Shown piece by piece: positions 1 through 64,000 of a stretch of DNA of 64,000 nt. The notes below the pieces were generated by a model. The model did no database searches. It saw nothing but the letters and a program-made list of their open reading frames with translations, and was not told the DNA's origin. How positions within the stretch are numbered: position 1 is the stretch's first letter; each line of letters begins with the position of its first letter. Both the position numbers and the translations under genes were made by a program. Source of the stretch: Yuukianura sp. NJ FZ-2021 (lineage: Eukaryota); assembly GCA_046563655.1 (NCBI GenBank), contig CM102286.1:744001-808000 (forward strand), written 5' to 3'.

Positions 1-960
1 GTAGAGTACCGTGGCTATGGGTGATGAACGTTCCAGTTTTGCCACCTTCGTAAAGTAAAGTGACACTCGTACTTTCATCAACACCGTCAGTATTTGTGTG
101 TCCACCGGCAAGTATCTTGACCGGTTTTTCACCATTGAACACATACGAGATGAACTGGATACAGTAAATACCAATGTCCAGAGTTGTACCACCGCCAAGA
201 TCCTTCAACCTTAAAAATGGTAGGCAACGTTTAAACAATTTCTGAAAACGTTTTTCAAAAATTCAAAATCTACTCAAAACGTTTTTATTTGAATAGATTT
301 GATGCTTACCTCAGGCGATCGACGTCCTTGATCGGTACTCCGAAAGTTACAAAAGCTTGAACCACATCACCAATAGCTTTTGATTCCAGTTCTTCTCGTA
401 GTCGCTGATAAGACGGGAAGAATCGACTCCATACTGCCTGATAGATACAGTTTAAATTGTTAAAAGGTTAAGTTCTTAAAAGTGAAACATTGTTGAAACG
501 TTAAAGTTTACCTCCATGAGGAACAATTTCTTTTTCTGCGCATAGTCCAGTACTTCCTTCGTTTGTTTGACGTTCATACACAGCGGTTTTTCGCATAGAA
601 CGTGTTTGCCATGATCCAGAGCAAGGAAACATAGTTGACGATGGGTGGGATTAATTGCACCGATGTAAACTACATCTGTAATTGCAATTACAATTAGCAT
701 TAATTACTTAATTACTTTAGTTATATTATGCGTTAATGATGTTATGCTTTGACTTTACCTACTGATGGATCCTTGACCAATTCTTCATAAGATCCATAGG
801 CTTGTGGAATGGAGTGATCCTGTGCAAATTTTTGAGCAGATTCTAAATTTCTGGCAGCAACTGCAACGATTTGATGCTCGTTTGGATCCAGCGATAGAAA
901 CGACGTTACAAAGTCATTTGCAATTTTTCCCGTACTGATGATTCCCCATTTTGTTGCCAT
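1..960 (-). CDS. DHDH: Trans-1,2-dihydrobenzene-1,2-diol dehydrogenase-like (Gfo/Idh/MocA family) oxidoreductase, 3' end outside the window; exons 960-759, 675-512, 437-310, 209-<1
   Basis: ATG at 960. Rossmann start KWGIISTGKIANDF, then AVAARNLESAQKFA, AYGSYEEL, DVVYIG..NPTH, the GKHVLCEKP motif, LFLMEAVWSRFFP and LGGGTTLDIGIY. GT-AG introns keep the frame. Confidence 0.92.
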
Positions 961-1401
961 TTTTAAGTAGTTGGAAATTGAAATTTTCAAAATTTGTAAA
1001 TTTTATTTGTGGAGGTGATGATCGTTTCGTATGAAACCAGTTTTTATAGAGCGTCTGATACTTAAATGTAGTAAACTGAACCTCTTGAATTGTACTTGAT
1101 GATCTCACGTCGCGTGATTATGGCAGAACAAACAAGGGTTTACAAGTGTGAAGTCATTTTGTGCTAAATTGAATTAAACATAGTTTAACTTAATCTTAGT
1201 AAAAGTGGGTATACTGTCGCTGTCACAATTTGTCAGATAAAAGTGGTTACCGTATGATCCACAATTCGAGAAAATTCATTTTTTATAGGCGCCTTTAAAA
1301 AAATTATCTCATGGAAGGCAGATAAATTCTTCTTGCGTGTTCGACGACTGTTTGAGTTAACCAATTAAATTCAAATTCCTACTATAATAATTATAATTAA
1401 C

Positions 1402-1411
1402 TTTATTTATT
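1402..1411 (-). terminator. Overlapping AATAAA polyadenylation signals of the selenoprotein gene
   Basis: Minus strand reads AATAAATAAA just downstream of the SECIS, so the SECIS would fall inside the 3' UTR. Confidence 0.6.
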
Positions 1412-1424
1412 AGGTTGTGTTAAA

Positions 1425-1500
1425 TTCTTGAAGCAGAAATACATCACTGTGAAAGGGTCACTTTGTGCTTTGCCTTTGACAGGTCATGCGCTTCACAGAA
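1425..1500 (-). promoter_or_regulatory. SECIS element (eukaryotic type II) in the 3' UTR
   Basis: Minus-strand RNA: UUCUGUGAAGC-GC-AUGAC-CUGUCAAAGG-C-AAA-G-CAC-AAA-GUG-AC-CCUUUCACAG-UGAU-GUAUUUCU-GCUUCAAGAA. Helix I (UGAAGC/GCUUCA), AUGA...UGA core at 1487-1484 and 1446-1443, a 10-position helix II with one C.C mismatch, unpaired AAA, and a CAC/GUG apical mini-stem. Confidence 0.92.
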
Positions 1501-1557
1501 GTTGACAACTTTTTCCCCCCATAATTTTATAATTTTATGAATTTGTAATTTTATACT

Positions 1558-2622
1558 TTAAGAATTTGCTTTGAGACAGTCCAGCACTTGTGTCATTGTG
1601 GGTCGATCGAATGGATCTTTGGAATTGTACTGGAAAACGACAGTTCCATTTTTATCCAGAATCACATCTCCCGCCAATTGGAATGGATCGTCTCCAGGAT
1701 CTGGACAGCGACAAGTGAGACCAAACTTCTTAATTGCAGTTTTAACTGTGTCCGAACATCGGCTCTATTCAATACAATTTTCAAATTAACTAAAAACTTA
1801 ATATTTTTCCTGTAAAATTTGTTTTGTTTACCTGGAACATGGATTTGAACATTCCGAAATGCGTAAAAGCGTGACGGCCCTGCGACTGATCCAGATAAAA
1901 ATCAAAAATAAATCCCGTGTCTTCTCTCCATTGCAGTGCATCGGATTCTATTCCATACGACACTATGACGACCCTGCATCCAATGGCATCCAACTCGCTC
2001 TTCAAATTTCAAAATTTTAAATTAAAAAAAAACTTTTTTAAAAAAAAAGTTCAAATTTTACCTGTACAGAACAAATTGCTGCCAAATGGATGCGTCAGGG
2101 AGGTCACTTAAAGTAGCGAAGGTGCATGAGCCAAGTAAAGGCAAATCCACTTTTAGAGGCCAAGTCCTTCAGACTAATTTCTGCATTTTGTTCAGGGTGT
2201 TTACGGTACTTGGTTTCGTTCAATGGTTTTACCATAATATTGTCGAGGGAACTATTTGGAGGTTTACGGTAAACTTCACTCCATGCCACTTTCAAGGCGG
2301 CGTCCAATTCCCTCATGAAATTGTTCCATTGTAATTCGGCCAAATCGAATTCAGTTTCTATCTCCCAAAATATTTTTGTATCTTCGTTAGCAATCGAAGC
2401 AACTTTTTCACAAAATTCTTCGGAAGTTGTAACTTCAAATTTTTTGGAAAGTGTTATGTAGCAGGCAAATATTTCGTTAACTGTTGGCACATCTTCGTAT
2501 ATACACTTTTTAACACCTTTGGATTCAATTCCAACTTGAATTTTTCCGATTAACTGTTGAATTGAATTTCGAAATTCAGTTACAGATTGTAGTGCAGATT
2601 GATAAATCGAAGGTATCGCCAT
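1558..2622 (-). CDS. SELENOL: Selenoprotein L-type protein (thioredoxin-like/AhpC-TSA-type fold) with two in-frame Sec codons, motif UPPU; exons 2622-2062, 1999-1832, 1764-1558; 311 aa
   Basis: Reading through TGA 2106-2104 and TGA 2097-2095 gives WLMHLRYFK-U-PP-U-RIHLAAICSVQ, then a GT donor at 2061. Phase-0 introns join SELDAIGCRVVIVSYG...ALQWREDTGF.FDFYLD and DDPFQLAGDVILDKNGTVVFQYNSKDPFDRPTMTQVL, a SelL/AhpC-TSA-type C-terminus ending at TAA 1560-1558. SECIS lies downstream. Confidence 0.9.
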
Positions 2623-2779
2623 TTTGTAATGTGCACTCTTTCTTTATAAAACTATAAATGAAATACTGACCTAACGAAAAGTCTTTTTCAAACCAGTTTG
2701 GTATTGGCCAATAAGAAAAGTTGTTTATTTTGTTTAAATAATTAAGGTTATGTAATAAAGAATTATAATTGTGCAATGC

Positions 2780-3277
2780 TTAGGCATCGTCGAATCCTGC
2801 AGGCGGTGGGCCAGCATTGGGATCCACCGTGTCAGTGCCGTCACAGACTTGAATTGAACTTGCGACAGACGCAAAATTGACCCAAGCCAAATTTGAAGTG
2901 CCGTAGGCATAACGCTGAAGTCGCAGAGCCTTGCCAGCACAATTTTTCTCTGTCCACAGTACGACACAAATGTCGTAAGTGTCGATGGACTTGGCAACTT
3001 TTCTCCACCCTTTTTTAATGTTGACGCAGGCTCCACTGGGTTTCGTCCATTGAACATAATTTTTTCCTAAAGAAATGGCGGCATTCCAATCATTGCGGAG
3101 TTTGAGTGAAAGTAATATTTCGAAAAAAAAAAATTGCGTCCACTTACCTCGAAAATTTGTTTGGGCGTAGAGGCGGACTGAACAAGCCCTCAGCCGAATT
3201 GATGTGACGCCTGGATCCTCTGCTGCTACTAAACATACGCATGCACAGCACAAAATGAACAACAACTTGAGCGCCAT
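2780..3277 (-). CDS. Small secreted Cys-containing protein, beta/gamma-crystallin-like pattern; exons 3277-3148 and 3066-2780 (~138 aa)
   Basis: Signal peptide MALKLLFILCCACVCLVAA. An 81-nt in-frame GTAAGT...TTTAG intron (3147-3067) explains the poly-F stretch in the ORF. The mature part has two crystallin-like half motifs (LYAQTNFRG...VAKSI and LWTEKNCAG...VASSIQV). Fold is assigned by pattern only. Confidence 0.7.
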   Translation of the reverse strand: MALKLLFILCCACVCLVAAEDPGVTSIRLRACSVRLYAQTNFRGKWTQFFFFEILLSLKLRNDWNAAISLGKNYVQWTKPSGACVNIKKGWRKVAKSIDTYDICVVLWTEKNCAGKALRLQRYAYGTSNLAWVNFASVASSIQVCDGTDTVDPNAGPPPAGFDDA

Positions 3278-4869
3278 CTCCTCTGTCTATCCCAACTAAA
3301 TAAATATTAGTTAGTCCTATTATCTTAATAATAATTACTCAATGACTATCTGTGCTAAATATGTGAGCATACTTATCTCTGCTAACGTACTTCGTAGTTT
3401 TCTGCTTCTGAAATTTTATTTTTGAAACTGGGATGATAAAGGCGAACTAGCCAAGTAATTTATACAATTTTTGGACTAATTTAATACAGCGGGTGAGACA
3501 CACATTATTACGAAACGAACCAATCAAAATGCGTCCTTAACAAAAATGTCACAATAAAGCATGGAAGAAAATATGTATTTATTAACTTCATTTCCATTTT
3601 TAATAAGAAATTTCATAAAAAAAAGGTGAAATTACTGAATATCTGATCAACTTTGACTAATCACTAATCAGAATTGATCACATTTGACTAACAAACTTTA
3701 CAACTATAGTAATAAAAATGTTATGTCAAAGGCCGTTGGTCTGATGCTTTTCAAAAATTGCATCATTCTCATTCATAGTAGTTAAGTAATTTACAGTTAA
3801 TTTTTTCGCTGTGCAGTTGGACTGTTACAATCGCGTTGTGAAAACTCAACATTACGGTTTTCAACTTTTTGAAAAACGCCACATAACCACATGGCGGTTA
3901 TATTTTCGGAAAAGTAAAAATCTCCATAAGAGGGATGAGGGACTATGTTATTGATTTTACCAACGTCACAGAAAAAAAAATGGACTATACATAAATCCAA
4001 CTTAAATGCACAACGAGAGTGAAGAGATATTAAAATTTGAAGTCGAATTTTTTTTTGAAAATTGATTGAAGTGCGTGGCTGGAGATAAATTTCAGTTTTC
4101 GTACAAAGGAGGCACATTTTTTTTGTTTGCTGAGCATCCTATTGTCTCATTTCCACAACAATTCGTTACTTAGCAACCGCCATGGTAAGAATGTATCTGT
4201 TGTTGTTTCTTCTGGAAGGGGTGAAATAGTGGAATGTAAAACCGTTGAAATTTTCTTTTCTGATTGTGAAGACTAAGCTCTGAAGACTTTCTTCTGTGAA
4301 GAGCGTTTGCGTTGAAGTGGGCGGGTGGTTTAGTGGTAAGGACTTTTGAAAACAAGCTTTTTTCTTCCCTGTTTGCCTTGAAGCAAAACAAAAAAGAAGC
4401 CAACACAGTTTAGTTTGAGCTCAGTTTTAAACTGGCCACGGCAATGTAAGCTACTACTCAAAATTTCGAACTTTTCCTCCTCTTAACAGTTTAAACATTG
4501 AATTTCAAATTACACTTTTAATAAACGTTTTTGTGTTTCGAAATTTTCAGCTTAGTTTATTCTCAGTTTAGTAAATTTTGAGGAGAATTTTGAACTTCTG
4601 TTCCAAATGTGTATTTTGTTTGTGGTTTTATGTAAATTCAGTTGCTATTTTGGTACATTGCGTAAAAGTGTTTACCTTGAACATAAACAACGTTTCAGCT
4701 TCTGGAGATGAGCGAAGATGAACTTTTGAGTACAGTGTGAGCGTCACTTTCAAAATTAGCACGAGGGTGTGTTGCTAAAGTGAATTTGTTAAGTCAACAC
4801 AAGGCCAATCCCTGCCTGTCGTCAACTAATTAGTGACTCTATTGTTATTGTTGCCAATTCATCTTCACA

Positions 4870-7800
4870 ATGATTCGAGATAGGATTGAGAGCATGAGCA
4901 GCGAGGGTGGGGATGACGAGTCTCAAACTGCCCCGTTGCAAGATGATGAACTAAAAAGCGGGAAAATTGAAGATGGTGGGGGCGGGGAAAATGGAATCGA
5001 CGGTAACTCACCGGCGCATGCGCATAACCGTGAACAAATGGAAATAGACCAAAAACCAAAAAAGTCATCAACCTGTTGTTCTTTCATCAACAAAAATTTA
5101 GTCACGCTAAAAATCCTCCTTTTTGTTTTCTATGGGGGTAAGCAAAATTTCGAAAACAAAAAAAATTATTTTGCGGTTCAAAATTTTCCAAATTTATTTG
5201 CAACCTGCAGAGTTTATGTTTCTAGAGGCGTCTGTTTTGGCTTCTTCTAAACCTTTACGAAAAGGATTTTTTTTTCAATGAAAATTTTGCAATTCCTACA
5301 GAATTTTGGCAGCATTTTGTTTTAGTCGATGATACTTTTCCAATGAGCTGCAGAAGAAAAATTGTGCCAAATTTTGCGAATCTGTCTTGTTAAAAAGCTA
5401 TTTTTATTTTGCAAAGTGGAGCCTCCTTTCGACACAATTTCCTCTTTTGAAGAATTGGCAAGTCCCGAAAATTTGAAAAATGTCTTTGTCTGCCAAAACT
5501 TTTTGTTTTCTTTTTCACACTGGTTGTTTCCTTCACTTTTTTCGAAAATTTATTTTTGTTTACATTCCATTTCAGGTCTTGGCGTTTTGTCAACTTGGTT
5601 GAATCACAGTCTTTTGTCTAAAAGATTTTCAGAAAAGGAGACTGTACTTGCGTACGGTCTCGCCTCGTTGTTCTCAATTCCAATTCCGTTCGTTTTTGGC
5701 ATCATCTCAGACAAATCTGCACAACCAAAAAAGGTAATCCAATGAACAAGCAATTTTCAATCTCTTGTTGCATTTTAGCAATTTTTAAGTGTCAATGACC
5801 CTTGTCAAATTTAAAAGTCAAATTGAAACAAAAGCGTTTTGTTTGTCTTAGAAGTTCGACCAAAGTGAAAGTTAAATTTAAGCGTGTGTGCCATGTTATA
5901 CTTTTTTGAAGTTTTCATTTCAAAATCCTTTTAAGATCTTAATGGATTCATAAAAGTCTATTTAGTGAAAGTTTACTTTGAATTTTGAGCGGGTCGTATC
6001 AAGTTATCGGATCAGTCCTTCACATTTTCTCTCGTTCAAATGCAAACAAAACAGAGGCGTTTACTGTAAACACACGCCCCGCATTCACTCCATTCGAAAC
6101 AAAAATTTCTAGTTTCTAAAACTTTCTTTTGATGAAAAAAAAGTTTTGTGACACAACTAATGTGGTAGAAAATGAAACGATTCTTTTCTCATTTTGGGTT
6201 TCAAATTTTCATAGTTCAGTTTCAAATGAAACAGATCATATTATCATATACGTCAGAAATTTTGTGGAACCAGATTTTGAGTTCAAAAAGTAAAAGCATA
6301 AAATTGATTTTTGTGTGTGAATTTGAACAGGTTTTGTGCGTTAGTCTTGTTCTGGCAGCTTTAATTTATCCGTTGATTCTGACTGTTCCAACGGCAGTAT
6401 CGTACCACTACAAAGAAAAGTTCGACTGGTGTCGGGATACCGGCAGAAACGAAAGTTCGTGTTTACCGTACGTCCTCAACTGTACTTCAACCGATGCAGA
6501 ACTCATCACGAACTATGGAGTTTGTAGCGAAGGATGTGGCGGGAAACTCATTCTTACCAATTGCAAATACGATTGTAGCCACGGAAGCAAGGTAAACCAA
6601 AATTTTCAAGTTTTTCATCAAAATTTAAATCAATGTTACTACATAAATTCTGAAGCTCCTTTTTTGCAAATTGTTGAAACGGAAAATGGTTCATAGCTTT
6701 GGTCGGAATTTATGCTCTAAAAGTGCTTAAGGTTTAGTATGATTCACAGAATGAACATTTTTACTGCTTCGTAATTGTTCGAAACCAAAATTAAGTTTAA
6801 TCGTGTAGCTAAACTTCAGATTAATGTTTGTTGAAGTTTTACGGCTGATGTAAAAAGTTAATTGTTCAAACACAATTTTATGTTTACGATTTCATCTAAA
6901 CTGGTCTAATTCTTTTTATGGCCCCCAGGCATTCAAGGTCGCCGCAGTTACTGGAAAGAATAAACGTCCGAAACAGCCGAAAGTGGTCGACTATGACCGA
7001 AATCCGTCACCCGGAGAACCGAATGCTTTGCCTCAAACGGCTCCGGAATACCCGGATTACGAAGAAGAAGATGTCGATAGCACCAATATTCCAGACCCCC
7101 ATGTTTGCATCAACACCAATTCAAAACGACTTGGGAAAGTGTGCAAAGTTTATGACAAGAAGATGGAGGACATTGTGTTAGAAGTTAGCGGAATCACGGG
7201 ATACACGGAAATTAAGGGAGATGATGAAAAGTGTCACTACCCGGTTCACGGTAAAAAAAAAAAAAATAGTTCGATTTTATTCGGTTTTAATTTAAAAGTT
7301 TTCCAAATTTCGTTCACTCAATCAAGCGAGTGAGCTCGATTTGCAATTTTCAGACACAAAAAATGAATTTTCGTGAAGGAATTTTAGTGTTAACTTTTTT
7401 TTTTGTTAAATTGGATTGTAAAATGTTTGTAGTGTAAAGTGTTTGTGTTCAAAACCACAAATTGATTCTGCGCACATGCTGTGACGATGAGTTCACCAAA
7501 CGACGAACATTGAATTTGAAATTAACTGTTTGAAACTACGGTTGGTTAGCAACCATTTTGCCAAACAAGTTTAAGAGGAAACGAGGGTGTAAAGGTGTAA
7601 TTCCCCTAAATTACGCTTGAAGAATTTCCTGAAGTGTGCATTTCTGCCCAAGTCAAAAGTCAAAGAGGCAGGAAGTTACGTAGTTACTCCCTTTACTCTT
7701 GAAGTTGCATAGTTACTCCCTCCACTCATGAAGTTAATGGCCTTTACACCTTACTCATTTTGTTTCTGTTCATATGTGAAGTAGTACTCAAGTGATGAGG

Positions 7801-10800
7801 TCAATCATTAGTCTGCAGACCACGTTTTTTGCTAAAAACTGTAATTTGCGAAATATGATCAGAATGAAACTAAAATACTGCAAAAATTCAAACTGGCAAA
7901 ACTTTTTGAAAATTCATCCAAAAAGTAATCCATTAGCGTGAAGTAATTTTTGATAAATTTTGGAAAAAGTGAACAAACTCATCCATTTTCTTTACGTGTC
8001 ACGCTTAGATGCCAATATTAGTTTTGCTTTTCATCATTTTATTAACAAAAAGCGTAGCATTTTTTTCTGGTAACTTTTTGTAAATATTTTTTTTTGGAAA
8101 AAGAAGCAGGTCACGCCTCTTTGCGTTCAATGAACTTCACATTGCGTGCAGAGGCGAGACGGATGATGCCTTCTTCGTCTCAAAATAAGCGTCAAGTACA
8201 GGAAACAAACAAAATGCCGGCAGCTACGTTCACTTTTTTTCAACTTTTCTTTTGAAACTATGTTGAAACTAACTCCCGATGCTCATTTTCACATTTTCGG
8301 GTCAACTCAAAACGGGTTTCCTAACTCACTAAAGTCAGACAATCCATCATTGCAAAATTAATTCAATTATGCAGTGTTAGCAAAACACCAAAAATAGACC
8401 AAATTATGGAAACAGCTTCAGTACGTTATAAAAATTTAGAAAGTGGGACAACGACCGCATAAAAACAAACATTACCTAAATTAAATTTCATTTTTTGACC
8501 CGTGTCGTGTTTTGGGTCATTTCAACGTGACCCGAAAATGCCCGGGGGAATTTAAACTTTCAAGTATTTGTATTTCTCTCTTTGTATTCAATTTATGAAA
8601 TGCGGGATCTCCCGCGGTGTCCATTTGAAAAACAAGACAAACTTATTTTCTGGTTTAGAAAAATATGGTTGTGAAAGAGAGAAAGACATAAAAGCGAGAC
8701 TCAACAATGGAGGGAAGATTCGAAAAATTTTATTACGGAAAGGACAAAAGAGTTTTTGAAATTTAGAGCCACGAATGAAATTTCGAAATTAGTCTACCAT
8801 GACCGCCGACGATTCGTAATTTTTTGCTTTCAAAATTTTATGCCAAGAGGTGGTCCACCCTTCGTAATTTTAAACTTTGGAGCCAAAAGTTTATGCCTTT
8901 TTTTCAAAAAGATGCGTGCAAGGACAGAATTTCAAGGACAAAAAGATTTTCTGCTGCCGGTTTTTTTTATGCTCTATTTTGAGTTATGCTGCAAAACTTT
9001 TACACACAAAAACGGCAGATTCTGAGTTGCAAAATTTGAAAAGCTCCGCCAGAGGTCATGACCTAAAACCTTAGCCTAATCTTTGACATTTTCTTTTAAT
9101 TTTTTTTGCACAGGTCTTTTGCATGGAAAAGATGAGCCTGAGCCGCTGATGTCTTGTCCGCAGCTATCCGGAACGAACTGCCACGTCGTGTGTACTCCAC
9201 GCTGGAACTTGGCTGAAGTTGACCAATGGATTTGTCGTGACGACTATCTCAACTGGCTCATCGCATTCTCAGTCTTCGTAGCCGTCCACACCCTAGGCAC
9301 CGTAAGTTACTCAAAACATGACCAATTCCACATGACCTCAAAGTTATGAGGTCATCATCTCTCAAGGTCAACTTGTGACAACACTTAAAGCAAACCGAGA
9401 ATTTACATTTCTAGAGAACAGAAATTGAGAGATGATTAATCTTGACCTAAAAATGTTAAGCAGAAAAACTAACATTTCATGGCCACCTAAGGATTAAAAT
9501 TAAAACAACTCAAGTGTAGATCACTCGTAATGCTAAACGCATGACGCATCTTAAGTAGTAAGTGAAGTTAATGACGTCTTTTTAGTATCACTTCTCATAT
9601 AAAATTATTTTTAAAGTACAACTTCAAAAAACAAAAAATAGATTTTCAAAATTGGGACTGACGATGACGAATTGACCAAAAATTGGACGTCACCACGCCG
9701 TACAAAAAAAAACCTAAAATTAATAAACTACTAAAAAAGTACTCAGATTCGTTCTGTTCGTGTTGCACTGAATTTTCAAAAAATAAAAAAAAGATGAAAG
9801 TAAATTGAAAACATGTTTTTGGAGAAACTACTAATTTGAAATATTTTGGTGTCACTGTACCAAAACATTTGGATGTAGAAGGGTCCCTGGGCCCTTCATT
9901 ATGTCCAAGGTCTTCCCTTCCCTGACCTTCTGAACGTCTGTTTCCGAAATCCGTACCCTTCAATTACTTCAAATTAACTTTAGGATGTGTAACACGCACA
10001 CTCAAAAATTTTCGGAAAGCTATCTGAATTTTTTTGAAAGGAATTTCACACGAAATTTTTGAATGACGGAAACTCAAATCCAAAACATTTTCAGTTTTGT
10101 AGCAGAAAAATTTCAGGTTTTGACACTTTTTTGTTCTAAATTTCAGATGCTGCTAATTTCTGCGGCTGGGTTGCTGAATTCAGCCGTCGTGTGTATGGTT
10201 CATGAACATGAGCACGGGGGGTACTTGGGGTTTCAACTAATTTTTGGTACCCTTGGCTACGCCATCCTCACTCCGCTCTTTGCCTTCTTGTTCCAATTCT
10301 TTGAAGTGGCTGACTGGGATGCCCTACCATGGTAACACTTGACATTTAGCACAGCTTGACTAAGACTAGAAGATGATTAATTGACAATGTTAATTGATTC
10401 CAGGGATCTGGAGTATGTTTTGGGCTTTTCAGTGTGGCTCATCATCTCTGCCTTCCTAACGTGCACTTTGTATTATGATGCTGAATGGGTTCCGAAAGTG
10501 GGGACAGTGCGACCCATGCTGAGCAAATGGTGCTGTCGAGGGCAGAATGTGCTGTTCTTTCAAATGATTGTAGCCTTAGGATGCTTCCAAGGAATGCTGG
10601 ATGTGCTGGCGTACTATCAAATCAAAGCCACTGGAGGGGATTTGCTTATCATTGGTCTCGGCGCAGCCGCAGCCGTCATTCCAGCCATCATTTTCATCTT
10701 CCGGGTAGAACGTGTAATTGAGTACTGCGGTTACCACAACGTTTTCTGCATTGCCCTTGTGGTCATTGCCCTTCAGTTTACGGGTAAATGCAAAATTTTT

Positions 10801-12231
10801 GAAAGTTTTGTAAAAATTTGAAATGTTTTGACTAAAATGTTAACTTTTCGAGTAAATTTGGTGGTTGCTAGGCTACGCGTATTTGGAAGACGTGTCACCG
10901 TATTGGAGTTTCATGCTGAGAGGGCTGGATACATTTTCAATTGTCATGACTTGGATTACAGCTTCTGTGACAACACACAACTTGGCACCACGGAGCCTCG
11001 TAGCCACTTGTCAAACCATTGTTGTCATCTTCTATTGTTGTGTCGGTAAGGAAGTGACTCATTTTTTTAAACAATGGCTCATTCTTTTTTAAAAAGTCGT
11101 TCTTTTTTAGAAAGTGGCTAATTTTTTTAAAAGTCAAAACAGACCCGTTCCGCTTCAATTTTTATACAAGGTGTTCAAACACCGTACTAAAAAAATTGTA
11201 GCTCCCCGCGGAACAATTCAAAATTCTTAGTCATGCCATGTTGAATCTTTGAGTTTGCTATGCAATAGTGTTGCCAAGCAACGACAAATCCAATATTTAC
11301 AAAAAATCGGAAGCATCCTCCTCACAGCGTTAAAGTTGAGAAGGCATAAGTGCTGTGGGAGGATGATTTCAAAAAATTCTTTTCAAAACTCCAGCCATGA
11401 TTAATCACCATTTCTGTTTTTTGTGAGAAGAATTTGGAGCCACCTACTCACTCATTTAATTTGATGCCCTCCAACCATCCCACCGCAAAACAATCGTTCA
11501 GCTACAATGCTTTAAAAAAATAGAAAAAAAAGTTGTTGCAAAGTGAAAAAAACGAAGTAGGCTTTTAGGGTTTAAATTTCCCACGCCGTGGAAGTCGTCA
11601 TTGCTGCAAATTGCCATTGTTGGTTCAATTGGGAACTTAATCTTTAGCGCGACACGCCCATAGTTTCAGTCTAACCTTTGTCTAACACTAAAAGTCAACC
11701 AGGTTCAAGGTTAAAGATCAAAACTGGTTCAGTTTCACAAATTTTCGCTGAAACGAAGAAAAAATGAGAAAAAATTCCTAGAAAATGGGAAATTTAGCAA
11801 AGAATTTTTGCAAAAGTTGTCGAACAATGTCTTTTTTTCGCTGAATTTTTATGTTTTTGTGGCCGTAGGTCGTGGATTGGGCAGCGTCCTGTGCTACTTC
11901 GGTCTCCAATACTTGACGAAGGAGTATTTACTCAAATCATGCAGCATGTTGGCAATACTCCTCTGCATCTTGTTCTTAATTATTCATTACTGGTGCCTCA
12001 AGCCAGTTCCCTACACCAAGAAGTTCAAAATGGACAAACCAGTATCACAAGGTCACCTTCAAAAAATCAAAAGTCCAAATAAGGCCAAGCTTTTTAAAAT
12101 TCGTAAAACTGTAAGTTCTTACCGGTTTTTAACGAAAGGTTTGATCTTTGTGTACAGGAACCACTGGAAATTATAAACCACTGAAGTTCATTAGCAAGAA
12201 AGACAAAGCCGAAGAGGATGACGAACTCTAA
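4870..12231 (+). CDS. Major facilitator superfamily MFSD6-like membrane protein with a large Cys-rich loop; exons 4870-5137, 5576-5733, 6331-6591, 6929-7250, 9114-9301, 10147-10331, 10404-10783, 10872-11045, 11869-12051, 12158-12231
   Basis: INKNLVTLKILLFVFYGG start of TM1, motif-A-like FGIISDKS, GFQLIFGTLGY, ATCQTIV...VGRGLGS and multiple hydrophobic helices. All junctions are GT-AG and phase-compatible, though the donor at 12052 is weak. The start could be ATG 4894. Confidence 0.82.
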
Positions 12232-12779
12232 TGAAGGAAGACAAAGGAAATTAGTTGGTCATCCAATTTTGAAATTTGGCACGTTGCATTCCTACATTCA
12301 CCAAACCAAAAAAGAAAAATTTAGTCTTAACTTGTACTTGCGAAGATGTTGACACGATGTACAACGTAACGGCAATTATGGCTTGATGTGTTCTTTCATT
12401 TAAAAGTTCTAAAATTTTGACAATTCGACAAAAAAAAAGTTCAAATTGTCGAAATTAAAGACAAACTCTGCACAAAAGCACCAGACGAATCTCACCTACA
12501 AATCAAAAGGTTGTTTCAACTGTTAAACTTAGAGTTAAAACTTAGGTTAAAATTCCAGCTAAATTCAATGCGACTCCAGTGTGTGCAAAGTCCACAATTC
12601 AAACGAATTTAATAAATTATCTGAAATGGTAATTTCTCGACCTAATACTAAACAAAACATTAGGCAACTTATAACTATTTAGGTTATTTCTGGCTTACAA
12701 TTTGGTTAACGAGCAACTAACTAGTCCGCATGAGTTCGATCACATTCACTTAAGCTTATTTCAACATGTTCGATGATTT

Positions 12780-14008
12780 TTAGAAGACGCGATACTGGTA
12801 GAAATTGATAAGTGTCGTGGAGACGTTCCATCCGGATAAGAGAGTAATGAAATACGTGAATCCAAGGAGTGTCAAGGGATATAAGAATACTCGTGTGTTA
12901 CGAAGTTGTGGAAGTGTGGAGTATCCCAGAAAGGTAATGTAGCTGTAGTAGCCTAAGGCAGCCAGCCACAGTGTGTTACCCAAAATCAGCGATATTGCAT
13001 AGTTGTGTTGGATCACGGCTGGAAATTGGTAAAAAAGAGAGTTAGTTAAGATTTCAGCTAAAGCAATTACTTTTTAAGTAGAATTTTCTCAAGTCTAACC
13101 GTGATACAGCAGTATTACTACACCGTGGAGCAGAACCAATAACGGGAACAATGCATTTAGATGTACATCGAAGCAGTAACCCCATTCCACTCTGTTATCT
13201 TGAGGCACGCCAGGTTTCAGTAGGTATTTGTTGCACACATACCTAAGAAATCGTTAAGAAAACGTTGTCAATATACCGAAAAATGTACTAAGATTCCGTA
13301 GTTAGAAAACCTAACGAAACAAACCCCACTTACCATATTAATGTCGCAATTGCAACTGCAACTCCAATCACGTCTACAGCAACAATGTATAGAAGCAGAA
13401 AGAAAGTCTGAAGCATGGAAAGGCGCAGTACAACACCAAATCCGATCGAGGAGACTAAAATACAAGTTATCAATTAGACGATGGAGTGCTAGAATTCATG
13501 ATTAGCCCATTTTCACTTACCGACAAGGAATATGGAGACCAACACGAGAAAAGCCGGATCATCCCGAGCAAACTGTGATTTGGTTTCTGTTATCGAACAC
13601 AAAGGAAACATGGAAATGGAAACAAGATCAGCATGATTCGGAATTCATGAATGTTCCTTACGTTTACGGTACTGAAAGTTTCTATATACTTTCTGTGGAG
13701 AGATGAATAAATAAATGGCTTGCCAAATAGCAAACTCAAAGTCCATTTGACTAAACCTCAAGATCCGACGCAAATACTTGTACCTCTTCGCCGCAGCACT
13801 CATACAGCCGGATCTATTTATAGAAAGAAGCAGCACAAAGGAGTTAAAGTTGCAAGATCAAATAACAAATTAAATTGAACGTAACTGCCTACCTATGTGT
13901 AACTGGCGACGGAAGAGATGCTGGGCCGTATGCAAAGGACAAAGGACTTTGACTTCCGCTGCTACTGTAGTGGGACGGAGAATTAAGTCGTGACCCTCCT
14001 GGATTCAT
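12780..14008 (-). CDS. unc-50: Protein unc-50 homolog; exons 14008-13893, 13813-13662, 13586-13521, 13454-13334, 13242-13100, 13018-12780
   Basis: Conserved KRYKYLRR..F.QMDFEFAIWQ..YL..PQKVYRNF.YRKQTKSQFARDDPAFLVL, VEWGYCFDVHLNA and GNTLWL.ALGYY.YITFLGY..LP.L.NT. Confidence 0.95.
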
Positions 14009-15075
14009 ATCCTTCTGGTCAAACTAAAATGATCCAAATCACAAGGAATCAGTTCAGCATACTTGTTCTAAATATAATGTTGTGCAAAATTACTTCAACG
14101 ATTTCGTTTCACGTTCGCAACATTAGGTCAATGCACCTTGATGTTCGAATCATTCAATTTCGTTCCAACACTGCCAATACCTGAAATTTATAGTAGAAGC
14201 TGACCTTGACACCTTGTTATCTGAATTCGCAAGGTAGTTTTCAATTAACAATTAGTAATTAGCAGACAAATACAACTCTGAAATCACAGCTGACTATGAC
14301 GAAAATACACACGTAAGTTCAAATGCAAGCTGACTAATTAAATGGATCTCGCTAACGGTTTCTTTTTTTCGTGAATCACTCACCTCAAAGCTGGGCATCC
14401 AAAATTGAACAACAAATTGTTAAATTCGTTGTTTGAACCAGAATGCTTCGCATTATTGCTGGGACTTCGCTCAAAACTCCCGTTTTTTTAAATAATGTCT
14501 TCCTCAGTGATCCACAAACTACAAGTTTTCAAAATATTATTTCCTTAAACATCTTCACACTTTCTAAGTTTCTAGCGTAGTACTTTTGGAAAATTAAACC
14601 ATGTTTAAAAACTAAAACTCCATAAGATGTACCACCTTGCTAGCTCTATAAACTGGTTCTCCGGCATCCCAATGACAATTTCCAAACAAGCTTGTTCATC
14701 GCCTCTAGACAATTACAATAACCGGTTTCTGTTTTTAGTGTGTAATGAATTTTCCTTTCTCTTTTTTCATTAATAAAACAGTAACATCAAGGTATTTGGC
14801 GAGGTAATGAAAAGTCACGCACTCACTTTTTCATCGATTCCAGTTTCAAAAACTTTTCGAAGTAATTAAGCAATGTTTATGTGATTTCCAATTTATAAAA
14901 AAAATGCTTCTCGCATCAAAATCTGTCTCCAAATTTTATCAATCTGAAACCCGTTTGATAATTCCAGTTCGCTTTTCAAGTGGAATACTTGAAGCTCTTT
15001 TTCCGGAATTTCTCGTAGAAGCGTAGAAGCCAGAGATCTTGGAGTTTGTCGCTGTGGAACATTCTGAAACAGAAG

Positions 15076-16924
15076 ATGGACGTTGTGATTTCTTGGGTGT
15101 TGGTTGTGCCACTGTTGGTTTTAATCAGTTGGTTGTTTTTGGCTAAAGGAAGAGCAAAGAAGTTGATTAAGAATACACATTGGGAAGATTTGAATGTTCA
15201 TGTGTGCGACACTTCAAAATTAGAGGCTGGATGGAATCTACTGCGCAAGGAAGAAGGCGTTCATGTCGCCGAGGGAAAAATTTACACCAAGATTCGAAAA
15301 GATGGATTCAAAAGTTATGTTGGTCTTTACGAACATAACATTCCGCTCATTTATGTCATCGACCCTGAACTAATCAAACACGTTTTGGTAATGAGTAATG
15401 ACAAATTGTACTTATTTTCAAATTTTTAAAAAACATCGCTAAAATTTATTTTTGGTCCAAGATCAAAGATTTCGACAGTTTCGTGGATCGGCGTACCGGA
15501 GATGTGGGAAAGTCAGATCGCCTGTTCTCACTAATTTTGAACAATCAGAAAGGTCAAGCCTGGAAAGACTTGAGGTCAACACTGAGTCCCGCTTTTACAA
15601 CTGGGAAGCTGCGCAGAATGTATCCGTTGTTCACCGATTCTTCTGAAAAGATGCTGAACTACATCCAAAATCAAACTAAAACGACACAAGATTTGGAGTT
15701 TGTTGATATAATGACACGATTTACAATGGACGTTATTGCTTCAGCAGCATTTGGACTGGATCCGGACAGTTTTGCAGCCGAGGACTCTCTATTCACCAAA
15801 TGCGCCTTGACTTTTCAAGATCGATATGCTTCCAAATGGTCACAACTGAAACTCGTCCTGAGCCTGTACTTTCCCAAAGTTTTTCTGTTTTTCCGAATTC
15901 CTCTCACGGATCACAACAACATGGCTACTTTTATTGGCATTGTACGTCAAGCAATTGCCCACCGAGAGAAATCTGGAGAGAAACGAGAAGATCTGCTTCA
16001 AATTCTAATGGACAACAGAGATCCGTCGGCAGTCTCCGCACAACCGAAAACATCCGAAGATTTGAAATCATTCGACAAAGATGCTGAAATCAAAAGCCCC
16101 GTGAAAAAAATTGCTCTAACGGAGGAGTTGGTCTTGGCTCAAAGCCTTTTGTTCTTTTTTGGAGGATTTAGTGGTCTTGAAGTGTTGATGCGCATGTGCT
16201 GCTATGAATTGTCTCTTAATCAAGACATTCAAGACAAGTTGTACCAAGAGATTAAAACTGCTGCGGACAAAAACAATGGAACACTGAATTATGACATCGT
16301 TATGAACGCAGAACACTTGGACAAAGTAATTAATGAGTCACTTCGGAAGTGGCCGTCCAGTACGCGCCTAGAGCGCATGAGCACAAAAGCCTACACATTC
16401 CCTGATCCAGAGCGAACTATTCCCAAGGACACTTTGACTCTAATTCCAGTTTATGCAATGCATCATGATGAACGTAAGTTTTCTAAAAAAAAACTTCATT
16501 TCAGAAATTGCTTGATTTCAAATCTGTTGAATCTAAAATGTAATTTTAAATTTTAATATCCAATTTGTTTTGAAAGATTATTACCCTAATCCAGACGTTT
16601 TTGACCCCGAGCGCTTCAATCCTGAAAACAAAGCAAAGCGACCAGCCTACACTTTCATACCGTTTGGTAATTTTTAATTTTTGTCAAATTATTAATTTCT
16701 TTTTCTAAATAAAATTTTGATTTTGAACGCTGCTAGGTGCTGGCCCTCGAATTTGCCTTGCTTTTAGATATGCAACGGCAGAAGCAAAAGTCGGAATTGC
16801 AAAATTGTTGCTGAAATATAAATTGCTCCCATCGGCCAAGACACAAGTTCCGCTTAAATTTCGAACCAACATGGGATTCAAACCACAAAACGGAATTTTC
16901 ATCCGAGTTGTTCCCAGACAGTGA
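15076..16924 (+). CDS. Microsomal cytochrome P450, CYP3 clan (CYP6/9-like), copy A; exons 15076-15387, 15462-16473, 16577-16666, 16737-16924
   Basis: N-terminal TM anchor, WKDLR (WxxxR), [15 protein letters not shown] (ExxR), DPERF and heme motif [11 protein letters not shown]. Introns are GT-AG and in frame. Confidence 0.93.
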
Positions 16925-17280
16925 AACACTGCCTCCAGAAAAATCACGCCCATTTTAGGTTTTTAGATATTCTTTTGCTTTAAATTTTCATGAATAAAAC
17001 ATGAAAATCAGCTTATTTGGTGACGTATTTAACAGTCATGCACTCACGTCTTGCTCATTTCCAGTTTAAAAGACATTTTTAAGTGATTTACTGATGATGC
17101 GTGAGTTTCAAAATCCTAAAAATCTGAAACCGGTTTCACAATTCCAATTCGCTTTTGAGGTTCTTCCATAGTTTATAGCATGCGTTTGCGTGTTTAGTGT
17201 GACGAGAGACAAGTGAGTCTTAGAATCCTTGGAATCTTGAGTTTTGTAGACATTTGAGTCGGAACAGTTTGAGAAAGAAG

Positions 17281-19104
17281 ATGGAAGTTGTGATTTCTTG
17301 GGTGTTGGTTGTGTCACTATTGGCTTTAATCAGTTGGTTGTTTTTGGCGAAAGGAAGAGCAAAGAAGTTAATTAAGAATACACATTGGGAAGATTTGAAT
17401 GTTCCTGTTTGCGACACTTCAAAATTAGAGGCTGGATGGAATCTATTGCGCAAGGAAGAAGGAGTTCATGTCGCCGAAGGGAAAATTTACAACAAAATTC
17501 GAAAGGATGGATTCAAAAGTTATGTTGGTCTTTACGAACATAACATTCCGCTCATTTATGTCATCGACCCTGAACTAATCAAGCATGTTCTGGTAATGGC
17601 AAATTGTATCCATTTGCAAAAGTAAAAAAAAAACGCTAAAAAGTTCATTTTTGGTCCATTTAGATCAAGGATTTCGACAGTTTTGTGGATCGGCGTACCG
17701 GAGATGTGGGAAAGTCAGATCGCCTGTTGTCTTTAATTTTGAACAATCACAAAGGTCAAGCTTGGAAAGACTTGAGGTCAACACTGAGTCCCGCTTTCAC
17801 AACCGGGAAGCTGCGCAGAATGTATCCATTGTTCACCGATTCTTCTGAAAAGATGCTGAACTATATCCAAAACCAAGCTAAAACGACGCAAGACTTAGAG
17901 TTTGTTGACATCATGACACGATTTACACTAGACGTAATCGCTTCAGCAGCATTTGGACTGGATCCGGACAGTTTTGCAGCCGAGGACTCTCAATTCACCA
18001 AATGCGCCTTGACCTTTCAAGATCGATATGCTTCTAAATGGTCACAATTGAAACTGGTCCTGAGCATGTACTTTCCCAAAGTTTTTCGGTTTTTCCGAAT
18101 CCCTCTGACGAATCACAATAATATTGGTATTTTTGTGGACATTGTACGACAAACTATCGCTTATAGAGCGAAATCCGGAGAAAGACGAGAAGATCTGCTG
18201 CAAATTCTAATGGACAGAAGAGATCCTTCGGCAGTCTCCGCACAACAGAAAACAGCCGAAGACTTCCAATCGTTTGACAAAGATGCTGAAATCAAAAGCC
18301 CCGTGAAAAAAGTAGTCTTAACTGAAGAGTTAGTTCTGGCTCAGAGCGCTATGTTCTTTTTCGGTGGATTCAGTGGCCTTGAGGTGTTGATGCGCATGTG
18401 CTGCTACGAATTGTCTCTTAATCAAGACATTCAAGAAAAGTTGTATCAAGAGATTAAAACTGCTGCGGACAAGAACAATGGAACACTGAATTATGACATT
18501 GTTATGAATGCTGAATACTTGGATAAGGTCATCAACGAATCACTCAGGAAGTGGCCGTCCAGTACACGCCTGGAGCGCATGAGCACGAAGGCCTACACAT
18601 TCCCGGATCCAGAACGAACTATTCCGAAGGACACTTTGACTCTAATTCCAGTTTATGCAATGCATCATGACGAACGTAAGTTTTCCAAAAAAAAAACAAC
18701 ATCTTTATTTAAAATTGTTTGTCAGTAACATTTAAATTTTAAATTAAATTTTTCTTAAGGTTATTACCCTAATCCGGACATTTTTGACCCCGAGCGTTTC
18801 AGTCCCGAGAACAAAGCAAAGCGACCAACCTACACTTTTATACCGTTTGGTAATTTTTAGTTTTTTTTTGTAATTATTGAAACTTTTAAATACAATTTTG
18901 ATTTTGGACGTTTCAGGTGCTGGCCCCAGAATTTGCCTTGCCTTCCGATATGCCACGGCAGAAGCAAAGGTTGGGATGGCTCAATTGCTGCTGAAGTATA
19001 AGTTGCTGCCATCGCGCAAGACAAAACTCCCGCTAAAATTTCGAACCAACATGGCATTCAAACCACAAAACGGAATTTTCATCCGAGTTGTTCCCAGAGA
19101 GTAA
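17281..19104 (+). CDS. Microsomal cytochrome P450, CYP3 clan, copy B (tandem paralog of A); exons 17281-17592, 17664-18675, 18760-18849, 18917-19104
   Basis: Same exon lengths and motifs as copy A with high protein similarity; intact heme motif [11 protein letters not shown]. Confidence 0.93.
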
Positions 19105-21293
19105 TACTGCTTCCACAAAAATGCAAAAAACTAAAATGCAAGTTCACTGCTACAAAGTATTTGCATTTTTTTTTTTACAAATTCGGAAATTAATATTCGG
19201 CATTAATAAAATTCGGAAATTTGGACCATTGAAACTCGTTGCACATAGTTGCTCGATAACTGGATTTCAATTTATTAGTTTAATTTACACTTTTAGCTGT
19301 TACTCCTACGAATGTGTAGTCTTAAGCACTTTCCATTTAAATTAATTACATAACTATCCGTTATTAACAATTTCATTTTCAATTCTGCAGTATTTGTGTA
19401 TCAGAGAGCAGAAGGAGAGAGTAGTATGGTACAAGGGGAGTATCGTTTCCTTACAATGATAATTAACTTAACAACGTACTCAATTAATCCAACAATTAAC
19501 AAGTCAAAGTAAAGATTTCCTCGTGTATTGAATAGTATAATTTATATCTATTAAATTTATTAGTGACTTTCCTAGACTGATAAACTTAAACCTAAAGTCT
19601 AATTCAACTTTTACACTTTCAAATCGCACCAAAATATCAATTTATTCTAATCTGCGACTAATATTTTCTGTTTTCTTACAAAACTATATTAACTTCCTCG
19701 TCTGAACAAACCTAAGCTCAGTTTGCCTAAGATTTAATTAAAGCAAAACTTAAATCCAATTTTTTTTCTGAACAAAATCCTTCTGATTGTGCAAAAGTGA
19801 TTTTTTTTTCTGTCTGGCAAATGTACGAGACAAACGGAGAAATCCCGTACAAAGTCAAGGTCAAAACTAAACTAAACTTTGAGATCTGTGGCTTAACTAC
19901 ATTTTAGTCCCAAGAACAAGTTATTTACGTCATCTACTAATTCTAGTTTGGTGGGATATTTAGCATAAATCTAATTTTTGGAAAAAACTAACCGGTGGAA
20001 CAAGAATTTGAAAAGAATTCTGACTAGCAACCTAAGAATAATTTTTTTTTTGTGAAAAACGAAATAAAAATTTGACAGGAAAAAAGCACATGGTTTTTGC
20101 TAAGAAAAATTCGATGTAGTGTAAAAATTTGACCCTGTAACCATTCAGAAACGTGAGATTTGTACAGGCTTTGGGGAGGAAACTGCTGTTTTGGATAACG
20201 TATATTTTTTTGTGTCTAGAAATGGCGTTTCTCCGAATTTTTTTAGGAGAATAAAAAAATCCGGATGGTGGATCCTTGAAGACTTTCTCTGAAGCTCAAA
20301 ATCTCATGCATTATTTATCTCCCAAAGAAAACCGGGTAACAATCAATCAAAAAAGAAGAAGGAAGAACAAGACGCAACTGAACTTAACTTGGGTTCATGC
20401 CTAGTTTTTTTTCCAAAAATGGAGAAAAAACTTCTGCTGGAAAAGAGAAAAGACGAAAAAATTGGATTTTTTCCCCTCAAATTGTAATATTTGCTGTGGG
20501 TCAAGAGAATAGAGTTAAACAGTTTGGAAGGAAAAACAGAAAAATTCTCCTTTATCCTTCTCTCCTGTCAAAACCAGAATTTATCCCCCAAAAACCATTT
20601 TTTTGGCTCATTTTCTGGAAAAACGGGAATAAATAGCGTGAGAAACTTTGCAAATGGGGATGAGAGAGGTCAAGTTTGAGTTCGGCTGTTTTCGGAATTA
20701 ATCTTAACCTAAAAATATACCCCTCGCACTGTTCAAGTCTTAAGATTTAAGGCACAGACACGCGCAGACGCAGTGAGTGGACACTTAACACTCTACCAAA
20801 TCCTAATTTAAACTAATCTTAACACGCAAAATCAAATTTTGCTAAGCTTAATTATAATTTAACACAAACAATAATGCTAAATGCACAATATGCTCTAAAG
20901 ACTCTGTGCCTAAAAAGTACAAAAAATGAAGGCAGCTTATTTAGTAACAATTCGTCCGCATAAAACGGTTTTTAGAAGACTGATTTACGCACGAGCTGCT
21001 AAACATTCGATAGCAACAATAAATTAATTTAAATTAACCGCCCCTTTTTCTAAAATCTTCAACTTATTGTCAGTTCATTTTCTCTGCTACACTTTTCAAA
21101 AAAACTTTTTCTGAAAAAAGTTTTTTTTTGTTCGAAGTCGTTGTTTACTAAAGTTAAGGTGATGGTGACATGAGATCTTGTGGGTTATTTCTATGCAGTT
21201 GAAGGGCGGGAGAGACAGGTTTTGAGAGGTAGGCGAGTGTGATGCTGTTCAGTATTTGTGATTTTGAAGATGTTGGAGACGTGATTGATGGTT

Positions 21294-24200
21294 TTAGACA
21301 AGATGTCCCTCATGCTCCATATTTGGACTAGGATTGGGGATGAAGGTCGTTAGGATTGAGTGTCTCTGGGGTGACAGCGTTCCATTACTACCAGCACCAG
21401 AAGACACCAGACGCCCATTGGGTTGTGGTGCATGGTGGTGGATATGGTGGAAACTTGTCATTGGATCCTGATGAACTGGATTTGAATTGAGAAGTTCCTG
21501 GGAGGCTGACGGAGGAAGGTGGCGCAGACTGCCGTTGGACTGGACGGGACTGCCAAAGCCTACTGGCGGTGGGTAGGACACGTAGCGGGCTTCCGGTGGG
21601 ATATTGTAAAGCTCTGGAATCGGTGGGACTTGGGGTGGACGGCTCGAAGTGGGACGAGGAGTCGTTCTTCCGTAAATTGGAATATTATCACCTGAACAAA
21701 CAAAAACAATTATAACATTAAACTTATTTTAATTACTTTTTCATAATATTCCCCAAATACTCAAATTTCAATCTCATCTCAATTCAAAACTTCAAAATCC
21801 CTAAACTTTTCGAACTTTTCAAACTTCCCACTACGTCCCCACCAAAACCCCGAGAACACAGTAGGATCCATTTCCTGTTGTGACAAACAATTCCAACCAC
21901 GTTTGAAATAAGACAATATCTCCCCGCCACAAATTCGTCCACTCCACTCCCTATTTCTTTCTTTCCAGAGACGAAATTGACACAACGACAAGCGAATCCA
22001 GCGTTCCAGATCGCTTTAGCACAAGAAATGAGGAAAGATGGCCTACCAGAATTTAGAATTCGGAAAGACACTGTTCGCCTAGCAGGAAATCGGTATCACA
22101 AGGTTAGTTTTTTTCTGGGAAAAGTTGCAGTGACCTCAAATAAGATATTGACCCCAGCAGTTTTCAGACAGAAGGAAGTCTTACATTTGTTTCAATTCAC
22201 CTCCAGTCTAGCCTTCGCTAAACCTATGTCTGCAGTGCAAAGAATACAAAGTCATGAACACAAAAAAGTACAATTCAATCCCCACTCGCTTCTCAAAGGT
22301 TTCTCAATCGCTGTTTTCTTAAGAAAAAGCAGCCTCTACTTTCGTACTTTTGCACGCGCTAACCCAAACTTCGTTCGTCAAAAAGCGACTTTTCTGTTCC
22401 AGGAAACTCCAGTTTTCAATACAACTTGGAAAAAGCTACTTCTGACTCTTAAAAAACTGAAAAGCGCGAAACAAACCTTCATCTAATTCTAAACTTAACC
22501 ACAAAAATCATTGAATCTAACAACGTAAAAATCCTGTTTCTTTTCAGATGGTATGGAGAGCTCATTTGAAACAAAAGACACCTTTTCAAAGTCATTTTCT
22601 ACAGAGCTACTACAGTTGAATTTAGAAATAACATTTTCTACTTTCTGAGAGGTTTCTAGAATTCTACACCAACAACTTCCTAAGAAAAACTTCAAGGAAA
22701 AAAGTCTACAAAAATCCAAACTTCGCCAAAAAAAAACTTTCACTTTCTCTCATCGTCCATTTCGTATTCTGCGAGCATTGCATTTGAGCCATAAAATTCA
22801 CTTTCTTTTTCATTTTTGTTGTGGAATGAATGAAATCAAGCAGAAATGGAGATGAATAGGAATCATTAGGCTGCTTTCCCTTCAAAACCTGCCTACGAAA
22901 ATCCTTATACATAGTTTCACAAAAAAGCATTTCCAAAAGAAGCTGTTGCTAAGCGACCGTGCTAAGCGACTTTAAATGAATACAGCTCCATAGTTACCAA
23001 ATTCATCAAAAATCATCTTCACTTACCGATTGTACCTTGATTGTAAGCATTTTTACGGAAGGAGTCGACGTAACCATCATCTTCAGCATAACCACGCGGT
23101 TCAACGGCACTCAAGGTTTGATTTTTAGGCTGTCTTGGCAAGGTTGAAGCTCTGTGGGCCATAGTTCCTCCTCTCTGGTAAGGAAAGGCTGACGAATGAT
23201 GATGATTGATGTGCTCAACCAAATATGTCGACACACCGCCATGACCTTTGCCCTCGTCATCCTAAACAACAAAAAAACGAAGGTTAAAATGTCATCAAAT
23301 CAAACCTCTCAAAAGAAGAAGTAATGAGTGTCTCATCTTACAATGTACTCATCATGATGTTCACCCTGTGAGTAAGTGGCACTCTTCTCGGAAATGGAAG
23401 ACAACGTCTCTCCCGTCACAGTCTCATTGTAAGAACTCGGAGCGTACATCTCAATCGTCGCTGATTTACTACTTCCTTGTTCACTTGCTACAAAAAAAAA
23501 GAGAAAGTTAGACTCCAAAACCAAGAAAAAAAGTGTAATCGACTTTTCTCTTCTAAAAAGTGTAAAAAACGGAAATAGAAATGGAAAAATTGACCTAATA
23601 AGAACCCACTTTCTCCCATTCTAACTCTCATCTTCTGCCGTACTTTTCCCCATTATAATAAATATTTATTGTCTTTCTCGCACATCAATATTTCTCCAAT
23701 TTTCTCTTCCTTTTTCCCATGAACAGCCCGTAGTTTCACTTTTTTGAGAAGAAAAGAGCGGGAAAGGCTCAAATCATATTCGATTGCCTTCTGCCCTGCC
23801 TCCCATCCTTTCTGATTAATGGTTTACTCTACTTTCATCATTATCAGACTCCTTCTCCAAGGTAAGCTTTCTCTCTTCCCAAGTTTTTCTAATATTTCAT
23901 TTCAATTTTTATGATTTCAATTTCATTTCGATTTCTCCAAATGGTTTTGAAGGGAGCCAAGGGGCCTTTTCACTCTCTCACGTTAACTCGTACAAAAATA
24001 CACTAAAAGATTTTTCCCGGAAAATTGAAACCACCGTAAAACTTCTAATAAACGTTAGTATTTGACAATGTCGCGTTTGGCAACAGTCCATTGCCAAACC
24101 CCTATCCTGTACACAAAGGAGCCTGATAGCTCAATTGGTAGAGAGAATCTTCCCGGAGTGAAGCGCTGTGGGTTCGAAACCCACTCGGTTCGTTAATTTT

Positions 24201-27200
24201 TGTGAATTCCTTGGAGCCATGTGAGCCCTCAATGTCAAAACAAGCGGCGGGTGTCCATTAAATACCGATTTTTAATTTTTAGTAAACGCCTGGCGTTTGT
24301 TAGAAGTTTTACGGTATTTGGAGTAATTTTGAACTTAAGAAAAAAAGATTGTCAAAGTACCCTCATCCTCCTTGGATTTTTCTGGAGCATTTTTTCGTTT
24401 GTACAGAAAGTAAGTGATAATAAAAATATTGAGAATGAGGAGCAGCGTTCCCACGATACTTGCTGACACGATCACCAACTTCGTCAAATCCGGTCTCCCT
24501 CCCCAGAATTTCGGATTTTCATGCCAATCTGTTGGAGTAATTATAAAATTTTAATAAAAGGGTTCTCACCTGAAGTGATTCTCTTCTTAGTTCGGCGTTT
24601 AATGAAGCAGGCAATGAGAAGAACGTTGATGAGAAGCATCGTTGCCCCAACCAGAATGAAGACGCTTATTACGAGGCGAGAGAAAGGATTAGGTGGAAAG
24701 TCGTCATTGGGATTAGTTGTGTAAGGGTTTGGTCCAAGACCTAACAGGCACCAACCACCACCACGAAAAGTTAAAAATTTCAGTTAGAAAAATTTTGAAA
24801 AAAAACTTCAATGAAAATGAAAACCCCAAAGTTAGAATTTTTAAAAAGGCAGAAACAGCAGGCTCGTCTAAAAGCAAAGTTTGAAAATAAGCACTAGAAG
24901 CACTAGAAATTTCCGGCAAGCATAAAACTAAAAAGGTAGAAAACTAAACTTAAAATTTTTGATTTTTCTGTCAAAATTAAAAAAAAAACTTACTTGTCGT
25001 GTCATATTGGACATCTTCAGTGGTATAATTGCTACTTCCGAGTTTGTTGACGCCCTTAATTCGAAAGCCATAGTGCTTTCCCCTGTTAAGTCCCGTGACC
25101 TCATAAGTTGTCACACCTTTGGGATGGACGTCGACGTACTTTCTAGGCTCTCCGCCAATTTCAAAGTACATTATGTTGTAGGTTTGCTCAAATCCGCCGT
25201 TGAAGCCCGGATCCCAAGTCAGCATAATTGAATTGTCAGTGGAATTAACCACTCTAAAACGAAGTGGCGTGTCAGGAACGGACGTCACGTCCAACTGGAC
25301 ATCATGTGAGTCCATGTCAATTTCATTTGAGCATATACAATTGTACAGGCCGTAGTCCTCCGTTTGAACCTCCCGCACCTCCAAAATGGACTCGAAGTTC
25401 ATCCGATCAATCTAAAGTGACAACATTTTCAAAATAAAACTTTCACTTCATTTTCACTCAACACTTTTTGCACAAAAAAAAAAACTTTTCTTTTTAACTT
25501 ACCATTCTTGTTTGAATGGAATATTTGGTGGACATTGTGGTGTTGATGGGAACTCCGTCTTTGCGACCCCACGAAAACGTGACATTCGGAGAAGCCTGTT
25601 TCAAAAAAGTACAAGAAAATGTTACTTTTTAGTTTTTGGTTGAAAAATTCACAACCAGAATTCTTTTTTGAAAACTATGTTTTCTTCACCGTACCTTGGC
25701 ACGACATATTAACTTGGCTGTAGCTCCCTTGTTGCTGGCCGCCTTGGCTATTTGTGGTGATTTATCAATGTCAGGTTTCTCTGTTTCACCAAAAACCACA
25801 AAAAGACATGTTCGAATTAAGCATATCTCGTGAACCAAAATCCACTGGAGGAACAGCATCTCCCTCCAGAGGACCACCATCATGTCAACGTTACCCCCCC
25901 CCCTCCAGGTCTACCTCCCCCCACCAGATCTAAGGGGGGGGGGGGGGTAAACCAGACTGTTAACGTTGGGCCATCAAGCATAGATTCGACGGTGGCCCTT
26001 TACACCCCTCCTTCCTTCCGTTTTCTTCCACTCCGTCACCTCATCAGTACTTAAGAACTTTGTTCCCAAGAAATGACAACGACTTTCACTGAAACTCTCT
26101 CCGTTTGAGAAAAAGTTACTGAGAGAGTAGCAGTTGGAGGAGGAGGAGGAGGAGGTGGAGGAGGAGGAGAGGACCATCGTATCATTTATTCATAACCAGA
26201 GACAATGACATTCCTTCCACTCCATTACGTTCACAATAAACTGGAAGCGAATTTAGAAGAGAAAAATATTCCATTTGACGGTCTATTCCTTAAGCTTCCT
26301 TTGGTCTCATAAGCTTCAAAAACTGTTCCAGCACACCCTACTAGATACTTCCAAGTATCCAGCATCCTCGTACTTTCAAGTACCCAGTATACTAGATACT
26401 TCCGACTATCAAGCATCCCAACTTGAAACTTTTCCTCAGACTATTTGTCTTTTCTAAAACAACGCTTCCAGTAATGCACAACGTTCAGTAGCCCTTTTAT
26501 ATTTATGGCAACAAAACTTTTCCATTTTCCGCTTCTCCTTTTTTTGAAAAAGAGAATTTTTTTTGAAAAAAGTAAACTTACGTTTGACAATGAGAAAGAT
26601 GGACTTGTTGACAGGGCTTCCGATGCCATTATTCACAAAACAGCTATACAATCCAGCATCCGTCACGTTGACATCCAAAATGGTCAAGTAGGCCTTCTTG
26701 TCCAGGAACTTCTTCTGCGTCGGTCGACTGATCTCAGCATCTCCATATTTCCACACAACCATAGACTCATCTAGCGGATTCGCATCAATTCCGCACTCCA
26801 GATGAGCATTTTCCGTCTGTCCAACCATTATTGAGTCAGCAGTGGTGAGAACCGTGGCAGGATCTACAAACAGAAAATCATCCAACAATTGTTTACTTGT
26901 GCCAACATCATTAAGCCACTGGAGGAAAGGAAGAAGATGATTTTGGTGGAGGAAGAACAGGTTCCATGAATCATTCTCCCTCCATCATCATCATCAGTCA
27001 ATAGGAGCAGGAGGGCAAAGGTCAATTAATTTAGTTCCTAGCAAAGGAGCTGATTTCAACCCCTGCGTTCTTACATTGGACGTCAATGTCAATTTGGAGT
27101 TTGGTGGTTCCCTCTGAATTGGTGGCTTCCACTTCGTACTTTCCCTTGTCCTTCCGGTTCACTTCGGTGAAATTTAATACAGGGCCGTCCACTCCCAGCC

Positions 27201-30200
27201 TCTTCGTCACTGACTTGACAACTGAGTTGTTGCGACTCCATTTGTACTTGATTTCATCTGGATTTCCCTTGGCCTTCACTCGCACTACAGTCCCCTCGCC
27301 CTCAACTACAGTCACTTTCTCTCCACCAGTCTCCACAAACTTCGGTTTATCTGAAAAAATCAAAAGATTCATCACAAACCATATTTTCTTTCACCTAACC
27401 CAATGTCATTAGCAGGGATGCCAAACATATTCAGTCCCCATGCCCGTAATATTAACAAAAAAATATTTGCGGGGATTTTGTTGCTAAATATTTATTTATG
27501 TGCGCTTAATGTGCAATAAGTAAATATTTTGGCGATTTATAAAAAAATATTTTTTGTCAATATTTCGGGGGTTTTTACCACATATTTTTGACAACCCTTT
27601 TAGCTGGATTAACTAAACGTTGGGAAAAAAAACTGCGCAATTGCAAATTGACGAAAAAAAGTGCAAATCAGCATGAAAATGTCAGTTAAAACTCATGTTC
27701 ATTAGCACATGGAATGGCATTTTAAGAACAGCACTTACAGCTCACGTCCAACTTGATGGAAGTGTGTAAGCTCTGTCTCACGGCCGAGTTTTTGGCTTCA
27801 CACATGTAAATGTCTCCGTCATGTTCAGAGGTCAAGTTAAGTTCAAGCGTGATTGTTGTTTTCATTCCGCCGTTTGTCGAGTTCTTCAAAGTTTGATTGA
27901 GTGGTCCAGATACAACTTGAGAGTTCTTGGTAAAAGAAACACGGGCGGGTGGATTGGATGACGAGGACTCACAAGTCAAGTACCCTCTTTGACCCGCCTT
28001 GAACTTTGTCGGTTTAGTTGAAATATTCACATAAGCAGGCGGAACTGGAATCAAAACCACACAAAACAGTTAATTACTCATTTCAAAAACACAAACTTTC
28101 TCCAAATTTCAAACCTCTCCAGTCAAAACTTTCCAACCTGAACAAATATGTCTCAAGTGCTTTCACCCCTCAACGTTTGAGAGGTGTCAGACATGCCCCA
28201 TATTCCAAAATATGCAGCGTCATAAAATAGTTGTTAGTCGTGTTCCTGCTGTCGGAGTTGCTTACTCTGCCAAGAACAAGTACAAGTTGTCATAAAAAGT
28301 TTAAAGTCACGGTGTAAGGTCACAGAGTTGGTTGGATGAAACGTAGTTAAAAACTTTGAGAAGACTTTCTCCATGGTTACAGAAGAATGACAGACATGGT
28401 TTGAGGTTCCTTTGAACAAAATGAAACGGAGGACACACGGCCATAAAGGCAGCTTCACCTTTAACCCTCCCGCCATTTCACTTTTCAGTTCACTCTCCAC
28501 CTCAATTCCATTTTCCAATTTACTTTTTTTTGCAAAAAGAAAAATTGCAAAAGTTCCTTCCGCACCACCACTTTTTCATCCATTGACAAAGGCCCGTTTC
28601 ACACATTTTATAGCTTTTCCGCAAACTACGGCACACGATGGTCGTAAGTACAAAAGGAATTGAGTCATCGCTTTCATTTCCACCTCAAATACTTTTTCAC
28701 ATGTCAAAAAGAATATAAAAATTTCAAAAAATGGAAATCCAACCTCATTTCTCGCTTCAAGTTCAAGTTCACAGAGGTCATGGGTTCACATAACTAAAAA
28801 GTTACGACTTCAAAAGTTTCTTTTCAAAATTTTGACTCACATAAGACGCCAAAAGTGACAGTTTCCGTGTAGCCTACGGCTATAGCCTTATTCTTGGCTT
28901 CACACTTGTACTCTACTCCGTTGTCCGTCATGTTCGCTACAAATTCCAGCGTCGCAGTGGCAGTTCCATCGCTGAGTGGTGGAGTGTTTGTGGTCGGGGC
29001 AATAAGGCTAGCCTAAAAATTCAAAACAAAAGTTTTAAAAACTTAAAAACTCTTCCATCCATGCATTCTACAGTTCATATGATGTTCACATTGGCTTGAG
29101 GACGGAGTGAAAGAAAAATGGAGAAAATAATTCAACCGAGTGGGATTCGAACCCAAGTCACTCAATCAAAGAGAAGCGCTAACCCCTGAGCTATCCTCCT
29201 CTTTTGCGATTGGCATGTGAAGTAATGCCAAACGCCATACTAAATTCAAAATGTTGTTCAAAAATGTAGTTTTTAGCTTACTGGGACTTTGACATTGCCC
29301 TTGTACCAGGTAAGAGTAGCCGTGGGGTAGCCCCCTGTCGAAGTACACGTCAGTCGTTGTGATTGACCTGCAGTGATGTTGGCCTGGGCGTTGTAGATGA
29401 TGGGATGACCTGGTGGTTCTGTTCATGTCAAACACAAAACGGATTAGTCACATTCAGTTAAGATAACTGTTTTCTGACATTGACAAGGCACAGGAAAACA
29501 ATAACTTACGAATGACATGAATGGTGTGAGTGGCAGACTTCGTATCGCCCGTCCCTCGATTGAGGACTTGACAAGTATAAGTCTCCTTGCGATCAGATGC
29601 TAGTACTCGGAAAGTGACATTGGAAGAGGCCGTGTGACCTCCGTCAGTGGACGGTGTCCAGGTCGTGGGACCAGCTTCTAAAGGAATGCCACCTTTGAAC
29701 CAGGCAATGTCCGCCTTGGGATTACTGTTCCCGCCCTGGCAGGTCAACGTGACAGTGTCACCCACTTTGGCTTCCTTCGGCCCACTCACCTTCACTTCCT
29801 TTGGAGAAACTACAAATAGAACATCAAAAGATCCAATTAGCTTTACACTTCAAATTACCACGAATTACAAGGTGCACAAACCTCCATCACTTGGGACAAC
29901 GTCAAAAACCTACTTTTCATTTCAAACCGCAAGTCAACCCTCTAATTAAATTTTGTTCTTTGCAATCACCAGGAGACTTTTATGCCCAACCGCCAATTCA
30001 TCACCATTTTGCACAAAATCGAAACCGAACTGTTCAATTGGTGGCCATTTTGCACAAAATCGGAACCAAACGACTCAAATCATCGTCATTTAAGAAAAAA
30101 ATCTTAACACGGGTTCATCCATTCAAGCGTTTTCGCTTTTTAACTTTTTCGACGAATTTCGAAGAAATTTGAAGGAAAAAAAAAGCTTATCCAATTCCTG

Positions 30201-33200
30201 CTTTTACTTTTACTTTCACTATTTTGAACTTCTCGGTCCAGCAAAATAAAAGATAAAAGTAATGTTAGAGTTGTGCACCTTACATTTTAGTCCTAAATGT
30301 GTCTAATGCTAAGACTCCGCCGACTTGTTCCAAACCACTAGCTTTTATTTCAACTGCCTCAGCCGTTTACTCGTAATTGTCGGAACGTAAGAGGAGCTCA
30401 CTATTCCTCAGACAAGACGGATTTCACGGATGAGTCCAAAACAGGTGCATCGTTTCCCTCCGCTTTTTAGCTAAAAATCGTCCATTTTGTTTATCAACTG
30501 ACTAAAAGTCCATGTTCTTCTCCCATAATCATAACATATAACCAGTACAACGGGACATTATCCATGTCTCATCCACACAAAAGATTCTTTACAACAAGTT
30601 ACTTTCTCCCCAGCATCCAGCATCAAATGCTGGTCCAGCATCAAATCCTCTCTTCCTGTTTCCATCTACAGAAACGGAAATGTTCTCCAGTCGACGGTTT
30701 TCTCACACTCAGGATTAGGTTTTTCATGAAACCAAAAAAAGTAGCCTATAAATAGGAATTTATAACCGTAAGTTAGACATTGAAGAAATGCTTCCTGATG
30801 ACTTCCAGACCCCCATTACTCCATTCAACTTAAATTTTTAAAAAAGCCCGCCAAAAACAATTCAACTTTTCATAAATGTAAGCCTCCGTTTCATTTTTTT
30901 TCCATCCATCCATTATTCACAGACGCCTCAGAGAAAGAAAAAACCGAAACGCTCGAATTCTGGCGCTCAAAAAAACGGCAACAACAACCAACCGCCGCCA
31001 CGTTTGAAATTTATGTCTCCCGCTCCTGTTCCCTGTCATCAGTTCCGCAAGTATCTTAGCCAAAAATTAGTATTCAACTGCAAATGGCACTTTCGAAGAG
31101 ATAAATTTTGAATTTTTGTTTTAGAAGTTCTAAACAGTGAGTCTCTGTGCTTTCCATTTTTTGAAGTGGCTTAAAAAGCAAACAACCTTAACAAATAGCA
31201 TGTGACAGGTTAAAACAAAAATTATGTTTTGCAAAAGTCAACCAAAACTAAATCAGAATGAACAGGAGCACAGCTTTTTACTTTTGTCTAAAAGTAAAGC
31301 CCGTTCTGCACGAAAAGTTTTCAAAATTTCTACAACTTTCACTTTTAATAGAAATATGAGCAGAGTCATTTGACAGGGAAATGAGCTGCAGAATATCATT
31401 TTGGGCAAAAATGAGAAAAAAAGAGAAAACCCGGGTTTTTTGGAGCCTAGAAAAGGAAAAAGTTGTTTCAACACTTTCTGTGCCACACATTTCTAAGAAT
31501 CACATTAGAAAAACATGAGTCGCCTATAAATAAAATCTGGGCGCTACTTTCTACTACTTTCAGTCCGCCTTTTTTTTACGAAAACGCACACAAAAGAATT
31601 TGCGAATCGTCAACAAGGCTTTGCCTCTCCAATATTTCATTGTACAATGCAGAGCGACGCCTTTCAGTGTTCAGTAAAAAAAATTCTTAAAAAAACTGAA
31701 TTTTTTTTAAGAATTTTTTTTCTTTTTTAGATTTTTCTTTTTCTCGTCGCTGCTGTGAATTGCCTTAACCAGCATCTTTTCAGCGCGAATTTTCTTGCAA
31801 AAACCGAAGGGCCTAATGGCCCTTTTTTTTTCAAGGGCCCCCAAACCTTCTGCCTTCAGCAGATCAACAATGTCATTTTTCTCTGCATTATTCAATTTTT
31901 GCCAAGGTTTAGGCACAATAAGGCTCCCAAATTTTCAAAAAATTCGCCTGTCACTACCAGATTTATCATTTTGCACAACTTTTTTCTCGGAAATTCATTT
32001 TAAACTCATACAAAACAAAAGCAGCAGCACAACTTTTCATGAAAAAAGCAATACCACGCTGCATAGTTTCTCTTTCGGTGTCACTTTTCCTCAGAAACAG
32101 CCGATTCAGCTGAATTCTAAAAAAAAGTAAACTTTTGCCAAAAAATTTTTCCTCACGTGTGAACTTCCTTTTGCGTGTCACATGGCCAAAACAGTGATAG
32201 ATTTTGGAGCATCGCCTCCGTCCAATCATTAAGCAATCATCATCAACTGTTCAGTGGAAAGTTTTAGCACTGTCGTGCTCAGATCATCAGCCTTTTCTCC
32301 AGTGAAAAGAGGTAATGAAAGGGAAGGAGAGAAAAGAAATTCTAAATGTTGAGCCCATCAGGCACCACAAAACCACAAAATGATGACAATACACAGACGA
32401 GGCGACGGAACAGCTCCCAATATCTTCTTCGTTCAAAACTTATCTTCCATCCGCCCAAAATGACACACCGAAAGTGACAGAGGAACATTAAGCCAATGTT
32501 TTCCCGCCCTTAACTTCTTTTTTAGTGCCAACTTAATTGTTTTCTCTAAAAACGAAACATTAGCCAAAAACCTAACACAAATCTTGGCTCATCTTATGGC
32601 TTCTCATTTATCCCGAAACAAAAGCCAAAGTGACAGTTAACAAGTCGCCTCAAATGTCTCTATCTCCAAACATAAAAAAAATTCAGAATGTCTGTCACAA
32701 CTGGACATTGTCATAAAAACGCACCAAAAAAATAAGTTAAATGAAAAGATCAAACTAGAAAAAAAATCAAATTCCACAAAAAAAAGTAAATGAAAAGCTA
32801 TTGTTTTTTTTTTCTCCGTTATTTCTTGTTTCGTAAAAATTGTAATAAATTATTGGCAAAACCGGAGGGAGTAACTAAGGATTGACTATCGTAGAATCAA
32901 TGGTTTTTCCTCCTGACACTCATAAGTCAGAAGAATGATGAATTCGTGTCTGTCAAATGAATTTCACATCTTTCCTCCCGGCCGGCTCATCCGTCTTGCT
33001 TATCATTTCCATTAGACAATGGAAAACCACTTCCCCCAACAAATTAATCAAAGATTCAAAAACGAACTTTTTTGAAAAAAAAAAATAGCACAACTGCCCC
33101 TTCAACTTTTCGTTTTTCTATATCTTTTGACCTTAAAGTTCACACGCATACTTAATATCAGACATCGTTATTTCCAAAACTGCCAACCGAATTCCTAGAA

Positions 33201-36200
33201 AGACGTCAGAGATTTGTAGATTTCTAAAGTTTTCGAACAAAACAAAGTGCAAAAATAAACATTCCAAGCAATCAATCATTCTTGTCAAAAGTTGATGTTT
33301 ACAAAACGTGTGCAATTTCCTGTCAAAAACACCAAATTCCAACAGTGACTACAAATTTCGCAAAATAATTTAGCTCACGCTCCAACTTTGAAAAATTGTT
33401 CGATTTGGAGCAATTCTGTTCTAGAATAGAGCAATTTGTGTTCAAATTGAGAACTTACAGTAAACTGTGAGTGTGACATCAGCAATCTTGGGTGTCGTTG
33501 TCATGCTATTGGCGGATTCACATCGATAGACAGCCATGTTGTCTCTCGTAGTGGCCGTAAATGTGTATTCATGACGAGCTTCTCTCAGAGTCGGTCTGTC
33601 GTCTTTCCTGTAGTACGGCATAACCTGGATGTCATTTCGAAACCAGGTCAGATCCGCCACTGGATTTCCACCTCGTGAGACGCAAATGAGCGTAACTGAT
33701 TTGTTTTCTCGGATTGCAACTCCTTCATGGTAGCCATCGATTCTAGGAGCCCCAGGGGGATCTACAAACACAATAGGAATCACACAATCCATTCAAATTC
33801 AACCCAAAACAACAAAACTAGATTCCAATTTCAGAAAATTCCAGGAAATTTAAATACTTACATTGAACACTAAACTGGAGAGAGACGCGCATGGGGCGCT
33901 CCAGAGCTGCATGTCTCCCTTCGCATGTAAAACGAGCTCGATCATCTTCCGCCGTCGGTAGAATCCTGATTTTGCTCTTCGTTGTATTTTTTCTAATTGA
34001 AATCCCATTCTCTACAACTTCAATTTCTTCATACGTGTCATCCCGACTGTCTATTGAATGAAAAAGAATAGAAATCAGTTAATGACAGAGAGTAACAGAG
34101 CGGAAAAAAATTTCTCAACTCCTCCCCGCCCATTTTTGACTCCCCGAAACGAAGTAGAAAAGAACTTTTGAAAGGAACGACTCAATTTGAAATGAGAAAA
34201 TGCAGTTCAAAAGTTCTGATAAAAGAATAATGAGTTCATTTAATTCCAAAAACGAACGAGAAAGGCTACGAAATTTCTCCACTTTCACTTCCTTCTGAAT
34301 TAAGAATTTGAAGGAAGCGGAGGTACAAAAGTAGCGACGGCGACAATCTTTCCCAAACTTTTCACTTGCTAGTGAACCTCTTAACTCCGAAAACGTTATT
34401 TAAAATCCAAAAATAAACTTTGAAAACATCTTATGTAAATCCTGTCAAATTTTAGTTCATAAAATTTTGGGAATTGCCTTTTTCATTATGTTTTGAGGCA
34501 AACCTAACATGTGAAGGTCCGACAGACAGACAAACGGACAAACCAAAATTACAAAGTAGGTTTGTTGGGAAAGTTTCAAAAAATACTGAATCCCTAATGC
34601 CCAAGCCTAGTCTTAAAGAACTTCGAAACTCAAATAACTCTTCATCTAACTCATCTCTTTTCTCTTCCAGCTTTGTGCTTTCCCAAAGGGAGATTCAATA
34701 CTTATTCATCTTTACCAACTCTTAGATTATGCATTTCAACTTTCTCTTTTATTAGCAAATTCTCCAAATTAGGTTCCTTTTTAGCCCAACTTCACTCCAG
34801 TTACTGCAGTTTAGCCTAACTAACACACTTTAACTATTTAAAGCTAAACTTCGCCATGTCTAAAAATAAAACAGTTTCCCAGGTTACAAATTCCTGCCAA
34901 AAGTAAAAGATTCTCGGTCGTTAGGGACATTGAAAATGATCGGCTCATAAATTCCATGATCCTCTGCCACCACCAATTCAGTCTCTTCCCCTTTGAAATG
35001 TTCTATTAGAAAAAGTAATAGATTCCAAATTGTAATATTCTTCCTTCCTGTCCTTGTGTCCACAGAGGAGAACGTAGTAGGCGTTGCTAGTCAACCGAAT
35101 CCCATATCATCTCTCCCCTTCACTTCAACTTTTCTTAGATATTCAGCAAAATCTTGTGAATTATTACAAGGCTCTTTCAAAGGAAAATCAACTAAAGAGC
35201 CTTCCTTCCTTCCCTTCAAAATCAAACTTCCACTTCATTCACTCCCGCTCAAATAACTCAAAATTTCTCCTTCCATGAATTCCACCTTCATCATTATCAG
35301 GCATGTCAGAAATATTTAGTTTCCATGCCTGAAATATTAATTAAAAATATTTGCGGGGTTTTTAAACCTAGATCTTTATCTATTTACACATGCCTTAAAT
35401 GTTAATTGGCTAAATATTTGGGCAATTTAAAAAAAAACATTTTTTTGTCAATATTTCGGGTATTTTTAGAACATATTTTTGACAACCCTGATCATTACCC
35501 CTGTTCTCCGAAAAAAAAAAACAGGAAAAGAGAAAGCAAAGAAGAAAGTTATTAAAAAAAATGTTTGAAAAATGAGACCGAAGTAATTTGCACTGGCGCT
35601 AAAATCAAGTCAAAGTTAAAAATTACTTTCTACTTTCACTTTTTTCTCCGCCAAAACTTTAATTAACGTTATTCCCTGTACAGTAAGTTTGTTTAGTATT
35701 TTTACCTGCTTTATACGGCGTGTCATTACGGAGCCATATGATGGTAGCAGCCGGTCGAGACTCCCGAACCACGCACTCCAGTTCCGTTTGATCCCGTTCC
35801 CTTAGTGTCAGGATTGCATCGGCCGCATGATTCAAAATTTGAATCGATGTAGGCGGAACTGCAAAAAAGTGTAAATAAAAATTAGTAATCAAAAACATAT
35901 GGAGCGAAAGAGCGTATTACACTAGGGAAGGGAGAGAAAGCTACTCTCACAGTAACCAAAAGTTGTAACTTTCTCCGCTGATATATCAGGACTACCTCTT
36001 TTTCCGTTTGTTAATTAGGAACGTGCGGCTTCCAAGTTTAAATTTTCAATTAATTTCTTGCATCCACTTTCCATTAAAACCTCTCTCTCCTGCTCTCTTG
36101 TGTTTACTTGTTGAAAAAGAAAAATTAGGAGTCCGTTTCCAATGTTTCGAGAGGAGAGAAAAGACTCTTTTGTCTCTAATTAGAATTAGACTCTCCGTTT

Positions 36201-39200
36201 AGCTTTCTCGGTCGAGAGAAATGGATCCGGCTGAATTGGAAACCGTAAACACCAGCAGTCGACCTCCTTCATAAACAAATGAGTGGAGGAGGAGGGAGGA
36301 GGGAGTAGTGGCTTATAAGCCTCCTCCTCCCTCCTCCGGAGGAAAACAAAAGTGAAAGTTGCCGAGACTGGCTGCTATAGAGAAAGGAGGACAAAGAAGA
36401 AATTAGGCGTCGGAGAAAGTTGTGAGGTTCCAAAACAAGGTTTGAAATTAAATAGAAAAAGTAAATGGGGGGAAGGAGAAAGAGCTAAGGCCAGAGTTGA
36501 GTGTTATTAAGAAATCACTACTCTGCTTTTCCCTCTACTTTTCCAAAATTCTACTACTTTTCCAAATTTCTGCTTTTCTACAAAATTTTGAACAAAACGG
36601 AGCATTGTACTCCGTCGTCTAAACTTTCCGGCGTGAAGAGCCACTCTGGCGGCGTCACTGTCAAATTCATTTAGCCCCCTACTTTCTCCTCCTTTCTCTT
36701 AGCCTAATGACTACCAGAGTCTAATTAATAAAATGAAAAGGAAGACTGGGGAGTTATTGTTAACACAGAAACTGGAATTTATAGTTTTAAACTTTCCCCT
36801 TTCTCTCAAAAAACCAATGGATTTGGCACAATCAACTCTAATCTTAAACACTTCAGAGGCAAGATGGAGCACAGAAAATTTCAAACTCCAAAATCTCATC
36901 TTCTTCTCTCACTCAAAATTTTCCCTCATCTTTCTTCTTTTGCCGAAATTCACTTTTTTCTGTGTCTCTCCAAAATGAATGTTTAACGACCCAAAAAATT
37001 CGAAATAAAAGAAAAAGACATGAATTAAGTTTTCCGTCTTGAAGCCTTTTGAACTTTAGCCGCCTAATTTTTCTTGCTCTCCAAAATTCAAAAGTCAAAC
37101 AACTCAAATCTCCGCCTTTCTGACTTCTTCATCATCCCCACTGCAAAATTTAGTTTTTTCTCTTTTTTTTTTTCAATTTTACTCAAGTGGTTGTAATTAA
37201 TAAAAAGTGAGTCAAAATCCCTATCCATGAAGATTGTTTCTGAGATGAAATCTGCTGAAACTCGTGTTTGCGCCCGTGAAAAGTAAACCGCCTCCAGGCA
37301 AAGTTTACTCTCACCAGGGACAAGGTTCTACGCATAACCTGGTAAAAAGATTCAAAAAAATATGTTTTCACTTTCACCGTTAGGACTTCCTGTGTTCTGT
37401 GTGTGTTAAGAAGTGGAACGAAGGCCTTTGACCTATTGCCGCCTTGAGCTTCCGGCTATTTTGTAACAGTGAGCCATTTTAGCATTTCAATAGAAACCCC
37501 GCTTTCTCTTTCTTTTCCACTCCAAAAAGTGAAAAAGTGAAAGCAAGAAACAACATCAAGGAAATGTCGGAAGTCGACCAGTTGAACACCAAATCCCAAA
37601 ATTTGTCCATTTCATGAAAAAAAAATTCACTAAAAGCTAAATTTGAGCCTAAAAACTTTCTAGAATTACTCCGAAAAATTATTTTTGAACTCCCGGCTTC
37701 TTTTTGAATCAAAATGAGAGACAAGTTGATTTGAGAGCTTAACCCGTCGGAGACTTAAAACCGCAGTTTTCTGAGAACTCATCAAAGCAAAACCCCGGGA
37801 TGACATCCTTTTGTTTTCCAAATCCTACTCTACTGCCATCCAAGTTTGTGGCTCTCCGTCTCCACGTACAGAACAAACTACACGACCAAATCCAACTTTC
37901 ACTCTACCAAAAACTCTAATTTAAATCTCAAAATCCTCCTTTTCACAACAATTTCACTTGATCAAAATGACAGAAAATCAATCCACAAAATATAAATCAA
38001 ACGGACAACTATCAAAGAGAACCCGCACACAGTTTAGCATTAACAAAGCACAGCAGTAAGTAACTGGCAGCTCCACTTTCTCCAAATCTTCTGCAACATC
38101 ATTTAGAAACAACATGGGGCACATGTGTACACAGCAACCAGTAATTACTCTTCTGAAACCTTCCAAGAAAATTACAAAATCCTCCAAAATTCAACTCTTT
38201 TCAAATTCAAAAGTTTGCAACTTTCCCCCTCACCGCGAAAATTTCTACCAACTTCTCAAACTCCACGAAAAATTTGCACAAACACAAAACTCGGCAGGTA
38301 CTAACTGATTTTCCAATTTGAATTTGTGAAATTCACAGATTTTTTTTTACGGTTTGATTTAAATGAAGATGTCCTGAAGTTAACAAAACCTTTAACACTG
38401 ACGAAACCATTGACGTCGAATCTCTTCCTCTGTCACTCTGGATATTTTCCGTTTCGTAAAATTCCATTAGATTTGGAATTTTGGAGGGAGATTCAAAATT
38501 GAATAAACTTTCTACTTCCGTCTCCATCCCAAATCCCAAAGTTATCTGCCTCTCGTGACCTACTTTTAGTCTCCTTTGAGTTTGAGATCGGAAACTCTTG
38601 TCACCCAGACTCCCTCCTGCTGCCAAATGAATACATTCACCCATCCTCTAATCCACTTTCACTTCCAATCTCACACTCCGATTCAAATCCACACAAACTT
38701 TCACTCATTTTCCACCATCCACCTTCCTCTCGTCCACAATTATTGTTTACTCCTCCTTCCGCTAACTCAAATCCACACAATCTCTAAATTTTGCATCCCA
38801 TTTTCCATATCCACTCGAACAAAACACACGGTTTAGCCTGGCGTGACCAAAATTTCAAAATTTATCCCCGGGCCTTTTCCGGTCTTTCTAAAATTATCTA
38901 CAAAGGGTAAACTCTACTCAAAATATTGATCTCAATTTCACTTTTCACCAATCTATAGCACTACTAGTTAACATAACTGAGAACTTTTCAAAATTTCAAT
39001 TTATTTTATCTTTTTGGTTACTTGAACTTTTGAAAATTCAAATTCCATAGTTCCAAGTTTACTTTGAATTAAGTTATTGTTTTCCACAAAAGTTTGTTGT
39101 TTACAACTTCTTTTATTTACACAATCAACTTTTCATCTTGTCACATGACACTTGACACACAACATGGAGAAAGCGCGGGAAAAAGAAGTGGGAGAAACAC

Positions 39201-42200
39201 TTGAGACGATTTGTGCAGAAAGCAGGCCCAGTTCAAGTGGATGTAAAAGGAAAAGTGTGTGGAGGGGAGTCAAGTTTTGTGTACAAGCGTCCTACTTTTT
39301 CTCTCTTCTAAAAATATCAAAGTCGTTTCCAGTCCCATTTCCTACACTTTTACAAAAAAAAAAAGTCGAAAGTGCGCGAAAACCCTCAAATTTCAAAGTT
39401 ATGGCAGATTTGAAAAGAAAACGGAGCACAACGGCAATAGAACGAACATTTCCCGTGGGAACGTTTTCGGTTGTGACTGAAATTCATGCCAAAGTATAAA
39501 TCGGTGTGAAAGAATCTGTACTTTCCGAGTCATACGTCTGTCGTCAACTGATCAACAACTGAATTGACTGTCTCAATCCCCTTCACAATCAGTCATATTC
39601 AAAATTTTGAAAAAAAAATATTTTTTGAAAATCCCACAACCAATAAATTTCGTACATGCGTTTTACGACCGCCATTTCCAAGTTAATTTTGAATTTTATT
39701 TAAACCTTTTGGAAAACAATTTAATTCAAACCTCTTCCCGGAAATTTTTTTGAATAAAAGCGGTCGTTATTTTCCCGCTTCCGCTTCGAAATTTTTTTCA
39801 AAATTTGGCTCCAGTCGTCTATAAAAGTTACACCTTGCTCTGGCAGGTTCTCGATCCTATGTTCCAGCTCATCTTGCCGCTTAAAAATGTAGAACCTGGA
39901 ATATTAACGTTGCCTCCTGCCACCTTAGCTGTCGCCAAGAGTTATGACAACCCAAAAGAAACGGACGGACGATTCAAAAAGAAGCGCCAAAATTAGTCTC
40001 TCTCCTCCATTCTTTTTTCCCCTCTGTGTGACTCCAGATGAGGAAAATATTAAAACGATATTTCATGCTGCCAGAGATTGTCAGATGGATTCATTCCCTT
40101 TGAATCTTATGACACTCTGCGCCTCCATTCCCAAAACGACACAATTTCAGCACAGACACACATGCTCCACACAGAAAAAGAGAAAGAGAAAAGGCGATAC
40201 AAAACTGAGATAAAACTCCGGCCAAGTGACAGCCTCTCGGCGGCCCGATTTCAAATTACAACAGTTTCAAGTGCTCCCGCGCTTTCCAACCCTACTTTTT
40301 CCAAATGTACTTTCCAAGTGTAGCTTTGTTCAAGTTAGACCTTGGTTCTTGCCCTTCTCAATCGCCTCATCTATTGGAATAATATGACCAGAGTGTCTCA
40401 TCTCATCTTCTTCCATCCCATTGGACGACTTTCTCCACAAATCCAGCCTAACCTAAACCTAACTTAACATTTCCAGACTTCCAGCGTTCCAGAGCTGCGT
40501 CTGGACTGGAAATAGGAACGAGTCTTAATAGGCTCCAAAATGCCTTCTTATCAAAATCCCTCATAGGACCTCTTCTTCTTCCACAAAAACCTAACCTAAC
40601 TATCCTAACGTAACCTAATACTATCCTAACGTAACCTAAGCTTAAAAAGTGCTAGGAAAACCCATTCCTAATCCCCTCTCTCTTCCCAGATGCCCAAATT
40701 ATCTCGTCCTTTCTGCCGGTTATGACAAGATGAACAGATTTCTGCCCGCACTTTCTCTTCCTCTCTCAATAATCGCCTCATGCTCATCCTCAACGTAATT
40801 TTTAAGACCATCAGTTCCCTGATTTATGCTCAACCAATGAACTGTGAAACTCCACTCAGGCAGAAACCCAGAAACTCAAAATCCCGCCGCACCTCACAGG
40901 GTGCGGCACCATATTTCCCGCTTTCCTGAAATATATACCTTCCCTATGTTGTTCAATTCGAGTCAGTTCATCATTCATTTTCCCGCTCTTATCTCCCCTT
41001 CCGCTTTCACCCACTTTCTCCCTCCGTTTCCTCCGTATAAATTCACCATCCACCCATAAGTCATACGAGGAAGGCTCAATTTTGAGTTTCTTCCGTCAGT
41101 CACCCGTCTTCCAGCGCCTTCCAGCCTCATTTTCAGCGATATCCACCAAATTCAAAGGGAAGCGAAGCTGAAAACGCTGTTCCCGGTGGAACTCAAGCGT
41201 ATAAACACATGGAACACTGGGACGCTGAATAGCAATGGGCATGAACCAACGCTTTTGGAAACAAAAACAATAGAAAGTAGTTCAAGCATCTCATTTGCAT
41301 CAAATTATGAATTTGTCAAAGACGAATTGTTCCAAAATATTTAGAGGAAGAGCATAAAGCGGAGCACCACTCTGCTCCAAGTTGTAAAAATTAATCAAAT
41401 AAAAAACTAAAAAAACGAAGCACTTTCCTGACAAGTCTAAAGAAAATGCAAGGGAAAGCAAAAAAAAACTTAGAAGGGAGAAAAGGAAAGTTTTTTGAAG
41501 CACAAAAACGAACAAGTTTTTTTCTTAAAAAAACTTTTTAATTCCCAAAATCCTTCATCTCATTTCCTAATGCCTAAATCTCCATTTCTCAACTTTTTTA
41601 CATAAAGTGCAGGATTTGGCTGCAATCGATTAAAAATTCATTAATCTTCTCTCAACTCTCAAAAAACTTAAGAATTCTACTAAATTCTTAAGAACATTGG
41701 ACATTAAAAAAATCATTTCCTGCGACGCAATGTCACAAGAATAAAAAACTAAAATCAAAATCTTATGCTTTTCCTAATGCCCAACTTTTTTTCTAAAAGA
41801 GCAAAAATTCAAGTCACGATTAAAAAAAAAACGGTTTTACTTCTACCCTCCTGTCAAAAAAATCCTCAAGTCAAAACACTGCAAAAGATTCTATAAAATT
41901 TTGAAATTCCGGATAAATAAATCTGAAAATTTCGTCTAAATTACTGCTTTCCCCGAAAATGGTAGCCAAAAAATTTGTCGTTGACACTTCGCAGTCAGTG
42001 ACCTCTTCCAAGATACTTGCCAGCATCCAGTACTTTTTTGAGGGCTCAAATGCTGCTATACCTTAATGCCTAATCGACCCAACTTCCGCTTAAGGATAAT
42101 CAATGTCCAGAGGGCCGGTTGAATGCTCCAGCGACTCCTCCAGCCCACTCCAGTTCTCGACCAAGTCCATTTGGTATTCCTACCACGCAAACCACACAGG

Positions 42201-45200
42201 GAGCCACAACGTCAGGCTTAGAAGAGTCGTCGAAGCGCTGTGGGCTTCCAGGCACCACTTTCCAGCGCTGGCTAGAAAGCAAGGCGAAGTGTGGTGAAAG
42301 TCAAACAATTAGGCTTTCCAATCGATTCCTCCTCCATCGGCCTCCAATTCAGCCGAATCTCATACCACGCAGCACAAGAACCACTTAATCCAATCCACAC
42401 TTCAACCGCACCAGAGCTCCACCACTTCAAAAATTCCACCAAAAGTTCAACTTTACAACTTTCACTTTCACATTTTCACAAAACCTCTTCAAAAACATGG
42501 TTTTTGGAAACATCATTTTCAATAACTTTCACATTTCAAAATCAAAATCACCGCCCACTCGAGACATCTCATCACCAAAATACCTTTGAAATTATGAAAT
42601 TCCAACTTCAAAATTTTCACTCTAAATTTCAAAATTTGATAACACATGCTTAGCTAGAGTTCTAAAAATAACTTTCTCTAATTTGTTGGACTGTCCTTGG
42701 CATGATCAGTCAATAAAACTCAATCTGGTGCTCGTTTTTCCCGCCCACGCTCGCCAAATAATGAAGATCAATGACTCCATTGACTCCCGTGCATGTCCTG
42801 ACTTCAAACAAACATCGAAACAAGCACAAACGTCACGCCGCCAATCCATAAATAAGCTCCAGCAAATCCAGATCCCGCCAACATTTAAAAAAGGAACAAA
42901 TTTTGGCACCACTTGCAAAATTGCCTTCGTCAAATAACTGAAACAGACAAGCTCAGTGTTCTCCAGTCCATTAGTCTCTCATGCTAAATTTAAATTTAGC
43001 TCTACATTATGCTAAACCTCCAAAAATAGTCCAATTTGTACTTCAACACACGTCTCCTTTTGAACTAATTTTGAACCATGTTGTACAAATCACTCCAAAG
43101 GAAGAATGAGCAACGAAGACTCAAAGTTTCCGTAATTGTTTCCGACTGCGGTGGGAAGCTAATCTGAGACGGTCTGACTTTTCGTAGGAATTTCAGACAA
43201 AGAATCCTTTGATTTATGAACTTTCTCCGACTGTCCGCATTCTCCTCTACCTTCAACTGTGGTTCATTTTACTTCCACTTTTCCCCAGGGACAAACGGAC
43301 TCAATTTATTTGGCCCTCGGGAATTGCACCGAGTTGGACTCGAACCAATGACTATCAACATTTAAGTATTCTCCTTCTCCATATTGCTCTTAATTATTTC
43401 ATAAAGTGGTGAAAGCACAAGAATTATTAGCACGAAGACCCGCCTCCCACAAATCTTCGCCTGTCACGTGAAAGTAGTTCATAAACTTCCAAATTATTCA
43501 AAAGAAAAATTCCCAAAAAAAAACACACAGCTGAAATGTTTTAGATAAGAAAAAATTCCAAAAAATCAGCTCAAATTCTTGACTGTGGAGAAAAATATTC
43601 CCCTCAAATGTTTAAAAGATCAATTTTTTCAAGTAGAAAAATTGCAGTTGGAGTATTTTTTTTATTTGGATAAAGTCAAATTTGGAAGCCTCAAAAAAGT
43701 TCAAGTGAAAAGCGAAATTGAAACAAAAAGAAAAACATGTGAGATATTCGAACAACAGTATGCACCGAAGAATACAAAAATTGAGTGATTTTGAAATGGA
43801 GATTGCGTTCGTTCGTGCTCCTCCCTTCCACAAAATCCGAAATCTGTTCACCTGAAAAGCCAAACACGACTTTCTCCTCCCAAACCCAAAAATTGACTCT
43901 ATCAAATTCCTATGAAATTGAAAATAAAGCCAGAAAAGTTAACGACCGGAAGGAAATGGAACCTCCACTTTCGGTTTTGTTTTGAATTCCAGATGGAAGC
44001 ACACACTCTACTCTTTTTTCAGAAAATCCCATTTTGGAAAACCGAAATCTCAAGATCATTCGATTTCAAATTCGAAAGCACTCGTTTTTGGCTCTTACGG
44101 TTTCATGACTTCAAAAAATAAACATGGTGTATGTGGTGGTCCTACAACTAAAAATATATCAGTAAAAAACACATTTAAAAAAAAGTTTTCGGAAATTCTT
44201 CCGTCTCCGCCCAGAGACTCAAGATAAAAAATTGGTCTAAAAAACTAAAAACTTTCGGTATTCAAAAAAAAAATTGACTTTTTTTTCAAAAAGTTAAACA
44301 GGACAAGTAATTCGCAAGCCAAGAAATGTAAATAATGGCAAACAGAGGATGTGATACGGATACTTTTAAGTTTCCGGCGGCTCTTCTTGCATATCCTCCT
44401 CCACAGCAAGACATTTCCGAAAATTACTTATCTTCATAAAACCTCGAAAATTTTCCAAAAACATTACAATTGTGCCAACAAAATTCAAAAAACTAAAAAT
44501 TCTAAATCTTCCGCTCTCCAAAAAATCAGGTTTCGTTAACATTCTCTAAATCTGCAACCAGAATCACTTTCTCCTGCCTCCGTCGGCCTGGAAACGACTC
44601 TCTTTATGCCAAATTCGTACTTTCTCCTGGTGACGCCCATAACAAAAAAAAGTGCACGCTTTTCAATTTGAAAACTTTTCGTTTTCATTGCCCAATTTCT
44701 CTTTGCTAAAAAGTTATCCCCGTCAAAAAATTGGCCGCAAAGTTGAGGAACAACGAGCTCCAAAAAGTACAGCATTTCTTTTCAACTTTCTCCATTAGAA
44801 GCTCTATTCAATTCAATAACCATAGGAAAACAAATTTCTAAACATTTTGTTGAAAAAGTAACGAAAAGAGAAATAAACATGAAAAGTTTTGTAATTTTTC
44901 TGAAAAGACAAACAGGAGTGACATGGAATTGATGTTCTCTGTGTATGGTCCAGTAATCCTTAGCATTTGCTTTTAATAACTGCGTGCATAAGAGTGAGGC
45001 AGAGAAAGTAGAAAGTTCCTTTGATCCGTGAGGCAGAGCGGAGGCTTAAGAGAGCGACTTGAACAAAGTGTATTTCCAACTTTAATTACAACTCCAGCCT
45101 GTTTTCATGCTTTTCTACCGGAAGATCAGAATGAATTAATTCGGCTCAAAGCACAAGTTAATATATGCTAATAAGAATAAGCAAATCCACTTCGTCTTTG

Positions 45201-48200
45201 ACCCGCCCCCGACTGGGGGTCAATGACCTCTGCGCAAAAAGCACTAAAAGATCAAAGGTCAAGCTCCGCTTTACCCTCACTCTCTTTAAAGATTCAAAAC
45301 TTCCACATTTTCGCTTAAAAAATCAATAATCTTGGTAAAGAAAATTGAAATCCTTCCTTATTTTGGTCTTTTTGACGAATTTGCTTTAAAAAATGTAAAA
45401 ATTTCTAGTACTTTGTTGTAAATTCAAAATTTTGCTTACCTAGAACGTTGATCCAAGCATCTGCTCTGATGGCCGTGTTAGTTTTCGTGGGGCCAACTTG
45501 ACACTGGTACTCGCTGATGTCCTCGAGTGAAACGTTCACAATTCTTAAATTGTGGATGCCCCGCCCAGCGTCTCCCACCATTGAGTAGCGCGGGAAATGC
45601 GGAATACTACGTTCAAATCCTAAAAATTAAAAAAAAAAGACAACATTACACATAAAAAATTTCACAAAATTAAACACATTTTCTTAAAACTTCCACATTT
45701 CTAAACTTCTAACAACTCGTAGAGCATTTAACTTCAATTTTCGCTCTATTTTTTGTTCTTTCAAAAACATTCCTAAATTCGCGCTTTTTTTAAACAACTT
45801 TCTTCCGACAAATGCCTTTTTTCCACAACCTCCGTTTCTCTTATCCTATTTTTGTGAAAATGGGATTCTCTTAAGCTAAAACGATTCCATTGAGCTTGTG
45901 GAAAAGTGAAGAAAGAAAGCAGTCGATTCGTCTCGTTCATCAACTTTCTTTTCTCTGCTTTTTGTGCAAAGTAAAAGTGAAAAGAAGGGGAAATGGGACC
46001 TAATGGAGTCTGATAAAAACGTTTCCCTTGATTACAGACTCGGATATTTCTCACAGTTGCTCGAGAAACCAAAAACTCAGTCTAAACCAACACTTTCTCC
46101 AACTTTCTCTTCTCCATCCAGTTTAAGTCATGGATAAAAGTAGAGAGTGGGAAGAACTACTTGCATAATTTCTCCTCTTAATCAAAGAGAGACAGCCACA
46201 AGAGAAGAAGAACAAAGAAGCGTCAGTGCGGGAACGTCGTGATGGTGGTTCAACCAACTTTCAAATGCAACCAAACTCAAAGAAAAAGAAAAGCAAATAA
46301 CCAAAAAAGACTTTTTTCTCCTTTAGCTACACTTTTTCTTCAAAATGAAACTTTTTTTTTAAATAAACGAAAAAGAGAGGGGAGAGAAAACGAAGAAGAT
46401 GAACGTGCAGAACATTACGTATTCAATTCCCTTTCTCCCGCCTTGTACCTTTTCCTTTCTTATGCACCACCACTTTCAAATAAGAGAGAAGAACATGCAA
46501 CAAAGTACACAAGAGACGAGCATGGTGGCTTTGAGTGATAGAAAAGTTTTGGTGGCTCATGTGGTGGGGCTTTGGTGGGTCTCGTAGTGGTGAGAGAAAG
46601 TTTCAAATGAGAAATTCCTAAAAAGAATGCTACTTTCTATGAGCTCAAAATAAATTGTTCCTATTTCTCTTTTCCCCTCGACGCCTCCACTCCCTTCCGC
46701 TTTTGTCAATACTAAAAAACGCAAGTTCACAATTTCAGTTTCACCATTTGCCACTTTTTCAAAAAAAAATGGAACAAAAATCTAAAAAGCAAAGACGACA
46801 TTTTCCTAACAGCAAAAAGACTGACAGCCTTCCACGAATCTTTAATTTCAATTTTCTTCAGCCTCAATTCACGCGGTTCCCGCTTTTTTTTCAATTCGCA
46901 AAGAAAAAACTTTCTCTTAAATAAACTAAAAAAAACATGTTGAATTTTTCATTTTTTGGATAGTGGATAACCTAAATTTTTAAGTTTTACTTAAAAATTG
47001 AGAAATCGATTTGGTAAATTTATTTGACCGAGTCCCGGGATTTAAGATCCAAAAAAAGAAATTTTCCAAAGTAAATAGCAGCAAGAGAAAAAAAATGACA
47101 TAATTACGCGAAGTCAGCAATAAGTTTTCCCTTGGCTAAGAAACTTCGTGGAGCCCAGAGTTTTTTTTTCCTCAAAAAGAAAAAAACGAAAAGCATTTCT
47201 CTTTTAAGAATATTTCTAAAAAGCAATGCCCATCCTTCTGTAACCCAAAAACTCTAAACTTTCCCGCGTCTTTTTTTTTTCGGAAAAAGTACAAGAAAAG
47301 TTATCGTAAAACTCCATTTTGCTCAGGAACGGAACACTAAACCAACTTTGTGTCTTTAAGTTTCTGCTCTTGGGCTCTCCTTTTTGCTTCTGTTGAGAGA
47401 TGGATGTTATCTATTTCCCAACCACCTACGCTATGTCCATACTTTGCCTCCCAAAATGAGGATATCCTCAATTCATAACTCTCCAATCCTAAAAAACCCA
47501 AATTAAATTAGAAACCAGCAAAATTGGCCCAGAAATCCTCAAAATCCAAAATTTTCTAATTCGCAAATTCCTTTACCATACCTGTGAAAACTCCTGAATT
47601 CAAGTCCTCATTTTTTGAGGACTTTTTGTTTTACGAGTCCTCTTTTGAATAAAAATTGAGGATGTCAGCAATGCCATTAGAAAAGTAGTGGGGCAGATGC
47701 AGTCGCAAGCCAACTTCTTAACCTTATGACTCGGAATGGAATAAACTCCTTCTACAACGACGCTTATCCCCTCTCTCCAAACAGAGAGAGCTTTTTATAC
47801 CACGAAAACTGAAATAGTAGCAGGAAATTCAAAGTCCAACTTTCCAGCGAACCTAAATGTCCATTTTATATCCCTTCTGTGACAAATAGGAGGACCAAGG
47901 GCCCTCAATTTCAAAAAACTCCCAACTTTATCTTCCGCTTCGCCTTCAAAGTTATCCCGGAGGCCATCGCCCTCTCTTCATTCAACATATTTTCCACAAC
48001 CCTACTTTCACTTTTGAAGTTTACAGTTTAAATTCCTCCCAACATACTGCGGTCCAAAAACTACTAAAATTCCTACCAAAACTTCAAAACGGAGAGCCAT
48101 TTTGGTGACCCATGAAACCAAAATTGTTTAAACCAAGAGAAAGTCCGCTTGTTTCCCGCGGGCTTTCTCCGCACAGAACACAAAAAAATAGTTTTCTTAA

Positions 48201-51200
48201 AAAATAGTTTTCTCTCTTCAAAAATCCCAAAAACGTGAAAACCTATTTTTTTTTCTGCGTTTTTAGGTTAGGTTTTCACTTTTTCCCAGTTCTAAAATTT
48301 CGTTCTCCTTTCATACCTCCAGAGACCACTTTGGGCACTAATCGAAGCCTTTTTCGCCTCCTCTCGCCACTGACCACCAAACTGTAACTAATTTTCAGGT
48401 CAGAAGCTCTCCGTTCCACTCTGACCACAAATGATCCTACAAAATGCCCACGAGTCACTTCCCGCTACTTTCAAATTGAATTTTAATCTTTTAGAACGTG
48501 GCTATTCCCGCGCAAAAACCGCTGCAGCACTACTCCGTACTCATCCAATTCAACCATCTTCTCTCCCCATCCAAATGGCGTCAATTATTGGAAAATTACG
48601 GTACTTTGTCGCTAACGGTAACTAGCTCCAACTTCACTCCAATTCCAATTATTGCTATTTTGAACTTTTGTTTTAGTTTTGACCTGTTTTGGTGTTCTTA
48701 AAAGTAAAAAAATAAAACTAATCTGCTCCCAACAAGGCAAAAACAACTCAGAAAAGTTTTTTGACGACGCCATAAACCACTTGCGCAGCACAAAAGAGTG
48801 AGGTGTGCGCAGAATCGGGTGATTTAATTGGACTGGGAGACACACCAGGTCCAAAGTTTAAGTTTTCGATTCCGAAATGCCCATTAGAAAAAACTGTGAG
48901 AAAAGAGTTGAACTAGTTTCGATAGGAAAGTTTGAACAGTGGATGTGACTAACACTGCAACTAGGTCCATTAAACCACGCTTCTTCTTCTATTCCCATCC
49001 AAACTACAGTTCAAATTAGGAAATTTCCCAAAACAACCAAAAAACGGTGCTCATCTTCCGCTGAAAACAGAAGAGACGTCGTAAAACCTAAAGTCTTAAA
49101 TGACATTCTGCACTAGGCCACTCCAGACACAACGACCACGTTAGACACTGCTCCATTTAAACACTGGGAAATAGTTACTCCCTCCAACATTGGAAAATAG
49201 TTACTCCCTTCACCCCTTCATTGCCCATTTCCAACTCCTAAACTTGATTAACTAACCTAACAAAAACCTAACATCACCATCACTGTCATCCTAACTGTAA
49301 ATATCGACTTTCCTTTGACTAGAAATTACGTCATTTCACAAAATTCAAAAATTTCAAATTAATTTCACTTAAAAAAAATTCAAAAATAACACGTCTGCAC
49401 TATCGGAATTTAAATATCAAAATTGTTGCATTCGAGTTAAAAATCGGAGTTATTTTGCCGCTACGTTCCAGCCGTTAGCCGCCTCGTGTTACTCCATTTC
49501 AAAAAGTTTTCACTTTTTTCAAAAAAAAAATGTGCGTTTTCTTGAAAAAAAGTTTTGAAAATAAAAAAAGAGGCGGGAAAGAGGGAGATGCTGTTGAAAT
49601 GGAAATAGTTTGGAGACGAATCCTAATGTCCCCGTCATTAAGGGCCCCTCTCCATCTGAGGCATATGGACCTAACCCATTCCCATTCAATCTCCCGCAAC
49701 CACACACTCCACTAAGGGCTCTCCTCAGAAACTTTACAGTAGTCAAAGTTTAATGAAATTTCAAATCTCCCTCCTTTCACTCACAGTCCTTCACTCTCTG
49801 TAGTTCCACTTAATGAGCAGACCATTAGAAATGAATTAGGCCCCACAGAATAAATGTTTGTCTCTTTTCAAAAGTCCCGCGCACCCTTAAGGTTCAAAAT
49901 TCAAAAGTCTCACTTCGCCCCACTTTCTTTGATTCAATTTCTCTTTTCAGTTCTACTTTTCTCCAACACGATTTCTGAATAATAGGGACATAACTTTCGA
50001 ATTCTGAAAAGAAAACTCCGAGTCCACTGCTTTACGTTAGGCTAAACCTAAGTTAGGTTATGCTGAGAATGGGATTAGAAATGACTCTCTAACTCTCCAA
50101 CTGCCAAGATAACACAGAGAAAGTAAGTCAGAGTAAGGACAAAGAAGGCGCTTTCACTTCACACCATTATCCCTCCAGCACCACAAATTTCTTCCTCCTC
50201 CACTTTCTTCAGTTAAAGGCAAATGTACAGCATGGTTCACAATTTCCCACTTTCAGTTCTGTTTAAGACATCGCACTGAATTGTAGTATTGGAAGAAGTG
50301 CACTGTACCATCCAAGGAAATGAGAAGGAGATGAAGCATTTTGGACACAAGTCGGAATCCACAAAGAGATAAATTTGGCACACAATTCCGGAACTTACGA
50401 ACCACTGACTTCCAAATTTCATTTTTGTGCAAAATCCCACTCTTTTTGCTCAAAAATATCTTCGCTAGATATCAAATATCTTAAACTTGACAAAATTCTA
50501 TTTCCTTGGGTCAACGCAGAGGTCAAAGGTCAAGCCGTTTTCATTTCCTAATTTGTTTCTGCTTTTTGATTTGGAATTTGGGACCAAGCAGAATCCACTT
50601 CAGAAATTCATAATTCAAATATTCTCGGAATGCGAGGGGAGAAAGCAACTTTCCATTCTTCTACTTTACTCAATTGGTAAACTTTATTAAAATTCAAAAA
50701 TCCCGAGCTTTCAATCTCATCTTGCCCCAACACAACGTAATTATCTCGCAGTTGCTCAAAACTTCACAACTATTTAGTCATGGACTTGCGCATTAAACTT
50801 AACCGTTCAAAAAACTGAAACAAGTTACCGTAAAATTCCTACATTTTTAAAGGTCCAGCCAACAGACGCGTTTCGACAGATTTCAAATGTAAACCGGATT
50901 TTAAATTGCCTAAAAACTTTTACCATTTCGCACCTCATGTCAACCTGAAACTGAAATCTCTCTACACACGTCTCTCCTAGCAATTACAACTTTCTCTAAA
51001 ATTTAAATTCAAGTATTCCCGCGCTCGCAAGTTCGCATTTTGCCAATGTGCTCTTAATAGTTCCCGTCGTTACCTCCACCTGGGTTTCCATCAATAAAAT
51101 TTAAATAAAACCGCCCTTCACTTTCTCCCGCCATCAAAACAAAACTCTCCTCCACATTACACAACTTTACCAAAAATCAAAATCACCTAAAATTCCAAAA

Positions 51201-54200
51201 TTCAAATCCTTTCGACCATTTTCAAATAGGGGTCGCAAATCCGGAGGTTCTTGCTAAAATCCGGATTTCGGATTTTTTCGGATTTCTTAGCTCCGAATCC
51301 GGCACCGGATTCGGATTTCAAGAATATATTATTGAATCGAATAGAAACAACGCTTACTGCTGTTCACAACAATAATATTTTCAGGAGGAAAATGTACATT
51401 ACTTTTCTAGCAATTTCTTTGCATTCTCCTTGAAGTCTTTGATTTGAAAATATGATCTTAAGAAAAATCAAATCATCCAAAACATTGTCCCCTAACCTAA
51501 ATCTAAATTTATTGCAGATTTTTTAGTGTCATCCGGTACAAAATAATTCCAAACAAAACTTCTGCCTTGTGGTCCTTTGACCGTATTGTGTGAGCTGGTG
51601 GAAGTTCCAGTTATGAGTACTTCCGGAATACTCATCCTGGAAACAATTAACCTTATTAGTTTTTTTTTACTCTGATGGAATAAGTTAAAATAAATTTAAC
51701 TGTTAATTGAACAATATGCCCGTGAATTCATAACTTGGTATAACAGCGGTATGGTACCAAGTGTCTAATCCTCAGAATTCCGATACTTAGAAAACCTAAC
51801 CTAGGATTCTGCTGTTCTCTAACTTTTTGACGTGACAAAATTTTTTGACAAAATTTCACTTTCACTTTTACTTTTTGAGGAATTGGAATTTTGAAAAATT
51901 CAGCTGAAATTCAACTTTTGGATATATTTGCCTTGCCGAAAATTCACGCGTACTCTACCCTCTCGAAATGTTGGTCTCGTGAAAAATTGACCTGTTCTCT
52001 AACTTTTTGACGTGACAAAATTTTTTGACAAAATTTCACTTTCACTTTTACTTTTTGAGGAATTGGAATTTTGAAAAATTCAGCTGAAATTCAACTTTTG
52101 GATATATTTGCCTTGCCGAAAATTCACGCGTACTCTACCCTCTCGAAATGTTGGTCTCGTGAAAAATTGACCTGTTCTCTAACTTTTTGACGTGACAAAA
52201 TTTTTTGACAAAATTTCACTTTCACTTTTACTTTTTGAGGAATTGGAATTTTGAAAAATTCAGCTGAAATTCAACTTTTGGATATATTTGCCTTGCCGAA
52301 AATTCACGCGTACTCTACCCTCTCGAAATGTTGGTCTCGTGAAAAATTGACTTGTTCTCTAATTTTTTGACGTGACAAAATTTTTTGACAAAATTTCACT
52401 TTCACTTTTACTTTTTGAGGAATTGGAATTTTGAAAAATTCAGCTGAAATTCAACTTTTGGATATATTTGCCTTGCCGAAAATTCACGCGTACTCTACCC
52501 TCTCGAAATGTTGGTCTCGTGAAAAATTGACTTGTTCTCTAATTTTTTGACGTGACAAAATTTTTTGACAAAATTTCACTTTCACTTTTACTTTTTGAGG
52601 AATTGGAATTTTGAAAAATTCAGCTGAAATTCAACTTTTGGATATATTTGCCTTGCCGAAAATTCACGCGTACTCTACCCTCTCGAAATGTTGGTCTCGT
52701 GAAAAATTGACCTGTTCTCTAACTTTTTGACGTGACAAAATTTTTTGACAAAATTTCACTTTCACTTTTACTTTTTGAGGAATTGGAATTTTGAAAAATT
52801 CAACTGACATTCGACTTTTGGATATATTTGCCTTGCCGAAAATTCACGCGTACTCTACCCTCTCGAAATGTTGGTCTCGTGAAAAATTGTCCTGAGAAAT
52901 AGTCACTCCAACCTATACCGCGATTTAACCGTGTTCTAACTTCACGCTCGTTTGAACAATTAACTTAAATAATCCCAACGTTAACTTGCACCACAGAGAT
53001 CCCTCAGAAAAAGAGAACCAAGTAACACTACTCTTTTTAAACGCAAGTAAAATTCTAGTTTTACCGGCCCTCCAATTTGCCCCAATTTTACTCTCAAAAT
53101 CCGGATTCAGTAGCCTAAAATCCGGATTTCGGATTATCCGAATCCGTAAAAATCCGCGGATTAATCCGGATTTGCGACCCCTATTTTCAAACCATCCTTT
53201 TAATTCCTCCTATGAATTTTCAAAATTGGTTTAAAACCAATCAAAAATTATTGCCATTTTGATTCGTCATGGAACTTGGTCGTTTCCTGTACTAGTACCT
53301 TGTGAAAATGTTGAAAATCCAAATTGAATTTGGAATGTGCCGAAGTCATGAAGCTGGTTATGATTTGAATCGGCACGAGTTCCGACTGTGACTGACGTTC
53401 TTAATAAGTAGTGAGCATGGAACTGACATAATTTCATTATTACGTGGAGAAGCTAATAGCCAAATCCCCTGACTCCCTCTCCTACCCGCTTCCACATTAA
53501 TTCTTGATGATGCCAAAGGGAAGATCCACTTCCTCCATTATGATCCGCCACATCCACTGCTGCCCTCCAGCTACTCCACCAGACCCACCAAACACAATCC
53601 ACCACAGCCACCGTGGAATTTCTCCACACAATCCCATGCTTTCTCCACTACTCGTCCAGAACAAGCGGAATCCTGTCTAGTCGAGTCTAAATGCTACTTT
53701 ACTAAAATATTGTCAGCCCCACGTCCCACCAAGATCAGTCAAATTGCAACCATGACCCACCGCCCCACCAAAATCTAAAAATGTTCTCAACCTCTTACAA
53801 TTTTTTTGCAAAAATCTAAAAAAAAAAAACTGAAGCTAAAACTAGAAAAAAAAATTTAAACAAGATCCAGAGCTATACTGGAGCCGATCCAAGATTCACT
53901 TAGGAAAATTTTTATTTTCAAATAAAATTTTTGAAAATAACTTTAATTTCAATTTTATGGTATTTTTTTTCTTTCAAAAATTTTCTGATTCACTCCGTCG
54001 GTAATAAATTTACCCTCGTTACTCTCTTTTTTTTCTTGGAAATAAAAAATCTTGTCTAATTTTTTAAAAACCTGACAAGTGGTTTTGCCAGGACATAAAT
54101 TAAGAAACTGCGCAAACTTTTAACCTCATGTCGTAACTTTGCTTGTTCCTTTGAACACTTTTGCAGTCTGCAAAAGTTGAAGGTCAATGACCTCTGCAAG

Positions 54201-57200
54201 TTAGAGGTCAATTCACCTAAGTTATCAAAATGACTCAACGAAAACTTCAAACTGTCTCCATTGTGTTTCCGGGCGGATTGATTTCATGTCCAATTTCGAC
54301 ATCCGACACACGCACCTTAATCCAAATCTTCAACTGCACATGCGTGTTTCCTCCTAAGTTAAGCCAAACAATTGGTTTTAGTAGTCCAGAAAAGAGAGAA
54401 GAATAGTGCGACTTAAGAGGTTTAATTTCCTTTGACAATTTGGCGTTGCGCTCTCTCAAACTTTTTCCACTCTCATCCTCATCATCAATTAACTTGCAAA
54501 AAGAAGTCTCAGCCCTTGACAACTGATGGCTTCGGAACCACGCCTCTTCCAAATTACTTTTTCCAGTTAGACTTGTGCACATCAAAAAACTATGCACAGA
54601 AAATCTTGTGAAGAAAAACTCAAAACTTCACTCCGGCATGAGTCACCATTAATTAGCAAAATCACACCAAAAGTTGAAAAAAAAACTCTGATCTATCATC
54701 CGTCCAATTTTTTCCTCCCAAAACGTATAATTTTCCATTTCAACATCAAAAACCTGCTAGTTTATGCCTTTTTTTCAGTGCGTGTTAACTCTCACTCTCA
54801 AAATTTAAAACTCTTACTTTGTACAATTAAGGTTAATCACGTGACCAAAAATTCAAAAAACTCACAAATCTAACAATTTGACCTCGCATCATCTTTTCCT
54901 TATATAAGCTTGTGACCTTTTATGGCACTGAAAAAACAGAAGCCAATTGAATTGAGTTTCAGTAATTGAAGAAGCCTTTGAGCAAAAGAAGAAAAGAAAT
55001 TAAAACTTTTGTGCAGTTCATCTCTCATGACTTGGCAAAAAAAGAAACTTTTCATGGAACAGTGAACTTAAGTTAAAAAGGAAGTGCCTACTGTGACACT
55101 TCTCATGAAAATCCAGAAGAGCCATTCCAGCTTCTTTTAATTTCAAAACCACTCCTACAATTTGAATCTTAAAATTATTCCCACCAAAACACTTTTTGAA
55201 ATTACCCTCTCCAAAAAAAAAAACACAGTAGTTAACCCCTTCTTCCGTTCAAAATCCATCCACTGTAAAATGACAATCACAAAATCTTAAATTTTCTTTC
55301 TTTCTCCCTCCAAAATGATCTGCTCAAAACATGATTGTCAAAATCACGCTTCAAATGAACTCCAAATTCATACATGGGCAATTCCAGACGAAAAAGTTAA
55401 CAATTCAAAAAATATAATGCGCAAATCCTCTCGTTCCTTTTAAGGCGCATGATTCAACCCACGTAAATGACCAGGACATTTTTAATTTAGCTTAACTTAA
55501 TTAGTTGGCTTAACAAAAAAAAAACTCAAATCATCAACAAATTTTTCCGAAGCTAAATTTTATCACAATTTTTTTTTCTCCAAACCTAAATTTTGCAGAA
55601 AAAAAGTGTTGTTTTTCTCAAAGCCAAAATTTTTCCAGAGAAATGTTTTTTTTTCCCTAAATTTTTGCAGAAAAAATGCTTAATATGCGGAAATTATAAT
55701 GCAAATAATGCAAAATTGCGGATTTTTTTTCTGTGTTTTTTACTGAAACAAAAATCGTACCGAGTTTGCCGAATAATCGTTCCGGATTTCCAATAAAGTA
55801 AAATATATAAAATAAATCTGGAAAAGTTAGATGAGGAAATTTGTAGAGTAAAAAAGCATGTCTGTTATCCCTTAAGCCTCTTTTGCCTGCACTTTCTCCC
55901 AAAGTTTCCACCTATTACCCCCTCCAGAAAAAAACGTAAAAGTGGATATACACGATCCAAATAACTTTTCTTTCTTCTTAAGAACCGAAGAATAAGAAAC
56001 CATTGAAGCAACAAGCTTACAAATTGAACACAAACTCACAGTCTAATCCCATCCAATTGGATTTTACCTCTTCTTTCCTCCTCTGAACGCTAAACCTTCC
56101 TCTTTTTTCAAAAAACTACCTTGGCTCAATTTCAATGAAATGAAAACAACCTTATTATATCCGATTACAAACAACAAAAAAGAGAAAGCACGAGAAAATC
56201 CTTCCAAAACTCCGTTCGCCATAAACTTTCTGCAAAAAAATCCACTTCAAAGACGATACTTCGCACAAATTCAAACTAAAAAAAACTCGAAAATTTCAAA
56301 GTTCAAAAACCCACCCACTCACACTCAAAAGGTCGGCAAAAGTCCAAAACTCAAAATCCGAAATTAACACTGTACTTTTTCCATTTCCAACACTTTGAAA
56401 ATTTGGCATTTTGAATTTGAATATTATTTCGCTCTTTTGCCCCGAAAGCAAGATTTGGAGAAAGTCCAATTACAAGTTAAGGGAAGAAGCGAACTCCCAG
56501 CCACTTTCTCCACTGAATCGAAAACAAAAGGAGCGAGGAATTGATTAGAACACAAAACAAAATACAAGATCTTCCTTCCTCTCCTTTCTCTTTGTCGAGT
56601 CCTTCTGGAAATGAAGTTTGAACAGAAGCAGCAAACCGGGAACAACTCCAAGCACATTCCAGCACCACTGGATGCTGCCAAGCATTTTGTCTTTTGTTCC
56701 AGTCCAAAAACACTGCGTAGAGTCCAGACAAAACTAAAGACAAAGTGAAAGTGAGAGGATCCATGTCACACCCTTCACCCTCGCACTTCAAAATACTTTC
56801 CCGCTCTCTCCAACTTCAATTCCGAGTCATGTCCGTCTCCTCTAAAATATTACTCTCCACGCTCACTACTACAAAGTTCCACTTTCTGATTCTCATTCAA
56901 GGTTTAACCTCAAATCCTTTTTAGAAGATACGGAATTCAAACCATCCATCCACTTTCATTCAACAGAACAACTCACAAGGAATTCACTCACTTTTCAAAA
57001 AAGCAAACCAAGAAACTACTTTTTTTGAAAAAGCAAACGTAAACTTCTGCTTTTCACAGAAAATAAAATAAAAACAACAATCTAGCTTCGAAATTCCTTC
57101 TTCAGCAAATTTCTTTCTAAGAGAATTCAAAAAAAAACTTTCTCGGAATTCCTTTCTCCTTACAATCAACGTCGAAATAAAAATTCCAAACTCCATGATT

Positions 57201-58180
57201 TTTTCCATAAAAAAAAAGAGAAAAAAGTAAAATCAAAAGCAGCTTTTCCCTCATTTGCTCAACTTTTCACTCATTTCTAAAATAATACAAAAGCGCTCTT
57301 ACATTCTCCTCTACAATTTTCAAAATTTCTCTCTCTCCGCTCTTTTTAACTTTCCCTTTGGAAATGTGACAGTTGAATTATTCGTGGAGGGCTCGGAGGC
57401 TAACAAGCATAAGCTCTTTAGCGTTTTTTGTGCTCTCCACTTAAAATTCAGGATGAGACTCCGTTTTAAGGACAAGGGAAGAAATGAATGTGGCTGGAGT
57501 GAAAGGGGAGAGAAAGTAACTATAAAAAGCTCAAAGCAAAACAGAGCTCCCTCACCTTCTCAGCATTTGCTCCACTCGAGCCATTTTAAAGAGGCCGATT
57601 GCGTAGTGAGGGCCAAAGTGGGTGAAACAGGAATCTTAAGTACTGCTTTCACTCTCTTAACATAACATATGTCCTCCGTGTCACAACGACTCACGTCATC
57701 CACTTTCAACTGCTAAAAAGTTCCCGCCAAAAAACTCCACTCTACGGGAAAATGTCAACGTAGAGCATTAACTCTACACCGCACTGAGTGGTTCCGTCGA
57801 TTAAGTTTACATCTTCCAGGATTTGCCAAACTAAACTCTCCGAAATGCGTAACTTAAAAGCTACAAGTGCTCACAAATCTCTACACTTAAAACCTGTCCT
57901 TGTCCCATATTTCTCTACATTTCAAAAACTACGCACTCAAGTGTGAAAATTTCAGAAAAGAAACAGAAATGTGCAAAACATTCGAGATTCTCCCTCGAAA
58001 ACTAAAGTTTTTCTGGTTTAGTTGCAAAATGTTTGTCCTTACCGAGTGCGAATCCTCCTCTGGTCCATTGAACTCGTCCCGCTTGGTTTTCAACTTCGCA
58101 TTTTAGTTCTGCCGTGCCATTTAGCTTTACTTCCAGGTTTTCCGGCCTCTTTCGAAACGACTGCTGCTGACCACTTACAT
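21294..58180 (-). CDS. sns: Nephrin / sticks-and-stones-like Ig-superfamily adhesion protein, 5' end not found; exons 58180-58043, 45619-45440, 35858-35706, 34050-33862, 33761-33459, 29809-29510, 29418-29282, 29012-28841, 28044-27739, 27350-27075, 26863-26582, 25780-25695, 25595-25503, 25411-24994, 24740-24570, 23487-23342, 23261-23027, 21691-21294
   Basis: Nine Ig domains (e.g. CEVENQAGRVQWTRGGFALGFER..PRYSMVGD...HNLRIVNVSLED.SEYQCQVGP) and an FN3 domain (WDPGFNGG). TM LVISVFILVGATMLLINVLLIACFIKRR, cytoplasmic KSATIEMYAPSSYNETVTGETLSSISEKS, C-terminus EGHLV. Splice phases are consistent; several exons are absent from the ORF track. Confidence 0.88.
24120..24192 (+). repeat. tRNA-derived sequence (SINE head or tRNA pseudogene), copy 1
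   Basis: A-box TAGCTCAATTGG, B-box GGTTCGAAACC and T-arm GTGGG/CCCAC; acceptor and anticodon stems are degenerate. Confidence 0.6.
27413..27599. mobile_element. Non-autonomous hAT-like MITE, copy 1
   Basis: Imperfect TIRs CAGGGATGCCAAACATAT / ATATTTTTGACAACCCT; colinear similarity to 35298-35490. Confidence 0.7.
29133..29197 (-). repeat. tRNA-derived sequence (SINE head or tRNA pseudogene), copy 2
   Basis: Minus strand reads GATAGCTCAGGGG...GGGTTCGAATCCCACTCGGTTG, sharing GATAGCTCA and GGGTTCGAANCCCACTCGGTT with copy 1. Confidence 0.55.
35298..35490. mobile_element. Non-autonomous hAT-like MITE, copy 2
   Basis: TIRs CAGGCATGTCAGAAATAT / ATATTTTTGACAACCCTG, flanked by an 8-bp near-perfect TSD ATCATTAT (35290-35297) / ATCATTAC (35491-35498). 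Confidence 0.78.
51227..53183. mobile_element. Non-autonomous hAT-superfamily DNA transposon (~1.96 kb) in an sns intron
   Basis: Perfect 19-bp TIRs TAGGGGTCGCAAATCCGGA and a perfect 8-bp TSD TTTTCAAA (51219-51226, 53184-53191). Clustered subterminal AATCCG/CGGATT motifs; no transposase ORF. Confidence 0.9.
51812..52891. repeat. Tandem array of six near-identical 180-bp units
   Basis: Units start at 51812, 51992, 52172, 52352, 52532 and 52712 ((C/T)TGTTCTCTAA...GTGAAAAATTG), with only a few substitutions. Confidence 0.97.
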
Positions 58181-60157
58181 CTGAAACACAAAAAAAAAAT
58201 TCAAAGGTCAATCCGAGGTCAAAGTTTTCACAAACTCAAAAAACTAACGGCTCATTTTCTGAAAGTTTTCTCAAAACTTTTGAAATTCACAACTTTCCAT
58301 TTTCTCAACAGCAAAAAAGGGGGTTCACTTCGAAAAATACACAACAAAAAACTAAAAACTTGACAAATTCGACACGATTCGGTGCTAACTGATTCTTTTC
58401 AACATGAGAAAAGCTCACAATGAAAAAAAGTGAAAAGTACCAGGTTTAGCAGGTTTCCGTTTCACAATAAGTTTCGTTCCAAAACCAATAAAAATTTAAA
58501 TCCACCCTATCGAAAACTCCTTTCATCTCCACAGTATGAGTTTCGCCCACTTTCAATTTAAAATCAATTTCAACAATCCTTCAAACCTTCCCGCCTCTTT
58601 TGCCTAACGTGAAATGACCTAATCCCTGTCAAAAAAACTTGCTTTCTGTTTACTTTCTCCACAAACTCCAAACTTATTTCCCCTCTTCTCAAAAACCACA
58701 TTTTTAAAAAACCAATTACACTCCAGCCGAACAGCTTTTTAGTACTACAACGAGAGTTAAATTCAAAAATCTCCGACCTAAGAAAGTGAGCTTAAAAAGT
58801 GGATGTTCCCAATATTTTCCTTTCACTTTCACCGAGGCTAAAAAGCGGGTTGACAGAATCGATCCAACTATAGGTCCATTTCCACCTCCACTTGTAACGT
58901 AATATCCGTCTCCGCTGAATTCCTCTTCAGTTGGCTCCAACGGAGTTCCAGCAGAGGGAAAGTAAATTAGAATATTCCAGGGAACAGAGTTCCAAATCCG
59001 CTTTCTTCCTTTAGCACAAGAACCTCTTCAGAATTGATCAGCCAAAGATAGGCATAGGAAAACCGTCAGTTGCACGTGAGGCTCCAAAAGAGTGTTGAAT
59101 GGACCCTATTCACACTTCACTTTCAACATTTCCACCACGGCCATACAAAACGCTTTCACTTTTCACACTTTTTCAAACTTCCCGCACAAAAACTTGGGCC
59201 AAAAGTCCCAAAATTCGACAAAAATTCACCTAGCCACCATACCACAAAGAAAAATAACAAAATTTCAGAATTCCAACACAACCGCTGAATTTTTAATTTA
59301 TGAAAAAAAAAGAGTTCGCGAAATTCCGAGTTTTACAAAATTATGACTCAAATTCTAACCGTAAAAAAATCCTATCGAAGGATCAGCGACACAAAAACGG
59401 CACATTTCTTTTTTTTTTCTCCTGTTTTTTTTTCGAAATTCAAAATTTCCCACGAAAACAAAGTTTTAGGTGAGGTACAATTTGTGTGTGTCATGTCAGG
59501 TATTTATTTGGACAAGAGCATTGTGTTTCCAAAAGTTAAGGACAACGACATCTGAGCTAACTTTTGCCCTTGGATTCAAAGTTTCTTTGTGTTTTCAGGG
59601 GAGAAAGTTGGGAGTGAAAGTAAGTTTTGGTGGAAATGCAATAAAAACAGCAGGGAGCTCATCCCCAGGAGAAGTGGAGTCATTTGCCACTTGTCAACAT
59701 GAATTGTCTTAAGGAAGGAGAGCCAGAAGTGTCAACCAAAATCATTTCAGTTTAGTCTCTCCTGAGGCCCCCCTAAGGCCCCAGGGGGCCTTCTCATCCA
59801 ATCCTGATTTATCACACCCAAATCCCACAAACTTTATTCTCACTCTTGACCTCTGCCTCCAAACCCACATTCAAATCAACCTCACAAATCTCCTGATTCC
59901 ATTCTGGGGTCAGAGGTCACCTTCCCCATGACTTTCCAAAGTAAGTGTCTAAAAGGCTCAAATGGACACGGAGATGACTGTCATTGTGATCCTACACACT
60001 CTCGCATTCCCATCACAAGTTATTGGATGTCAGGCTGTGAGACAGCGGAAAATAAAGTTCATGTCCACTGAACCCTAAAGAAAGCGTCTTCGCATCAAGG
60101 AGAAAGTTACTTCCACCCAGGTATGGTCACACATTCTGGAAAGAGCACTGCTGGACA

Positions 60158-60487
60158 GTAGCAGGTCATAGACGACAACACAAAAACCGACAATGACAAA
60201 AGCCAACAATTTCAAAATCAATCAATTACAAAGCATACAACGCCAATAACCGACAACGGTTAAGGCAGAAGCAACTAAAAACTGGCTATAATTTAATCAT
60301 TTTAATTGATTTAAGTTGCTGATTATACTTGATTATTAGGTTGGATTTAGTTAGGCAACGTTAATGTAAAATACGGCGTAGAGTTTGATTAACTTAAATT
60401 AGTATCAGTTCTTAATTTTGTCGGCTATTGACGTTGGCGGCTATTGACGTTGTCTGATTTGGAATTTTCGGCTATGACCTGGAATCG
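60158..60487. mobile_element. Degenerate foldback/Mutator-like non-autonomous element
   Basis: 9-bp direct repeats TGCTGGACA (60149-60157, 60488-60496). Inverted ends CAGGTCATAG.CGA / TCGGCTATGACCTG; the inner motif CAACG(C/T)CAATA(A/G)CCGAC occurs in inverted orientation at both ends. Confidence 0.65.
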
Positions 60488-63367
60488 TGCTGGACATTTT
60501 CATGGGAGAGAAGTATTTTCTCCTGACCCAAATCCACATTGACACTTTGTAAAGACGCGGATCAGAAGCTGGGCAAAAGAAAAAAAAGAGCGCGAAGTTC
60601 TTTTCAAAAACGATGGTCCAAATTTTAAAAAAATTCCCATAACTCTTTCCAAATGCTCCATGGTCCAATGGCCCACAATGAAAACGCTCCAAATTTATTT
60701 TAACTGCATAGTGGACCAACACTTTCAAAATTTTAAAAATCACATAAAAATTTGATTTTTTTTTAAAACGTAAAAATATTTCGATATCTATTCAAAAGAT
60801 AAAAAAATTGCTCCAATTCCAACTCAAATACAAAGTATTTAGCTCTACTGGTTTCTCCAGAAATATGAAAATATGAACAAAATTAAACTTTCATCCAAAA
60901 AAAACTCGTTTTTCCTTTCGTTATTTTCTTCTTTGCTTTCAAAAAATCATTTTCGTGGAACCTTTTGTTGGATTTAGTACAAAAACAAAAGCCGTCAGAG
61001 AAATGAAATCGAAGACAATGAATTGATGAGATTTTCATGCTTTCTCCTCAATCTTGCATTCCGTCCACTCCTGTACTTTCTCCAGAAAGCAGGGGAGATA
61101 TGGAATTCGGATATTCGTGGAAGATGAACTCCTCATAGCAAAGGCAACCAGAATCCAATCCAGAGAGAACAATGCGGACTTACTTCAACCCACATAAAGT
61201 CTTCGACTGTGGAAAGGAAATGGTCTTCATAATAGGAAAACTGAACAAACTGATGACAATCTCCCTCCAGTTTCACAAAAAAATAAAGAAAAACACATTT
61301 CGGACTGACTGATAAGCTTTCACTGCCGTTCCGAAGGTGCACTTTCTCCATTGTCCTCCCACAATCTCTCTACCACACACTCGTACTCCGCTATAAAACA
61401 AAATTTTGAAGAAAAAAAAACTGTAAAAACTTTTTTTTACTCCGAACCACTAAAAATAGGGCAGCTTCTGTACAAAGGTCAAATCAACTTTTACTTTTCT
61501 CTACCTCAGAAATGCAATAAAAAATATCACTCGAAGGATTCGAAAATCACACAAAAAATCAAACCAAAACAGAATTTCGAAAAATTTTCAATATTTCCGC
61601 TTTTCGCTTTTTTTTTTGTTTCGAGTCTCAGTCCAGTCCAGAACAAATGTCTTTCGAAAATTTGAATATTTTCAGAAAAATTGACACGGACAATCTTGAG
61701 GAGTGGATTTTGAGATTTACTTCTTTTTTCTTTTTTTGAATTTTCACCTTATGTGAATCTGAAATCCACTTTCATCTGTCAACTGACCACAAGTAGCAAG
61801 ATTCAAATTCGAAATTCCTTATTTCCCGCATCGTTTCACTTTTTGTCTCCCCTCATGACTATTTCATGAGCAGAGTTCAAAATTTTAATAAAAATCCGTC
61901 CAGAAAGAAAACCGGCTCCAAAAAAAAACTCCGCCCACAAATCACATTCAGAAATCAATCACTCAAACTTTCACCTCCAGATTTCCATCATCTTAAAAAA
62001 AGTTCCAATATCAGAGCAAATATTTATTTCCCTCCCAATTTCATTTTGAATTCTCCGCAAATCCACTTCTTTTCCCTCTCCTTTTTCAAATGCATACAAA
62101 ATTTGTTTGCCCGTCGTCAGCTTGGTCAAGCACAAGCAGGTTCAGCTTTCTCTGAAAGCAAAGCTTAAACCGAAAACTTTATTCAAAAAAGTAGTTTTTC
62201 TAAAAAACCTTATTGTGTATGTCTGCCTTTTTTCAAAAAAGTTCCAATTCCGAAATGTAACACGGAGTTGTACGAGGCTATTGAAAGTATGGACGATCCT
62301 TAGTGAAAGCTTTCTCTGAGAAAATCGATAGTTTTCGTTCCATTTTCTTCAAAATAAGGAGCCCACTGCGAGTCTCGAACTCACAAAAAGTTAAAACGCT
62401 TTTCCAAAACTAACAAAAACTTTGGCCATAAGATAAAGATAATTTTAGTACAGCAAACGCCCTTTACACCACGCCACCAACCGCACCATCATCATGTCAC
62501 ACATTCAAACTTTTTTAAATTTCCTAAACTTCTCAAAACAAAAATCCTTTTTCAAACGCCCGACTGCCTAAAATTTCAAAATTCAAGCAGCCTCAAATCA
62601 CCTTTGATGAATAATAGGCCGCAATTAGTCGCCGGGAATCTAGCTTTTCAATTTCAAACTTTCCCGCACACAACGCCGCGGTGTGCTGGTGGTGTTCAGG
62701 TGTAGTCAATGCTAATTGCCCAGCATCAAGAATACTGTTATTGGTCAACCATAAAATCCAGTACATTCTTCTGCGCCTGCGTCATGCTCAGGGTGATTCT
62801 GGCGGTTTCATTCAAAATCAAACGTTTGGCGCGGTTTTCTTTAAATCTCTTAACAGTTTCAAACCAATTGCATTTACTGTAAGTGTTTCTCCCTCTTTAC
62901 AAAACACCCTTGATGAAGATTAATGGTCCACATCACACCGTTTCCATTCTGCTACCGCCCACATCCAGCCCCACCAAATTTTACGGCCCCACCACAGCCC
63001 CACTACCACCCTTCTACTCTCCGTAAACAGCCCATCGATCACTCATTTACTCCACGGTGGCTTTCCAACGTTACACAACAAGACAGCATCTGAGGAAATC
63101 ATCTCAAAACAAAATTGAATAGAACCCGGGAAGTTTCAAAATCAAACTCCCGCCTTGTCTGCGTTCACAAAAGAAGTTTTAATGATGTGATTAAAATCAG
63201 TAGAACGTGAGAACTGCTCTGTACTTTGCAGCAGTAGAGGCTTATTGATTCCTTGGAGCCAAAAAGCAATTAGCCCAGGAGGAAGGAACAATCAAAACAA
63301 GAAGATGAGCCTCATGTTTACACACCTTCACAAACTATGCTCAAATCACCCTTCCGCACCACCATCA

Positions 63368-63474
63368 TTTACCATTTTCAGCCTCCAAAACTCAAAATTT
63401 ACCATTTTCAGTCTCCAAAACTTGCAAATTTACCATTTTCTGCCTCTAAACCTTACAAATTTATCATGTTCAGC
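63368..63474. repeat. Minisatellite, ~3.5 copies of a 30-31 bp unit
   Basis: TTTACCATTTTCAGCCTCCAAAACTCAAAA-like unit repeated in tandem. Confidence 0.7.
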
Positions 63475-64000
63475 GTCAACATTTCGCACAAATTTTGAAA
63501 CTTCCAAAAATCTACTTACGGCGGCTCAATTTCTTCACTAATTAAGTCACAACAGACTTCGGAAGCTTCGAATTTCCAACACAAACATGAATCTCAAACT
63601 ACGCAGAAAAGAAAAACAATGTCTAAATTTTCCAAACAAAAATTTAGGGAAAAAAAACCTTCACTTTTTTTGTTAGCAAAAATGGCAGTGAAAATCAACT
63701 ATCGAAGAGCAGACGCAAAGTACACGAAATTTTTCAGTGAACAAAACATAACCTAATCGCCTGATTTCAAACTATGAAAAAAGTAAACCGTTGCCTTAAG
63801 GTATACAAAGAGAGCCCTTAAGTCCCCTCTCATCATCCACTTTTTTATTTAAAAAAAAACTAACTTCCGAGCCTCCGGCATTATTTCCAGATTCGGCTAA
63901 AGTGATTGACTTCTTTTCAAACAACTTTTTAATGAAACTTTTTTTTCAAACTACTTTCAAAGCACTTTCTAGAAATAATGTCGACGGGTAAAAAAAATTC

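What the first reader, a model, noticed from the sequence alone, without database searches (positions are those of the whole stretch)
1425..2622. Hidden double-selenocysteine (UPPU) selenoprotein L gene with its own SECIS in an arthropod genome
Seen: two in-frame TGA codons separated by Pro-Pro (2106-2104 and 2097-2095, residues 173 and 176) lie where a thioredoxin-type CxxC would, after a hydrophobic strand (WLMHLRYFK) and before a helix (RIHLAAI). The frame stays open to a splice donor, two more phase-0 exons complete the domain, and a canonical SECIS precedes the AATAAA. Established: a UxxU motif forming a diselenide bond defines the SelL family, described mainly from aquatic organisms, while well-studied insects such as Drosophila keep very few selenoproteins and lack SelL. 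Inference: this is a functional SelL that standard gene callers would truncate or split. If the organism is a terrestrial hexapod, it extends the known range of the family. UPPU in an LRYFK context also appears to differ from the ULPU-type motif I recall for SelL.
Basis: partly seen in the sequence, partly recalled or inferred. Interest (0 to 1): 0.92.

Follow-up and report, generated by a model that had tools for sequence, protein, structure and literature searches.

The report
Two-selenocysteine SelL-like gene in springtail-like genome
This is a real three-exon gene for a redox protein whose two active-site residues are "stop" codons read as selenocysteine, and it sits in what looks like a springtail genome, although this protein type is described as almost entirely restricted to aquatic organisms.

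Summary
On the minus strand, ATG 2622 opens a 311-codon gene of three phase-0 exons, with in-frame TGAs at 2106-2104 and 2097-2095 (U-P-P-U).

- **Ortholog.** The only relative among 1.84 billion representative proteins is a metagenome gene call that stops exactly before the first TGA. Its DNA (L001) keeps TGA-CCN-CCN-TGA and the same exon structure.
- **Selection.** Identity is 42% before the TGAs and 76% after them, with synonymous sites saturated.
- **SECIS.** Both 3'UTRs carry an AUGA...AA...GA hairpin, and 5 of its 10 upper-helix pairs changed compensatorily. Rfam's SECIS models did not report it.
- **Extra hairpin.** A very stable stem-loop starts just after the second UGA and spans the exon 1/2 junction.
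- **Family.** All three exons tile NCBIfam "SelL-related redox protein" in order, below its cut-off, and it is the only NCBIfam family hit. Both U residues align on that family's CxxC.
- **Host.** Neighbouring P450 genes group with Collembola.

Verdict: a genuine SelL-type diselenide selenoprotein, a new member of a known kind. Still open are direct comparison with animal SelL, the Sec machinery and transcripts.

The parts
2062..2622 (-). Exon 1 (187 codons). It holds the start ATG at 2622-2620, a roughly 140-residue N-terminal helical region, and the first strand, the UPPU motif and the start of the first helix of the thioredoxin fold.
   Evidence: The ortholog P0001/L001 aligns over residues 12-172. 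NCBIfam NF040769 matches residues 143-183 to profile positions 7-47.
2104..2106 (-). First in-frame TGA (codon 173), read as selenocysteine; followed by C.
   Evidence: It is conserved as TGA in L001 at 751-753 and aligns on the first Cys of the bacterial CxxC.
2095..2097 (-). Second in-frame TGA (codon 176), read as selenocysteine; followed by C.
   Evidence: It is conserved as TGA in L001 at 760-762 and aligns on the second Cys of the bacterial CxxC.
2000..2061 (-). Intron 1 (62 nt, GT...AG, phase 0).
   Evidence: L001 has a 79-nt intron at the same codon position.
1832..1999 (-). Exon 2 (56 codons), the middle of the thioredoxin fold.
   Evidence: Pfam AhpC-TSA_2 E 4.3e-4. NF040769 profile positions 53-105. 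70% identical to L001 exon 2.
1765..1831 (-). Intron 2 (67 nt, GT...AG, phase 0).
   Evidence: L001 has a 73-nt intron at the same codon position.
1558..1764 (-). Exon 3 coding part (68 codons) plus the TAA stop at 1560-1558; the C-terminal third of the fold.
   Evidence: NF040769 profile positions 132-173, E 1.1e-9. 81% identical to L001 exon 3.
1425..1500 (-). SECIS-like element in the 3'UTR.
- Lower helix: 1500-1490 pairs with 1434-1425.
- Core: AUGA at 1487-1484 opposite GA at 1445-1444.
- Upper helix: 10 bp, 1482-1473 with 1456-1447.
- Apex: unpaired AAA at 1471-1469, then a 3-bp mini-stem.
   Evidence: 5 of 10 upper-helix pairs are compensatory against L001; pattern scan. Rfam did not report it.
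1406..1411 (-). AATAAA polyadenylation signal, 14 nt after the SECIS-like element.
   Evidence: L001 has AATAAA at 1452-1457 in the same relative place.
2062..2096 (-). 5' half of a very stable hairpin that begins just after the second UGA (candidate Sec redefinition element).
1970..1999 (-). 3' half of the same hairpin. It lies in exon 2, so the stem is contiguous only in the spliced mRNA.
   Evidence: The weak Rfam miRNA/U2 'matches' at 1931-2104 are this inverted repeat with the intron inside.

Best explanation
A functional three-exon gene encodes a 311-residue selenoprotein. It has an N-terminal helical region of about 140 residues with no detectable relatives, followed by a peroxiredoxin-like (AhpC-TSA_2 / SelL-related) thioredoxin fold. 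The CxxC redox motif of that fold is written U-P-P-U by two UGA codons.

Inferred mechanism:
- One SECIS element in the 3'UTR recruits the Sec-insertion machinery for both UGAs.
- A strong stem-loop just 3' of the second UGA, formed across the exon 1/2 junction of the spliced mRNA, probably slows the ribosome and favours Sec insertion over termination.
- The two selenocysteines then cycle between diselenide and diselenol as a low-potential redox centre, as described for SelL.

The host is most likely a springtail-lineage hexapod.

Shown: the gene structure, conservation of both UGAs and of the downstream frame, the two RNA structures, and alignment of U/U on the family's C/C.
Inferred: Sec (rather than another residue) at the UGAs, the diselenide, the role of the hairpin, and orthology with animal SelL.
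For: 1. **A single ortholog, truncated at the UGA.** phmmer of exon 1 against 1.84 billion representatives gave 2 proteins at E <= 0.001. One is a spurious repeat protein. The other, P0001 (E 6.2e-35, 44% identity), ends exactly at the residue before the first TGA.
2. **Its DNA keeps the motif and the exons.** L001 reads TGA CCT CCG TGA and has the same three phase-0 GT-AG exons.
3. **Purifying selection on the frame after the UGAs.** Upstream of TGA1: 169 codons, 42% amino-acid identity, pN 0.41. Downstream of TGA2: 135 codons, 76% identity, pN 0.14, pS 0.74 (saturated).
4. **SECIS-like hairpin in both 3'UTRs.** It has AUGA/GA, a 10-bp upper helix and unpaired AA. 33 of 34 cells are paired and 5 of 10 upper-helix pairs changed on both sides, against 18-47% paired when partners are slid. 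My own SECIS pattern finds 3 sites in the window's 128 kb against a mean of 1.1 in 30 Markov-shuffled copies. One of the three lies 70 nt after this stop codon. The only site in L001 lies about 40 nt after its stop codon.
5. **Hairpin after the UGAs.** The 75 nt from UGA1 fold at -36.1 and -33.6 kcal/mol (z -5.5 and -4.7; 0 of 300 shuffles as stable). It is the most stable 75-nt window of each CDS. Of 21 consensus pairs, 0 are broken.
6. **Family.** For all 6 exon peptides the only NCBIfam hit at E <= 10 is NF040769, SelL-related redox protein. The hits are colinear: profile 7-47, 53-105 and 132-173. The best Pfam hit is AhpC-TSA_2, as for a true bacterial member. Generic Prx-like proteins instead hit 10-15 NCBIfam families and Pfam AhpC-TSA. 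An HMM and an hhalign profile built from 6 true bacterial members place U173 and U176 on their CxxC (hhalign probability 96.3, 155 columns).
7. **Host.** The best named relatives of the neighbouring P450 are Collembola, and a tree groups the window's P450s with them (SH-aLRT 89). A collembolan genome paper lists 6 tRNA-SeC predictions and 4 SECIS elements (PMC5644144, passage).
Against: - **Rfam reports no SECIS.** Its covariance models found none in four scans, even on 161-201 nt at E <= 10.
- **The hairpin's folding energy is unremarkable.** z is -1.3 and -0.9.
- **L001's loop reads AAU, not AAR**.
- **Family scores are sub-threshold.** NF040769 gives 14.7 + 16 + 38.2 bits in pieces against a cut-off of 120.
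- **Profiles do not separate the subfamilies.** My 6-member HMM gives the spliced proteins only 25 and 23 bits, no better than generic Prx-like proteins at 29 and 21 bits. hhalign scores those generic CxxC proteins as high as the true members (64 against 62).
- **No animal SelL was compared.**
- **No expression or machinery evidence.** No RNA run was listed, no genome is held, and the window has no tRNA gene.
- **Covariation rests on two sequences only.** 27 of 500 shuffles reach the observed values.
- **The host assignment rests on one fast-evolving gene family**, at 41% best named identity.
Confidence: 0.8

Rival explanations
1. It is a real two-Sec selenoprotein but not an ortholog of animal SelL. 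On this reading it belongs to another branch of the AhpC-TSA_2 / Prx-like CxxC superfamily (for example SelU/PRXL2-like, or a soil-arthropod-specific lineage) that converted both cysteines to Sec independently.
For: - Only one relative was found among 1.84 billion representatives, and no SelL-named protein was recovered.
- Profile comparisons do not separate SelL-related members from a neighbouring generic CxxC Prx-like group.
- NCBIfam holds only prokaryotic families, so a SelU-type alternative could not compete.
- The N-terminal region has no detectable relatives.
Against: - UxxU at the redox motif of a Prx-like fold, served by one SECIS, is how the citing papers describe SelL (PMC4989117; PMC3316567).
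- NF040769 is the sole NCBIfam hit for all six peptides. That includes a specific 38-bit match to its C-terminal 42 positions, which most generic Prx-like hits do not cover.
Confidence: 0.17
2. The UGAs are not decoded as Sec. Either translation stops at codon 173, giving a 172-residue helical protein, or the UGAs are read through by a standard tRNA, and the 3'UTR hairpin is not a SECIS.
For: Rfam's SECIS models do not report the hairpin. There is no expression or Sec-machinery evidence.
Against: - The frame after the UGAs is more conserved than the frame before them, with saturated synonymous sites.
- Both UGAs sit exactly on a redox CxxC, where Sec is the usual replacement for Cys.
- The AUGA/GA/AA hairpin is conserved, with compensatory changes, at the same place in both species.
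- Other exons in the window, such as the 345-384 codon P450 exons, are open under the standard code, so TGA is not a general sense codon here.
Confidence: 0.03
3. It is a decaying pseudogene, or a chance arrangement of ORFs, stops and a hairpin.
For: None beyond the two in-frame stops themselves.
Against: - There are no frameshifts or other stops in either species.
- Splice sites and intron phases are conserved.
- pN is 0.14 against pS 0.74 downstream.
- Both RNA structures are conserved.
Confidence: 0.01

Closest known systems
Selenoprotein L (SelL / SELENOL; Shchedrina et al. 2007, known here only through citing papers)
   Same: - Two Sec residues two residues apart (UxxU) in the redox motif of a peroxiredoxin-like thioredoxin fold.
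- A single 3'UTR SECIS serves both UGAs (PMC4989117; PMC3316567; PMC13134290).
   Different: - SelL is described as restricted, or almost restricted, to aquatic organisms (PMC2397514; bioRxiv 10.1101/2025.10.02.680026). It is not in the centipede selenoprotein list (PMC4244043 Table S26). This gene sits in a probably collembolan genome.
- Direct sequence comparison with animal SelL was not possible.
- Whether animal SelL has the N-terminal helical region or the post-UGA hairpin is unknown to me.
Bacterial SelL-related redox proteins (NCBIfam NF040769)
   Same: - The thioredoxin domain matches colinearly from end to end.
- The L-R-[HY]-F-x-[CU]-x-x-[CU]-R context is shared around the redox motif, and the F-Q-x-x-G...D-R-P context near the C-terminus.
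- The Pfam preference for AhpC-TSA_2 is the same.
   Different: - The bacterial members I fetched carry CxxC and no UGA. They are single-domain or fused to a membrane region, and they score 127-166 bits (13 of 401 Bacteroidota genomes).
- This protein scores 69 bits summed over its pieces, has introns and a eukaryotic SECIS, and carries a helical N-terminal extension.
SelU / PRXL2 family (eukaryotic AhpC-TSA_2 proteins)
   Same: Same Pfam domain family at the level of the weak exon-2 match. The family also includes selenoprotein forms in fish (PMC3316567).
   Different: No SelU sequence or profile was available for comparison. I recall SelU as having a single Sec, and that comes from no call.
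Sec redefinition elements (SRE) of SELENON and SELENOT
   Same: A stable stem-loop a few nucleotides 3' of the UGA-Sec codon, conserved between species (PMC8704476, passage).
   Different: - Here it follows a pair of UGAs.
- It starts only 1-2 nt after the second UGA.
- It is interrupted by an intron in the gene, so it exists as a contiguous stem only after splicing.
- Its function is untested.

Membership tests
Selenoprotein L (SelL) | Two in-frame UGA codons forming a UxxU motif | tested here: met
   TGA at codons 173 and 176 with Pro-Pro between them. Both are conserved as TGA in the ortholog L001.
Selenoprotein L (SelL) | UxxU occupies the CxxC redox position of a peroxiredoxin-like thioredoxin fold | tested here: met
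   An HMM and an hhalign profile of 6 bacterial SelL-related members put U173 and U176 on their CxxC. The colinear NF040769 match places them at about profile positions 37 and 40.
Selenoprotein L (SelL) | A single SECIS element in the 3'UTR serves both UGAs | tested here: met
   There is one AUGA...AA...GA hairpin in each 3'UTR, with 5 compensatory pairs. Caveat: Rfam's SECIS models do not report it, and SECISearch3 could not be run.
Selenoprotein L (SelL) | Sequence relationship (orthology) to fish or invertebrate SelL | not testable with these tools
   - No animal SelL sequence was returned by any search.
- The defining paper is not held.
- The spliced protein may not be sent to the database tools.
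Selenoprotein L (SelL) | The two Sec residues form a diselenide bond | not testable with these tools
   This needs protein chemistry. It is inferred only from the UxxU spacing.
NCBIfam NF040769 SelL_rel_redox (bacterial subfamily) | Whole-protein score at or above the curated cut-off of 120 bits | tested here: not met
   The three window exons, scanned separately, give 14.7, 16.0 and 38.2 bits; L001 gives 15.3, 18.3 and 35.7. True members score 127-166 bits. I therefore do not file it as a member of this bacterial subfamily, only as a relative.
Pfam PF13911 AhpC-TSA_2 | Score at or above the gathering threshold of 27 bits | tested here: inconclusive
   Only single exons could be scanned. Exon 2 gives 21.1 bits (window) and 24.8 bits (L001) on profile positions 7-56 of 114. 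Exon 3 gives no Pfam hit.
Eukaryotic SECIS element | [quoted passage not shown] | tested here: met
   - Window: AUGA at 1487-1484 opposite GA at 1445-1444, with AAA at 1471-1469.
- L001: AUGA, GA, and AA followed by U, so the R is not kept.
- The Rfam gathering score was not reached.
Selenoprotein (any) | The genome encodes tRNA-Sec and the Sec synthesis and insertion factors | not testable with these tools
   No genome is held for the window and the window has no tRNA gene. There is indirect support only: another collembolan genome paper lists tRNA-SeC and SECIS predictions (PMC5644144).

The most novel reading that the evidence does not exclude
A terrestrial or soil hexapod lineage (springtails) has kept a SelL-type diselenide selenoprotein that the literature treats as a marker of aquatic life. 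It carries a lineage-specific helical N-terminal domain and a splice-dependent stem-loop right after the UGA pair that helps decode two adjacent UGAs. If so, SelL loss is not tied to leaving water, and hexapod selenoproteomes were reduced later and less uniformly than the insect-based picture suggests.
Probability: 0.45. Interest if true: 0.7.

Novelty: new member of a known kind. Interest (0 to 1): 0.6.

Why it matters
**Range of the family.** SelL is one of very few proteins with a natural diselenide redox centre. In the passages I read, it is restricted to aquatic organisms (PMC2397514). A 2026 preprint even uses it as an orthogroup that separates aquatic from terrestrial animals. Insects are the textbook case of selenoprotein loss (PMC2500217; PMC4244043). 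A conserved, selected UxxU gene in a probable springtail would move the family onto land-dwelling hexapods. It would also give a test case for when and why hexapods shed selenoproteins.

**Annotation.** The only public gene call for a relative is cut at the first UGA. Such genes are therefore invisible to orthogroup-based surveys.

**Mechanism.** The junction-spanning hairpin after the UGA pair is a testable candidate for a cis element that aids tandem Sec insertion.

Tried and rejected
- **RNA evidence.** No RNA holder was listed for 1380-2700, so no reads could be laid.
- **Whole genome.** None is held, so the Sec machinery was not searched. The window has no tRNA gene.
- **Word-indexed protein searches.** Exon 1 and the exon-3 alignment against longer proteins gave no hit.
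- **Prokaryote contigs.** The exon-3 patterns matched 324 stretches, none of them a relative.
- **L001's record.** It is not held for family search.
- **PDB by sequence.** Exon 1, exon 2 and exon 3 gave nothing meaningful; the only rows were Teneurin at E 0.17.
- **ESM Atlas.** The P0001 N-terminal region scored at most 0.88, which is uninformative. The P450 query gave only generic P450 clusters and no taxon help.
- **Structure of exon 1.** AlphaFold2 gave mean pLDDT 60. Residues 1-120 are helical and the partial thioredoxin part is unresolved. Foldseek against the PDB gave 0 matches at E <= 0.001, only generic helical bundles.
- **Rfam.** No SECIS family was reported in four scans. The weak miRNA/U2 rows at 1931-2104 are the post-UGA inverted repeat.
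- **Other SECIS-pattern sites in the window.** The site at 37132(-) has no supporting ORF. The site at 46345(+) is a low-complexity T/A run. I rejected both as chance.
- **Other ORFs on L001.** No family hit and no taxon clue.
- **Earlier findings of this scan.** None for this genome or sequence. The word search returned only UxxU/UxxC selenoprotein findings from other genomes.
- **Literature.** Six searches found no paper in the held library reporting SelL in an arthropod or hexapod. Shchedrina et al. 2007 is not held.
- **Supplements.** The SelL alignment of PMC3316567 is an image file. Those files may bear on the motif comparison (UPPU against the recalled ULPU).
Full report
**Observation.** ATG lies at 2622-2620. 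An open frame runs to TGA at 2106-2104 (codon 173), then CCT CCC, then TGA at 2097-2095 (codon 176). The same frame continues for 11 codons to CAG|GT at 2062/2061. Exon 2 (1999-1832, 56 codons) and exon 3 (1764-1561, 68 codons, then TAA at 1560-1558) follow after introns of 62 and 67 nt. All junctions are GT-AG and phase 0. The product has 311 residues. A hairpin with AUGA and GA lies at 1500-1425, and AATAAA lies at 1411-1406.

**An independent ortholog.** phmmer of exon 1 (TGA read as U/C) against 1.84 billion representative proteins returned 2 proteins at E <= 0.001. One is a 1146-residue repeat protein matching a 22-residue stretch six times, which I regard as spurious. The other, P0001, has 170 residues, E 6.2e-35 and 44% identity. 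It ends at the residue aligned with the one before the first TGA. It is a single JGI metagenome gene call on a 4876-nt contig.

I fetched that contig as L001. Its DNA continues TGA CCT CCG TGA. It has the same 11-codon tail to a GT donor, a 79-nt intron, a 56-codon exon 2, a 73-nt intron and a 73-codon exon 3. So a public gene caller did cut the relative at the first UGA, and both UGAs and the Pro-Pro spacer are conserved.

**Selection.** I spliced both genes inside a script and aligned them by codon.

| Region | Codons | Amino-acid identity | pN | pS |
|---|---|---|---|---|
| Upstream of the first TGA | 169 | 42% | 0.41 | 0.76 |
| Downstream of the second TGA | 135 | 76% | 0.14 | 0.74 |
| Exon 2 alone | 56 | 70% | 0.16 | 0.66 |
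| Exon 3 alone | 68 | 81% | 0.12 | 0.85 |

The two species are so far apart that silent sites are saturated. Even so, the frame after the "stops" is the best-conserved part of the protein. That excludes termination at codon 173, a pseudogene and chance. Large exons of other genes in the window are open under the standard code, so TGA is not a general sense codon here.

**SECIS.** In the window, AUGA at 1487-1484 lies 70 nt after the stop codon. It is followed by one base, a 10-bp helix (one C.C mismatch), an apical region beginning C-AAA and holding a 3-bp mini-stem, the returning helix, one base, and GA at 1445-1444. A lower helix closes the element. L001 has the same layout about 40 nt after its stop codon, with a perfect 10-bp helix.

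On the two-sequence alignment, 33 of 34 cells form standard pairs. Five of the 10 upper-helix pairs differ on both sides. Sliding the partners by 1-3 columns leaves 18-47% paired. 27 of 500 column shuffles reach the observed values, a weak statistic with only two rows.

I also wrote a SECIS pattern of my own: [AG]TGA, N, a helix of 9-12 pairs with at most one mismatch, a loop of 10-26 nt with AA among its first four bases, then N-GA. It finds 3 sites in the window's 128 kb (both strands), against a mean of 1.1 in 30 Markov-shuffled copies. One of the three is this site. It finds a single site in L001, again in the right 3'UTR.

These features match the AUGA:GA core and AAR loop motif given in PMC8704476 (passage), except that L001 has AAU.

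Against this reading:
- Rfam's covariance models reported no SECIS in four scans, even with very small search spaces.
- The folding energies are unremarkable (z -1.3 and -0.9).
- SECISearch3 was not available.

**A second RNA element.** Third-codon-position identity rises to 0.7 around codons 160-180. In the spliced mRNA, the 75 nt starting at the first UGA fold into a long stem-loop.

| Measure | Window | L001 |
|---|---|---|
| MFE of the 75 nt from UGA1 (kcal/mol) | -36.1 | -33.6 |
| z against 300 of my own shuffles | -5.5 | -4.7 |
| Shuffles as stable | 0 | 0 |
| Median MFE of 75-nt windows across the CDS | -11.8 | -14.1 |

It is by far the most stable 75-nt window of each coding sequence. 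The RNAalifold consensus has 21 pairs: 16 identical, 4 changed on one side, 1 compensatory and none broken.

The main stem begins 1-2 nt after the second UGA. Its 3' arm lies in exon 2, so it is contiguous only after splicing at exactly the predicted junction. This resembles the selenocysteine redefinition elements described downstream of the UGA in SELENON and SELENOT (PMC8704476, passage). Its function here is inferred. The weak miRNA/U2 rows are this inverted repeat.

**Family.** Spliced proteins may not be sent to the database tools, so exons were scanned separately.
- **NCBIfam.** For all six exon peptides (both species), the only family at E <= 10 is NF040769, "SelL-related redox protein". 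The three exons tile it in order: residues 143-183 to profile 7-47, exon 2 to 53-105, and exon 3 to 132-173. Scores are 14.7, 16.0 and 38.2 bits in the window, against a cut-off of 120.
- **Pfam.** The best hit is AhpC-TSA_2 on exon 2, at 21 and 25 bits.

To see the family's motif, I obtained bacterial genome handles. 13 of 401 Bacteroidota genomes held true members at 127-166 bits. The six I fetched carry a CxxC in an F-L-R-H-F-G-C-x-F-C-R context.

An HMM of these six aligns the spliced proteins from end to end and puts U173 and U176 on the two cysteines. The score is only 25 and 23 bits, no better than two generic Prx-like proteins at 29 and 21 bits. hhalign gives probability 96.3 (E 1.6e-9, 155 columns) against the members. 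It gives an equal score against those generic CxxC proteins, and probability 5.7 against BCP-type peroxiredoxins.

The hit pattern separates them better. The generic proteins hit 10-15 NCBIfam families, with BCP best, and Pfam AhpC-TSA at about 100 bits. A true member prefers AhpC-TSA_2, as this protein does.

I conclude that the domain belongs to the SelL-related / AhpC-TSA_2 branch of CxxC peroxiredoxin-like proteins, with U-x-x-U at the redox site. That is how the papers I could read describe SelL (PMC4989117; PMC3316567; PMC13134290). Orthology with animal SelL itself was not tested.

**N-terminal region.** Residues 1 to about 140 have no relative other than P0001, no PDB relative and no informative Atlas neighbour. 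AlphaFold2 predicts them as long helices at pLDDT 60-85, with only generic helical-bundle Foldseek matches. The function of this region is unknown.

**Host.** The window is animal DNA. It holds a tandem pair of P450 genes, an Ig/FN3 adhesion gene and an MFS-like transporter.

For one P450 exon, the three best hits are unnamed metagenome proteins (68%, 46% and 46% identity). The best named hits are Collembola: Allacma fusca at 41% and 39%, and Orchesella at 38% and 35%. Insect CYP9s follow at 36% or less.

I built a tree of 27 rows, chosen by me from the 120 listed hits: all 7 Collembola rows, 12 insects, 2 crustacean rows and 4 unnamed rows, plus the 2 window copies. It groups the window's P450s with all 7 Collembola rows (SH-aLRT 89) and apart from the insects and the crustacean. 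So the source is probably a springtail-lineage hexapod not represented in the protein databases. This rests on one gene family.

**Literature.**
- SelL is called restricted to aquatic organisms (PMC2397514, passage).
- Among vertebrates it is present only in fishes (PMC3316567; PMC13134290).
- It was found in sponge, placozoan, cnidarian, annelid and amphioxus, but not in the limpet (PMC3473315, table in the text).
- The centipede's 20-selenoprotein list has no SelL (PMC4244043, Table S26).
- The known insect selenoproteins are SelH, SelK and SPS2 (PMC2500217, passage).
- A collembolan genome paper lists 6 tRNA-SeC predictions and 4 SECIS hits (PMC5644144, passage).
- Six searches found no report of SelL in an arthropod. 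This holds for the held library only.

**Verdict.** This is a conserved, selected, two-UGA selenoprotein gene of SelL type, with its own SECIS and a candidate redefinition hairpin, in a probable springtail genome. It is a new member of a known kind. Its interest lies in the host lineage, in the annotation blind spot it exposes, and in the junction-spanning hairpin.

Noticed in passing
window 2096-2062 and 1999-1970 (minus strand); L001 about 761-795 and 875-905: A very stable stem-loop starts just after the second UGA and spans the exon 1/2 junction, so it is contiguous only in spliced mRNA. It is conserved in both species and is the most stable 75-nt window of each CDS. It is a candidate Sec redefinition element.
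   Followed up: partly
window 15019-16556 and 17224-18728 (+): A tandem pair of CYP9-like cytochrome P450 genes, 92% identical over 345 residues. Their nearest named relatives are Collembola P450s, and an unnamed metagenome protein is 68% identical.
   Followed up: partly
window 2783-3286 (-): The neighbouring upstream ORF has 168 residues with a signal-peptide-like start and only weak Pfam rows (Mucin, beta/gamma-crystallin; E 0.008 and 0.11). Its identity is unknown.
   Followed up: no
window 37132-37087 (-): A second match to my SECIS pattern (AUGA, a 9-bp helix, AA, GA). No conserved ORF with an in-frame TGA lies upstream, so I take it as a chance match.
   Followed up: partly
window about 28000-64000: There is a persistently negative GC skew (-0.15 to -0.27) over 36 kb, with Ig/FN3 exons on the minus strand at 24.9-29.9 kb. 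It may reflect one long minus-strand transcription unit or a compositional domain.
   Followed up: no
L132 and L133 (bacterial loci): In two of the six fetched Bacteroidota members, the SelL-related redox domain is the C-terminal part of a 329-342 residue open frame. The N-terminal half of that frame looks like several hydrophobic membrane helices.
   Followed up: no
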